A DNA stretch of 39,680 nt. Source: a virus (taxonomy: Duplodnaviria > Caudoviricetes). Made by a program: the position numbers and the translations under genes. The stretch lies in the IMG/VR virus record IMGVR_UViG_3300036940_000698, positions 1 through 39,680 of that record. One strand, given 5' to 3'. The notes beneath the pieces are model-generated. The model was given only the letters and a program-made list of their open reading frames with translations, ran no database searches and was not told where the DNA came from. This document shows, piece after piece, positions 1-39,680 of the stretch; positions within the stretch are counted from its first letter, which is position 1; every line of letters begins with the position of its first letter.

Positions 1-1095
1 CTATGCCTCATCTTCCTGCCGGGCCGGACGGATTTCGGACGGTTTGCCGAGGTCTATGGGCCCCAAATTCACGGCTTGCAGGGCCGTGGCGACGTGCTCC
101 TTGGTAACGTGGGTGTAGATGTCCGCCGTGTGGGTTTGGGCGTGTCCGAGAAGGTCCGCAATGGTCTTGGCGCCATATCCTCCCATGGCCAGGAGCGCCC
201 CGGTCGTGTGGCGCAAAGAGTGCAGGTGGAGGTGTCCATACCCCGCCTCATTGAGGCTGTCCTTGATCTTGTGCGTGATGGTGTCCGGGTGCGCCCATCG
301 ACGGAATACGCGCTTGCTCTCTTCCAGGTCCATTGATTTTAGGACGGCCTTGAACATTGGGTGCATGGGCACCCACTCCACGACGAGGCGGCGTTTCTTT
401 TTGCGCTCCACGCGGATCAGGCTTCGGGAAAAGTCGATATCGCGCGGATACTCCAGGGCCAGGAGTTCCGTCCTGCGCAGCCCTGAGTGGATGTAGGCCA
501 CGGCCATCCGGCGCACGTCGATGTCCTTGATCTTGCGGATGTAGTCGGCGGCCTGGGCCGCGTCGAGGAAACCGGGCTCGGTGTCTCCTCCGCCGATCTG
601 CTTCACGCCCTTGAGCGGGTTGGTGCGCAGATATTCCCATTCAACGGCCTTGTTCATCACGGCCTTGGCGTGGCGGATGTAACAATTGATCGTGGAGGGT
701 TTGCGGCCTTGGGCCAGGAGGGCGCGCGTCATTTCGTCGATGACCTTTTGCCCGATGCGGTCCAGGAGCGTGGATTTCCCGCCGTACTGCTCCAGCTTGT
801 CCAGGGCCTTCCGGTTGCCCGCATAGGTATGCTTATTCTGTACCTCGATGGCCCACGCCAGGTATTCGGCCTTGAATTGCCCGATGGAGACCGTTGTCTG
901 GCCTTTGATGTGGGCCAGTTTACCGGCCAGCCATTGCTCCCTGATAGCCGTGAATACCCGTTTTGCCTCCTTGCCGTCCGTGACGGTCCGGCCACAGAAC
1001 TTTTTCAGGCTGTGGCGCTTCCCGTTGATCCAGATGACATAGGCCCCGGTGTCTGGGCGCTTGGACAATTTCATACGGTCCGAATAGCCTACCAC
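1..1095 (-). CDS. int: Tyrosine recombinase / phage integrase (start may be 1074)
   Basis: Catalytic motifs GLRRTE, HSLRH, LGH, IYTH; SAM-like core domain KPSTINCYIRHAKAVMNKAVEW. Confidence 0.95.
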   Translation of the reverse strand: MVGYSDRMKLSKRPDTGAYVIWINGKRHSLKKFCGRTVTDGKEAKRVFTAIREQWLAGKLAHIKGQTTVSIGQFKAEYLAWAIEVQNKHTYAGNRKALDKLEQYGGKSTLLDRIGQKVIDEMTRALLAQGRKPSTINCYIRHAKAVMNKAVEWEYLRTNPLKGVKQIGGGDTEPGFLDAAQAADYIRKIKDIDVRRMAVAYIHSGLRRTELLALEYPRDIDFSRSLIRVERKKKRRLVVEWVPMHPMFKAVLKSMDLEESKRVFRRWAHPDTITHKIKDSLNEAGYGHLHLHSLRHTTGALLAMGGYGAKTIADLLGHAQTHTADIYTHVTKEHVATALQAVNLGPIDLGKPSEIRPARQEDEA

Positions 1096-1316
1096 GCGAC
1101 ACCCCGCAAGACGGCATTGATGGCCGCGCGGTCCACCTGGGCATGGACCTGATCAATGCCGAGGGCTGTCTCCAGCGACTCTGCGGAATAGCGGCGGTGA
1201 CCACCCGGCGTCTTGCGCACCTCGACAACTCCGTCATCGGCCCATCGGGCCAGTGACTTTGGATGTACGCCGTACGTCGTGGCCGCCTGGGCCGGGGTGA
1301 TCCATTGCCGGTTCAT
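1089..1316 (-). CDS. xis: Excisionase-like MerR/BldC-type HTH protein
   Basis: WITPAQAATTYGVHPKSLARWADDG...TPGGHRRY motif; AAAGGA RBS before ATG 1316; abuts integrase. Confidence 0.85.
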   Translation of the reverse strand: MNRQWITPAQAATTYGVHPKSLARWADDGVVEVRKTPGGHRRYSAESLETALGIDQVHAQVDRAAINAVLRGVAW

Positions 1317-1392
1317 GAGCATCCTTTGGTAGTGCCCCGCCCGAGCGACTACGAGAAGCCGAGCGGGGCATATGATGGGGGGAGGGGAAATA

Positions 1393-1617
1393 TTATCTGC
1401 TACTCCATACGGCGTACTTCCGGAAGGGGTGGCAAAAAGTGGCACCCTCGTTGCGGTGGTGCTGCTCTATGACGGCCCGCAGAGCAAACCCGCGCATGTC
1501 GTCATCCGGTTCATTCAGCGCCATGTCGCAGATCATCAGGCGGCGATCCAGGGCCTTCCACGCCTCAGCACAGACCTCGGCGGCAAAGTCGGGGTGGTCG
1601 TTGTCGAAGAGGCTCAT
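1393..1617 (-). CDS. Hypothetical protein
   Basis: 74-aa ORF, ATGA overlap with upstream ORF. Confidence 0.6.
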   Translation of the reverse strand: MSLFDNDHPDFAAEVCAEAWKALDRRLMICDMALNEPDDDMRGFALRAVIEQHHRNEGATFCHPFRKYAVWSSR

Positions 1618-1892
1618 TGGTCACCGTCCTTGCTCTCGGTCACTCCGAGCATTTCAAGCTGGCGCTCCCTGTCCACGTGACTCAGGCACTGTTTGCAGGG
1701 GCGCAGACCATCCGGCGGCGTGTCCGTCACAATAAACGGGGTGGGGCATACGCTATTACATGACGGACAAGGGGTCCCCGCAATCGTGAACCAGCCGAAA
1801 GGTCCGTCGTGCACTGCGTGGTACAGCTTCGCCCCGGGCTTATGGACGTATCGCTCGTGGGTTTTTCTGGGCCTATATCCTCTAGGCATCAC
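1614..1892 (-). CDS. Hypothetical Cys-rich protein
   Basis: CPSC...CKQC motifs; coupled to neighbours. Confidence 0.6.
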   Translation of the reverse strand: MMPRGYRPRKTHERYVHKPGAKLYHAVHDGPFGWFTIAGTPCPSCNSVCPTPFIVTDTPPDGLRPCKQCLSHVDRERQLEMLGVTESKDGDQ

Positions 1893-2383
1893 TCACCGTC
1901 CTCCTCTTTTTCCCAGGACATGACGCGGTAACGGGCGATGGCTGCTCGCATACTCTCAACAACATCAAAAGATTCATTGGTCCAGAAATCGTTGTGGCTT
2001 TCGCACAATCCAACCAGCACAGACGCTTCACCGGACAACTCACCGCACATGGACCGCAAAGGGCAAACCGCATGTCCGCGCTCATCTCCGACGATACCCC
2101 GGGGGTGGACGCAGGCGGATGCCGACAGTGCACTGCCCCGGAGTTCGGATTCCCGAAGGGCTTTCTTGAGACCCTGTAGCTCGGCCCGCAGCGCGTCAGC
2201 CTCTTTGATCGCCTCCCGCATCTCCCGGCCTCTGTCCTCAAACGCGCCCCGGAGGTAGTCACGCTCAGATCGCAAGTCGCGAATGCAGTTGGAACAGTTT
2301 GGACAGCTGGTCATGTCGTGATCGTTTTTAACCTTGGCCTCGGGAGACTTCCCGATCAGATCGTTAACGTCTTCTTGTTTCAT
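1889..2383 (-). CDS. Hypothetical protein with CxxCxxC and coiled coil
   Basis: MKQEDV start with GAGG RBS; CPNCSNC followed by heptad-like segment. Confidence 0.65.
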   Translation of the reverse strand: MKQEDVNDLIGKSPEAKVKNDHDMTSCPNCSNCIRDLRSERDYLRGAFEDRGREMREAIKEADALRAELQGLKKALRESELRGSALSASACVHPRGIVGDERGHAVCPLRSMCGELSGEASVLVGLCESHNDFWTNESFDVVESMRAAIARYRVMSWEKEEDGE

Positions 2384-2402
2384 TTCACTGCCTCGTTCAT
2401 AT

Positions 2403-2618
2403 TCAATGACGTTTTTTGTACTGCCCACAGAACTCACGCGGGTCCTCGAACATGTAGCACCATGCCCCGTGGCTCTCAGGTTCCCCGCAGTATTTCCACT
2501 GACAGTTATTGCAGTGGGAATATGGGGCATCGCTCTTTCGGACGGACTTCTTGAGCGCCTCCATAAACGTGGGCCACGGACCGGATTCAAGTTCCTCAAG
2601 AGTCGGTGTCTTACTCAT
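2403..2618 (-). CDS. 71-aa protein with DsrA-like N-terminus and Cys-rich C-terminus
   Basis: MSKTPTLEELESGPWPTFMEALKK...CNNC...C...CYMF...CGQY; GAGGT RBS; start overlaps upstream stop. Confidence 0.75.
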   Translation of the reverse strand: MSKTPTLEELESGPWPTFMEALKKSVRKSDAPYSHCNNCQWKYCGEPESHGAWCYMFEDPREFCGQYKKRH

Positions 2619-2823
2619 CGTCCACCTCGGAATTATTCGTTGATTCCACCAGCAGGGAGAGCGAAAGCGTTTGCCAGTGGGAACTGTCTCCACCCTCCAG
2701 ATATTTGCTCACTTCCAGGGGGATCAGTTCATCGGGGACATCCACGATCATCGACTTGCGTTCCGTGTCGCCACCGATGTTTGCCGCTGCACCGAAATCG
2801 GATATGGTAAATACGATCTTCAT
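2611..2823 (-). CDS. Hypothetical protein
   Basis: 70-aa ORF with AAGGA RBS, coupled to downstream ORF. Confidence 0.65.
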   Translation of the reverse strand: MKIVFTISDFGAAANIGGDTERKSMIVDVPDELIPLEVSKYLEGGDSSHWQTLSLSLLVESTNNSEVDDE

Positions 2824-2944
2824 TCTTCATCCTTGAAGATTGTATTCTCAGTTATTCGGAAATTCCTAATAGGTGTCGCTGATTGCTGAGTTCCTGGATC
2901 ATCCCGTGCGGCTGCACGACATGATCCGATGATTCCCTATTGGT

Positions 2945-3229
2945 TTAGATTTTTGCGGCTTGATCGTAGAGCGCCATTGCTCTGCGCCTGAGATTGTTTC
3001 TGCCTCCTCCGACCGCGATAGCTCGTTTTATATTGCCCTCATGATTGAGCCGTCTTGCCCTTCCGTTGAGCCTGTGTGATGCGAACATGTAGCGGTAGGC
3101 TTTTTCAAGAAGCAGAGTCCGTTGCGCGTATTTAACGGCCATGTCTTCCAGTGCCGTCAGGGTACGCACCTCCGCACCATAGGTGTAACTGGCAATCATC
3201 CTTTGTGCGTTCTTTCGTAAATCACTCAT
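2945..3229 (-). CDS. Hypothetical basic protein
   Basis: MSDLRKN start with GAGG RBS. Confidence 0.6.
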   Translation of the reverse strand: MSDLRKNAQRMIASYTYGAEVRTLTALEDMAVKYAQRTLLLEKAYRYMFASHRLNGRARRLNHEGNIKRAIAVGGGRNNLRRRAMALYDQAAKI

Positions 3230-3239
3230 GGTACGCCTC

Positions 3240-3548
3240 TTACAGATTCTCGGACAATATCCGCTTGAGCGGGACACAGGCCATTCCGAGACGAGATCCG
3301 ATGTTGGCTTCCATTTGCGCACCTTTGGAGTCGCTCCAACCAGGGAGCAGACAGACCATGTCGCACTCACAGACTTGGGGGATAGCCAGGCGCATGAAGT
3401 TTTCCCAGGTCGGCGGATCGGGGTGCTCGTTCCTGGCCGGGTTAACGACCTCAAACCCCAGGGCGGCAAGCTCATCTTCGGCTGCATGGAACGCCGGGTA
3501 GTTGTTTTCAGGAAGGCCCGTCATGGGGCCGGAGATGTAGACCTTCAT
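3240..3548 (-). CDS. DUF4406 family protein (nucleoside 2-deoxyribosyltransferase-like fold)
   Basis: MKVYISGPMTGLPENNYPAF...VVNPA...CDMVCLLPGWSDSKGAQME signature. Confidence 0.85.
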   Translation of the reverse strand: MKVYISGPMTGLPENNYPAFHAAEDELAALGFEVVNPARNEHPDPPTWENFMRLAIPQVCECDMVCLLPGWSDSKGAQMEANIGSRLGMACVPLKRILSENL

Positions 3549-3573
3549 TCTTCCATCCTTATGCTGAGAACGT

Positions 3574-3747
3574 TTACATGTTGCGCCAAGCGATCCAGGC
3601 GCATGAGATCAGCCCACCAATAGACAGGGGAATCATTATGATTGATGCCTCAGCCGCCAATTGGGTAGACATCCCTAGGGACACAAGACAACAGACTGCG
3701 GCCATCGCTGTACCGGCGCTCTTTGCCAGGTAATCAAATATCTCCAT
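3574..3747 (-). CDS. Small membrane protein (57 aa, two hydrophobic segments)
   Basis: Manual translation MEIFDYLAKSAGTAMAAVCCLVSLGMSTQLAAEASIIMIPLSIGGLISCAWIAWRNM; fills the operon gap. Confidence 0.55.
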   Translation of the reverse strand: MEIFDYLAKSAGTAMAAVCCLVSLGMSTQLAAEASIIMIPLSIGGLISCAWIAWRNM

Positions 3748-3756
3748 GGTTATTCC

Positions 3757-4218
3757 CTATTCAGCGTCATTGGCCGATGCCAAGCTGCTGTAGACGTTTT
3801 CCCAGTACATCTGGTCGCTGACCGTAAGGATGTACCCCTCGCTGGTATCGATCATCCCTTTGCCGCATTCGTGCAGGATGTGAGACACGCACGTCCACGC
3901 CTTTGCTTGGTCGATCAGTTCTCCGGGTAGGTCCGCGCTGTCCAGGGCCAGGAGGTGTTCGCAATTTCGGCATTCCTTGCCGAGGCAGCATGTCAGACGG
4001 TTGTCCGCAACCTCTTCCGGTGCCGACATGGAGCATTGCTTGTGGATGGTCGGGAGTTCCCCCTTCCGTTCCATGGCAAAGAGCAATGGCAGCCGTGCCG
4101 ACTCCTGGGCCGCGTGCTTGGCTTCGTACATCCAGTGGACGTTCTCGCCGGTCCCGAGCATGGGGGTGCTGTAATCGTTCAGGGCAACGTGCCAGTTGTG
4201 GTCGAATCTATGGTCCAT
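3757..4218 (-). CDS. Hypothetical Cys-containing phage protein
   Basis: 153-aa ORF with GAGG RBS; TCCLGKECRNC. Confidence 0.7.
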   Translation of the reverse strand: MDHRFDHNWHVALNDYSTPMLGTGENVHWMYEAKHAAQESARLPLLFAMERKGELPTIHKQCSMSAPEEVADNRLTCCLGKECRNCEHLLALDSADLPGELIDQAKAWTCVSHILHECGKGMIDTSEGYILTVSDQMYWENVYSSLASANDAE

Positions 4219-4245
4219 GGCTACCTCGCTAAATTACAGATATGT

Positions 4246-4440
4246 TTAGATTTCATCGTCTTGGCTATGGTGCCGCCAGTCTGCCCCGCACACACAGGAC
4301 AACTCTCTGTCCTCGCTGCCGCAATACGGGCAAGGGGCGTCCTCTTCATAGATCGCCAGGACGCGACCGCAATATGCACAGCGGTCAGTGCATTCGCCAT
4401 TGTCGCCACAATCGACACAATATCCTTCTGACTCCACCAT
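4246..4440 (-). CDS. Small zinc-ribbon-like protein
   Basis: CVDC, CAYC, CPYC motifs; GAGG RBS. Confidence 0.6.
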   Translation of the reverse strand: MVESEGYCVDCGDNGECTDRCAYCGRVLAIYEEDAPCPYCGSEDRELSCVCGADWRHHSQDDEI

Positions 4441-4467
4441 GATACGCCTCTTGCGGATCAGTTGTTA

Positions 4468-4914
4468 CTAATGAAAGTCTACGTTTTCTTTCTTGGCAAA
4501 GGCATCGCGCAAGCCATCCACAAACTGCTGTGTTTTCTCGCGCCAGTTTCCAACATGCCCACCACCATCACCTTCCGGCAGCAGCGGAATCAGCTTTTCA
4601 AGACTGTCTGCGATAGGGCCACAACGCTCCCAATTGATCTCTCCGTCACAATCGCTATGGTAAAGGAGTTCATGAATAGGATCTTCCTTGAGGCAGTCCC
4701 ACTTGATGGGGAGGCAACTATAAAAGTTAGCCTCTACTGCATCTTGGAATAACTGCGCCCTGTCGCAAAAAGGATCGTCGAAGCTGCCTTTCTCGAAAAA
4801 ACCTTCCATCAGGCGAAGAGGTGGAAAACCGGCGACTTCTGCCAACTTGCAACGCCAATGCATGAACGCGCTATATGCTCCGTGCCAACAATCGTGTGAT
4901 GTATCCAGTCCCAT
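4468..4914 (-). CDS. Phage hypothetical protein
   Basis: 148-aa ORF, AAGGAG RBS; MGLD...YSAF...R and HSDCDGEI motifs. Confidence 0.75.
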   Translation of the reverse strand: MGLDTSHDCWHGAYSAFMHWRCKLAEVAGFPPLRLMEGFFEKGSFDDPFCDRAQLFQDAVEANFYSCLPIKWDCLKEDPIHELLYHSDCDGEINWERCGPIADSLEKLIPLLPEGDGGGHVGNWREKTQQFVDGLRDAFAKKENVDFH

Positions 4915-4937
4915 TGTCTCACTCCTTACTGCTGATT

Positions 4938-5495
4938 CTATGACCGTCCCGGCTTGCGCAGGATCCGGTACTTGGTTTCGGTGTCTCCCTCAGTCCAGAC
5001 CGTCCACAGACACTCCATGGTCGGCGCGCCTCCGCGTTGCCCGAAACAGAAATCAGGACGCCACGTAAGGGCGAGGACATGCGAGGGCGGGAACTCTTCA
5101 AACAGGGCGGCGCGGCTTTGCGCGTGCCAATATTGGGACTTGAGGAGCATTGCCACCACATCAACGTCCAGAGCGTGCGCACGCCGGATGAACTCGGCTG
5201 CTAGCTTGAAAGGTGGGTTGGTCACGATGGCCGACACGTTGTAGGCTGGCGGTTCCGCAAGGAAGTCTTTTACTTCGCCATACCCGGTATCCCGGATGTC
5301 GGAAGAAATGCAGTGGAAGCCGCGTTCAAGGAACACGTTGGACATATGGCCCTCGCCACAAGCGCATTCCCACACCCCGTCAGGGATCAACCCGGTATCA
5401 ATCAGGGCGTGCGTCACTTCCGGCGGTGTCGGGTAGTAGTCGGCCTTTGCGCGTTTGTTAGTACGGCTGTCATTGGCTAGTAAGGATCCTTGCAT
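4938..5495 (-). CDS. Amino (N6-adenine/N4-cytosine) DNA methyltransferase
   Basis: DYYPTPP, motif I WECACGEG, motif IV NPPF. Confidence 0.85.
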   Translation of the reverse strand: MQGSLLANDSRTNKRAKADYYPTPPEVTHALIDTGLIPDGVWECACGEGHMSNVFLERGFHCISSDIRDTGYGEVKDFLAEPPAYNVSAIVTNPPFKLAAEFIRRAHALDVDVVAMLLKSQYWHAQSRAALFEEFPPSHVLALTWRPDFCFGQRGGAPTMECLWTVWTEGDTETKYRILRKPGRS

Positions 5496-6554
5496 TTACT
5501 TTTCCTCAGAGAATTTTGAATAGGTTTGCCGTGCGTGCGCCTGGATCAAGCTGCCGAAGAAATAGGTGCAGTGCGGGACTTGCCCGTTACCGATGCACTT
5601 GAGTCGGTCCACCCGATGGGCAACCCCATGAGCCACTCGACCCAATCCGGGTTCAGTTGCCCACCAGGCTTTTCCCCATCGCGCAGGAGATGCCCCGGTA
5701 CACTGTCCCGCCCTCGCAGCGAGGGCGGCAAAGTCGAGTTCTTCGCGTCCTGGGCGCAGGGTGTCGGGAAAATTTGTACTGCCGCGCTGAGAGGAAGACC
5801 GCCCTGCGCATACCGCTTCGACCTCATGGAAGTGTCCCGCGTTGGAGTTGGCCAGAGTTTTTCCTTCGAGCTCCGCCCCTTCCTGAACCCCATCCCGCTC
5901 CACTCGTCGCGGTCCTCTATCTTCTCCTTGAGCATCAACAGCGATCCGTCGTTGGTAAATCCCCTTACGTCCGGTGTCGGCCACAGCCTTTCGCGCACAG
6001 CCCATCCCAATTTGTTCGGCTTGGTTCGACCGTCTGTCGCCTCCCAAGACATGTCGTAGGTGCCTATCGTTGCTTGAGGCGTAGGCCACGATCCAGATTC
6101 GATCTCGTTTGTGGGGAGCTCCAAGGGCGGAAGCCGGGACACAATGCCATTCCGCATCGTACCCGAGCGAGGCAAGGTCGGAGAGGACAACTCCAAGCCC
6201 TCTAGTAACGAGGGCCGGGCTGTTTTCAATGAGTGCGTATCGGGGTCGTATTTCAGCAATGGCTCTAGCATATTCAGTCCACAGTCCACTTCTCGCTCCT
6301 TCTAGTCCTGCGCCTTTCCCGGCGACCGAAATATCTTGGCAAGGGAATCCGCCGGCCAGCATGTCTACCGGCTCGACTTGGGTGAAATCCACCTCGCGGA
6401 TGTCCTCGTAGATCGGCTTGCCCGGCCAGCGCAGGGCGAGGATTTTGCGGGCGTATGGGGCGACTTCGCAAAACCACGCATGCTCAAATCCGGCCCATTC
6501 AAGGCCGAGGTCGCCGCATCCGGCTCCAGAAAAAAGGCTGCCTACTTTCATCAT
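5496..6554 (-). CDS. dcm: C5-cytosine DNA methyltransferase, alpha polypeptide
   Basis: Motif I SLFSGAG, IV GFPCQDIS, VI IENS, VIII HKRDRIW, X LKCIGNGQVP. Confidence 0.92.
   Translation of the reverse strand: MMKVGSLFSGAGCGDLGLEWAGFEHAWFCEVAPYARKILALRWPGKPIYEDIREVDFTQVEPVDMLAGGFPCQDISVAGKGAGLEGARSGLWTEYARAIAEIRPRYALIENSPALVTRGLGVVLSDLASLGYDAEWHCVPASALGAPHKRDRIWIVAYASSNDRHLRHVLGGDRRSNQAEQIGMGCARKAVADTGRKGIYQRRIAVDAQGEDRGPRRVERDGVQEGAELEGKTLANSNAGHFHEVEAVCAGRSSSQRGSTNFPDTLRPGREELDFAALAARAGQCTGASPARWGKAWWATEPGLGRVAHGVAHRVDRLKCIGNGQVPHCTYFFGSLIQAHARQTYSKFSEEK
5546..6271 (-). CDS. Nested alternative-frame beta polypeptide of the C5 methyltransferase
   Basis: Same-strand nested ORF with 4 (W/F)PTP repeats and motif IX-like LNPDWVEWLMGLPIGWT, which the alpha frame lacks. 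Confidence 0.7.
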   Translation of the reverse strand: MLEPLLKYDPDTHSLKTARPSLLEGLELSSPTLPRSGTMRNGIVSRLPPLELPTNEIESGSWPTPQATIGTYDMSWEATDGRTKPNKLGWAVRERLWPTPDVRGFTNDGSLLMLKEKIEDRDEWSGMGFRKGRSSKEKLWPTPTRDTSMRSKRYAQGGLPLSAAVQIFPTPCAQDAKNSTLPPSLRGRDSVPGHLLRDGEKPGGQLNPDWVEWLMGLPIGWTDSSASVTGKSRTAPISSAA

Positions 6555-6561
6555 GGTACTA

Positions 6562-6873
6562 TCAAATCCATGCGAGGATAGAGCGAGCCTTTTCGTTGGC
6601 CGACTTCAACCGCTGGTTCCACTCGTATAAAGAGGTAGTTTCGCCTCTGTTCTCAAAAGCCTCGACGAATTCAGCCAATGCCTTCTGCGCGTGGTTGGCG
6701 GAAGCTTCCCACTGAGCGGCCAATTCGTTCTTGCCGTCTGCCTCTGCCCCGGCAGACTCAAGGGAATTTTCGAGGCTTTTGATTTTCGCCTGTGCATCGG
6801 TCCACCCGCAGCTCTGGCAGTGCTGGCCCGAGTCTTTCACCAAGCAGTAAAAACAAGGATTGAATTCAACCAT
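6562..6873 (-). CDS. Hypothetical protein (CxxC...CxxC plus coiled coil)
   Basis: GGAGG RBS before MVEFNPCFYC...CQSC. Confidence 0.6.
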   Translation of the reverse strand: MVEFNPCFYCLVKDSGQHCQSCGWTDAQAKIKSLENSLESAGAEADGKNELAAQWEASANHAQKALAEFVEAFENRGETTSLYEWNQRLKSANEKARSILAWI

Positions 6874-6877
6874 CGGA

Positions 6878-6967
6878 TTACCCTCCATGAGTTGTCGGAA
6901 ATTCGCGGCAGAGTTCACCGCCGATGATCGGATTCCATGTTTTGTCGGTCCATTCGATTTTGCTCAT
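6878..6967 (-). pseudogene. Internally deleted remnant of a DUF5131 (phage Gp37/Gp68) gene
   Basis: 29-aa ORF MSKIEWTDKTWNPIIGGELCREFPTTHGG: family N-terminal signature joined to a REFP-type C-terminal end; AAGGA RBS. Confidence 0.7.
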
Positions 6968-6979
6968 GTCCACGTTCCT

Positions 6980-7306
6980 TTATTTTTTTTGGAGCGCCTT
7001 TTTCGCCACGCTTCCCGTGTCGATGGTGCAGCACGTATTAGGGACAACAACTCCACCAGGGTAATTGTCGTTCCAATCACCCTCTGCGTAGAAGCGCAGA
7101 GCCTCACGCATCCGCTCGTTGTCGGCTTCCAGGTCGTGGATATGCGCCTTGGCAAATGCCTCCGACTCTCCGGCACCAGCCAGGCAGGTCAGCAAATCAA
7201 GTTCTTGGTTTCCCAGCCTGTCGGCTACGGCCTGCAGGAAGTCGTGCCCGAGCTTGTCGCCCTTGCGGATCGTGTCGATCATCTGTTGCGTGGTGAGTTC
7301 AGACAT
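6980..7306 (-). CDS. Hypothetical coiled-coil phage protein
   Basis: ENERMREALRFYA motif typical of phage early genes; GAGG RBS. Confidence 0.7.
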   Translation of the reverse strand: MSELTTQQMIDTIRKGDKLGHDFLQAVADRLGNQELDLLTCLAGAGESEAFAKAHIHDLEADNERMREALRFYAEGDWNDNYPGGVVVPNTCCTIDTGSVAKKALQKK

Positions 7307-7331
7307 GCCCACGTTCCTCTCATTCTACGGC

Positions 7332-7544
7332 CTACGCCGCGTCGTTCTCGCTCATGTACGCGTCGACCTCGCGCATGATGTCACCGGCCACGGACTCGAT
7401 GTCCTCGTTTGTCAGTTGGAACTTGAGGACGCATTTCAGCGCGGCCCCACGGAACAGGCTGGCGAGTGCCTCACGCCCGATCTGGAGCAGACTCTCGCGG
7501 CTCGGTTCGGCCAGCTTGACGATGGGTTGCTTTTTCTTGGCCAT
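7332..7544 (-). CDS. Hypothetical protein
   Basis: MAKKKQ start, GGAGG RBS, directly after RdgC-like gene. Confidence 0.7.
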   Translation of the reverse strand: MAKKKQPIVKLAEPSRESLLQIGREALASLFRGAALKCVLKFQLTNEDIESVAGDIMREVDAYMSENDAA

Positions 7545-7546
7545 GG

Positions 7547-8539
7547 TTATGCCGCCTCCTGGAATTGACGCGCGAGTTGCGCGACGAGGTTGCAAGCTTC
7601 CTCTATGTTGCCGATCTGCTCCATGAGAGCACCGGCGAACTCTTCTTCGTCGTGATGGGTGACGGTGGGTATGGACAGATTGAGCAGCGGGAAAATGTGG
7701 GTGTCCGCCTTGACTCTGGCCCATTCCTCGCCGTCGTTTTTGGCGATGATGATAGCGGCCTTGGTGACACGTTTCCCGGAGTCAATCCCGACAGCTATTT
7801 CTTCCATGTCGTCAACCCCTGAATCACCGGACACACCGCGCACCTCAGAGGTCCCGGAGCTGATGGTGATTTCGTTGTCCAGCCAGGCCATGCACGGGCC
7901 GATGCCGAACGCCTTGCCGCTCTGTCTGGACGACCACAGGCCGTTGAGCATGGCCGATCCGATGTCGATAGAGGTCGTATCCGAACCGGATACGATGAAT
8001 TCTGCTGCGGAGTAGTGGGGACCAAAAGCTTGGTCGAATACCGCCACAAACGCCTTGACGGCCGCACTGGACTTGTCGGTCATGTAGGCCAGGCCGGTCA
8101 GCGTGTTCCACCAGCAGTCAACCACCTTTGGAGCCGGGGGCACCTTGGCAAGCAATCGCAACTTGCACTGCTCCTTGATCTCGCGTTTCCGGTCGCGCGA
8201 TATGAAATTCTTCCCGAGTTCTTTGGCCTTGACGAGTTCCCTGGCCATCTGGGCGTCGAAGGCCAACTTCAACGCTGCGGGGGGCACCTTGCGGGTGTCT
8301 ATGCGGATGGACCAGACGATGTGTTCGCCGAACTCGCAGTTCGTCGGGTTGAAATCGGTGGAGCGGTAGTCTTCCAGGACGACGGCACCGAAGATGGATT
8401 CGCGCAGGAATCCGGGATCATCGTAGAATGCCATGCGCTTGAGGCCGTCGCACGGGCTTTGCTGCTCGATCAGCGTTCCCTGATCGCTCTTGACGATCTC
8501 AAACACGCTCAGGGGGTGTTTCTTGAAAAGCCTTGCCAT
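7547..8539 (-). CDS. rdgC: RdgC-like recombination-associated protein
   Basis: IRIDTRKVPPAALK...ISRDRKREIKEQCKLRLLAKVPP segment typical of RdgC; located in the recombination module. Confidence 0.75.
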   Translation of the reverse strand: MARLFKKHPLSVFEIVKSDQGTLIEQQSPCDGLKRMAFYDDPGFLRESIFGAVVLEDYRSTDFNPTNCEFGEHIVWSIRIDTRKVPPAALKLAFDAQMARELVKAKELGKNFISRDRKREIKEQCKLRLLAKVPPAPKVVDCWWNTLTGLAYMTDKSSAAVKAFVAVFDQAFGPHYSAAEFIVSGSDTTSIDIGSAMLNGLWSSRQSGKAFGIGPCMAWLDNEITISSGTSEVRGVSGDSGVDDMEEIAVGIDSGKRVTKAAIIIAKNDGEEWARVKADTHIFPLLNLSIPTVTHHDEEEFAGALMEQIGNIEEACNLVAQLARQFQEAA

Positions 8540-8620
8540 TTTAACAATCTCCTTTCATTTTGCGGGCCGGGGTGAGGACTGCCGTGGGAATGGCCCCCGG
8601 CCCGCGGTTACAGGGCAATG

Positions 8621-9676
8621 TTATGCGGTCGGGAAGACCACTGCCGGATCCTCGCCATTCGCCAACCGGCTGTATGCTCCGAGCAAGAGGGCGCGGTCCT
8701 TGGTGGTCCACTGCGAGTATCCCTTGCCGACGAGCCGTTCCCCGTCCGCGACCTGGGCACCGAAGGATTGCAGATAGGACAGGCACTTCTTCTTTTTCTC
8801 GGCGGCGCTGGCGGCCTTGTATGCGTCGAGGTCTTCACCGGACAGGACGAACTCGGCCACGGCGATTTCGTCGGTGGGGTTGATGTCCGCGCCCTGTTCT
8901 TCGGCAGGCTGTTCCTGTTGTTCGGCAGGGGCTTCGTCCTGGAGCGCGGAGTCACCGAAGAATGCGGCCTCGGGATCTTCGGGCTGAGTGGTGTTGTCCG
9001 TAGCCTGATGGGTGTCGCTTTCATCCACAAGCGTCTGCTTCTGGGAGTAGGTCCCGCCGGGCTGACGCTCGAGGTCGATGGTGTCGGACACTTCTTCGGC
9101 GGTCTGCAGACCCATGGCGATTTCCGGAGCGTATGCCCGGATGAACCAGGATGCGGACCGATACATAAGCATCTGCTGGGGCATGGTCTGCCACTTGGAT
9201 CCGTTTTTTCCGTACCATCCTTCTTTCTTGGCCAGGTCGATCGACACCCACGCGCCGTAGAGCTTTTCGTTGGTTTCCTTCTCGATGGCCCATGCCCTGC
9301 AGGCCCAACCGTCCGTCCCCTCACTCCCCTTGAACTCATAGCGCAAGGCCGAGAATTTAGGGTTGTGGTTGAAGGTGGCGATGAGAAACTGGCTGGACCA
9401 ACCCGGGGTTCCGTGCACGACGTAGAGGTTCTGCATGACCATCATGGGGTCCGCTCCGATACGGGCGGACATGTTCAGAGCGATCATGCAGTTTGGAGCG
9501 TTGCCTTTGAAGCGCTGCGGGACCAGGTCGGAGGCGGCCAAATCTTTGGCTATGGAACGCGTGAGGGCGTAGGACTGCGAATCCATCATGCCGATGCTAA
9601 CATTGGGCGTGTTGGCGAGTTCTCCGCCGCAGTCGTGGCGCTGGCCCCTGGCGATAGATTGTTGTTGCTGGTACAT
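8621..9676 (-). CDS. RecT-like single-strand annealing recombinase
   Basis: LVPQRFKGNAPNC...QNLYVVHGTPGWSSQF...SKWQTMPQQMLMYRSASW; acidic tail; paired with YqaJ. Confidence 0.8.
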   Translation of the reverse strand: MYQQQQSIARGQRHDCGGELANTPNVSIGMMDSQSYALTRSIAKDLAASDLVPQRFKGNAPNCMIALNMSARIGADPMMVMQNLYVVHGTPGWSSQFLIATFNHNPKFSALRYEFKGSEGTDGWACRAWAIEKETNEKLYGAWVSIDLAKKEGWYGKNGSKWQTMPQQMLMYRSASWFIRAYAPEIAMGLQTAEEVSDTIDLERQPGGTYSQKQTLVDESDTHQATDNTTQPEDPEAAFFGDSALQDEAPAEQQEQPAEEQGADINPTDEIAVAEFVLSGEDLDAYKAASAAEKKKKCLSYLQSFGAQVADGERLVGKGYSQWTTKDRALLLGAYSRLANGEDPAVVFPTA

Positions 9677-9689
9677 ACTGTGTACTCCT

Positions 9690-10601
9690 TTACGCGGCCT
9701 GGCGGTCTTCAACGCGGCCGTACTTGATGCCGTTGGCGTTCATGTAATTGCCCAATGCGGTCAGTTGGTCGCCGGTGGCCCACACACGAAACTCCACGCA
9801 GTGGGTAACGGGCTCGGGCTGGGCCTGGGGCGCAGCGGCGGGCGCGGACTGCCGGGGCTGTTCCGGATGGGCGGGCGGCTCGGGCGCGGCCTGGGCGGCT
9901 GCCTCTCTCCGAGCCTTTTCCTCGGCTTCGGCCGCAGCCTTGGCCTCTTCGCGCTGCTTGCGGTACGCCTCCTGCTTGGCCGCCGCATCCTTTAGGGCCT
10001 TGTCTTCGGCCAAGGCCTGGGAGAGGTTGAAGCCCTTCAGGTAAGTGCGGACCACCTGGTCTTCGTGCTCGGTCTTCAGGTCGTAGATGAGGTTCAACTC
10101 TTCCTCGACCTTCTTGAGGAAGTCGGTGATTTCCTGTTCGATCTGGGCCATGGAGTAGGTGACGTTGAGCCATCGCTGGTCGAAGACGTTGGACAGCGTG
10201 ACCATAGACTTCACGTCTGATTCCTGGACGTCCCACAAGTCCTGGATAGTCTGCTGCTTCTCGGTGCGCTTGCGATCCTCGTACCCCTTGACCTGGGAGT
10301 CGATGGCCAGGACCGGCTGGTCCACCAGGGCGATGAGCTCTTTAATCCTGGCTTCGAAGTCGGTGTAGGGCTCCAGGCACCGGCGCTTGATTTCCAACTT
10401 CTTGTCGTTCAGGGCCTTCTTGAACTTGTTCAGGGTAGCCCGGTCTTTCTTGGCGTCCTGGATTGTGTCGTCGGTGTAGGCGAGGCCCTGGTACTTTTTG
10501 AGCCGTTTTGTCAGTTCGCCCTTGAGCTCGTCGAAGTTGAAGTCGATGGACTTCACGAATCCGTCCTCTGCCGGGCTGATAATCTTCAGTTCCATAGCCA
10601 T
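9690..10601 (-). CDS. DUF1351 family protein (Gam-like coiled coil)
   Basis: IDFNFDELK...AKKDRATLNK...EPYTDFE...IDSQVKGYE signature. Confidence 0.85.
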   Translation of the reverse strand: MAMELKIISPAEDGFVKSIDFNFDELKGELTKRLKKYQGLAYTDDTIQDAKKDRATLNKFKKALNDKKLEIKRRCLEPYTDFEARIKELIALVDQPVLAIDSQVKGYEDRKRTEKQQTIQDLWDVQESDVKSMVTLSNVFDQRWLNVTYSMAQIEQEITDFLKKVEEELNLIYDLKTEHEDQVVRTYLKGFNLSQALAEDKALKDAAAKQEAYRKQREEAKAAAEAEEKARREAAAQAAPEPPAHPEQPRQSAPAAAPQAQPEPVTHCVEFRVWATGDQLTALGNYMNANGIKYGRVEDRQAA

Positions 10602-10614
10602 GGGGGTGTCCTCC

Positions 10615-11250
10615 TTAAATTTCCGGCAGGATCAAGGCCGGCCGCTTGTTGGTTTCGACGTCTCGCCAAAAGGCGAGCTCTCTTTCAACCAGATAGGTGA
10701 TGCTCGGTTCGTGGTCGGCGCGTTCGAAAAAGTAGGTTTTTTCAGAGACGAACAGGTCGTCACAATTGCTGACGAGCCGGGCCTTCAGGACTCCGAAGTC
10801 GGCTTCGGTCACGTACATGTTGTGCAGCACCTGGATGTAGTAGTGCTGCGGAACGACGCCGTTCCACTTGTCACGATCCGCACGGCTGTTGATGAAGGCG
10901 GCTTTTATTTCGAGGACCCCGGGGCGGCCCGTGGCGCGTTCGATCAATTCGCCGTCCAGGGACGCGCGGAGTTGCGGGTACAGAGCGTGCGCCTCTGAGG
11001 TGTGCTCTTGGTGCCTGATCTCGTATTGCGGGTAGTCGAGAGCGAACATGGACCGGATCAGGGGTTCGGCCGCCACGCCGTACTGCACGTAGGCGTTGTC
11101 GGACATGTCCTTGTCGTCGCGGCGTCCGGTCTTCTCTTCCCAGAGCTCAACGTTGGTTTTCCAGGGGCTCAGGCCCAGGACGGCGGCCGCATCGCTACCG
11201 CCTATGCCTAGCTTGCGCTCGGTCAGCCATTGTTCGCGGGTCATGGTCAT
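10615..11250 (-). CDS. YqaJ-family viral recombinase exonuclease
   Basis: WLTERKLGIGGSDAAAVLG, ASLDG, LEIK, YYIQVLH. Confidence 0.92.
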   Translation of the reverse strand: MTMTREQWLTERKLGIGGSDAAAVLGLSPWKTNVELWEEKTGRRDDKDMSDNAYVQYGVAAEPLIRSMFALDYPQYEIRHQEHTSEAHALYPQLRASLDGELIERATGRPGVLEIKAAFINSRADRDKWNGVVPQHYYIQVLHNMYVTEADFGVLKARLVSNCDDLFVSEKTYFFERADHEPSITYLVERELAFWRDVETNKRPALILPEI

Positions 11251-11254
11251 GGCT

Positions 11255-11479
11255 CTACCATCCGGCACTCTTGAGAATTTCGGTATCCACATACTTGCCG
11301 AAGTTGACGACGGCCGGACCCGGTACGTTGTGGTCTTCCATGGCCTGGAAAATCTCGAAGGTCCGTCGCGACATGCTGATGAAGGGCAGTTCCGTACCGC
11401 ACGTGCATTGCGCTTTCTCGGCCATGCACTCGGGACACATGGCTACCCTGTCGTCTATGTCGATGAACTGCTTCTTCAT
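11255..11479 (-). CDS. Hypothetical Cys-rich protein
   Basis: AGGAGG RBS; CPEC...CTC. Confidence 0.65.
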   Translation of the reverse strand: MKKQFIDIDDRVAMCPECMAEKAQCTCGTELPFISMSRRTFEIFQAMEDHNVPGPAVVNFGKYVDTEILKSAGW

Positions 11480-11557
11480 GGTCGTGTCCTCCTGTTCCGG
11501 GGGGATTGCTCCCCCCGGGGTTGATGGGGAATGGAGAGGAGGTTTGCCTATGAAATT

Positions 11558-11842
11558 CTACGCCACCCGGCGCACAATGCCGCTCGGCATGGTCAGGCCG
11601 TAGACATCGTCCAGGGGCGTGGCGTCTTCACGGACACGCTCGAAAAATTTGGCGGTAGGGTCGAAGTCGGGGCAGTGAGCCGCGTTCTGCTCGGGGTCGA
11701 ACCTGACTTCGGCGGCGACGATCCCGGTGTGTTCCTGGACCGCGTCCCTGGCGGTCATGCAGGTCGCCATTCGGCCACCCGGGTAATCCTCGCACTGTTC
11801 GCACTCGTAGCACCGGGGGTTGTGTTCTGCGTAGCTGTTCAT
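11558..11842 (-). CDS. Hypothetical Cys-rich protein
   Basis: AGGAGG RBS; CYECEQC...C...CPDF. Confidence 0.65.
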   Translation of the reverse strand: MNSYAEHNPRCYECEQCEDYPGGRMATCMTARDAVQEHTGIVAAEVRFDPEQNAAHCPDFDPTAKFFERVREDATPLDDVYGLTMPSGIVRRVA

Positions 11843-11852
11843 GGATGTCCTC

Positions 11853-12410
11853 CTAATAATTGTCGACAATAGCCAGCAGCCAATCGCGTTGAACTTCCCA
11901 AGCGGCATCCCGGGCGGCGGTCCAAGCGGCGGCCCGGGCGGCGGCCCAAGCGGCATCCCGGGCGGCGGCCCAAGCGGCGGCCCGGGCGGCGGCCCGGGCG
12001 GCGGCCCAAGCGGCATCCCGGGCGGCGGCCCAAGCGGCGGCCCGGGCGGCGGCCCGGGCGGCGGCCCAAGCGGCATCCCGGGCGGCGGCCCAAGCGGCGG
12101 CCCGGGCGGCGTCATCTACTTCGCCATAAGCACGGAGATGAGCCATCTTGACAGCGTCGATGCTGCGCTGATCTTCCATCAGATGCAGCACCTCTTGTGC
12201 GCAGGCCACGGCGAATAGACGCGCCGGGGTTTGGTCATCCAAACAACGCAGCGCCCAAATTGCGTCATCGAGTCCGTTGGATTCGACTATTGTGCGGAAC
12301 GGGAAAACTTCATTGTCGGCTTTGGTCTTGCCTAAATGTTTGAGCAGATTCCGCCATCCCTCTTCGCACGGCCCGTGCTCACGTATTTGGCTCAAGGTGA
12401 TAGTAATCAT
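11853..12410 (-). CDS. Phage protein with Ala-rich AAW/AARD repeats
   Basis: MITITLSQIREHGPCEEGW...LDDAIWALR...RLFAVACA followed by (AARAAAWAAARDAAW)n. Confidence 0.8.
   Translation of the reverse strand: MITITLSQIREHGPCEEGWRNLLKHLGKTKADNEVFPFRTIVESNGLDDAIWALRCLDDQTPARLFAVACAQEVLHLMEDQRSIDAVKMAHLRAYGEVDDAARAAAWAAARDAAWAAARAAARAAAWAAARDAAWAAARAAARAAAWAAARDAAWAAARAAAWTAARDAAWEVQRDWLLAIVDNY
11897..12111. repeat. 12-bp tandem repeat with a 60-bp higher-order unit
   Basis: Lines 11941 and 12001 are identical and 12061-12111 repeats the first 51 nt. Confidence 0.95.
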
Positions 12411-12557
12411 GATGTCCTCTCCTTTCCCTGTCTGTGTCCTGTTCGGTGCCTCTTGCGGCGGGACAAGCGGGCTCTCAATCACAACCCCTTGCCCCTCCGT
12501 GGGACCATCCCATCGGCCTGGACCGTCCAGACCGCAGGATACACCGAACTTTCGTTT

Positions 12558-12755
12558 ATCGGTGCTTTGAGGGAAGGCGGGCCGGGCGCTACTCCGGCGC
12601 CTGGCGGGGTCTGATTCCCACTCACGTCTTTTCGGTGGGGCGAGTCACTCCCTTCACCTACTTCGCGGCTCCACACTGGCAAGGACTTGTGCCCAAATCA
12701 CTTACAGCCATCGCGTGTCTGCTTCCACGCCGCCGCCTTCCTTCAAAACACCGAT
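12558..12755 (-). ncRNA. Putative tRNA-like structured RNA in the PL leader
   Basis: 23-bp terminal stem (12558-12580/12733-12755), D-arm-like GCGTG-GAAGCAGA-CACGC, T-arm-like GCCGG-AGTAGCGC-CCGGC. Confidence 0.6.
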
Positions 12756-12766
12756 TGTCAAAGAAC
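12755..12766 (-). promoter_or_regulatory. boxA-like antitermination element
   Basis: GTTCTTTGACAA on the minus strand, similar to rrn boxA TGCTCTTTAACA, ~140 nt after PL. Confidence 0.5.
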
Positions 12767-12911
12767 CTTCAATCCCCGCCTTTCCCTGCCGTCGACCGCT
12801 TGCGCTTTCCGTGCTCGGTACTTCTGGCGTTACCTCCGCTCCTCGCTCCCCGTACTCGCTGGCCCTTGGCGCAGGCTGTTCCGGGTCGCTCTGTCGCGTC
12901 GTGTTGATTCA

Positions 12912-12940
12912 AAGCTAGGCGATTTTCGGCTATCCGTCAA
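12912..12940 (-). promoter_or_regulatory. Leftward early promoter PL
   Basis: TTGACG-17-TAGCTT on the minus strand with an operator in the spacer. Confidence 0.7.
12916..12932. promoter_or_regulatory. Operator OL1
   Basis: TAGGCGATTTTCGGCTA, imperfect palindrome present in three copies. Confidence 0.75.
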
Positions 12941-12948
12941 CACAAAAA

Positions 12949-12965
12949 TAGACGAATTTCGCCTA
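12949..12965. promoter_or_regulatory. Operator OL2
   Basis: TAGACGAATTTCGCCTA. Confidence 0.75.
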
Positions 12966-13027
12966 TACGGTTTGGCAAAAAAATTGCTCTTGTCCCTTCG
13001 GCGGGAAATTACAAAGGAGATTCAGTT

Positions 13028-13231
13028 ATGCGAGAAGGTGAGGATTCAAATAGTGAGGACTTGCTGGGGCTAGCCGTCGAGGTAGATGACGTGAAGGCGG
13101 TCATCCGCTTCTTGGCTTGTCATGGAGAATTGGATTGTGGCTGTGCCAGCATCCTTGCTGTGGCGGCGGGGCTGTTGTCTGATATATCTAATCGGATTGA
13201 TTCTTTAAGCCGAGTTCTGCCTCGACAATAA
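13028..13231 (+). CDS. Hypothetical protein convergent with the repressor
   Basis: AAAGGAG RBS; 67 aa; 3' end overlaps repressor 3' end. Confidence 0.5.
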   Translation: MREGEDSNSEDLLGLAVEVDDVKAVIRFLACHGELDCGCASILAVAAGLLSDISNRIDSLSRVLPRQ

Positions 13232-13469
13232 TCCTATCTAGCGTGGTACCAAGTACGGCGGCAGCCGCGACGGCTTCACAGAGTTTGAGAGCCTGCGGTT
13301 TGCCGCCTTTTGACGTATTCCTGATTCTGCGCCACCTGTTCCCGTCACTGTCGCCAAAAGCATCCCTGGCAAGTTGCGATTGGCTCATCCCCATATCGTC
13401 GGCCTTATCAGCGATAGTTTTGACTATCTGGCGCTCTAGGTCAAAGCCCACTTTTTCTAGCATAGACAT
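13188..13469 (-). CDS. Short XRE-type HTH prophage repressor
   Basis: GMSQSQLARDAFG HTH; divergent from cro; lies between operator sets. Confidence 0.75.
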   Translation of the reverse strand: MSMLEKVGFDLERQIVKTIADKADDMGMSQSQLARDAFGDSDGNRWRRIRNTSKGGKPQALKLCEAVAAAAVLGTTLDRIIVEAELGLKNQSD

Positions 13470-13520
13470 CCTTAAAATTTAGCACATTAGTGTCATGATT
13501 CGCTTCATTGAAAATCGGCG

Positions 13521-13549
13521 TTGACTGGTAGCCGAATTTCGCCTACTTT
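13521..13549 (+). promoter_or_regulatory. Rightward early promoter PR with operator OR (13529-13545)
   Basis: TTGACT-17-TACTTT; TAGCCGAATTTCGCCTA occupies the spacer. Confidence 0.75.
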
Positions 13550-13555
13550 AACAAC

Positions 13556-13753
13556 ATGAAAGCTAAACCTGATCATTTTGAGATTTTCGAGCGCTTGCGG
13601 AAGCAGTTTGGTTCTCACAGCGCTGCGGCCAGGGCATTGGGTTACAGACACATTACCTCATACCGACAGGCCCGCCGGACAGGCTCACTACCCCCATGGC
13701 GCTTGGACAAGGCGCTGCAACTGCTCGGCGGCCAGCCCAAGGAGGCAGCATGA
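13556..13753 (+). CDS. Cro-like HTH protein
   Basis: FGSHSAAARALG HTH; first gene after PR. Confidence 0.75.
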   Translation: MKAKPDHFEIFERLRKQFGSHSAAARALGYRHITSYRQARRTGSLPPWRLDKALQLLGGQPKEAA

Positions 13754-13971
13754 ACGGACACATCATCAAGACCGAAGAAGACGTGAAGCGGGAAGAGCGT
13801 ATGAACGTGATCGTCGATCACGTTTTCGACGTGCTGGACGGCGTCCCGCTGGGAGAAGCCGGACATATTCTGGACATCGTGAAGAACGATATCGGCAACG
13901 CCCAGCGGGACGTATTGCAGTCGACCGCCTATACCCGGCCGCCTACCATCAAAAGCACATCCGAAGGCTAG
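13750..13971 (+). CDS. Hypothetical protein
   Basis: ATGA overlap with cro, GGAGG RBS. Confidence 0.7.
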   Translation: MNGHIIKTEEDVKREERMNVIVDHVFDVLDGVPLGEAGHILDIVKNDIGNAQRDVLQSTAYTRPPTIKSTSEG

Positions 13972-14168
13972 CCCAATCGGGTACCAAGATGCCTGATAAC
14001 AGCGTCCATCTTTTCGGCGGTCTGCATACCCCGAAAATACCCGTCGATGATCATACATTTCCCGGCTGTTTCGAACCGGCAGGATTTCTTGGTGCATTCG
14101 CAGGACAGGGCCGCGCCCAAGGGCAGCGTTCTTTCGCCGTAGTACGGGCATTCCTTCATCGTTTCCAT
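13968..14168 (-). CDS. Hypothetical Cys-rich protein, opposite orientation to the operon
   Basis: GGAGG RBS; KECPY...CECTKKSC...C. Confidence 0.55.
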   Translation of the reverse strand: METMKECPYYGERTLPLGAALSCECTKKSCRFETAGKCMIIDGYFRGMQTAEKMDAVIRHLGTRLG

Positions 14169-14249
14169 TTTTCCCTCCGTCTGGGTCCGGTTGCTGGTTG
14201 TGGTGACTACCAATCGGATACCAGACGCGGGGGATACAGGCAACGGCGC

Positions 14250-14507
14250 TCATGTCGGCAGCACCCCCTGCAGGTGGATCAGCCGCCCGGGTGGCTTCCC
14301 GTCGCCGTCCTGCGCCATGGCCTTCCGGGCCAGGATGTAGCTCACGGCCCTGGCCGCGACTTCGTTGTAGGCCAGGATCGGGTCCACGTCCGGGGCCAGC
14401 CTGACACGGTAGAACCTCGGCCCGGAATCCTGTTCGGTCATGACCGCCGTTGCCAGGACAGAGCCGTTCTCTTGCCGCTTGAAGTGGATGTTCAGTTTCG
14501 CGTCCAT
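14250..14507 (-). CDS. Hypothetical protein, opposite orientation to the operon
   Basis: MDAKLNIHF... ORF filling a gap; globular-looking composition. Confidence 0.5.
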   Translation of the reverse strand: MDAKLNIHFKRQENGSVLATAVMTEQDSGPRFYRVRLAPDVDPILAYNEVAARAVSYILARKAMAQDGDGKPPGRLIHLQGVLPT

Positions 14508-14567
14508 CCATGCAGAAAACGCTTTTTCGGGGCTCAAAACCACTATTTCGTCGGAGGTAAACACTAA

Positions 14568-15002
14568 ATGGCTATAACCCTCACCGAAATTATCCGGGAC
14601 GCCGTGTTCAACTCCGGCGTGCCCGCCAAGACCGTGGCCCAGGACCTCGGAAAGGCCTATTCGACCCTGCTGCGCGAGCTGAACCCGGACGACGAATCCT
14701 GCAAGATCGGCGCGGACCTGATCGGCCCGCTGATGCTGGCCTGCAAGGACATCTCTCCGCTTCGGCACCTGGCCGCGCTCGTGGGGTTCGGCTTGGTCCC
14801 GCTGAAGGGGGTGGAGCCGGACAAGGATACCCTGGCCGAGGAACTGTGCGACGACCTCCAGGCCGTGGCCGCGTACCACAAGGCGCTGTTGGAAGACGAG
14901 CGGGTGGACAGGGTGATGCTCCTCCTGGAGCAGGCCAAGGCCGAGCTTGAGGAAAACTTCGTGCTCTACCGCCGGGAACTCGCCCGCAAGAGGGCATCAT
15001 GA
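14568..15002 (+). CDS. Phage regulatory CII-family protein
   Basis: AKTVAQDLGKAYSTLLRELNPDD...K motif; GGAGG RBS. Confidence 0.8.
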   Translation: MAITLTEIIRDAVFNSGVPAKTVAQDLGKAYSTLLRELNPDDESCKIGADLIGPLMLACKDISPLRHLAALVGFGLVPLKGVEPDKDTLAEELCDDLQAVAAYHKALLEDERVDRVMLLLEQAKAELEENFVLYRRELARKRAS

Positions 15003-15148
15003 ACAGGCCCCACTACAAGCGGCTGTGGCAAGAGGCCCGGCATGAAGCGCATATGCTGCGGCGTGAACTCGCCCGGTATGACGTTGTCCCCGGTTGGATT
15101 GTCGCCCTGTGCCGGTTGGTGCGCAGGGTGAGAAGGGCGGTGGCGTAG
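14999..15148 (+). CDS. Small basic hypothetical protein (49 aa)
   Basis: ATGA overlap; MNRPHYKRLWQEARHE...; fills the gap to rep. Confidence 0.5.
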   Translation: MNRPHYKRLWQEARHEAHMLRRELARYDVVPGWIVALCRLVRRVRRAVA

Positions 15149-15150
15149 GT

Positions 15151-15885
15151 ATGAAGTGGGTCAAGCATATGACCAATTCACGGCGAGACCCCAAAATGCT
15201 GGCCGTCAAGCGCGAGTTCGGCCTGGCTGGTATCGGCATGTATTGGGTCACAGTCGAAGCCATAGCCGAGCATTATGGCGTCAACGGCACTCCATCCCTC
15301 TCTTTGGACCTCGCATCTTGGCGTGAATTGACGGCCATTTCTCCGCAAATGATGAGAAAATGGGCGGCATTTGGTGATGAAATGGCGCTCTTTTCAGCTT
15401 CATTTTCTGAAAAAACGCTGACTATTTCAATACCAAAAATCAAAGATATCAAGGACAACCACACTTCAAACTTGCAAGCGGCTTGTTCGCAAGAGGAAGA
15501 GGGAGAGAAAGAGGAAGAGAAGAATAAGAAGAGTACCCTAACGGGTACTTGTGCACAGGCTGCGCCTGAGCCCTCTCCGTCCTGCCCACACCAAGCCGTA
15601 ATCGACCTGTTCCACACCATCCTCCCGGAACTGCCCAGAGTCCGATCCTGGAACGAGACGAATAAGTCTCACCTACGGGCCCGGTGGAAGTCGGTCGGAC
15701 TTGACGGGCTGCGCATGGACTCGCTGGACGCGTGGGAAAGGCTTTTCCGCTACATCCGCACCTGCCCGTTTCTCATGGGGGCTACGCAACCTGGACCAGG
15801 GCGCAAACAGTTCGTGTCCAAGTTGCGATGGATCGTGAACCAGCAAAATTTCCAGAAGATCATCGAGGGCGACTATGAGGCATAG
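15151..15885 (+). CDS. Phage replication initiator (DUF4373-like N-terminus)
   Basis: WVKHMTNSRRDPKM...FGLAGIGMYW; charged linker; C-terminal LRWIVNQQNFQKIIEGDY. Confidence 0.8.
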   Translation: MKWVKHMTNSRRDPKMLAVKREFGLAGIGMYWVTVEAIAEHYGVNGTPSLSLDLASWRELTAISPQMMRKWAAFGDEMALFSASFSEKTLTISIPKIKDIKDNHTSNLQAACSQEEEGEKEEEKNKKSTLTGTCAQAAPEPSPSCPHQAVIDLFHTILPELPRVRSWNETNKSHLRARWKSVGLDGLRMDSLDAWERLFRYIRTCPFLMGATQPGPGRKQFVSKLRWIVNQQNFQKIIEGDYEA

Positions 15886-16216
15886 CGTTTTCAACGAGAT
15901 CAGCCTGTCCGAGTTGCGTCTATTCGCTATCTCCGGCCTCTGGCAGAACCCTCACCTGATTCCCGAGGCCGATGAGTTGAGTTTCATCTCCAACGGCGTT
16001 GCTTTCCCTATCTTCACGGCCATGCACAACCTGTACGAAATCGGCCAGCCTGTGACCCTGCCCAATATATTCGCTGAGTCCGGGTTTTCCTGGGACGTCG
16101 CCTACGGGCTTGCGGCCCTGGTCGATTACCCCATTTCCGAGGAGCAGGCCGAGAACTACCTGCGATACCTTTCAAACCGTTTTGAAATCAAGGAGGGCCA
16201 CTATGCGGCTGCCTGA
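15875..16216 (+). CDS. Stand-alone DnaB N-terminal-domain-like protein
   Basis: IFTAMHNLYEIGQPVTL resembles a DnaB-N helix motif; lies directly upstream of the helicase. Confidence 0.55.
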   Translation: MRHSVFNEISLSELRLFAISGLWQNPHLIPEADELSFISNGVAFPIFTAMHNLYEIGQPVTLPNIFAESGFSWDVAYGLAALVDYPISEEQAENYLRYLSNRFEIKEGHYAAA

Positions 16217-17189
16217 GTTTTCCGAGGAAGACCTCACCCAATCTATCACACTGGCTAAACGGTGGGTACGCAGGGCACAGGGCAAGTTCTCTGCCTACGT
16301 TTTCGGCAAGGAGACAGGCGTGGAGAATGTCCACCTGCGCGACCAACTCCTGGACGGTCTGGTGCGGCAAAAGCTGATCCAGCGCGATGAACAGCGCAAC
16401 GGTTGGTACCATCGCGTGGACACCGACCTGGTTCCAATGGACTGGCAGACAGCGCAGGTCGAGCCCTACCCGCTGTGGCTTCCGCTCGGCCTGAACGAGA
16501 AGGTCATCATCTCGCCCGGCAACATCATCGTCGTGGCCGGAGAGACGAACGCGGGCAAAACGGCGTTTGTCCTGAACACGGTCTATCGCAACCTCGCCGC
16601 GTTCGGCGGGGCGCACCAGAGCATCCGGCTGTTCAACTCCGAGATGCACCCGGCTGAACTCCGGGGACGCCTTCTGTCCATCGACCAGCGCCAGGGCCAT
16701 TGGGAGCAGGGGTTGGAAGCGTATTCGCGCACCAGGGATTTCCACCTCGTTGTCGATCCCGACGGGCTGAACGTCATCGACTACATGGAAAACCTGGACG
16801 AGTTCTGGAAAGTCGGCCAACAAATCCAGCAAATCCACAACGCGCTCCAGGGCGGCGTTGCCATTGTCTGCCTGCAAAAGAAGACCGGCGCGGACCTGGC
16901 CCGTGGTGCCGAGTTTACCCTGGAAAAAGCCCGTCTGGGACTGTCCATCTTTTTCGACGGCCACGCCAACTACATGCGCATCACCAAATGCAAGGCCCCC
17001 GCCACCTACCCGAACCCGCAAGGGCAAGAGGTCGATTTCACCATCCATGCCGGATCGAATCTTACCCCCATTCCCGACTGTGGGTGGGCTTGGGTGACCA
17101 AAGACCAGAGGGAGAGGCGGACCAAGACCAGGGACGCAGCGGAACGCCTGGCCATGCTCAACAACAGCAAATGCGGATTCAAGGGGTAG
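16203..17189 (+). CDS. DnaB/RecA-superfamily helicase ATPase
   Basis: Walker A AGETNAGKT, FNSEM, VIDY, CLQK. Confidence 0.8.
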   Translation: MRLPEFSEEDLTQSITLAKRWVRRAQGKFSAYVFGKETGVENVHLRDQLLDGLVRQKLIQRDEQRNGWYHRVDTDLVPMDWQTAQVEPYPLWLPLGLNEKVIISPGNIIVVAGETNAGKTAFVLNTVYRNLAAFGGAHQSIRLFNSEMHPAELRGRLLSIDQRQGHWEQGLEAYSRTRDFHLVVDPDGLNVIDYMENLDEFWKVGQQIQQIHNALQGGVAIVCLQKKTGADLARGAEFTLEKARLGLSIFFDGHANYMRITKCKAPATYPNPQGQEVDFTIHAGSNLTPIPDCGWAWVTKDQRERRTKTRDAAERLAMLNNSKCGFKG

Positions 17190-17193
17190 CTCT

Positions 17194-17307
17194 ATGCACA
17201 TATTCGACGAACAGACCGGCGAGTTCCGAGAATTGAACGGCGCTGACATCGCCTTGCTGGCCTTCTATCAGGCTGGCGGCAATCTCAGCCAGGAAGACAT
17301 CGAATGA
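17194..17307 (+). CDS. Small hypothetical protein (37 aa)
   Basis: MHIFDEQTGEF..., directly after the helicase. Confidence 0.4.
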   Translation: MHIFDEQTGEFRELNGADIALLAFYQAGGNLSQEDIE

Positions 17308-17427
17308 TACAGGTCAGGCGCACCGTTCCACGAACTGGTGGGGCGGGGACAGAACGAAGACGGAGCAGCGTGAACAATTGGCGAAACAGCCAAATAACCC
17401 GACCAATACGCGAAAATAGGAGGCGAC

Positions 17428-17799
17428 ATGCCCAAATATAGCCAACGATTTTGCAAGCGGTGCGGCGCGGACATCAGCCACCATCCCCACCCGAACGTGC
17501 ACTACTGCCAGCCGTCCGACGGCGGCGGTGAGTGCTACAAAAAGCGGCGGTGCGAGTTGACAGTTCAGGCCGCGAGAAAACGGGCCAGCAGGGCGAAAAA
17601 GGTTTGTGCCCACCCTGACTGCAACAACTACGTCAAGGACGTGACAAAGGAGTGCTGCTCCCATGCCTGTGGCCGTGACCTTGTCCTGATCCGCGCTCAG
17701 GAGGCGGAAACACGGTTCATAAGCGGCTACCTCGAATGGCCGTACAAATTGCCCATGGACCCGGCGGTCACGCCGTCGATGATGAACCCGATGGGATAG
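17428..17799 (+). CDS. Cys-rich metal-binding protein
   Basis: CKRC...YC...C; CAHPDC...CCSHAC; AGGAGG RBS. Confidence 0.7.
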   Translation: MPKYSQRFCKRCGADISHHPHPNVHYCQPSDGGGECYKKRRCELTVQAARKRASRAKKVCAHPDCNNYVKDVTKECCSHACGRDLVLIRAQEAETRFISGYLEWPYKLPMDPAVTPSMMNPMG

Positions 17800-17810
17800 G
17801 AGCAATTACG

Positions 17811-18017
17811 ATGCAGGTAGAATACGGCATTTTCACGGCACGATGCGGCAGGCCCCGCAAGTTGGCCCGGCTGATCCGAGCGGCGGCGATGGAGATCAAG
17901 GCACACCAGGCGGCGTTCATGCCGACCATGGAATACCGGAAGGTGCGCGGACCGTACATGGACAACGGGGCGGTGTGCATCGACTACGAGTTCGAACCGA
18001 TGAGGGCAGAGCTATGA
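17811..18017 (+). CDS. Hypothetical protein
   Basis: AGGAG RBS, coupled operon. Confidence 0.6.
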   Translation: MQVEYGIFTARCGRPRKLARLIRAAAMEIKAHQAAFMPTMEYRKVRGPYMDNGAVCIDYEFEPMRAEL

Positions 18018-18253
18018 GCGTCCGCAAAGCACGCTGCGAGGTGACGCCTGAGGAGAAGCGGGCTCTGTACACCGGAGGGACCGTCCGCATGCTCGACACC
18101 CAGATCGAGGCCGAGGACAGCAACGTCCCACTGTGCTGCGCGGAAATGTTCGTCGACAAGGTGGAGTGCGTCCCGGACGAGCGGTCAGAGTGCATGATCT
18201 GCGGCAGGATCTGGAAGCTCGACGGTCTGCGATGGAGAATGTCGAACCTATGA
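18014..18253 (+). CDS. Hypothetical zinc-ribbon protein
   Basis: ATGA overlaps; LCC...CMICG. Confidence 0.6.
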   Translation: MSVRKARCEVTPEEKRALYTGGTVRMLDTQIEAEDSNVPLCCAEMFVDKVECVPDERSECMICGRIWKLDGLRWRMSNL

Positions 18254-18444
18254 CCAAGCCATGCGACACGAAAGAGTACCGCGACCGGCTGCCGTGCCTC
18301 GCACTGGACGGAAAGACCTGTTACGGCCGCCAATATTGGGACCGGGCCCGTGGGCTGGACCCGAAACAGATCAGCCACATGGCCGAATGTCCGTGGATTG
18401 AGAAGGTCCGCGAATACTGGCGAAGGAAGGGCTACGGGAAATGA
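18250..18444 (+). CDS. Hypothetical protein
   Basis: ATGA overlaps on both ends. Confidence 0.6.
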   Translation: MTKPCDTKEYRDRLPCLALDGKTCYGRQYWDRARGLDPKQISHMAECPWIEKVREYWRRKGYGK

Positions 18445-18833
18445 GCGACACCATCACCATCAAGCTGCCGTTCCCGCCGAGCGTGAACACGTACTACCGG
18501 CATATCACGATGGGTAAGGGGGCTAGGACACTTATCAGCGCGAAGGACAGGGAATACCGGGACACGGTCGTAGGCGAGTGCTGCGTGGCCCACCTGACCA
18601 ATATACACCTGGGCGGACGTCTGGCCGTGAAGGTGACGCTGTACCCGCCTGACCGGCGCAAGCGTGACCTGGACAATTTTAACAAAGGGCTGCTCGACGC
18701 GCTCACTCACGCCGGGATCTGGGGCGATGACTCCCAGATTGACGACCTGCGCGTGGTGCGCGGGGCCGTGGCCAAGGGCGGGTATGTCCTGGTCGAGGTG
18801 CGGGAGCTCGAAGTGTTGAGGATGGCGGGGTAG
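18441..18833 (+). CDS. rusA: RusA Holliday junction resolvase
   Basis: LPFPPSVNTYY, PPDRRKRDLDN, KGLLDAL, DDSQI. Confidence 0.92.
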   Translation: MSDTITIKLPFPPSVNTYYRHITMGKGARTLISAKDREYRDTVVGECCVAHLTNIHLGGRLAVKVTLYPPDRRKRDLDNFNKGLLDALTHAGIWGDDSQIDDLRVVRGAVAKGGYVLVEVRELEVLRMAG

Positions 18834-18841
18834 GAAACAGT

Positions 18842-18918
18842 CGGGGCGTGGCGCAGTCAGGTAGCGCGCCTGCTTTGGGAGCAGGATGCCGGGGGTTCGA
18901 ATCCCTCCGCCCCGACCA
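18842..18918 (+). tRNA. tRNA-Pro (UGG)
   Basis: CGGGGCG acceptor stem, CCTGC-TTTGGGA-GCAGG anticodon arm, GTTCGAATC T-loop, encoded CCA. Confidence 0.97.
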
Positions 18919-18928
18919 AGGAGAACCA

Positions 18929-19162
18929 GTGCAAGACATCACCATGCAGCGAATCCGGGCGAGGCTCGACACGGCCAGACGGGAACACCCCGAGTTCACC
19001 CCGCACGCCGGCGGGCTCTTCGAGGCCCTGGCCATCATCGTCGAAGAACACGGTGAGGTGGCGGCTGCCGCCAACGATGACGAGGGCGTGTCCCGGGTCA
19101 ATAATGAACTGCTCGACCTCATCGCCACGGGCATTCGGGCCCTGCAGGAGGAGTACAAATGA
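18929..19162 (+). CDS. MazG-like all-alpha NTP pyrophosphohydrolase
   Basis: EEHGEVA...ELLDL acidic motif; GTG start with AAGGAG RBS. Confidence 0.65.
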   Translation: MQDITMQRIRARLDTARREHPEFTPHAGGLFEALAIIVEEHGEVAAAANDDEGVSRVNNELLDLIATGIRALQEEYK

Positions 19163-19383
19163 CCGGACGCATCCCCGTTCCCCTCTGGACCTGGGCAGCC
19201 ATCGCCAAGTACTACGGCGTGGACGTCAGGAAGGCCAGGGCCTGGAAAGAGCAGGGCGCACCCATCCGCATGACGGACAAGGGCGCGTATGCCGAGGCGT
19301 GGCAGTTGAATGATTGGCTGTACTCGCAGCCGGAGGCCGGGTCTGGCCGGTGCCCTGGAAACCTGACACACAACAAGGCGTGA
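19159..19383 (+). CDS. Xis/MerR-like HTH DNA-binding protein, candidate late activator
   Basis: WAAIAKYYGVDVRKARAWKEQGAPI; last gene of the early-right operon. Confidence 0.65.
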   Translation: MTGRIPVPLWTWAAIAKYYGVDVRKARAWKEQGAPIRMTDKGAYAEAWQLNDWLYSQPEAGSGRCPGNLTHNKA

Positions 19384-19386
19384 GAG

Positions 19387-19409
19387 AGCCCCCGAAAGGG
19401 GGCTTTTTT
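19387..19409 (+). terminator. Rho-independent terminator
   Basis: AGCCCCC-GAAA-GGGGGCT followed by T tract. Confidence 0.9.
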
Positions 19410-19446
19410 GTGCCCGGGAAACACCTTGTCAAGGGTACATCTCCCA

Positions 19447-19506
19447 TGCATCCACCGTGCATCCACCGTGCATTCTCGAACACCCCTCAAAATCCCGTGT
19501 TAAAAT
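19447..19506 (+). promoter_or_regulatory. Putative late promoter with 11-bp direct repeats
   Basis: (TGCATCCACCG)x2 + TGCAT at 19447-19473; extended -10 TGt-TAAAAT at 19498-19506; poor -35. Confidence 0.55.
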
Positions 19507-19621
19507 CCAATCCACTACAAAAGGGTCCGTGTTTTGGCCCTGACCGGCTGCGCTGGCTACGGCTAGGCAGTCCGACACCAGGAGGCTTGACCGGACCACC
19601 ACGAATCGAAGGGATAGGTCC

Positions 19622-19783
19622 ATGGATATTCTCTCCACCATCCGCTCAGGCATGCAACACAGGTTCAACCCTCTGCATGTCTACTGCCGTCTGCGATGCG
19701 TCGGGTGCCCTGACAGGGTAGCCCGGCGCGTTGCGTTGGTGTGGGAGAGGGCCACGGCTTGGGCCCTGTACGGGGGGGCGTGA
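19622..19783 (+). CDS. Small protein (53 aa) with NPLHVYCRL motif
   Basis: Manual translation MDILSTIRSGMQHRFNPLHVYCRLRCVGCPDRVARRVALVWERATAWALYGGA; ends 3 nt before the next gene. Confidence 0.6.
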   Translation: MDILSTIRSGMQHRFNPLHVYCRLRCVGCPDRVARRVALVWERATAWALYGGA

Positions 19784-19786
19784 GGC

Positions 19787-20200
19787 ATGGAGACGGCCAC
19801 GCTCATACGGGACATCCAAAACGATGCCGTCACCTTCGGGACGCTGTCTCTCCCCTGGTGCGGTGTCGAGTGCCGGACGCTCGAATTGCCATGGCGCGAC
19901 AACGCCAACAACGTCTCATGCATCCCGGAGGGCCTCTATGGATTGGCTCCCGTCTACTCTCGAACCTTTGGCCATATATTGGCTGTTCGGGACGTTCCCG
20001 CGCGTTCCCTGGTTCGCGTACACGCTGGCAATCACACTGGCCATACCCACGGCTGCATCCTGACCGGCAAACGCACCGGGACGTTCCAGGGGCGGCCATT
20101 CATCTTCAATTCCCGCGATGCGCTGCGCGTGATCGTGTCCAATGTCCAGGCGCTCTACGGCCAAGGCGGCGAGTGCCAGCTGGAGGTCAGCTATGTTTGA
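19787..20200 (+). CDS. DUF5675 family protein, candidate endolysin
   Basis: TLELPWRDN...SCIPEGLY...VHAGN...THGCILTG. Confidence 0.8.
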   Translation: METATLIRDIQNDAVTFGTLSLPWCGVECRTLELPWRDNANNVSCIPEGLYGLAPVYSRTFGHILAVRDVPARSLVRVHAGNHTGHTHGCILTGKRTGTFQGRPFIFNSRDALRVIVSNVQALYGQGGECQLEVSYV

Positions 20201-20744
20201 TGCCCTGCTCAGTCTCGTTTCCGGTCCGCTCCTAGGCGGCATTTTCGGGTGTGTGAATGCCTACCTCGCCAACAAGGAAAAGGCGGCAGAACGCGAACAC
20301 GAAGTAGCCATGGCCAGGGAAGACCGCGAGACGCGCCGGGTAGAGGCCGAGATGCAGATGCGCGTCACCGAGGAAGAATTTTCGGGCAAGGCGTTTCTCG
20401 CGTCACAGACCGCCGGGAACAAGACGGCGCTGTCTTCATCGAATCTCAAGGTCATGCTCTCGGGCGGCTGGCTTATGCGGGTAATGGGCGGTTTCCTGGC
20501 CTTCCTCCTGGGGCTCACAGACGTGGCCCGAGGGGCCGTCCGGCCGGGCGTGACCATCTATCTGTCCATCGTTTGCACCAGCCTGCTCGATTCCGCGATG
20601 CGCTTCACAGGCGGCGTGCCCATCGCTCTGCAACAGGAGATAGCGACGGAGGGCGTGATCAGAATGTTCAACCTTCTCTCCATGATCGTGGCCTGGTGGT
20701 TCGGTGACCGCATGACCACCCGCATCATGAGGAGCGGGAGGTAG
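20193..20744 (+). CDS. Holin-like membrane protein (3TM type)
   Basis: Hydrophobic segments, VRPGVT and WWFGDR motifs; lysis cassette position. Confidence 0.7.
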   Translation: MFDALLSLVSGPLLGGIFGCVNAYLANKEKAAEREHEVAMAREDRETRRVEAEMQMRVTEEEFSGKAFLASQTAGNKTALSSSNLKVMLSGGWLMRVMGGFLAFLLGLTDVARGAVRPGVTIYLSIVCTSLLDSAMRFTGGVPIALQQEIATEGVIRMFNLLSMIVAWWFGDRMTTRIMRSGR

Positions 20745-20747
20745 CAG

Positions 20748-21020
20748 GTGAGCGACATTCACCAGTGGTTGCAGCTCGCCCTTGAATTCGTCGTCCTGTT
20801 CGGGGCCGTCATCATCATTCGGCGGGACAACGCCAAGAAGGATGAGAAGCTCAGCACCATTGAGCAACTGGTCACGGATATCAGGATCGGGATGAAGGAC
20901 TGCGTTACCTGGGACGAACTGAATCGGCAACTCGGGCCGCTGCGTAACCGGGGAGAGTCCCACGAAAAGCGCCTGGAAGCCATCGAAGTCCGCTGTAAGT
21001 TGCAGCACAAGGGAGAATGA
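20748..21020 (+). CDS. Single-TM plus coiled-coil protein (lysis accessory)
   Basis: N-terminal hydrophobic helix followed by coiled coil. Confidence 0.6.
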   Translation: MSDIHQWLQLALEFVVLFGAVIIIRRDNAKKDEKLSTIEQLVTDIRIGMKDCVTWDELNRQLGPLRNRGESHEKRLEAIEVRCKLQHKGE

Positions 21021-21424
21021 TCGAAATGCCTGGTGGGATCACATACTCGCACAAACTCGCCACGGATATTTGCCGGAAGATCGCCTCCGGCAAATCGCTG
21101 CGGAAGATATGTAAGCCTAAAACCATGCCCGACAAAGACACCGTAATCGGGTGGTCGTTTGGAGCAACAAGAGAGTCCTTGGAAGACAACTTCCCGGAGA
21201 TGTACCGACTCGCCCGGAAAGCCCAGGCAGAATATTACTACGACCAGTGCGTGGATATTGCCGACAACGCGAAGGATACCCAAAAAGCCAGGCTCCAGAT
21301 CGACATCCGTAAATGGGCAGCAGGAAAGATGAGGCCCAAGGTGTACGGCGACAAGATCAACATGGAGCATAGCGGGGGGATCACCCTGACGCACGAACAG
21401 GCCCTGGAGGAGCTGGATGACTGA
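21017..21424 (+). CDS. terS: Terminase small subunit (Sf6 gp1-like)
   Basis: ICRKIASGKSLRKIC...MP...IAD...ARLQIDIRKWAAGKMRPKVYGDK. Confidence 0.9.
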   Translation: MIEMPGGITYSHKLATDICRKIASGKSLRKICKPKTMPDKDTVIGWSFGATRESLEDNFPEMYRLARKAQAEYYYDQCVDIADNAKDTQKARLQIDIRKWAAGKMRPKVYGDKINMEHSGGITLTHEQALEELDD

Positions 21425-22985
21425 CCGGGAACAGGCCATACGCAAACGTCTCCGGGACGACTTTAAGCACTTCGCCAAGAAGTGTTTGAAGATTCGCGCC
21501 AAGAAGGCCGTTGTCAGCGAGGGCAAGCCGCAGAAGATCATCCCGTTCGAGTTCAACCGTGCCCAGGACTACATCAACGCCCGTCTCGACGAACAGCGGG
21601 AGCGGCAAGGTAAGGTCAGGGCGCTCATTCTCAAAGGACGGCAGCAGGGGTGCAGCACCTACGTGGGGGGGCGTTTCTACCACAAAACCACCCACCGCAA
21701 GGGCGTGAACACCTTCATCCTGACCCACCGAGACGACGCCACGAACAACTTGTTCAAGATGGTCAAGCGGTACCACAAGAACAACAACCCGCTGGTCACC
21801 CCGTCCACGTCGTATTCCAACCGAAAGGAACTGGTGTTCGACAAGCTGGACTCTTCCTATTCGCTGGGCACGGCGGGCGGTGACGGCGAGGTGGGGCGTT
21901 CGGACACCATCGACTATTTCCACGGGTCAGAGGTCGCCTTCTGGAAGAATCCGCAGAAGATACAGACCGGCGTTTTCCAGGCAGCCAACGAGGCCGAGGA
22001 GATCATCCTGGAGTCCACTGCCAACGGGTTCGACCCGATGTTCCATCCCATGTGGCAGGCGGCCGAGGCGGGGACAGGCGAATATATCGCCGTGTTCGTG
22101 CCCTGGTTCTGGCAGGACGAATATACCGCCGACCTGCCCGAGGGGTGGGAGCCGACAGCGGATGAGATTGATCTGTTCGCTCTGTACGAACGCGAGGGCA
22201 TGACCTGGCGGCATATCGCATGGAGGCGGAATAAGATCGCGTCGGACTTCTCCGGCGACGTGGTGCTGTTCAAGCAGGAATATCCTTGCTGCGCGGCCGA
22301 GGCCTTCCAGGTTACCGGCCATGAGTCGTTTATCAAGCCGGAGGTGGTCATAGCCGCCCGCAAGCGCCGTGACGTTGAGCATTCCGGCGCGCGCATCGTG
22401 GGCGTGGACCCGGCCAGGGGCGGGGACCGCACGGCGTTCTACAACCGGCAGGGCCGCGTGGCCTGGGCCGGGCGAGTGTTCCAGACACCGGACACCAAGG
22501 CCATCATCGGCGAGATTGTCCGACTGTTCACTGAGGAGACCGAGAACCCGGTGGATTGGATGTTCATCGACATCGGCGGGCTTGGCGGGCCGATCTACGA
22601 CCAGGTCAAAGACATGCCGTTCGGGCGGTGGATCATCCCGGTAAACTTCGGCTCCAAGGAAGTTTTCCGGCCTGAGCGGTACGAATACAAGCGCCCGGAG
22701 ATGTGGGGAAACATGCGGGATTGGCTGAGTAACGACGCCGAGCCGGTTTGCATCGAAGACAGCGATTCCCTGCAATCCGATCTGTGCGCGCCCGGGTACA
22801 CCTACGATAATCAGCAGCGCATCCAGTTGGAGAGCAAGAAAGACATGGCCAAGCGCGGGCAAAGGTCGCCGGATGAAGGCGATGCGTTGGCGCTGACGTT
22901 CGCCAAGCCCGTCATGGATAGGCACGACAGGGCGGGCGTAGGCCTCCACAACATGGGCATCAGCAAGGTTCGGAGACTGGCATGA
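21417..22985 (+). CDS. terL: Terminase large subunit
   Basis: LKGRQQGCST Walker A, HGSEVAFW, ESTANG, GVDPARGGD nuclease, SPDEGDAL. Confidence 0.95.
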   Translation: MTDREQAIRKRLRDDFKHFAKKCLKIRAKKAVVSEGKPQKIIPFEFNRAQDYINARLDEQRERQGKVRALILKGRQQGCSTYVGGRFYHKTTHRKGVNTFILTHRDDATNNLFKMVKRYHKNNNPLVTPSTSYSNRKELVFDKLDSSYSLGTAGGDGEVGRSDTIDYFHGSEVAFWKNPQKIQTGVFQAANEAEEIILESTANGFDPMFHPMWQAAEAGTGEYIAVFVPWFWQDEYTADLPEGWEPTADEIDLFALYEREGMTWRHIAWRRNKIASDFSGDVVLFKQEYPCCAAEAFQVTGHESFIKPEVVIAARKRRDVEHSGARIVGVDPARGGDRTAFYNRQGRVAWAGRVFQTPDTKAIIGEIVRLFTEETENPVDWMFIDIGGLGGPIYDQVKDMPFGRWIIPVNFGSKEVFRPERYEYKRPEMWGNMRDWLSNDAEPVCIEDSDSLQSDLCAPGYTYDNQQRIQLESKKDMAKRGQRSPDEGDALALTFAKPVMDRHDRAGVGLHNMGISKVRRLA

Positions 22986-25006
22986 AGATCAAGATCAGCG
23001 ACGAAGAAATCCTGGAGCTCATCCAGCCCGACATTGACCAGGCCGAGGATTGGGCGCGGCAGCTTTCGGACGAGCGCAAGAAGTGCAACGACCTGTACAA
23101 CCGGGAGAAGCTCGGCAACGAGCAGGACGGGTTCTCGCAGCATGTCGCGGCCGTGGTGTTCGACACCATCAACTGGCTGTTGCCCGGCCTGGACGCCATT
23201 TTCACCCATCCTGACTTTTTCACGGTCCTGATGGAGAACAACGACCGGGCGGAAAAGAACAAAAAGCTGCTGCGCAACCAGCTTTTCAGCCAGCAGGACG
23301 GGGCCAACCAGTTGCTGACCTACATGGAAGTGGCCCTGCGCTACCACAACGGGGTCATCAAGGTCTGGTTTGACGAGCAATATGACACGGTGTCGGAGGA
23401 GTTCGACGAACTGAACCAGGTGCAATTCGCCATGCTCCAGCAAGAGGGCTGGCAGCCGTCCAAGTTCGAGCAGGTAGAAACCGTACAAGACGACGGCGCG
23501 GTGCTGGTAACCTACCAGAACGTGAAGATGATCCGGCGCGAGGAAATTTTCAGGGGCCCGAAGGTCGAGGCGCTGCCGCCGTGGGAGTTCCTTATCTCTC
23601 CTGGCGCCAAGTCCATAGACGAGGCCAGACTCGTCATCCACCGGACGCGCAAAACCATCGACGACATCACCCGCAAGGAGCGGGCTGGTGTCTACCGCAA
23701 GGGTTCGGCCAAGGCGGCGGCAGAAGAGAAACACGACGATCTGGACGTGCCGGAACTGCGCGAGGAGAGGGAGGCCGTCTACACCGCCGACGATCTGGAC
23801 GTGGCCGACATCGAGGGCAATGCCTTCGACACGGACAACGAGCGGCTTGGCCCGGGCATGACCGTGTTTGTGGACGAAATCCACACCCGCCTGGACATCG
23901 ACGGCGACGGCCTACTGGAAAACGTGATCATCTGGAAGACCGGAAAGGTCATCCTGAACGTTGTGGAGAGCCCCTACCGCCGCCCGCCGTTCCGGTCCGG
24001 GAAGCTGTTCAACGTGCCGTTTCGGTTCGAGGGCGCACCCCTGCCCATGCACCTCGAAGACGATCAGCGCGAGATGACCAACCTTCAGCGTATTTTCACG
24101 GACGCCAGCGCAGAAGCCGCATACGGGACCATGCTCACCAATGACGCGGCGTTCGCCAGCCAGTGGTCCGCGCGGACTATCGGCGACACGCTGATACACC
24201 CATCCTTGACCCCCGGCTCCTACGACATCGTCAAGCCGGACCAGCCAGGCAAGACCACCCTGGATGCCATCGAGATGAAGCGCACGGACTACGAGCGCAC
24301 CAGCGGCGTCAACTCGCTGAACCAGGGGCTGACCGCCGACTCCATGGGCAAGACGGCTACCGGGACCATGGCCCTGCAAAACGCGGGGCAGCAGCGCCAG
24401 AAGTTTTACGCCAAGCTCCTTGGAGGTCCGCTGAAGAAGGTCCTCAAGGATATGATGTGGATCAACCAGACGTGGCCACCAAAAGAGGCTTTCACGATCA
24501 TCGGCAAGGACGCCATTGAAATCACCCCGGACGATCTCAAGGGACGGCACGACATCGAGATCGAGGTCGGTGTCGGGCCGCAAGACCGCATGCAGCAGGC
24601 CCAGGTGCTGGAACAACATTTCCAAAAGCTGGCCCAGGCCATGATTCCCGCCGGGGTGGCTGGACCGGAACATCTCATCCGCACCGAGCGCAAGATTGGC
24701 AAGCTGATGGGTGTGTCCGTAGATGATCTCCAATTTTCGGACGACGAGTTCAACACGCTGCAACGGATGCAGCAGACAATCCAGCAAATGCAGGCCCGCC
24801 TGCAACAACTCGATGGAGGCATGAATGTCCAAGGCCAAGCCCAAGGACCAGGACCAGGCGCGCAGGGAATCCCTGGAGGCGCAATTCCAGCAAGGGGAGC
24901 AGGCCCGCAAGCTCAAGGGCAACCGGTACTTCAACCGGGTCCTGTCGGAATACCGGGAGGCCCTGGAGCGGAACGTCCTGGCCCTGTCCCCGATGGAGCA
25001 GGATAA
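22982..25006 (+). CDS. Portal protein (P22-like)
   Basis: Size and position after terL; ERTSGV...TATG motif; Gln-rich C-terminal helix. Confidence 0.88.
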   Translation: MKIKISDEEILELIQPDIDQAEDWARQLSDERKKCNDLYNREKLGNEQDGFSQHVAAVVFDTINWLLPGLDAIFTHPDFFTVLMENNDRAEKNKKLLRNQLFSQQDGANQLLTYMEVALRYHNGVIKVWFDEQYDTVSEEFDELNQVQFAMLQQEGWQPSKFEQVETVQDDGAVLVTYQNVKMIRREEIFRGPKVEALPPWEFLISPGAKSIDEARLVIHRTRKTIDDITRKERAGVYRKGSAKAAAEEKHDDLDVPELREEREAVYTADDLDVADIEGNAFDTDNERLGPGMTVFVDEIHTRLDIDGDGLLENVIIWKTGKVILNVVESPYRRPPFRSGKLFNVPFRFEGAPLPMHLEDDQREMTNLQRIFTDASAEAAYGTMLTNDAAFASQWSARTIGDTLIHPSLTPGSYDIVKPDQPGKTTLDAIEMKRTDYERTSGVNSLNQGLTADSMGKTATGTMALQNAGQQRQKFYAKLLGGPLKKVLKDMMWINQTWPPKEAFTIIGKDAIEITPDDLKGRHDIEIEVGVGPQDRMQQAQVLEQHFQKLAQAMIPAGVAGPEHLIRTERKIGKLMGVSVDDLQFSDDEFNTLQRMQQTIQQMQARLQQLDGGMNVQGQAQGPGPGAQGIPGGAIPARGAGPQAQGQPVLQPGPVGIPGGPGAERPGPVPDGAG

Positions 25007-25139
25007 ATTCAGCGCCTGCCGCTCACAGCTCATGGCCCTTGAGGCCATCGTGAAGCGAGTTGATGGCGACATTGCGAACGGCGACAAGGCCCAGGCCGAG
25101 TTGTCCGGCGAGATGAAGAAAGTACGGCGGGTTTCCTGA
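24825..25139 (+). CDS. Hypothetical head-associated protein
   Basis: GGAGG RBS; helical 104-aa protein between portal and scaffold. Confidence 0.7.
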   Translation: MSKAKPKDQDQARRESLEAQFQQGEQARKLKGNRYFNRVLSEYREALERNVLALSPMEQDKFSACRSQLMALEAIVKRVDGDIANGDKAQAELSGEMKKVRRVS

Positions 25140-25171
25140 TCCGCCACAACGAATAACCAAGGAGCATCGAC

Positions 25172-26218
25172 ATGGGAGATCAGTGGACCGTTGAAACGGT
25201 CGAGGCTGACCAGGCCGACGAGCGCGACGAGCGCGAGGAGTCCATACAGGACGAGCCTTTTGACGGCGACCCTATGCAGATCGGCGAGGCGTTCGGGGAT
25301 GACGGCGAAGACGGCGCAGAAGCGGACGAAGGCCAGGCCGAGCAGGCAGCCGAGTCCGACGCCGGGGAACCGCAGCCCGAGCAGGAGAAACAGGAAGGCG
25401 AAGGGCAGGAGCGGACGTTGCCCGCATACTGGGACGAAGAGACGAAAAGACAATTCGCCGAGCTTCCCCCGGAATTGCACGACAAGGCCCTTGCTTGGGA
25501 AAAAGGCCGGGAGGCGTTTGTATCGCGCAAGTCCCAGGAACTTTCCCGCGCCACGGAAAAGGCCGCAGGCGCTGCGCAGATCATGCAGATGATGGAGAAC
25601 AATCCGTCATTCCGCGCGCACGTCGTGAGCTTCGGCCAGCAGCAACAGCAACAGGAAAACAATCAACAGGGAACCGAACAGCCGCCCGAAGACCCGCTTG
25701 AGTTCATCGAGTGGAAAGCAAAGCAGGCGGCCATGCAGGAACTGACCCCGCGTCTGGAAAAGATGCAACAGCAGTTTACCGCATCGCAACAGCAGCAGCG
25801 CAGGGACACGGCCAAGGCGCTCATCCAGCGTGACGAGCACTACCCGGCTGTCCACCAGGCCATCGCGCAGGAAGTCAAGGACGTTGCCGAGCGATTCGGC
25901 GAGGAGGAGGCGAGACGCCTCTACTCCCGCCTGGACTCGGACCCCGACTTCTACATGCGCCGGTATCAGGCCATCCGCGACGGCGTGGTCAAGGCCGCGC
26001 AGAAGCAGGAAGCTCCCGGCGACAAGACCGCAACCGAGGTCACCGGGACCGTGCCCAAGGGCCGTACCGTGACCGAACGCGCTCCCGTCCTGGAAGGGGC
26101 CGGAAGCAGCGCACAGGCCAACGAGGTCACTGCAAGGCGAAGAGAAGCCCGCAAGCGCGTCAGGGCCTACAAGGGGTCCCTGACCGATATCGGCGAGCTG
26201 TTCGGCGATCCCGATTAA
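25172..26218 (+). CDS. Capsid scaffolding protein
   Basis: Acidic N-terminus, helical, basic C-terminus, upstream of MCP. Confidence 0.8.
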   Translation: MGDQWTVETVEADQADERDEREESIQDEPFDGDPMQIGEAFGDDGEDGAEADEGQAEQAAESDAGEPQPEQEKQEGEGQERTLPAYWDEETKRQFAELPPELHDKALAWEKGREAFVSRKSQELSRATEKAAGAAQIMQMMENNPSFRAHVVSFGQQQQQQENNQQGTEQPPEDPLEFIEWKAKQAAMQELTPRLEKMQQQFTASQQQQRRDTAKALIQRDEHYPAVHQAIAQEVKDVAERFGEEEARRLYSRLDSDPDFYMRRYQAIRDGVVKAAQKQEAPGDKTATEVTGTVPKGRTVTERAPVLEGAGSSAQANEVTARRREARKRVRAYKGSLTDIGELFGDPD

Positions 26219-26230
26219 GGAGTAATCACC

Positions 26231-27199
26231 ATGGCTGATGTCGTCACCAAGACCGTCACCACCAACTATGACAAGTCCATCCCGGAAGAGGTGGACTCCC
26301 TGATCACCAACGTGGCCCCGACCGACACCCCGTTCCTGACCTCCATCGGTCAGGGCGCGAAGGTCAAGACCCTGCATCCCGAGTGGCTGGAAGATACTCT
26401 GGGCGATGCCGGTGAAAACGCCCACGTCGAGGGTGCGGACTCCAGCGCCGCGGCGATCACCCCGCCCGCCCTGCTGGACAACCGCGTCCAGCGCCTGGAA
26501 AAGGCGTTCATGATCTCCGAGGACCTGGAAAAGACCGACAAGCACGGGCGTAAGTCCGAAATCAAGTACCAGTCCGGCCTCAAGACCAAGGAACTGGCCC
26601 GCGACCTGGAATGGAACCTGATCAACCAGACCAAGCAGGCCGGGACCACGACCCTGCCCGCCAAGATGGACGGCGTGATCAACTACGCGGGCACCGGCAA
26701 CACCTATGATTTCGACGCCACCCCGGCAGCCACCAACCACATTACCGAGGAAATCCTGAACGACGTTCTTCAGTCGATGTGGGAGCAGGGTGCGGACCCG
26801 GATTGTGTCTTGGCCCCGCCCGCCCAGAAGCGGAAAATTTCCGCTTTCACTCAGGGCGGACGCCTGACCATCAACTCCAATGCCTCGGAAAAGGCTCTGC
26901 GCATGACTGTGCGCATCCTCGAAACCGACTTCGGCATCGTGGCCGTTCTGCCCGAGCGGTTCATCGCCCCGAGCGTGGACACCACGCCGGACCCGGACGT
27001 CTACTACGACAAGCTGGTGGTCTACGAGAAGGGCCGCCTGGCATGCGCCACCTTCCGCCCGCTCAAGCGCGAGAAGCTGGCCAAGACTGGCGACGCCGAA
27101 AAGTTCCGGATGACCATGTCCAAGATGCTGAAGGTGCGCTCCAAGAAGTGCGTCGGCACCATCACCAACCTGACCCGCGTCCAGCCCGAGGCCGCGTAG
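26231..27199 (+). CDS. Major capsid protein (DUF5309/SU10-like)
   Basis: ITNVAPTDTPFLTSIG...HPEWLEDTL...EGAD...KELARDLE; strong codon bias. Confidence 0.9.
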   Translation: MADVVTKTVTTNYDKSIPEEVDSLITNVAPTDTPFLTSIGQGAKVKTLHPEWLEDTLGDAGENAHVEGADSSAAAITPPALLDNRVQRLEKAFMISEDLEKTDKHGRKSEIKYQSGLKTKELARDLEWNLINQTKQAGTTTLPAKMDGVINYAGTGNTYDFDATPAATNHITEEILNDVLQSMWEQGADPDCVLAPPAQKRKISAFTQGGRLTINSNASEKALRMTVRILETDFGIVAVLPERFIAPSVDTTPDPDVYYDKLVVYEKGRLACATFRPLKREKLAKTGDAEKFRMTMSKMLKVRSKKCVGTITNLTRVQPEAA

Positions 27200-27207
27200 G
27201 CAACCAA

Positions 27208-27235
27208 CCGGGGAGGGGGTACAACCTCTCCCCGG
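27208..27235 (+). terminator. Stem-loop after the capsid gene (no U-tract; stabiliser or weak terminator)
   Basis: CCGGGGAGGGG...CCTCTCCCCGG. Confidence 0.5.
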
Positions 27236-27241
27236 CCAGGA

Positions 27242-27607
27242 GTGAGCAGAATGGCAGATTTCGACAACCTGATCAGCGTGGAGAACCGGGTCATCGGCAA
27301 CAGCGACAAGATGAAGCTGACCCGCGTGACCAGCTACGACGCCGCCGTGATCCGGGAGGCCGCGCACTACGAGCGCGAATTCGGGGACAACGGTTTCTCC
27401 AACAAGCGTGACCATCGCGTCATCGGGGAAATCCCCCTCATTGAGTTCCTGGACATGCAGAGCGAGGCCCAGAAATCGGGAGGTACCCTATCCGGCAAGG
27501 AGTTGAAGCGCTGGCTGGCCGATCATCCCGAGTTCATGGCCGTGGCCAGGCTCAACCACGCCAATGCCAATGCGGCGGGCACCGGCCCGCTGATCATCAT
27601 GAAGTAG
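27242..27607 (+). CDS. Hypothetical virion-module protein
   Basis: RVIGEIP...LKRWLADHPEF; AGGAG RBS. Confidence 0.75.
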   Translation: MSRMADFDNLISVENRVIGNSDKMKLTRVTSYDAAVIREAAHYEREFGDNGFSNKRDHRVIGEIPLIEFLDMQSEAQKSGGTLSGKELKRWLADHPEFMAVARLNHANANAAGTGPLIIMK

Positions 27608-27617
27608 GAGCAGGCCC

Positions 27618-28244
27618 ATGGCCAACGTGCTGAACCGCATCACCGAGCTAGTTAGGACCGAACTGAACGACGGCACACAGAGCCGGTGGACAGACGCCGA
27701 ACTGCTGGCCTTCATGAAGCAGGCCGTGCGCCGGGCAAACGCGCTCGGGCAGCGGAAGCGGCTGGCGTTCATGCGCGGCAAGCAGGACTACACCCTGGCG
27801 GCCGGTGAATCCTCGCTGACCCTGCCCACGGACTTCCTGACGCCCATCAGCCTGACCAGGATGGACACAAACCAGCCCCTGGACAAGACGGACGGCGACA
27901 GGCTGGACACCATCGTCTCAGCCACTGAGGCGGCGGTGTACAGCGTGGAGGACGGCACCATCGATATCATGGCCGCGCCCGTGAACGATGTCCCGCTTCG
28001 GTTGCGCTACTACGTGGACGCAGCGCCGGATGCGTTGACCCTGCCCAGCCCCATGCCGTGGGGCGGCAAGCTGGATTACATCCTGTGCGAGTACGTGGAG
28101 CTCAGGGCCCGGAAGGTCGACAGGTACGACACGTCCATGGACATCGCCCTGCTCGACGACATGGAAAAGCAGATCGTGGCCATGTACGGCGACCTGGGCC
28201 AGACCGTGCACAAGTCGCGCGGATGGAACGGGGGGAGGGTGTAG
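27618..28244 (+). CDS. Head-tail adaptor protein
   Basis: VRTELND...RWTDAELLAF...LPTDFL adaptor motif. Confidence 0.8.
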   Translation: MANVLNRITELVRTELNDGTQSRWTDAELLAFMKQAVRRANALGQRKRLAFMRGKQDYTLAAGESSLTLPTDFLTPISLTRMDTNQPLDKTDGDRLDTIVSATEAAVYSVEDGTIDIMAAPVNDVPLRLRYYVDAAPDALTLPSPMPWGGKLDYILCEYVELRARKVDRYDTSMDIALLDDMEKQIVAMYGDLGQTVHKSRGWNGGRV

Positions 28245-28246
28245 GC

Positions 28247-29767
28247 ATGTTCATCGGCGGCCGCAGGGAAGTACCTCTCATCATGCAGCCCACCGGGGGC
28301 TGGAATGCCGCGTTGCACCCGTCGCAGATTGCCGACAACGAGCTTTCGCAGGCGTTCAACGTGGTCTACGACGCATCGACGGGCAAGCTGGTCACGCGCC
28401 AGGGGTTGGGCGTGGCCTCCACGACGGCGCTCGGCGACCCGATCACCATGCTGTACCCGTACGTGCGCAAGGACTCCGAGGGCTACCTGATGGCCGAGGC
28501 GGCGGGCAAGCTCTACCACTACGATTTTTCGACGAGCGCTTGGGTCCTGGTGGACACGCTCGACAGCACGGGCACCCCGACCATGACCACGTTCAACGGC
28601 AAGCTGATCGTGGCGGACGGTGCGTTCGGGGGACTGCTGTCCTGGGACGGCTCCAAGGTGGACCGGATCGAGGGCAGCCCACAGGCGACCATCGTATTCT
28701 CGGCGCGTGGACGGCTGGTCTGCAACATGGTGGACGATCTGGACGCCGTGTACATGAGCGCACCGGAGGATGAAACGAATTGGGACACGACGAGCGGCGG
28801 GGCCGTTTCCATCCGCGCGGGTTTCGGCGACGGCATGAAGGTGAACGGGTTCGCCATGGTTTCCGGTTCGCTGATCGTGTCCAAGGTTGCCCGCAGCGAC
28901 GGTGCCGTGGTCGCGAAGAAGCTGTGGCGGGTCGACATGTCCGCAACGGCGTCCTCTTGGGTTGCCGACGATCTGAGCCTGTCCAACGCGGCTATCGGGC
29001 CGCACTGCATCACCGGGTTCGGTAACAACGTCTACTACATCGACTCCGAGGGATTCGAGGCCCTGGCGCCGACACAGGCATACGGTGACATCGCCACCGA
29101 TCCGGTCATCGGGAGCAAGGTCAACGCCGTACTCGGGCAGTTCGCCAACCTAGCCGACGAGCCCCGCATGGTGAAACTGCCGAGCATGGCGTCTGTGTGG
29201 ACGCTGCTCACCAGGATGGGAGCGTGGAGCCAGATATACACGTACTCCCCGCTCGGCGGGTTCACGGAAATCAATTTCGCAACGGACATTTACGCAGTGG
29301 CTGAGTTCGGCGGCAAGGTCTATCTGGCCGGTGAATCCGGGTACCTGTACACGCTGCAAAACCGGGCCGTGGACGAGATCGAACCGGGCGTGGAGCGGGA
29401 CGTTGTCTCGGTGGCGCGGTTCAAGATGATCACCGGGCCTGGCGACCTGCTCCTGACCAAGGTCATTCTCCAGACGAATTTCGAGTGGTCCGGCACCTAC
29501 AACATCGAGGTCTACGGCAGCGACGAGCAGGAAAAGCGGCTGTTGCAGACCGTGGATTTCGTGCGCGGGTCCGGGGCCGACGCCCTGCATGATGCGCTGT
29601 ACGAACTGGCCGACGCGGATTTTCCGCTGACCGGCGGCAGGGTGGAGAACCGGGAATGCCGGGCGCAATTCCGCAACAGCGGGATCATGTTGCAGATTCG
29701 GACCATGAACGGCGGCCGGATGAGCATATCCGAACTGGCCGCGAAACTTGTTGTAGTGGGGAGGTAG
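28247..29767 (+). CDS. Tail nozzle / stabilisation protein (P22 gp10-like)
   Basis: GGWN...IADNE...NV...LVTRQG N-terminus; beta-rich; follows the adaptor. Confidence 0.75.
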   Translation: MFIGGRREVPLIMQPTGGWNAALHPSQIADNELSQAFNVVYDASTGKLVTRQGLGVASTTALGDPITMLYPYVRKDSEGYLMAEAAGKLYHYDFSTSAWVLVDTLDSTGTPTMTTFNGKLIVADGAFGGLLSWDGSKVDRIEGSPQATIVFSARGRLVCNMVDDLDAVYMSAPEDETNWDTTSGGAVSIRAGFGDGMKVNGFAMVSGSLIVSKVARSDGAVVAKKLWRVDMSATASSWVADDLSLSNAAIGPHCITGFGNNVYYIDSEGFEALAPTQAYGDIATDPVIGSKVNAVLGQFANLADEPRMVKLPSMASVWTLLTRMGAWSQIYTYSPLGGFTEINFATDIYAVAEFGGKVYLAGESGYLYTLQNRAVDEIEPGVERDVVSVARFKMITGPGDLLLTKVILQTNFEWSGTYNIEVYGSDEQEKRLLQTVDFVRGSGADALHDALYELADADFPLTGGRVENRECRAQFRNSGIMLQIRTMNGGRMSISELAAKLVVVGR

Positions 29768-29771
29768 CGCG

Positions 29772-30806
29772 ATGCCGAGTCTTGGCGGTGGCGGGAATTA
29801 CGGCGGGAGCGACCCGAGCGGAGGCGCAGGGCGCGACTCCGGCGGGTATGGCATGGGCGGCGGTGGCCGTGACAATGACAACGGGCGCAACAGTTCATGG
29901 GCTCAGGACCCGAGGACCGGACGCTGGACCAAGGTCGGCGCACCGTCCCGCATGGGCGGCATGATGACCACGGCGGCTGGCTACAACATGAACCGCGCGG
30001 CGGACCGGGCGAACGGCGGGCTGGGGCTCCAGGCCTACGGCATCGACTCCAAGCAAAGCCCGTTCTACAGCGGTTACTATTCGAATTTGCAGCGGAACAT
30101 CAAGGAAGACGCGGCGGGTCGGCGGGCCTCGGAAGCGTCGGTTCGGGACGCGATAGACCGGTCGAGCCTCGGATGGGAGGACAGGACCAAGGCCCTGGAC
30201 GCGTTCAAGGAGGGCAAGATAGGCGACCTGGAGTCCCTGGGCATCGACACGTCGCAGATGCAGGAGACGCACCGCAGTCCCGGCCTGATGGGCATGATAG
30301 GTGATTTCTTCGGGGCCAAAAAGAACGACGTTGACACCATGGGCGAGGTCGAGGCCGAGACTCCGGGGTGGGGATACGGCCCACTCGGGTTGGGGCTCGG
30401 CGTACTGGCCCCGGCGGTCGCGGAGCAGGTGTATGGGGTGACGGAGAACGTTCCGGCAGCCATGGCTGCGAAGAAGGCTACGGACTACGTGTCGAGCAAA
30501 ATGACACCGAGCGTTCCCCGCGCGGCCAACTATGCGGCCAAAGCCTTGGGCGTGGCCGGTGTCCCTGTGGCCGGGGCGTTGGCAAATGCGGCAGGCCTCA
30601 TAAACCAGGCGCGTGACCTTAATTACATCGGCCAGACAAACCCATATGGGCCAGCCCGGGCGAATGAGAATTACGGCAGTGAGGGCACTGGCGGAATGAT
30701 GAGCGGGCCGGAGGCTGTCACCGCTTCATTGGCAAGGGGAGAAGGGTACAACCCCGACTTGGCCGGACAATGGCAATACCTCTTTGGAGTGCCATGGTAT
30801 GTCTAG
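29772..30806 (+). CDS. Gly-rich putative internal virion/ejection protein
   Basis: Gly/Ala-rich 344 aa in the ejection-protein region. Confidence 0.6.
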   Translation: MPSLGGGGNYGGSDPSGGAGRDSGGYGMGGGGRDNDNGRNSSWAQDPRTGRWTKVGAPSRMGGMMTTAAGYNMNRAADRANGGLGLQAYGIDSKQSPFYSGYYSNLQRNIKEDAAGRRASEASVRDAIDRSSLGWEDRTKALDAFKEGKIGDLESLGIDTSQMQETHRSPGLMGMIGDFFGAKKNDVDTMGEVEAETPGWGYGPLGLGLGVLAPAVAEQVYGVTENVPAAMAAKKATDYVSSKMTPSVPRAANYAAKALGVAGVPVAGALANAAGLINQARDLNYIGQTNPYGPARANENYGSEGTGGMMSGPEAVTASLARGEGYNPDLAGQWQYLFGVPWYV

Positions 30807-31094
30807 TTATTTGTCTTTGAAATCGTCGAGGCTGGTGCCCGTGGTGTCTCGGTTCCCGGTAGAGAGGAGAGCCCCATCTATGAGCAACCACAAGATGTCT
30901 TCTCCGTGCTCGTCGAGGAAAGAAGGGTCATTTCTGACCATCGGTGTGTTCGGGCCCAATGCTGTTGGCGAATCCGCATTGGCGAATGCCTCGGCCCGGG
31001 CCTCTTCCGCCTGTTGCTCCATGGTCTTGGGCTGCTTGGGCGCACAGGCGCAGAGCAGGACCACTGCCAGGATGAAAACAAGAATGCGCTTCAT
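30807..31094 (-). CDS. Lipoprotein moron
   Basis: MKRILVFILAVVLLCAC signal peptide and lipobox; antisense to late genes. Confidence 0.75.
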   Translation of the reverse strand: MKRILVFILAVVLLCACAPKQPKTMEQQAEEARAEAFANADSPTALGPNTPMVRNDPSFLDEHGEDILWLLIDGALLSTGNRDTTGTSLDDFKDK

Positions 31095-31113
31095 GGGAAC
31101 CCCCTTTGAAGAT

Positions 31114-31143
31114 ACGATATCACGAAGCGCGTAAAAATTTCAA
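31114..31143 (-). promoter_or_regulatory. Putative sigma70 promoter of the lipoprotein gene
   Basis: TTGAAA-18-TATCGT with TGn extension. Confidence 0.45.
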
Positions 31144-31188
31144 CTAGAGGTTAAACGGCGATCTCTAGAATTTTAGGAGGGAAAAGAC

Positions 31189-32025
31189 ATGGCACTGACC
31201 ACAACCCCATACACCACCAACGCCAGCGTTGGCAGCATGAAGTCCGAGGATGCCCAAAAGAAGGGACTCGGCACCGGATACAACATCATGCAGGCCGGGC
31301 TGACCAGGGAACAGGCATACCCGCAGAGCTACACCGACCAGATGCAGGGACCGGCCCAGGCCGACTACTATCAGTACACGGCACCGGGGCAGATGAACAC
31401 CGTGTCCGGCCTCCAGGGCGGGGACTACGAGGCGCTGACCCAGAGCCTGCAACAGCCTATCTACTCGCAGCACAACAAGGTCATGGCCGGGATCAATGAC
31501 CAGTATTCGGCCAACGGCCTGTACGGGTCCACCGGCGGCGGCATGATGAGCCAGGCACAGGGGGCCCAGAACGAGGCCACGCAGAACGCCCTGTCCAACG
31601 CCGTGGCCACGCGGTACGGGCTCCAGCTCCAGGACCAGGCGCAGCAGATCGACCAGAACAAGGCGCAGTGGGCCGCAGGGCTGGCGAACGCCCAGGAACA
31701 GAACGCCTACAACCAGAACGCCCTGCAATACGACCTCAACCAGCGGAATCAGCAGGCTCAGTGGAACAACTCGCTGTTGGAGCAGGACTACAACCAGGCG
31801 CTCAACGAACTGAACTGGCGCAACTCCATCGACGAGCAGAATTTCCAGCGGGCCATGCAGTTGGCCGGGCAGGGCAATTCCGGGGCCATCGCCAACCAGC
31901 AGTTGCAGGCGGCACAGGACCAGGCCCGGGCGGACAACAACGCGGCCATCTGGGGCTCGGTCGGCAACCTCGCCGGTCAGGCCACCGGCGGCTTGATGGA
32001 CAACCTTTGGGACTCCATCTTCTAG
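31189..32025 (+). CDS. DNA ejection / pilot protein
   Basis: Gln/Asn/Ala-rich helical protein with Gly-rich C-terminal segment. Confidence 0.7.
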   Translation: MALTTTPYTTNASVGSMKSEDAQKKGLGTGYNIMQAGLTREQAYPQSYTDQMQGPAQADYYQYTAPGQMNTVSGLQGGDYEALTQSLQQPIYSQHNKVMAGINDQYSANGLYGSTGGGMMSQAQGAQNEATQNALSNAVATRYGLQLQDQAQQIDQNKAQWAAGLANAQEQNAYNQNALQYDLNQRNQQAQWNNSLLEQDYNQALNELNWRNSIDEQNFQRAMQLAGQGNSGAIANQQLQAAQDQARADNNAAIWGSVGNLAGQATGGLMDNLWDSIF

Positions 32026-32035
32026 GAGGTACGGC

Positions 32036-33154
32036 ATGGGCATGATGGACAGCGGAATAGCCGGTTTCCTGCAAGGGACCGTGTCCGGCATGGACAGGGC
32101 ACGGGATCGCAAACGGCAGGCAGAAATGGACAAACGGCAGGCGCAGAAAGACGCCCTGGCCGAGCAGTTTACACGGCTGCAAATGGACATTGCCAGACAG
32201 AACCGTGCGATGCAGGAATCCAAAATGAGTCAGTTGGAAAACCAGCGCAAGGCCGACGCCTGGATATACCAGAATCCCGGAAACGGCATGATGGCGGCGG
32301 CGGGCGCGGGTGACAATTGGGCGCGCGGTTTCGGCGGCGGCCCGGACCTGACGGCGGCTAGCCCGGAGGCGTACAAGTGGGCCTACGAGCAGAGCAATCC
32401 AAAACCGGCGAAGCTGACCGGGACGCTCGGCAATCTGAAAGCCATGTACCCGGACGCCTCGCCGCAGGAGTTGCTCGGCATGGCCATGTCCATGAGCCGG
32501 GCCGGGGCGAGCAAGACCACGGTTAACACCGGAAGCTTCACAGACGGGCGGCCGGTCGTGAACAAGCCGGAGACGGGCTATCAATATATTTGGGATGAGG
32601 CGAACAACACCTGGAAGGCCGAGCCGATTCCAGGCGGCAGCGTGGCCCGCGGGGACGACGCCAAGGCCGTGGCCGACGCGAACGCCGCCAAGACTCAATC
32701 CACCTATGCCGACGTTGTGACCGGCAGCATAGACCGCGCCTTTGACCTGATCGACAATTCGGGCACGCCGACAACCGGGTTCTGGGGAAGTAGCCTGGCC
32801 GACGTGCCCGGCACTGCCGCCCACGACCTTCAGCAGGCAATCGCGGCCATCGAGTCCAATGTCGGTTTCGACCGGTTGCAGCAGATGCGTGATGCTTCGC
32901 CCACCGGCGGCGCTCTTGGCCAGGTGTCCGAGAAAGAACTTGCTCTGCTCACCGGCGCACTCGGCAGCCTCAAGCAGTCGCAGACCCAGGAACAACTCAG
33001 GTCCAACCTCGCCAACGTGAAACGCATTTACAACCAGATTGTGAACGGTGTGGACGTGCCCGATGGGAACCCGTGGACAGGCGGCAACGATGCGGCAAAC
33101 GACGCCGATACCGAAGCGGACCGCCTCATTCAACAGTATGGGGGCGCGCGATGA
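32036..33154 (+). CDS. DNA ejection protein
   Basis: IESNVGFDRLQQMRDASPTGGALGQVSEKEL motif seen in podovirus internal proteins. Confidence 0.7.
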   Translation: MGMMDSGIAGFLQGTVSGMDRARDRKRQAEMDKRQAQKDALAEQFTRLQMDIARQNRAMQESKMSQLENQRKADAWIYQNPGNGMMAAAGAGDNWARGFGGGPDLTAASPEAYKWAYEQSNPKPAKLTGTLGNLKAMYPDASPQELLGMAMSMSRAGASKTTVNTGSFTDGRPVVNKPETGYQYIWDEANNTWKAEPIPGGSVARGDDAKAVADANAAKTQSTYADVVTGSIDRAFDLIDNSGTPTTGFWGSSLADVPGTAAHDLQQAIAAIESNVGFDRLQQMRDASPTGGALGQVSEKELALLTGALGSLKQSQTQEQLRSNLANVKRIYNQIVNGVDVPDGNPWTGGNDAANDADTEADRLIQQYGGAR

Positions 33155-34692
33155 GCGACCTGAGAGAGAATGTGAAGCGCATGGTGCAGGCCGGTGTCCC
33201 GGAACCGGAGATCGGGGCCTATATCCAGCGATTTGGCCAGGGGCAGGGGCAGAACAGCCAGCCTCAGCAACCGGCCCAGCCGGAACCCATGTCCTGGGGA
33301 CAGGTCGGGGTAGAGTCGGTGAAGAATATCCCCGATTCGTTCGTGAACATGGCCGCAGACCTGGGCAACGCCATGATACACCCCATAGACACGCTCAAGG
33401 GCGTCTACCATATCGCCAAAGGCGCGGGGCGGGCCATGGACCCTACCTTTGCGGCTGACGCCGACGACAGGGCCGCATTCGCCGCGTTGAGCAAATTCTA
33501 CAAGGATCGTTACGGGTCGATGGACGGATTCAAACAGGCCTTGGCAGAAGACCCCGTAGGTATCCTGGGCGACGTGACCGCGCTCATTGGCGGTGCCGGA
33601 GCGGTTGCGCGGGGGGCCGGTGCCGTGGCCAGACTCCCCCGGCTGGCGAAGGTGGGCGCCATGGCCAAGACGGTATCCGAGGTGGCTGACCCGCTGAATG
33701 TGGCCAGGCAGGTGGTAGCAACACCGCTCAGGGCCGTTGGGGGAAGCGGCCTCCCCAGGAAAATGTACATGAGCGCAGTCAAGCCGAGCACGACCCTGGA
33801 TGACGCGGCCAGGTCCGAGGCGTTCAAAGCAGCCTACGAGCACAGAATACTTCCTGTCCCCAAAGACATGGTTCAAAAGGTTTCGAATAAGCTTTTTGCC
33901 CGGGATCGGGGCCTTTTTGGGGGTAGGGGGGCAGAGGCCTTGCGTGAGGAGTTGAACAATAGTGCCCGCAAAGTTGGGGCCGCCCTCAATGATGCGGATG
34001 CTTCTGGTACAAAGATCAAGGCTGAGGACATTGTCGATAGTGTTTTGGATTACACTTCGCAAGAGACAATGTTTGACCCTGATCCGTCCACGCCCATGAG
34101 ACAGACATCCAGGATTATGGAAGACCTCATAGAAAACCATCCTGAAGAAATGGCACCGAGCTATGCCCATAAGGTCAAACAGCGTGCCCAGAAAAAGGCG
34201 GGGAACTCTTTTGGCAAGGACTATAGTCCGGCCCAAAAGGAAACTTACAAGGCAATCAGCCACGCAATCAATGAGTCCATATATGGGCAGTTCCCAGAGT
34301 TGCGCGAATTGAACCAGAACTCAAAAGAGTTGATTCAGCTTAAAGAGGCTATAGGCAATTCCATCGGAAGGGTTGAAAACAACAATATAATCAATCTCCT
34401 AAACGGCACTGCGGCTGTTACCGGCGGGACAGCCTATGCGGTTTCAGGCAATGCCTCCGTCCTCCCCTTGGCAGGGGCGGCCATCGTGGCGAATCACATT
34501 CTTGGATTGCCCCGAGTTAAAACCCGGCTCGGCATAGCACTGGCCAGGGCGAGGAACCTGCCGAACTACAAGACCAGGGGGCCGCTCACGCGGGCAGCCG
34601 CCATCAACGAGCAACGCGCCGAGGATAATACGCCCCGGCAACGAGTCACGCATTTTGAGGACGGCAAAGTCAAAAAGGTGGAGGTGAAATAA
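33151..34692 (+). CDS. Large ejection/internal virion protein
   Basis: ATGA overlap; Ala/Gly-rich hydrophobic segments. Confidence 0.7.
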   Translation: MSDLRENVKRMVQAGVPEPEIGAYIQRFGQGQGQNSQPQQPAQPEPMSWGQVGVESVKNIPDSFVNMAADLGNAMIHPIDTLKGVYHIAKGAGRAMDPTFAADADDRAAFAALSKFYKDRYGSMDGFKQALAEDPVGILGDVTALIGGAGAVARGAGAVARLPRLAKVGAMAKTVSEVADPLNVARQVVATPLRAVGGSGLPRKMYMSAVKPSTTLDDAARSEAFKAAYEHRILPVPKDMVQKVSNKLFARDRGLFGGRGAEALREELNNSARKVGAALNDADASGTKIKAEDIVDSVLDYTSQETMFDPDPSTPMRQTSRIMEDLIENHPEEMAPSYAHKVKQRAQKKAGNSFGKDYSPAQKETYKAISHAINESIYGQFPELRELNQNSKELIQLKEAIGNSIGRVENNNIINLLNGTAAVTGGTAYAVSGNASVLPLAGAAIVANHILGLPRVKTRLGIALARARNLPNYKTRGPLTRAAAINEQRAEDNTPRQRVTHFEDGKVKKVEVK

Positions 34693-35934
34693 ATGTCCGC
34701 ATACGTACGCAATCCGCAGACGATCCCGGACGATTCAGTGGGCGGGTCCAGCGTCCGCCAGGGCGTGGCCGAGCAGAACAACGTCGCCATTGATGACCTG
34801 TACACTGTGATCAACGCCCATGCCAACAACGAGGACGGGCGGTCCCATGTGGAGATCGATGAGATGCTGGACACCCTCACGGACACCGAGTCCGCCAAGG
34901 TGGCGGCCGAGGCGGCCAGGGACAATGCGCAGGAGTGGGCCGAGAACCCCGAAGACGTAGAGGTCGAGACGGGCGCATATTCGGCCAAGCACCATGCCAT
35001 CAAGGCCGCAGCTTCCGCAGCCGAGGCCGAGAGTTTCCTGGTGGACCTGCCCCTGGACATCAGCCAGGGCGGCACCGGGCAGACGGACGCGGCTTCGGCC
35101 CTGGCCGCTCTGGGCGGCGAACCGGCGGACACGGATATCGTCAAGGCGCCGGGCGGGGTTCTGCCCCCGTTGAACGGGTCCGCGCTGACGGGTATCGGAA
35201 CCGTGTCCAGCTACGTCAATCTCGCCATTACGGCCGAAGGACTGGACGCCACGGTGGACATCAGTGCCGACGAAATGATTGTCAAGACTGCCGCCGGGCT
35301 TGCCCAACTGTTGACCAATGTGTCTCTCTCCGGCGATCTGTCCACTTCAGGAGCCAACGGCCTGGATACCGGCACGGTGGCAACGGACACCTGGTACGCC
35401 GTGTACGTGATCTATAACCCCACGGCCGACACCGCGGCGGCCCTCTTTTCGCTCTCGGCTACCGCCCCGACGTTGCCTACAGGGTACACATACGCGCGAC
35501 GTGTGGGGTGGGTCAGGACGGACGACACCAGCGGGTATCCACTCCGATTTGCCCAAATTGGTGCCCGGGCTTACTACCAGCCAGCGGGTGGTACCAATCT
35601 GACGGCATATCCGCAGATGGCGTCCGGCGTCGCCGGCAGCGTGACAACGCCATCATGGGTAGCCGTATCTGTGCTGGCGTATGTACCGCCTACGGCCCCG
35701 ATTATACGACCAATGGTATATTGCGAGTACGCTGATGCTATCGCTGCCCCAAACGATACATATGGTGGTGTCTCCGATTACACCAACCCACCGCCGATCG
35801 TAGGTAACGGCACTCAGTATGCCGGAGGTACGTATAGCAGTGACCTCGTCCTTGAATCCACAAGTATCTATTGGGCGAGCAACGATGCCATTAAGACAGC
35901 ACTGGTGTGCCTGGGATGGGAGGACGCAATCTAA
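34693..35934 (+). CDS. Tail fibre protein
   Basis: YSAKHHA and PLDISQGGTGQTDAASALAALG fibre motifs; beta-rich distal part. Confidence 0.8.
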   Translation: MSAYVRNPQTIPDDSVGGSSVRQGVAEQNNVAIDDLYTVINAHANNEDGRSHVEIDEMLDTLTDTESAKVAAEAARDNAQEWAENPEDVEVETGAYSAKHHAIKAAASAAEAESFLVDLPLDISQGGTGQTDAASALAALGGEPADTDIVKAPGGVLPPLNGSALTGIGTVSSYVNLAITAEGLDATVDISADEMIVKTAAGLAQLLTNVSLSGDLSTSGANGLDTGTVATDTWYAVYVIYNPTADTAAALFSLSATAPTLPTGYTYARRVGWVRTDDTSGYPLRFAQIGARAYYQPAGGTNLTAYPQMASGVAGSVTTPSWVAVSVLAYVPPTAPIIRPMVYCEYADAIAAPNDTYGGVSDYTNPPPIVGNGTQYAGGTYSSDLVLESTSIYWASNDAIKTALVCLGWEDAI

Positions 35935-36266
35935 TGGGATATGCGATACGTATTGACGGTGTTTATGGCTGGCGGGCCGTCCGGTCTGCCAATGATTGTC
36001 GAGGCAACGAGACATATAGCAAAGTCAAGCCCGGCCCCTATGAGCCTACCGACGAGGACCTGGCCGAGGCCGTTCGGGCCGAGCGGGACCGACTTCTCGC
36101 AAACACCGACTGGACGCAACTTACTGATGCCCCAATGAGCGACGATGAACGTGAGGCATGGGCCGTCTATCGGCAGGCGTTGCGGGATGTTCCGCAGCAG
36201 GGAGGATTCCCGGATGCGGTCGAGTGGCCTGAAACTCCGTTGTCTGGAGGGAAAACTAATGCCTGA
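35934..36266 (+). CDS. Tail fibre assembly chaperone
   Basis: RAERDRLLANTDWTQLTDAP...WAVYRQALRDVPQQGGFPDAVEWP. Confidence 0.9.
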   Translation: MGYAIRIDGVYGWRAVRSANDCRGNETYSKVKPGPYEPTDEDLAEAVRAERDRLLANTDWTQLTDAPMSDDEREAWAVYRQALRDVPQQGGFPDAVEWPETPLSGGKTNA

Positions 36267-38934
36267 GATACGGCAACAGCGACAGGCTGAATTCGTGTCC
36301 GAGAACGTGGGTGACACCAAAGCGTCTATCTTGATTGGTGGGCGCGATGCCTCGGTGGGGCCGGTTGCCGCGCAGAACGTCAACATGTCCTGGACGTTTG
36401 GTAGCCAGCGCGATGAATTTTGGATCAATGTCAACCGCCCGGACGCTGAAGCAGACCAGGGGGAGATATTGGCGGATGGCGTGCTGGCGCTTCCCAGCGG
36501 TGACATCTTCCATTTCGATGAGAGTGGGCGGCTGAAATGGGATATCCAATTTGATGAGCACCCCAGCATTTACGCCTGGACGTTCCTCATCACGGATTCC
36601 GGCAACATCAGCTACCACTACCAGCCAGCGCTGACCGATGAGGAAGTGGAGGCCGGTGCCCGCCGCCCAACCGAGGTTGTGGGCTCGTATGCCGTTTACG
36701 GAGACAGACGCGACGGCGAGTATAAAACCGGCAAGCTCATGCACATCCCGGCCCCTCTCATCACCGATGCGAGCGGTGATGAGACATACGGCACCCTCGA
36801 TATCACCGATGGCGTGATGACGGTGTCTATCGACAGGGAGTGGATGGACAACGCGACGTATCCGGTCATTCTCGACCCGACGTTTGGGTATACGACACAG
36901 GGCGCGTCCTCGGCAGTCATCAACGTTCCGTATCGAGCGTTGAGTACGGTTGACAGCGTCGTTGCCACGAGTGGCGCAACCGTGACCGCCGTCCACGCTT
37001 ATATGTTCTCGTATGACGGCACGCCGCCGTCAGTTTGGCTAGGCGTATTTGATGAGACAGACGGCTATTCTAGGCTGCTGCAAGCCTCCGTCCCTGTCCA
37101 GGGAAGCACCCCGGCGCTGTGCACTACGGACGGGCTGTCCGTTGAAATGACTGCCGATCACACGTATGTCATGGCGTTTGGCCCCCGGAACAGCGCAAAC
37201 ATGATGTACGACACGTACGGGTCAAATGCCAGTAAGCGCATCACCACTTTTGCGGACCCGATTGTGGACGATTATCCGGGAGCGCTATTCTCAACGAACC
37301 GCTGGTCTATGTACACCACGTACGAGGCCAGCGCCACCGACACGGTGGATGTCGATGAGCCGGAGGATTACACGGTCTGGCAGCGTCGGAGTGGGGAGAG
37401 GTCTGTCACCCTGAGCGGGACGTATACCGGCACCCCCACGGCCATAGAGGCCCGCATTGTCGCACATGGGACCGACACCCCGGTATCTGGGTTGGACTGG
37501 CAGACAGTTGATGCCGCGCCGTCTGGTGGAACGTGGTCCGGTTCGCTGACCCTGCCTGCCGGTGGATGGTATAACGTCGATGTCCGTTTTTCCAATGACC
37601 CCGGCATCACGTACACGGGGCTGAATCGGTTCGGAGTGGGGGACGTGTTCATCATTTATGGGCAGAGCCAGCACGCTCAATTGTGGACAACCGCATTGAC
37701 GGCACCGACGCCGAACGCTCTTTCGTCTCTGGTGGTCACGGAAACTGGAACGCTCGGACTGCCCCCAGCGAACATGACTATTTCGAATTTCCTCAACTCG
37801 GTCATTGGCGAAACGGGGTTGCCGACAATGGTTATAGGCGCGGCGCGTCCGAACAAGCACGTTGCCGAACTGAGCCAGGGGCAGGGACCATATAACGACT
37901 TAATCACCTACGCCACGGCATACGACGCGCTGGCGATGTTCTACAACCAGGGTACCAGCGACGTGTGGAGCGGAACCGGGTACTCGACGTATAAAGCCGC
38001 GCTCGAAACGCTGTTGAGCGCCCTCGCAACGGACCTCGCAGGTGTCTTGAGCGGGCCGTGCACCTTCGGCCTGTCCATCCTGGCGAACACGACAACCGAC
38101 CTCAGTGATACCAAGATAGACGATATCAGACGGGCACACATCGACATTTTGAACGCTGACGGGGCGCTGGTGTGGACAGGGACAAACCAGGATCTGGAAT
38201 TGATTGATGGTACCCACCACACCGCAGCCGGATACGCCCGGCTGTGTGAGCGCCTCGCCCAGGCCGCGCTCAAGATTCTCGGCATTTCGGCCTATGACGC
38301 GCGCGGCCCGGTGTTGTCAGGCGTGCAGTATGACACCACGGCAAAGCAGATCGTTTTGGATTACGCCATGAACGGCGGTACGGCCCTGGCCGTGGACAGC
38401 GGCGACCCGGCGGCTATCGAAATATTCGGAAACGGGGTGGCCGCCGCCCCGGACTCGTGGTCCGTTTCCGGCACGCAGATAGTTGCGCAATACACCACGC
38501 TTCCGGACCTGCCGATCACCCTCAGGGTCGCCTATGGATATTCGGCGGCTGGACAATACGATCCGTGGGTCAACACACGCGACAATTTAACCGCTTACAC
38601 CACGGAAGGCCTGCCCATACCCCCGACGAGTGGAAGCGTGACCGCGACGGAGGTAAACTCCGAGGTCATCATCGACCTGCCCATCGTTGTGGGCCTGGTA
38701 TCATCCGTGTCCGTGGATTTGGAAAAAGTCGTGGAGATGGAGATAAGCGTTTCTGGCGAGGCGGGCGCTGAGGTCGTGCTCGAAAAAGTCGTGGAACTCC
38801 CGGTGGCCGCGTCCCTGGTGGCCACCGTGGAGATAAATCTACAGACAGCAGATGAGGTGAACATAAACAGGCGTGTCGTACTCCCTGCCACAGCATACCG
38901 GCACATTATCATCAACGCTAAAATAGGAGATTGA
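36259..38934 (+). CDS. Large multidomain protein with SGNH/sialate O-acetylesterase-like domain
   Basis: IYGQSQ, YNQGTSD, DGTHH catalytic blocks; GGAGG RBS. Confidence 0.75.
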   Translation: MPEIRQQRQAEFVSENVGDTKASILIGGRDASVGPVAAQNVNMSWTFGSQRDEFWINVNRPDAEADQGEILADGVLALPSGDIFHFDESGRLKWDIQFDEHPSIYAWTFLITDSGNISYHYQPALTDEEVEAGARRPTEVVGSYAVYGDRRDGEYKTGKLMHIPAPLITDASGDETYGTLDITDGVMTVSIDREWMDNATYPVILDPTFGYTTQGASSAVINVPYRALSTVDSVVATSGATVTAVHAYMFSYDGTPPSVWLGVFDETDGYSRLLQASVPVQGSTPALCTTDGLSVEMTADHTYVMAFGPRNSANMMYDTYGSNASKRITTFADPIVDDYPGALFSTNRWSMYTTYEASATDTVDVDEPEDYTVWQRRSGERSVTLSGTYTGTPTAIEARIVAHGTDTPVSGLDWQTVDAAPSGGTWSGSLTLPAGGWYNVDVRFSNDPGITYTGLNRFGVGDVFIIYGQSQHAQLWTTALTAPTPNALSSLVVTETGTLGLPPANMTISNFLNSVIGETGLPTMVIGAARPNKHVAELSQGQGPYNDLITYATAYDALAMFYNQGTSDVWSGTGYSTYKAALETLLSALATDLAGVLSGPCTFGLSILANTTTDLSDTKIDDIRRAHIDILNADGALVWTGTNQDLELIDGTHHTAAGYARLCERLAQAALKILGISAYDARGPVLSGVQYDTTAKQIVLDYAMNGGTALAVDSGDPAAIEIFGNGVAAAPDSWSVSGTQIVAQYTTLPDLPITLRVAYGYSAAGQYDPWVNTRDNLTAYTTEGLPIPPTSGSVTATEVNSEVIIDLPIVVGLVSSVSVDLEKVVEMEISVSGEAGAEVVLEKVVELPVAASLVATVEINLQTADEVNINRRVVLPATAYRHIIINAKIGD

Positions 38935-38936
38935 TC

Positions 38937-39311
38937 ATGGCTATCACTTTGACGCTTTTCGAGGCTGGGCTGGATCAGGTTCTGGACGGCGGTTTGCCGG
39001 ACACTGTCTACCTGTCGGCCCATTCCGCCGATCCCGGCACGACCGGGGCCAACGAGTTGACCGGCGGTCGGTATTCTCGGGGCACCGCCGTCATGGGCGC
39101 GGCCTCCTCCGGTTCGCGGGTCTCCTCCGGCACGCCCTACATCCCGGCCAATGGTGGCGACAGCGCGACCCACGTCTGCATGTGGACTGCCGAAACGGGC
39201 GGCGTGTGCCTCGCCGGTGGACAGATCAACGGCGACGGTAGCCCTGAAACGTCGGTCAACGACTTCCGGCTCAACGTACCGGTCACCGTGGCCGCCGCCA
39301 ACCCGGTGTAA
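38937..39311 (+). CDS. Putative virion structural protein
   Basis: YLSAHSADPGTTGANE...YSR...THVCMW motif of phage tail-associated proteins. Confidence 0.65.
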   Translation: MAITLTLFEAGLDQVLDGGLPDTVYLSAHSADPGTTGANELTGGRYSRGTAVMGAASSGSRVSSGTPYIPANGGDSATHVCMWTAETGGVCLAGGQINGDGSPETSVNDFRLNVPVTVAAANPV

Positions 39312-39323
39312 AAGGGGGCGACC

Positions 39324-39680
39324 ATGCCGAACTATGCATATGAGATGCATGCCGGTGATTACCATGAAGTCGAGATGCCCACGACCATAGACGGCGTTGT
39401 CGCCGACCTCAACGGAATGGAGTTCGTCTACGTCTGGGCGAATGCCGCAGGCAAAGAACCGGTGATCACCAAAACCGGGGTAGTCTCCGGGGAAAACCCG
39501 GTGATTGTACTCGACCCAGCCGACACTGATACATTGCCTGATGGCGAATACTATCACGAGTGCAAAATACGCAACCCTGTCGACCAACTCCCGATTACCC
39601 TGGACTTCCTTGACTCGGGAACCAGTGAGAGGTTGACCGAGGTGAAGCTGCTGCCGAGTTCGGCCGAGTTCCCGGAATAG
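39324..39680 (+). CDS. Ig-like/BppU-N-like protein
   Basis: GD...DLNG...VLDPADTDTL...YYHEC pattern. Confidence 0.55.
   Translation: MPNYAYEMHAGDYHEVEMPTTIDGVVADLNGMEFVYVWANAAGKEPVITKTGVVSGENPVIVLDPADTDTLPDGEYYHECKIRNPVDQLPITLDFLDSGTSERLTEVKLLPSSAEFPE

Follow-up and report, generated by a model that had tools for sequence, protein, structure and literature searches.

The enzyme DsrAB stands at the centre of sulfate respiration, and a first-pass annotation of the virus genome considered here proposed that one of its early genes, only 71 codons long, begins with the N-terminal arm of the DsrA subunit, lacks every other part of dsrA, and may act on the enzyme of the host as a decoy or docking module. 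The locus raises the question of whether so short a resemblance reflects homology and, if it does, what a phage could do with some 25 residues of a respiratory enzyme.

The phage, the gene and its likeness to DsrA

The window, by which we mean the whole stretch of DNA that was analysed, is an entire virus record of 39.7 kb. Its minus strand encodes an integrase, an excisionase-like HTH protein, RecT, YqaJ and methyltransferases, and its plus strand carries replication, terminase, SU10 portal and capsid genes; the phage is temperate. The tyrosine integrase at the end of the early operon (1..1095, minus strand) belongs to a 90% cluster that includes a Desulfovibrio caledoniensis integrase, and the SU10-type major capsid protein (26231..27199, plus strand), our second clue to the host, belongs to one that includes Pseudodesulfovibrio proteins. 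From these two clusters we infer a sulfate reducer of the Desulfovibrionaceae as the likely host, which, judging from the same kin, would carry dsr genes. The D. caledoniensis and P. pelocollis loci have only the integrase region in common with the window. The sequencing runs containing this DNA are oil-field metagenomes, and two of the seven hold at least half of its words, both possibly its source.

Other features of the window include an array of a 12-nt tandem repeat (16 overlapping copies, 11849-12147) within the minus-strand operon, and three related 17-nt near-palindromes at 12916-12965 and 13529-13545, between the divergent operons, which are likely repressor operators. An ORF for a C5 methyltransferase (5496-6554) fully overlaps a 247-aa ORF (5546-6289) on the same strand in a different frame, and a 929-aa tail protein (36145-38934) contains a sialic-acid acetylesterase-like (SASA) domain.

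The gene in question, P0002, occupies 2403..2618 on the minus strand, among phage genes of the leftward early operon and about 1.3 kb ahead of the integrase, and it is also called as a gene on four contigs, the longest of 203 kb. Its description as a well-initiated early ORF of 71 amino acids was borne out: it reads from 2618 to 2403 and is led by a ribosome-binding site (2622..2628, minus strand) located within the 3' end of the upstream ORF, with a GAGG element at 2628-2625, 6 nt upstream of the ATG. The ATG overlaps the stop codon of that upstream 70-aa ORF (2611-2823), and the two are probably coupled in translation. The GC content at third codon positions is 0.63 in the arm, 0.64 in the tail and 0.63 in the upstream neighbour. 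A promoter scan at the gene gave nothing above chance, no boundary repeat was found flanking it, and the listed runs containing this DNA include no RNA dataset.

P0002 and three neighbours, among them a DUF4406 gene, make up an exchangeable block at 2403..3559 (minus strand), delimited by joints and loose ends in two of the runs. In run X1 a contig of lower depth (11.6 against about 60) joins across 2403-3559, and in run X3 loose ends are found at 2402 and 3560. There appears to be a co-occurring sister phage with other DNA at 2403-3559, visible through these joints only, and the DNA that replaces the block in it may have a diverged arm inside. Lower-depth contigs of run X1 replace or skip two blocks of the window, 2403-3559 and 1561-2218; the 23-nt pieces 2621-2643 and 2849-2871 are retained in the replacing contig, which suggests exchange at gene boundaries.

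The resemblance to DsrA is confined to the first residues of P0002. In a phmmer search of 177,635 PDB sequences the top five matches were DsrA without exception and covered no more than query residues 1-29; the best of them, 3mm5_A, aligns residues 1-27 with residues 1-27 (E=1.5e-4), and 2v4j_A was matched with E=0.005. The motif T-P-x-L-x-x-L-E-x-G-P-W-P-x-F is present, and the claim of a DsrA signature at the matching N-terminal position thus stands. In the dsrA profile TIGR02064, residues 7-28 of P0002 correspond to positions 1-22 of 402, with 16 bits against a curated cut-off of 392.85, so the protein does not qualify as a DsrA, a class defined over about 400 positions. A hidden Markov model built from 84 DsrA arms gave P0002 32.6 bits compared with at most 5.4 in the other 712 frames of the window, and in a second comparison 33.5 bits compared with at most 14.2 among 20,000 shuffles; these scores rule out chance resemblance. 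It was also correct that the remainder of dsrA is absent: across the 713 window frames neither a model of the core of DsrA (starting at residue 32; best E 1.9) nor one of DsrB (best E 0.7) found a match. The window arm is among the most diverged, with 17 of 24 residues identical to the closest DsrA and six residues that do not occur in 116 DsrA arms.

P0002 falls into two parts. The arm module (residues 1-27; 2538..2618, minus strand), to which the PDB and TIGR02064 matches refer, is predicted to form two short helices around G13-P14-W15-P16; the single-chain model is weak (pLDDT 54.9) and places helices at 7-12 and 16-25 with low confidence. The tail (residues 28-71; 2406..2537, minus strand) is the part noticed earlier for its cysteines, and P0002 indeed has cysteines at positions 36, 39, 44, 54 and 64.

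Recurrence of the arm on different carriers

Single-sequence searches with P0002 found no relative other than itself, and atlas searches with P0002 and with its tail gave only leads scoring under 0.9; it took whole-genome searches and an alignment to find relatives. An order-level search of 401 genomes matched 361, nearly all at dsrA, and 31 had two matches. Twelve regions were examined among the 57 matches listed for these 31, and two of them proved to be prophage genes in Desulfovibrionales. The first, L140 in the prophage of genome G369, encodes a 60-aa protein with the arm and a double CxxC tail and lies beside two integrases, a DNA methyltransferase and a tRNA-Val gene. The second, L147 in the prophage of G235 (Pseudodesulfovibrio), encodes 135 residues consisting of the arm, a PHROG 9572 domain and a tail related to that of the window; here the arm stands in frame ahead of a PHROG 9572 gene that retains its own ribosome-binding site and ATG, and the locus adjoins an integrase downstream. 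Most of the other second matches were duplicated or contig-cut dsrA. Family- and phylum-level searches (401 genomes each, overlapping; best 150 matches each) produced no new case among the eight genomes followed up. Two prophage cases from three overlapping searches of 401 genomes, with the best 150 matches taken at family and phylum level, indicate that the module is rare.

Scans of viral sequences added two IMG/VR contigs, L152 and L153, whose records lack the DsrA core. A further locus, L306, lies in a prophage recorded under the name Desulfoscipio geothermicus, which we take to be a sulfate reducer of the Bacillota; it is a 108-aa ORF without cysteines, with an internal and shorter arm, situated between a DnaB helicase gene and a Holliday resolvase/terminase region. 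Its arm scores 24.0 bits, against 11.2 and 7.7 for two chance matches to the pattern. From 120 listed proteins (145 matches) five without context were chosen by eye: P0025, which is a full-length homologue of P0002 (E=4.6e-11), 43% identical to it and with the arm still joined to the tail, and four weak picks, P0034, P0119, P0134 and P0112, which could be assembly chimeras. The remaining proteins listed were judged to be DsrA fragments, frameshifts or assembly chimeras. A metagenome scan that reached at least 80 loci, 80 of them listed, returned 73 DsrA, five cut or frameshifted DsrA, one locus without the motif and one that was the L152 contig. No match to the arm alone was found in GenBank phages, where only the Lau218 rdsrA was matched, or in PLSDB plasmids.

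The tally is six loci with phage context (the window included), one firm extra protein and four weak ones; of the Desulfovibrionales cases read in context, P0022 has the arm nearest to DsrA. The suggested check for the same fusion in other prophages of sulfate reducers thus turned up the arm in five further phage loci, mostly on unrelated tails, and the relatives keep the motif. The arm is N-terminal in the window, L140, L147, L153 and P0025 and internal in L152 and L306, each arm protein forms a one-member cluster, and a tblastx comparison of the window with L140, L147, L152 and L153 detected no common stretch beyond the integrase.

Three side observations concern the hosts and prophages. In one genome a second host dsrA is split after codon 26 by an IS-like element (L143; G249:C1, about 997,000-999,250), leaving a 40-aa ORF with the arm alone, a host-side look-alike that possibly illustrates one capture route. 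The host dsrC of G369 (G369:C28:7648-7947) is on the contig that also holds the arm-bearing prophage, some 16 kb away from a prophage end, which may be chance, and two integrase-like genes stand in tandem at the end of the G369 prophage (L140:3429-5889).

Tail-to-tail scores indicate that the window's tail is common to P0002, P0025 and P0023 only. In all three the residues C36, C39, C54 and C64 are conserved, together with W53, F57 and E58; the tail model is mostly of low confidence, and the tail may carry one metal (zinc) site. The tail of P0002 matched no Pfam or PHROG family. CxxC occurs in five of the six arm proteins read in context and in 11 of 54 neighbouring small ORFs (Fisher p=0.004), a comparison in which neighbours were chosen by a rough ribosome-binding-site rule (12/55 if the inner start of P0023 is counted) and which is partly biased, as the search queries included cysteine tails. 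A tail-only search, covering lengths 21-86, gave two candidates, which were P0002 and P0025 themselves and not an arm-less tail, and none of 59 viral stretches contained an arm-less tail; P0145 and P0146, considered as tail relatives, are repeat proteins and were judged chance matches. The arm is the constant part of these proteins and the carrier the variable one; the first-pass annotation missed that the arm is a recurring module on mostly unrelated tails in phages of two host phyla.

Conservation of the arm and its possible targets

The arm of the G235 prophage agrees with its own host dsrA in 20 of 25 residues with only four identical codons (third-position identity 0.28), and that of the G369 prophage in 21 of 25 residues with 11 identical codons (0.48); the window arm has 13 identical residues and four identical codons relative to these two host genes. 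Because the G235 arm retains 20 residues with so few common codons, what has been kept in the phage arms is the peptide rather than the DNA. The dsrA genes from distant hosts are equally saturated relative to one another (L151 and L149: 18 of 25 residues, four identical codons), so that the captures could still be recent ones from an unsampled donor. The host dsrA genes L151, L136, L256 and L257 differ by at most two codons in the arm region, and 131 dsrA 5' ends include no close DNA donor (best at most 53/72). Ten phage-type arms match the conserved columns of DsrA at 121 of 130 positions (66 of 70 with the motif columns set aside) and the variable columns at 55 of 110, figures that are inflated to the extent that the arms were found by their likeness to DsrA.

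These data bear on two explanations in which the arm has no target in the host. The arms might be neutral relics, either repeated accidental and decaying captures of the dsrA 5' end or copies that replace an att site. The one-member clusters, the dispensable block, the divergence of the window arm and the many short dsrA-start chimeras in assemblies would agree with this. It is nevertheless improbable: all six arms are in frame within intact small ORFs, each capture comprises the same ~25 residues, conserved columns persist despite saturation of the third codon positions, and the combination of arm and tail has survived in P0002 and P0025 at 43% identity. The att-site version in particular was rejected, given that the genes lie inside phage operons, DNA identity does not exceed 53/72 and the G369 prophage ends at tRNA-Val; hosts G369 and G235 have intact dsrA on other contigs. 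Still less probable, in our estimate, is a leader function, with the 5' end of an abundantly produced host protein co-opted to aid expression, folding or stability of the attached phage protein and no action on the host enzyme. The N-terminal position in five of the proteins, and the in-frame placement in L147 before a gene with its own start signals, are what such a leader would look like, but the arm is internal in L152 and L306, the codons that a translation leader should keep are not kept, and conservation tracks the columns of the DsrA interface.

P0002 was modelled together with D. caledoniensis DsrA, from which residues 1-31 had been cut, and with DsrB and DsrC. The complex scored 0.87 compared with 0.00 for the best of three controls; of 157 solved complexes 116 reach the score mark, and of 215 mismatched pairs two, a calibration that is only roughly applicable here. 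The runs have at least 53% of contacts in common, with partner pLDDT of at least 55. The predicted interface involves P0002 residues 3-7 and 9-26, W15 and P14 being best defined, with contacts to DsrB 68-77, 123-131, 159-170 and 310-312 and DsrA 47-59 and 128-129. The DsrB pocket residues S159, G160, V162, K163, D167, P311 and R312 are invariant in 28 sequences, and the pocket flanks the invariant R71 and follows C151, both of which we take to belong to the catalytic site. A control with DsrB and DsrC but without the DsrA core scored 0.00. Since the native arm had been removed and a like complex is already solved, the model speaks for fit and likeness and not for binding, and the 0.87 may be a pass earned from remembered DsrAB structures. 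In effect the arm and the arm-less DsrAB are like a subunit cut in two whose structure has been solved, and what the model indicates is that the diverged arm still fits. The proposal of a docking module on DsrAB and DsrC finds partial support in this model, which was helped by removal of the native arm: the arm is placed on DsrB and the DsrA core with confident contacts, and DsrC shows none, nor does the P0002 tail, a lack of support that does not speak against either.

Our best reading, which we consider an even call, is that P0002 is the product of an accessory phage gene and a docking or decoy module for the host DsrAB, most plausibly during assembly. The homology, the recurrence on unrelated tails and the conservation of the peptide count in its favour together with the model; the rarity of the module, the divergence of the window arm and the apparent lack of the block in the sister phage count against it. 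The G-P-W-P turn of the arm would sit in the DsrB pocket and against the DsrA core, in the place emptied when the host arm is removed, and P0002 made during infection would compete with the host arm or displace it, with its best chance while the enzyme is still being put together; once the complex is mature, a free copy should lose out to the host arm, which is tethered. The outcome could be sulfite reduction that is dampened or retuned, or a metal-binding tail tethered to DsrAB. We favour dampening, since an intersubunit clamp supplied as a free copy contributes nothing catalytic. According to the accessible part of PMC10229431, terminal extensions of such enzymes presumably serve to reinforce the dimer and to bind partners.

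The sign of the effect is all that separates this docking reading from a helpful one, in which P0002 would be a miniature AMG that stabilises or activates DsrAB in the manner of DsrD. According to the portions of the papers available to us, a small partner can activate DsrAB (PMC8794893) and phages of sulfur oxidisers carry full dsrA (PMC8190135). P0002 has no catalytic, siroheme or cluster part and no likeness to DsrD in Pfam, and we regard the helpful reading as very improbable. That P0002 is not a conventional AMG was rightly anticipated: its 71 residues, 27 of them aligned, are far from a near full-length subunit.

The target of a decoy could also be a host protein other than DsrAB with the ability to recognise the N-terminus of DsrA, for example a maturation factor, a protease adaptor or a defence sensor guarding DsrAB. 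Such a decoy would fit the conservation, rarity and fast turnover typical of accessory counter-defence genes, and it would need no competition with the tethered arm. Two recurrent substitutions unseen in 116 DsrA arms also suit it, namely S to T after W-P (window, L153 and L306) and D to E five positions before the glycine (window, L147 and L306). We know of no host partner that recognises the DsrA N-terminus, and the accessible parts of the literature examined describe none; moreover, the best-kept residues are predicted to be buried against DsrB and hence would be hidden in the mature enzyme. We therefore regard this explanation as unlikely, though less so than the relics or the leader.

Returning to DsrAB as the target, a broader proposal, which we advance tentatively and hold to be somewhat less probable than not, is that a portable DsrAB-targeting tag of ~25 residues, derived from the clamp arm, circulates among phages of sulfate reducers from two phyla on different small metal-binding proteins, and that it throttles or redirects sulfate respiration by interface mimicry and not through an additional enzyme gene.

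Comparison with known systems

The phage module copied from the N-terminal arm of sulfite reductase is real and recurring, apparently undescribed, and has a plausible target. The capture of the arm by a phage of sulfate reducers, as first proposed, agrees with the significant alignment, the sulfate-reducer kin, the motif-keeping relatives and the conservation at the protein level. A module of 25 residues would escape AMG screens that apply cut-offs on length or score. If the arm binds DsrAB, it would be a natural DsrAB-specific peptide ligand and a probe of the N-terminal arm in assembly and activity, a new viral route for shaping the sulfur cycle and, given that the runs with this DNA are oil-field metagenomes, a lead against sulfide souring and corrosion.

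Viruses reuse short host-derived binding elements as interface mimics or decoys, and P0002 likewise reuses such an element, with binding that is predicted only; to our knowledge no viral mimic has been described that targets the interface between subunits in a respiratory enzyme of prokaryotes. Compared with DsrA itself (TIGR02064; PDB 3mm5, 2v4j, 2xsj and 3or1), P0002 aligns through residues 1-27, position for position, with the N-terminal arm, but this stretch amounts to about 6% of the subunit; P0002 lacks the core, the siroheme and the Fe-S sites and has an unrelated cysteine tail, and no dsrB was found in the window. DsrD is also a small protein and, in the accessible text of PMC8794893, is proposed to act on DsrAB away from the active site; it is, however, a host-encoded winged-helix protein whose binding site is stated there to be unknown, whereas P0002 has no family match.

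In the literature accessible to us, subscription papers and supplements aside, we found no description of a phage-borne DsrA arm; the available parts of PMC8146710 and PMC6081815 mention no phage-borne dsrA fragment, and the comparison also took in the accessible part of 10.1101/2021.12.28.474277. Three viral contigs carry two full rdsrA genes in tandem, about 1.35 kb apart (L014/L015, L037/L038 and L052/L053). Close precedents are the sulfur-oxidation genes of phages described in the available part of PMC8190135, namely dsrA, dsrC/tusE and sox, among which the rdsrA and dsrC/tusE of SUP05-type phages (Lau218) are, like P0002, a case of phage-borne sequence derived from dsrA. All 56 of the viral dsrA loci compared continue as DsrA beyond the arm. 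The SUP05-type genes, as far as the same source goes, belong to phages of sulfur oxidisers, encode entire subunits and are thought to add capacity, whereas P0002 and its relatives carry the arm alone, in phages of sulfate reducers and on varied carriers.
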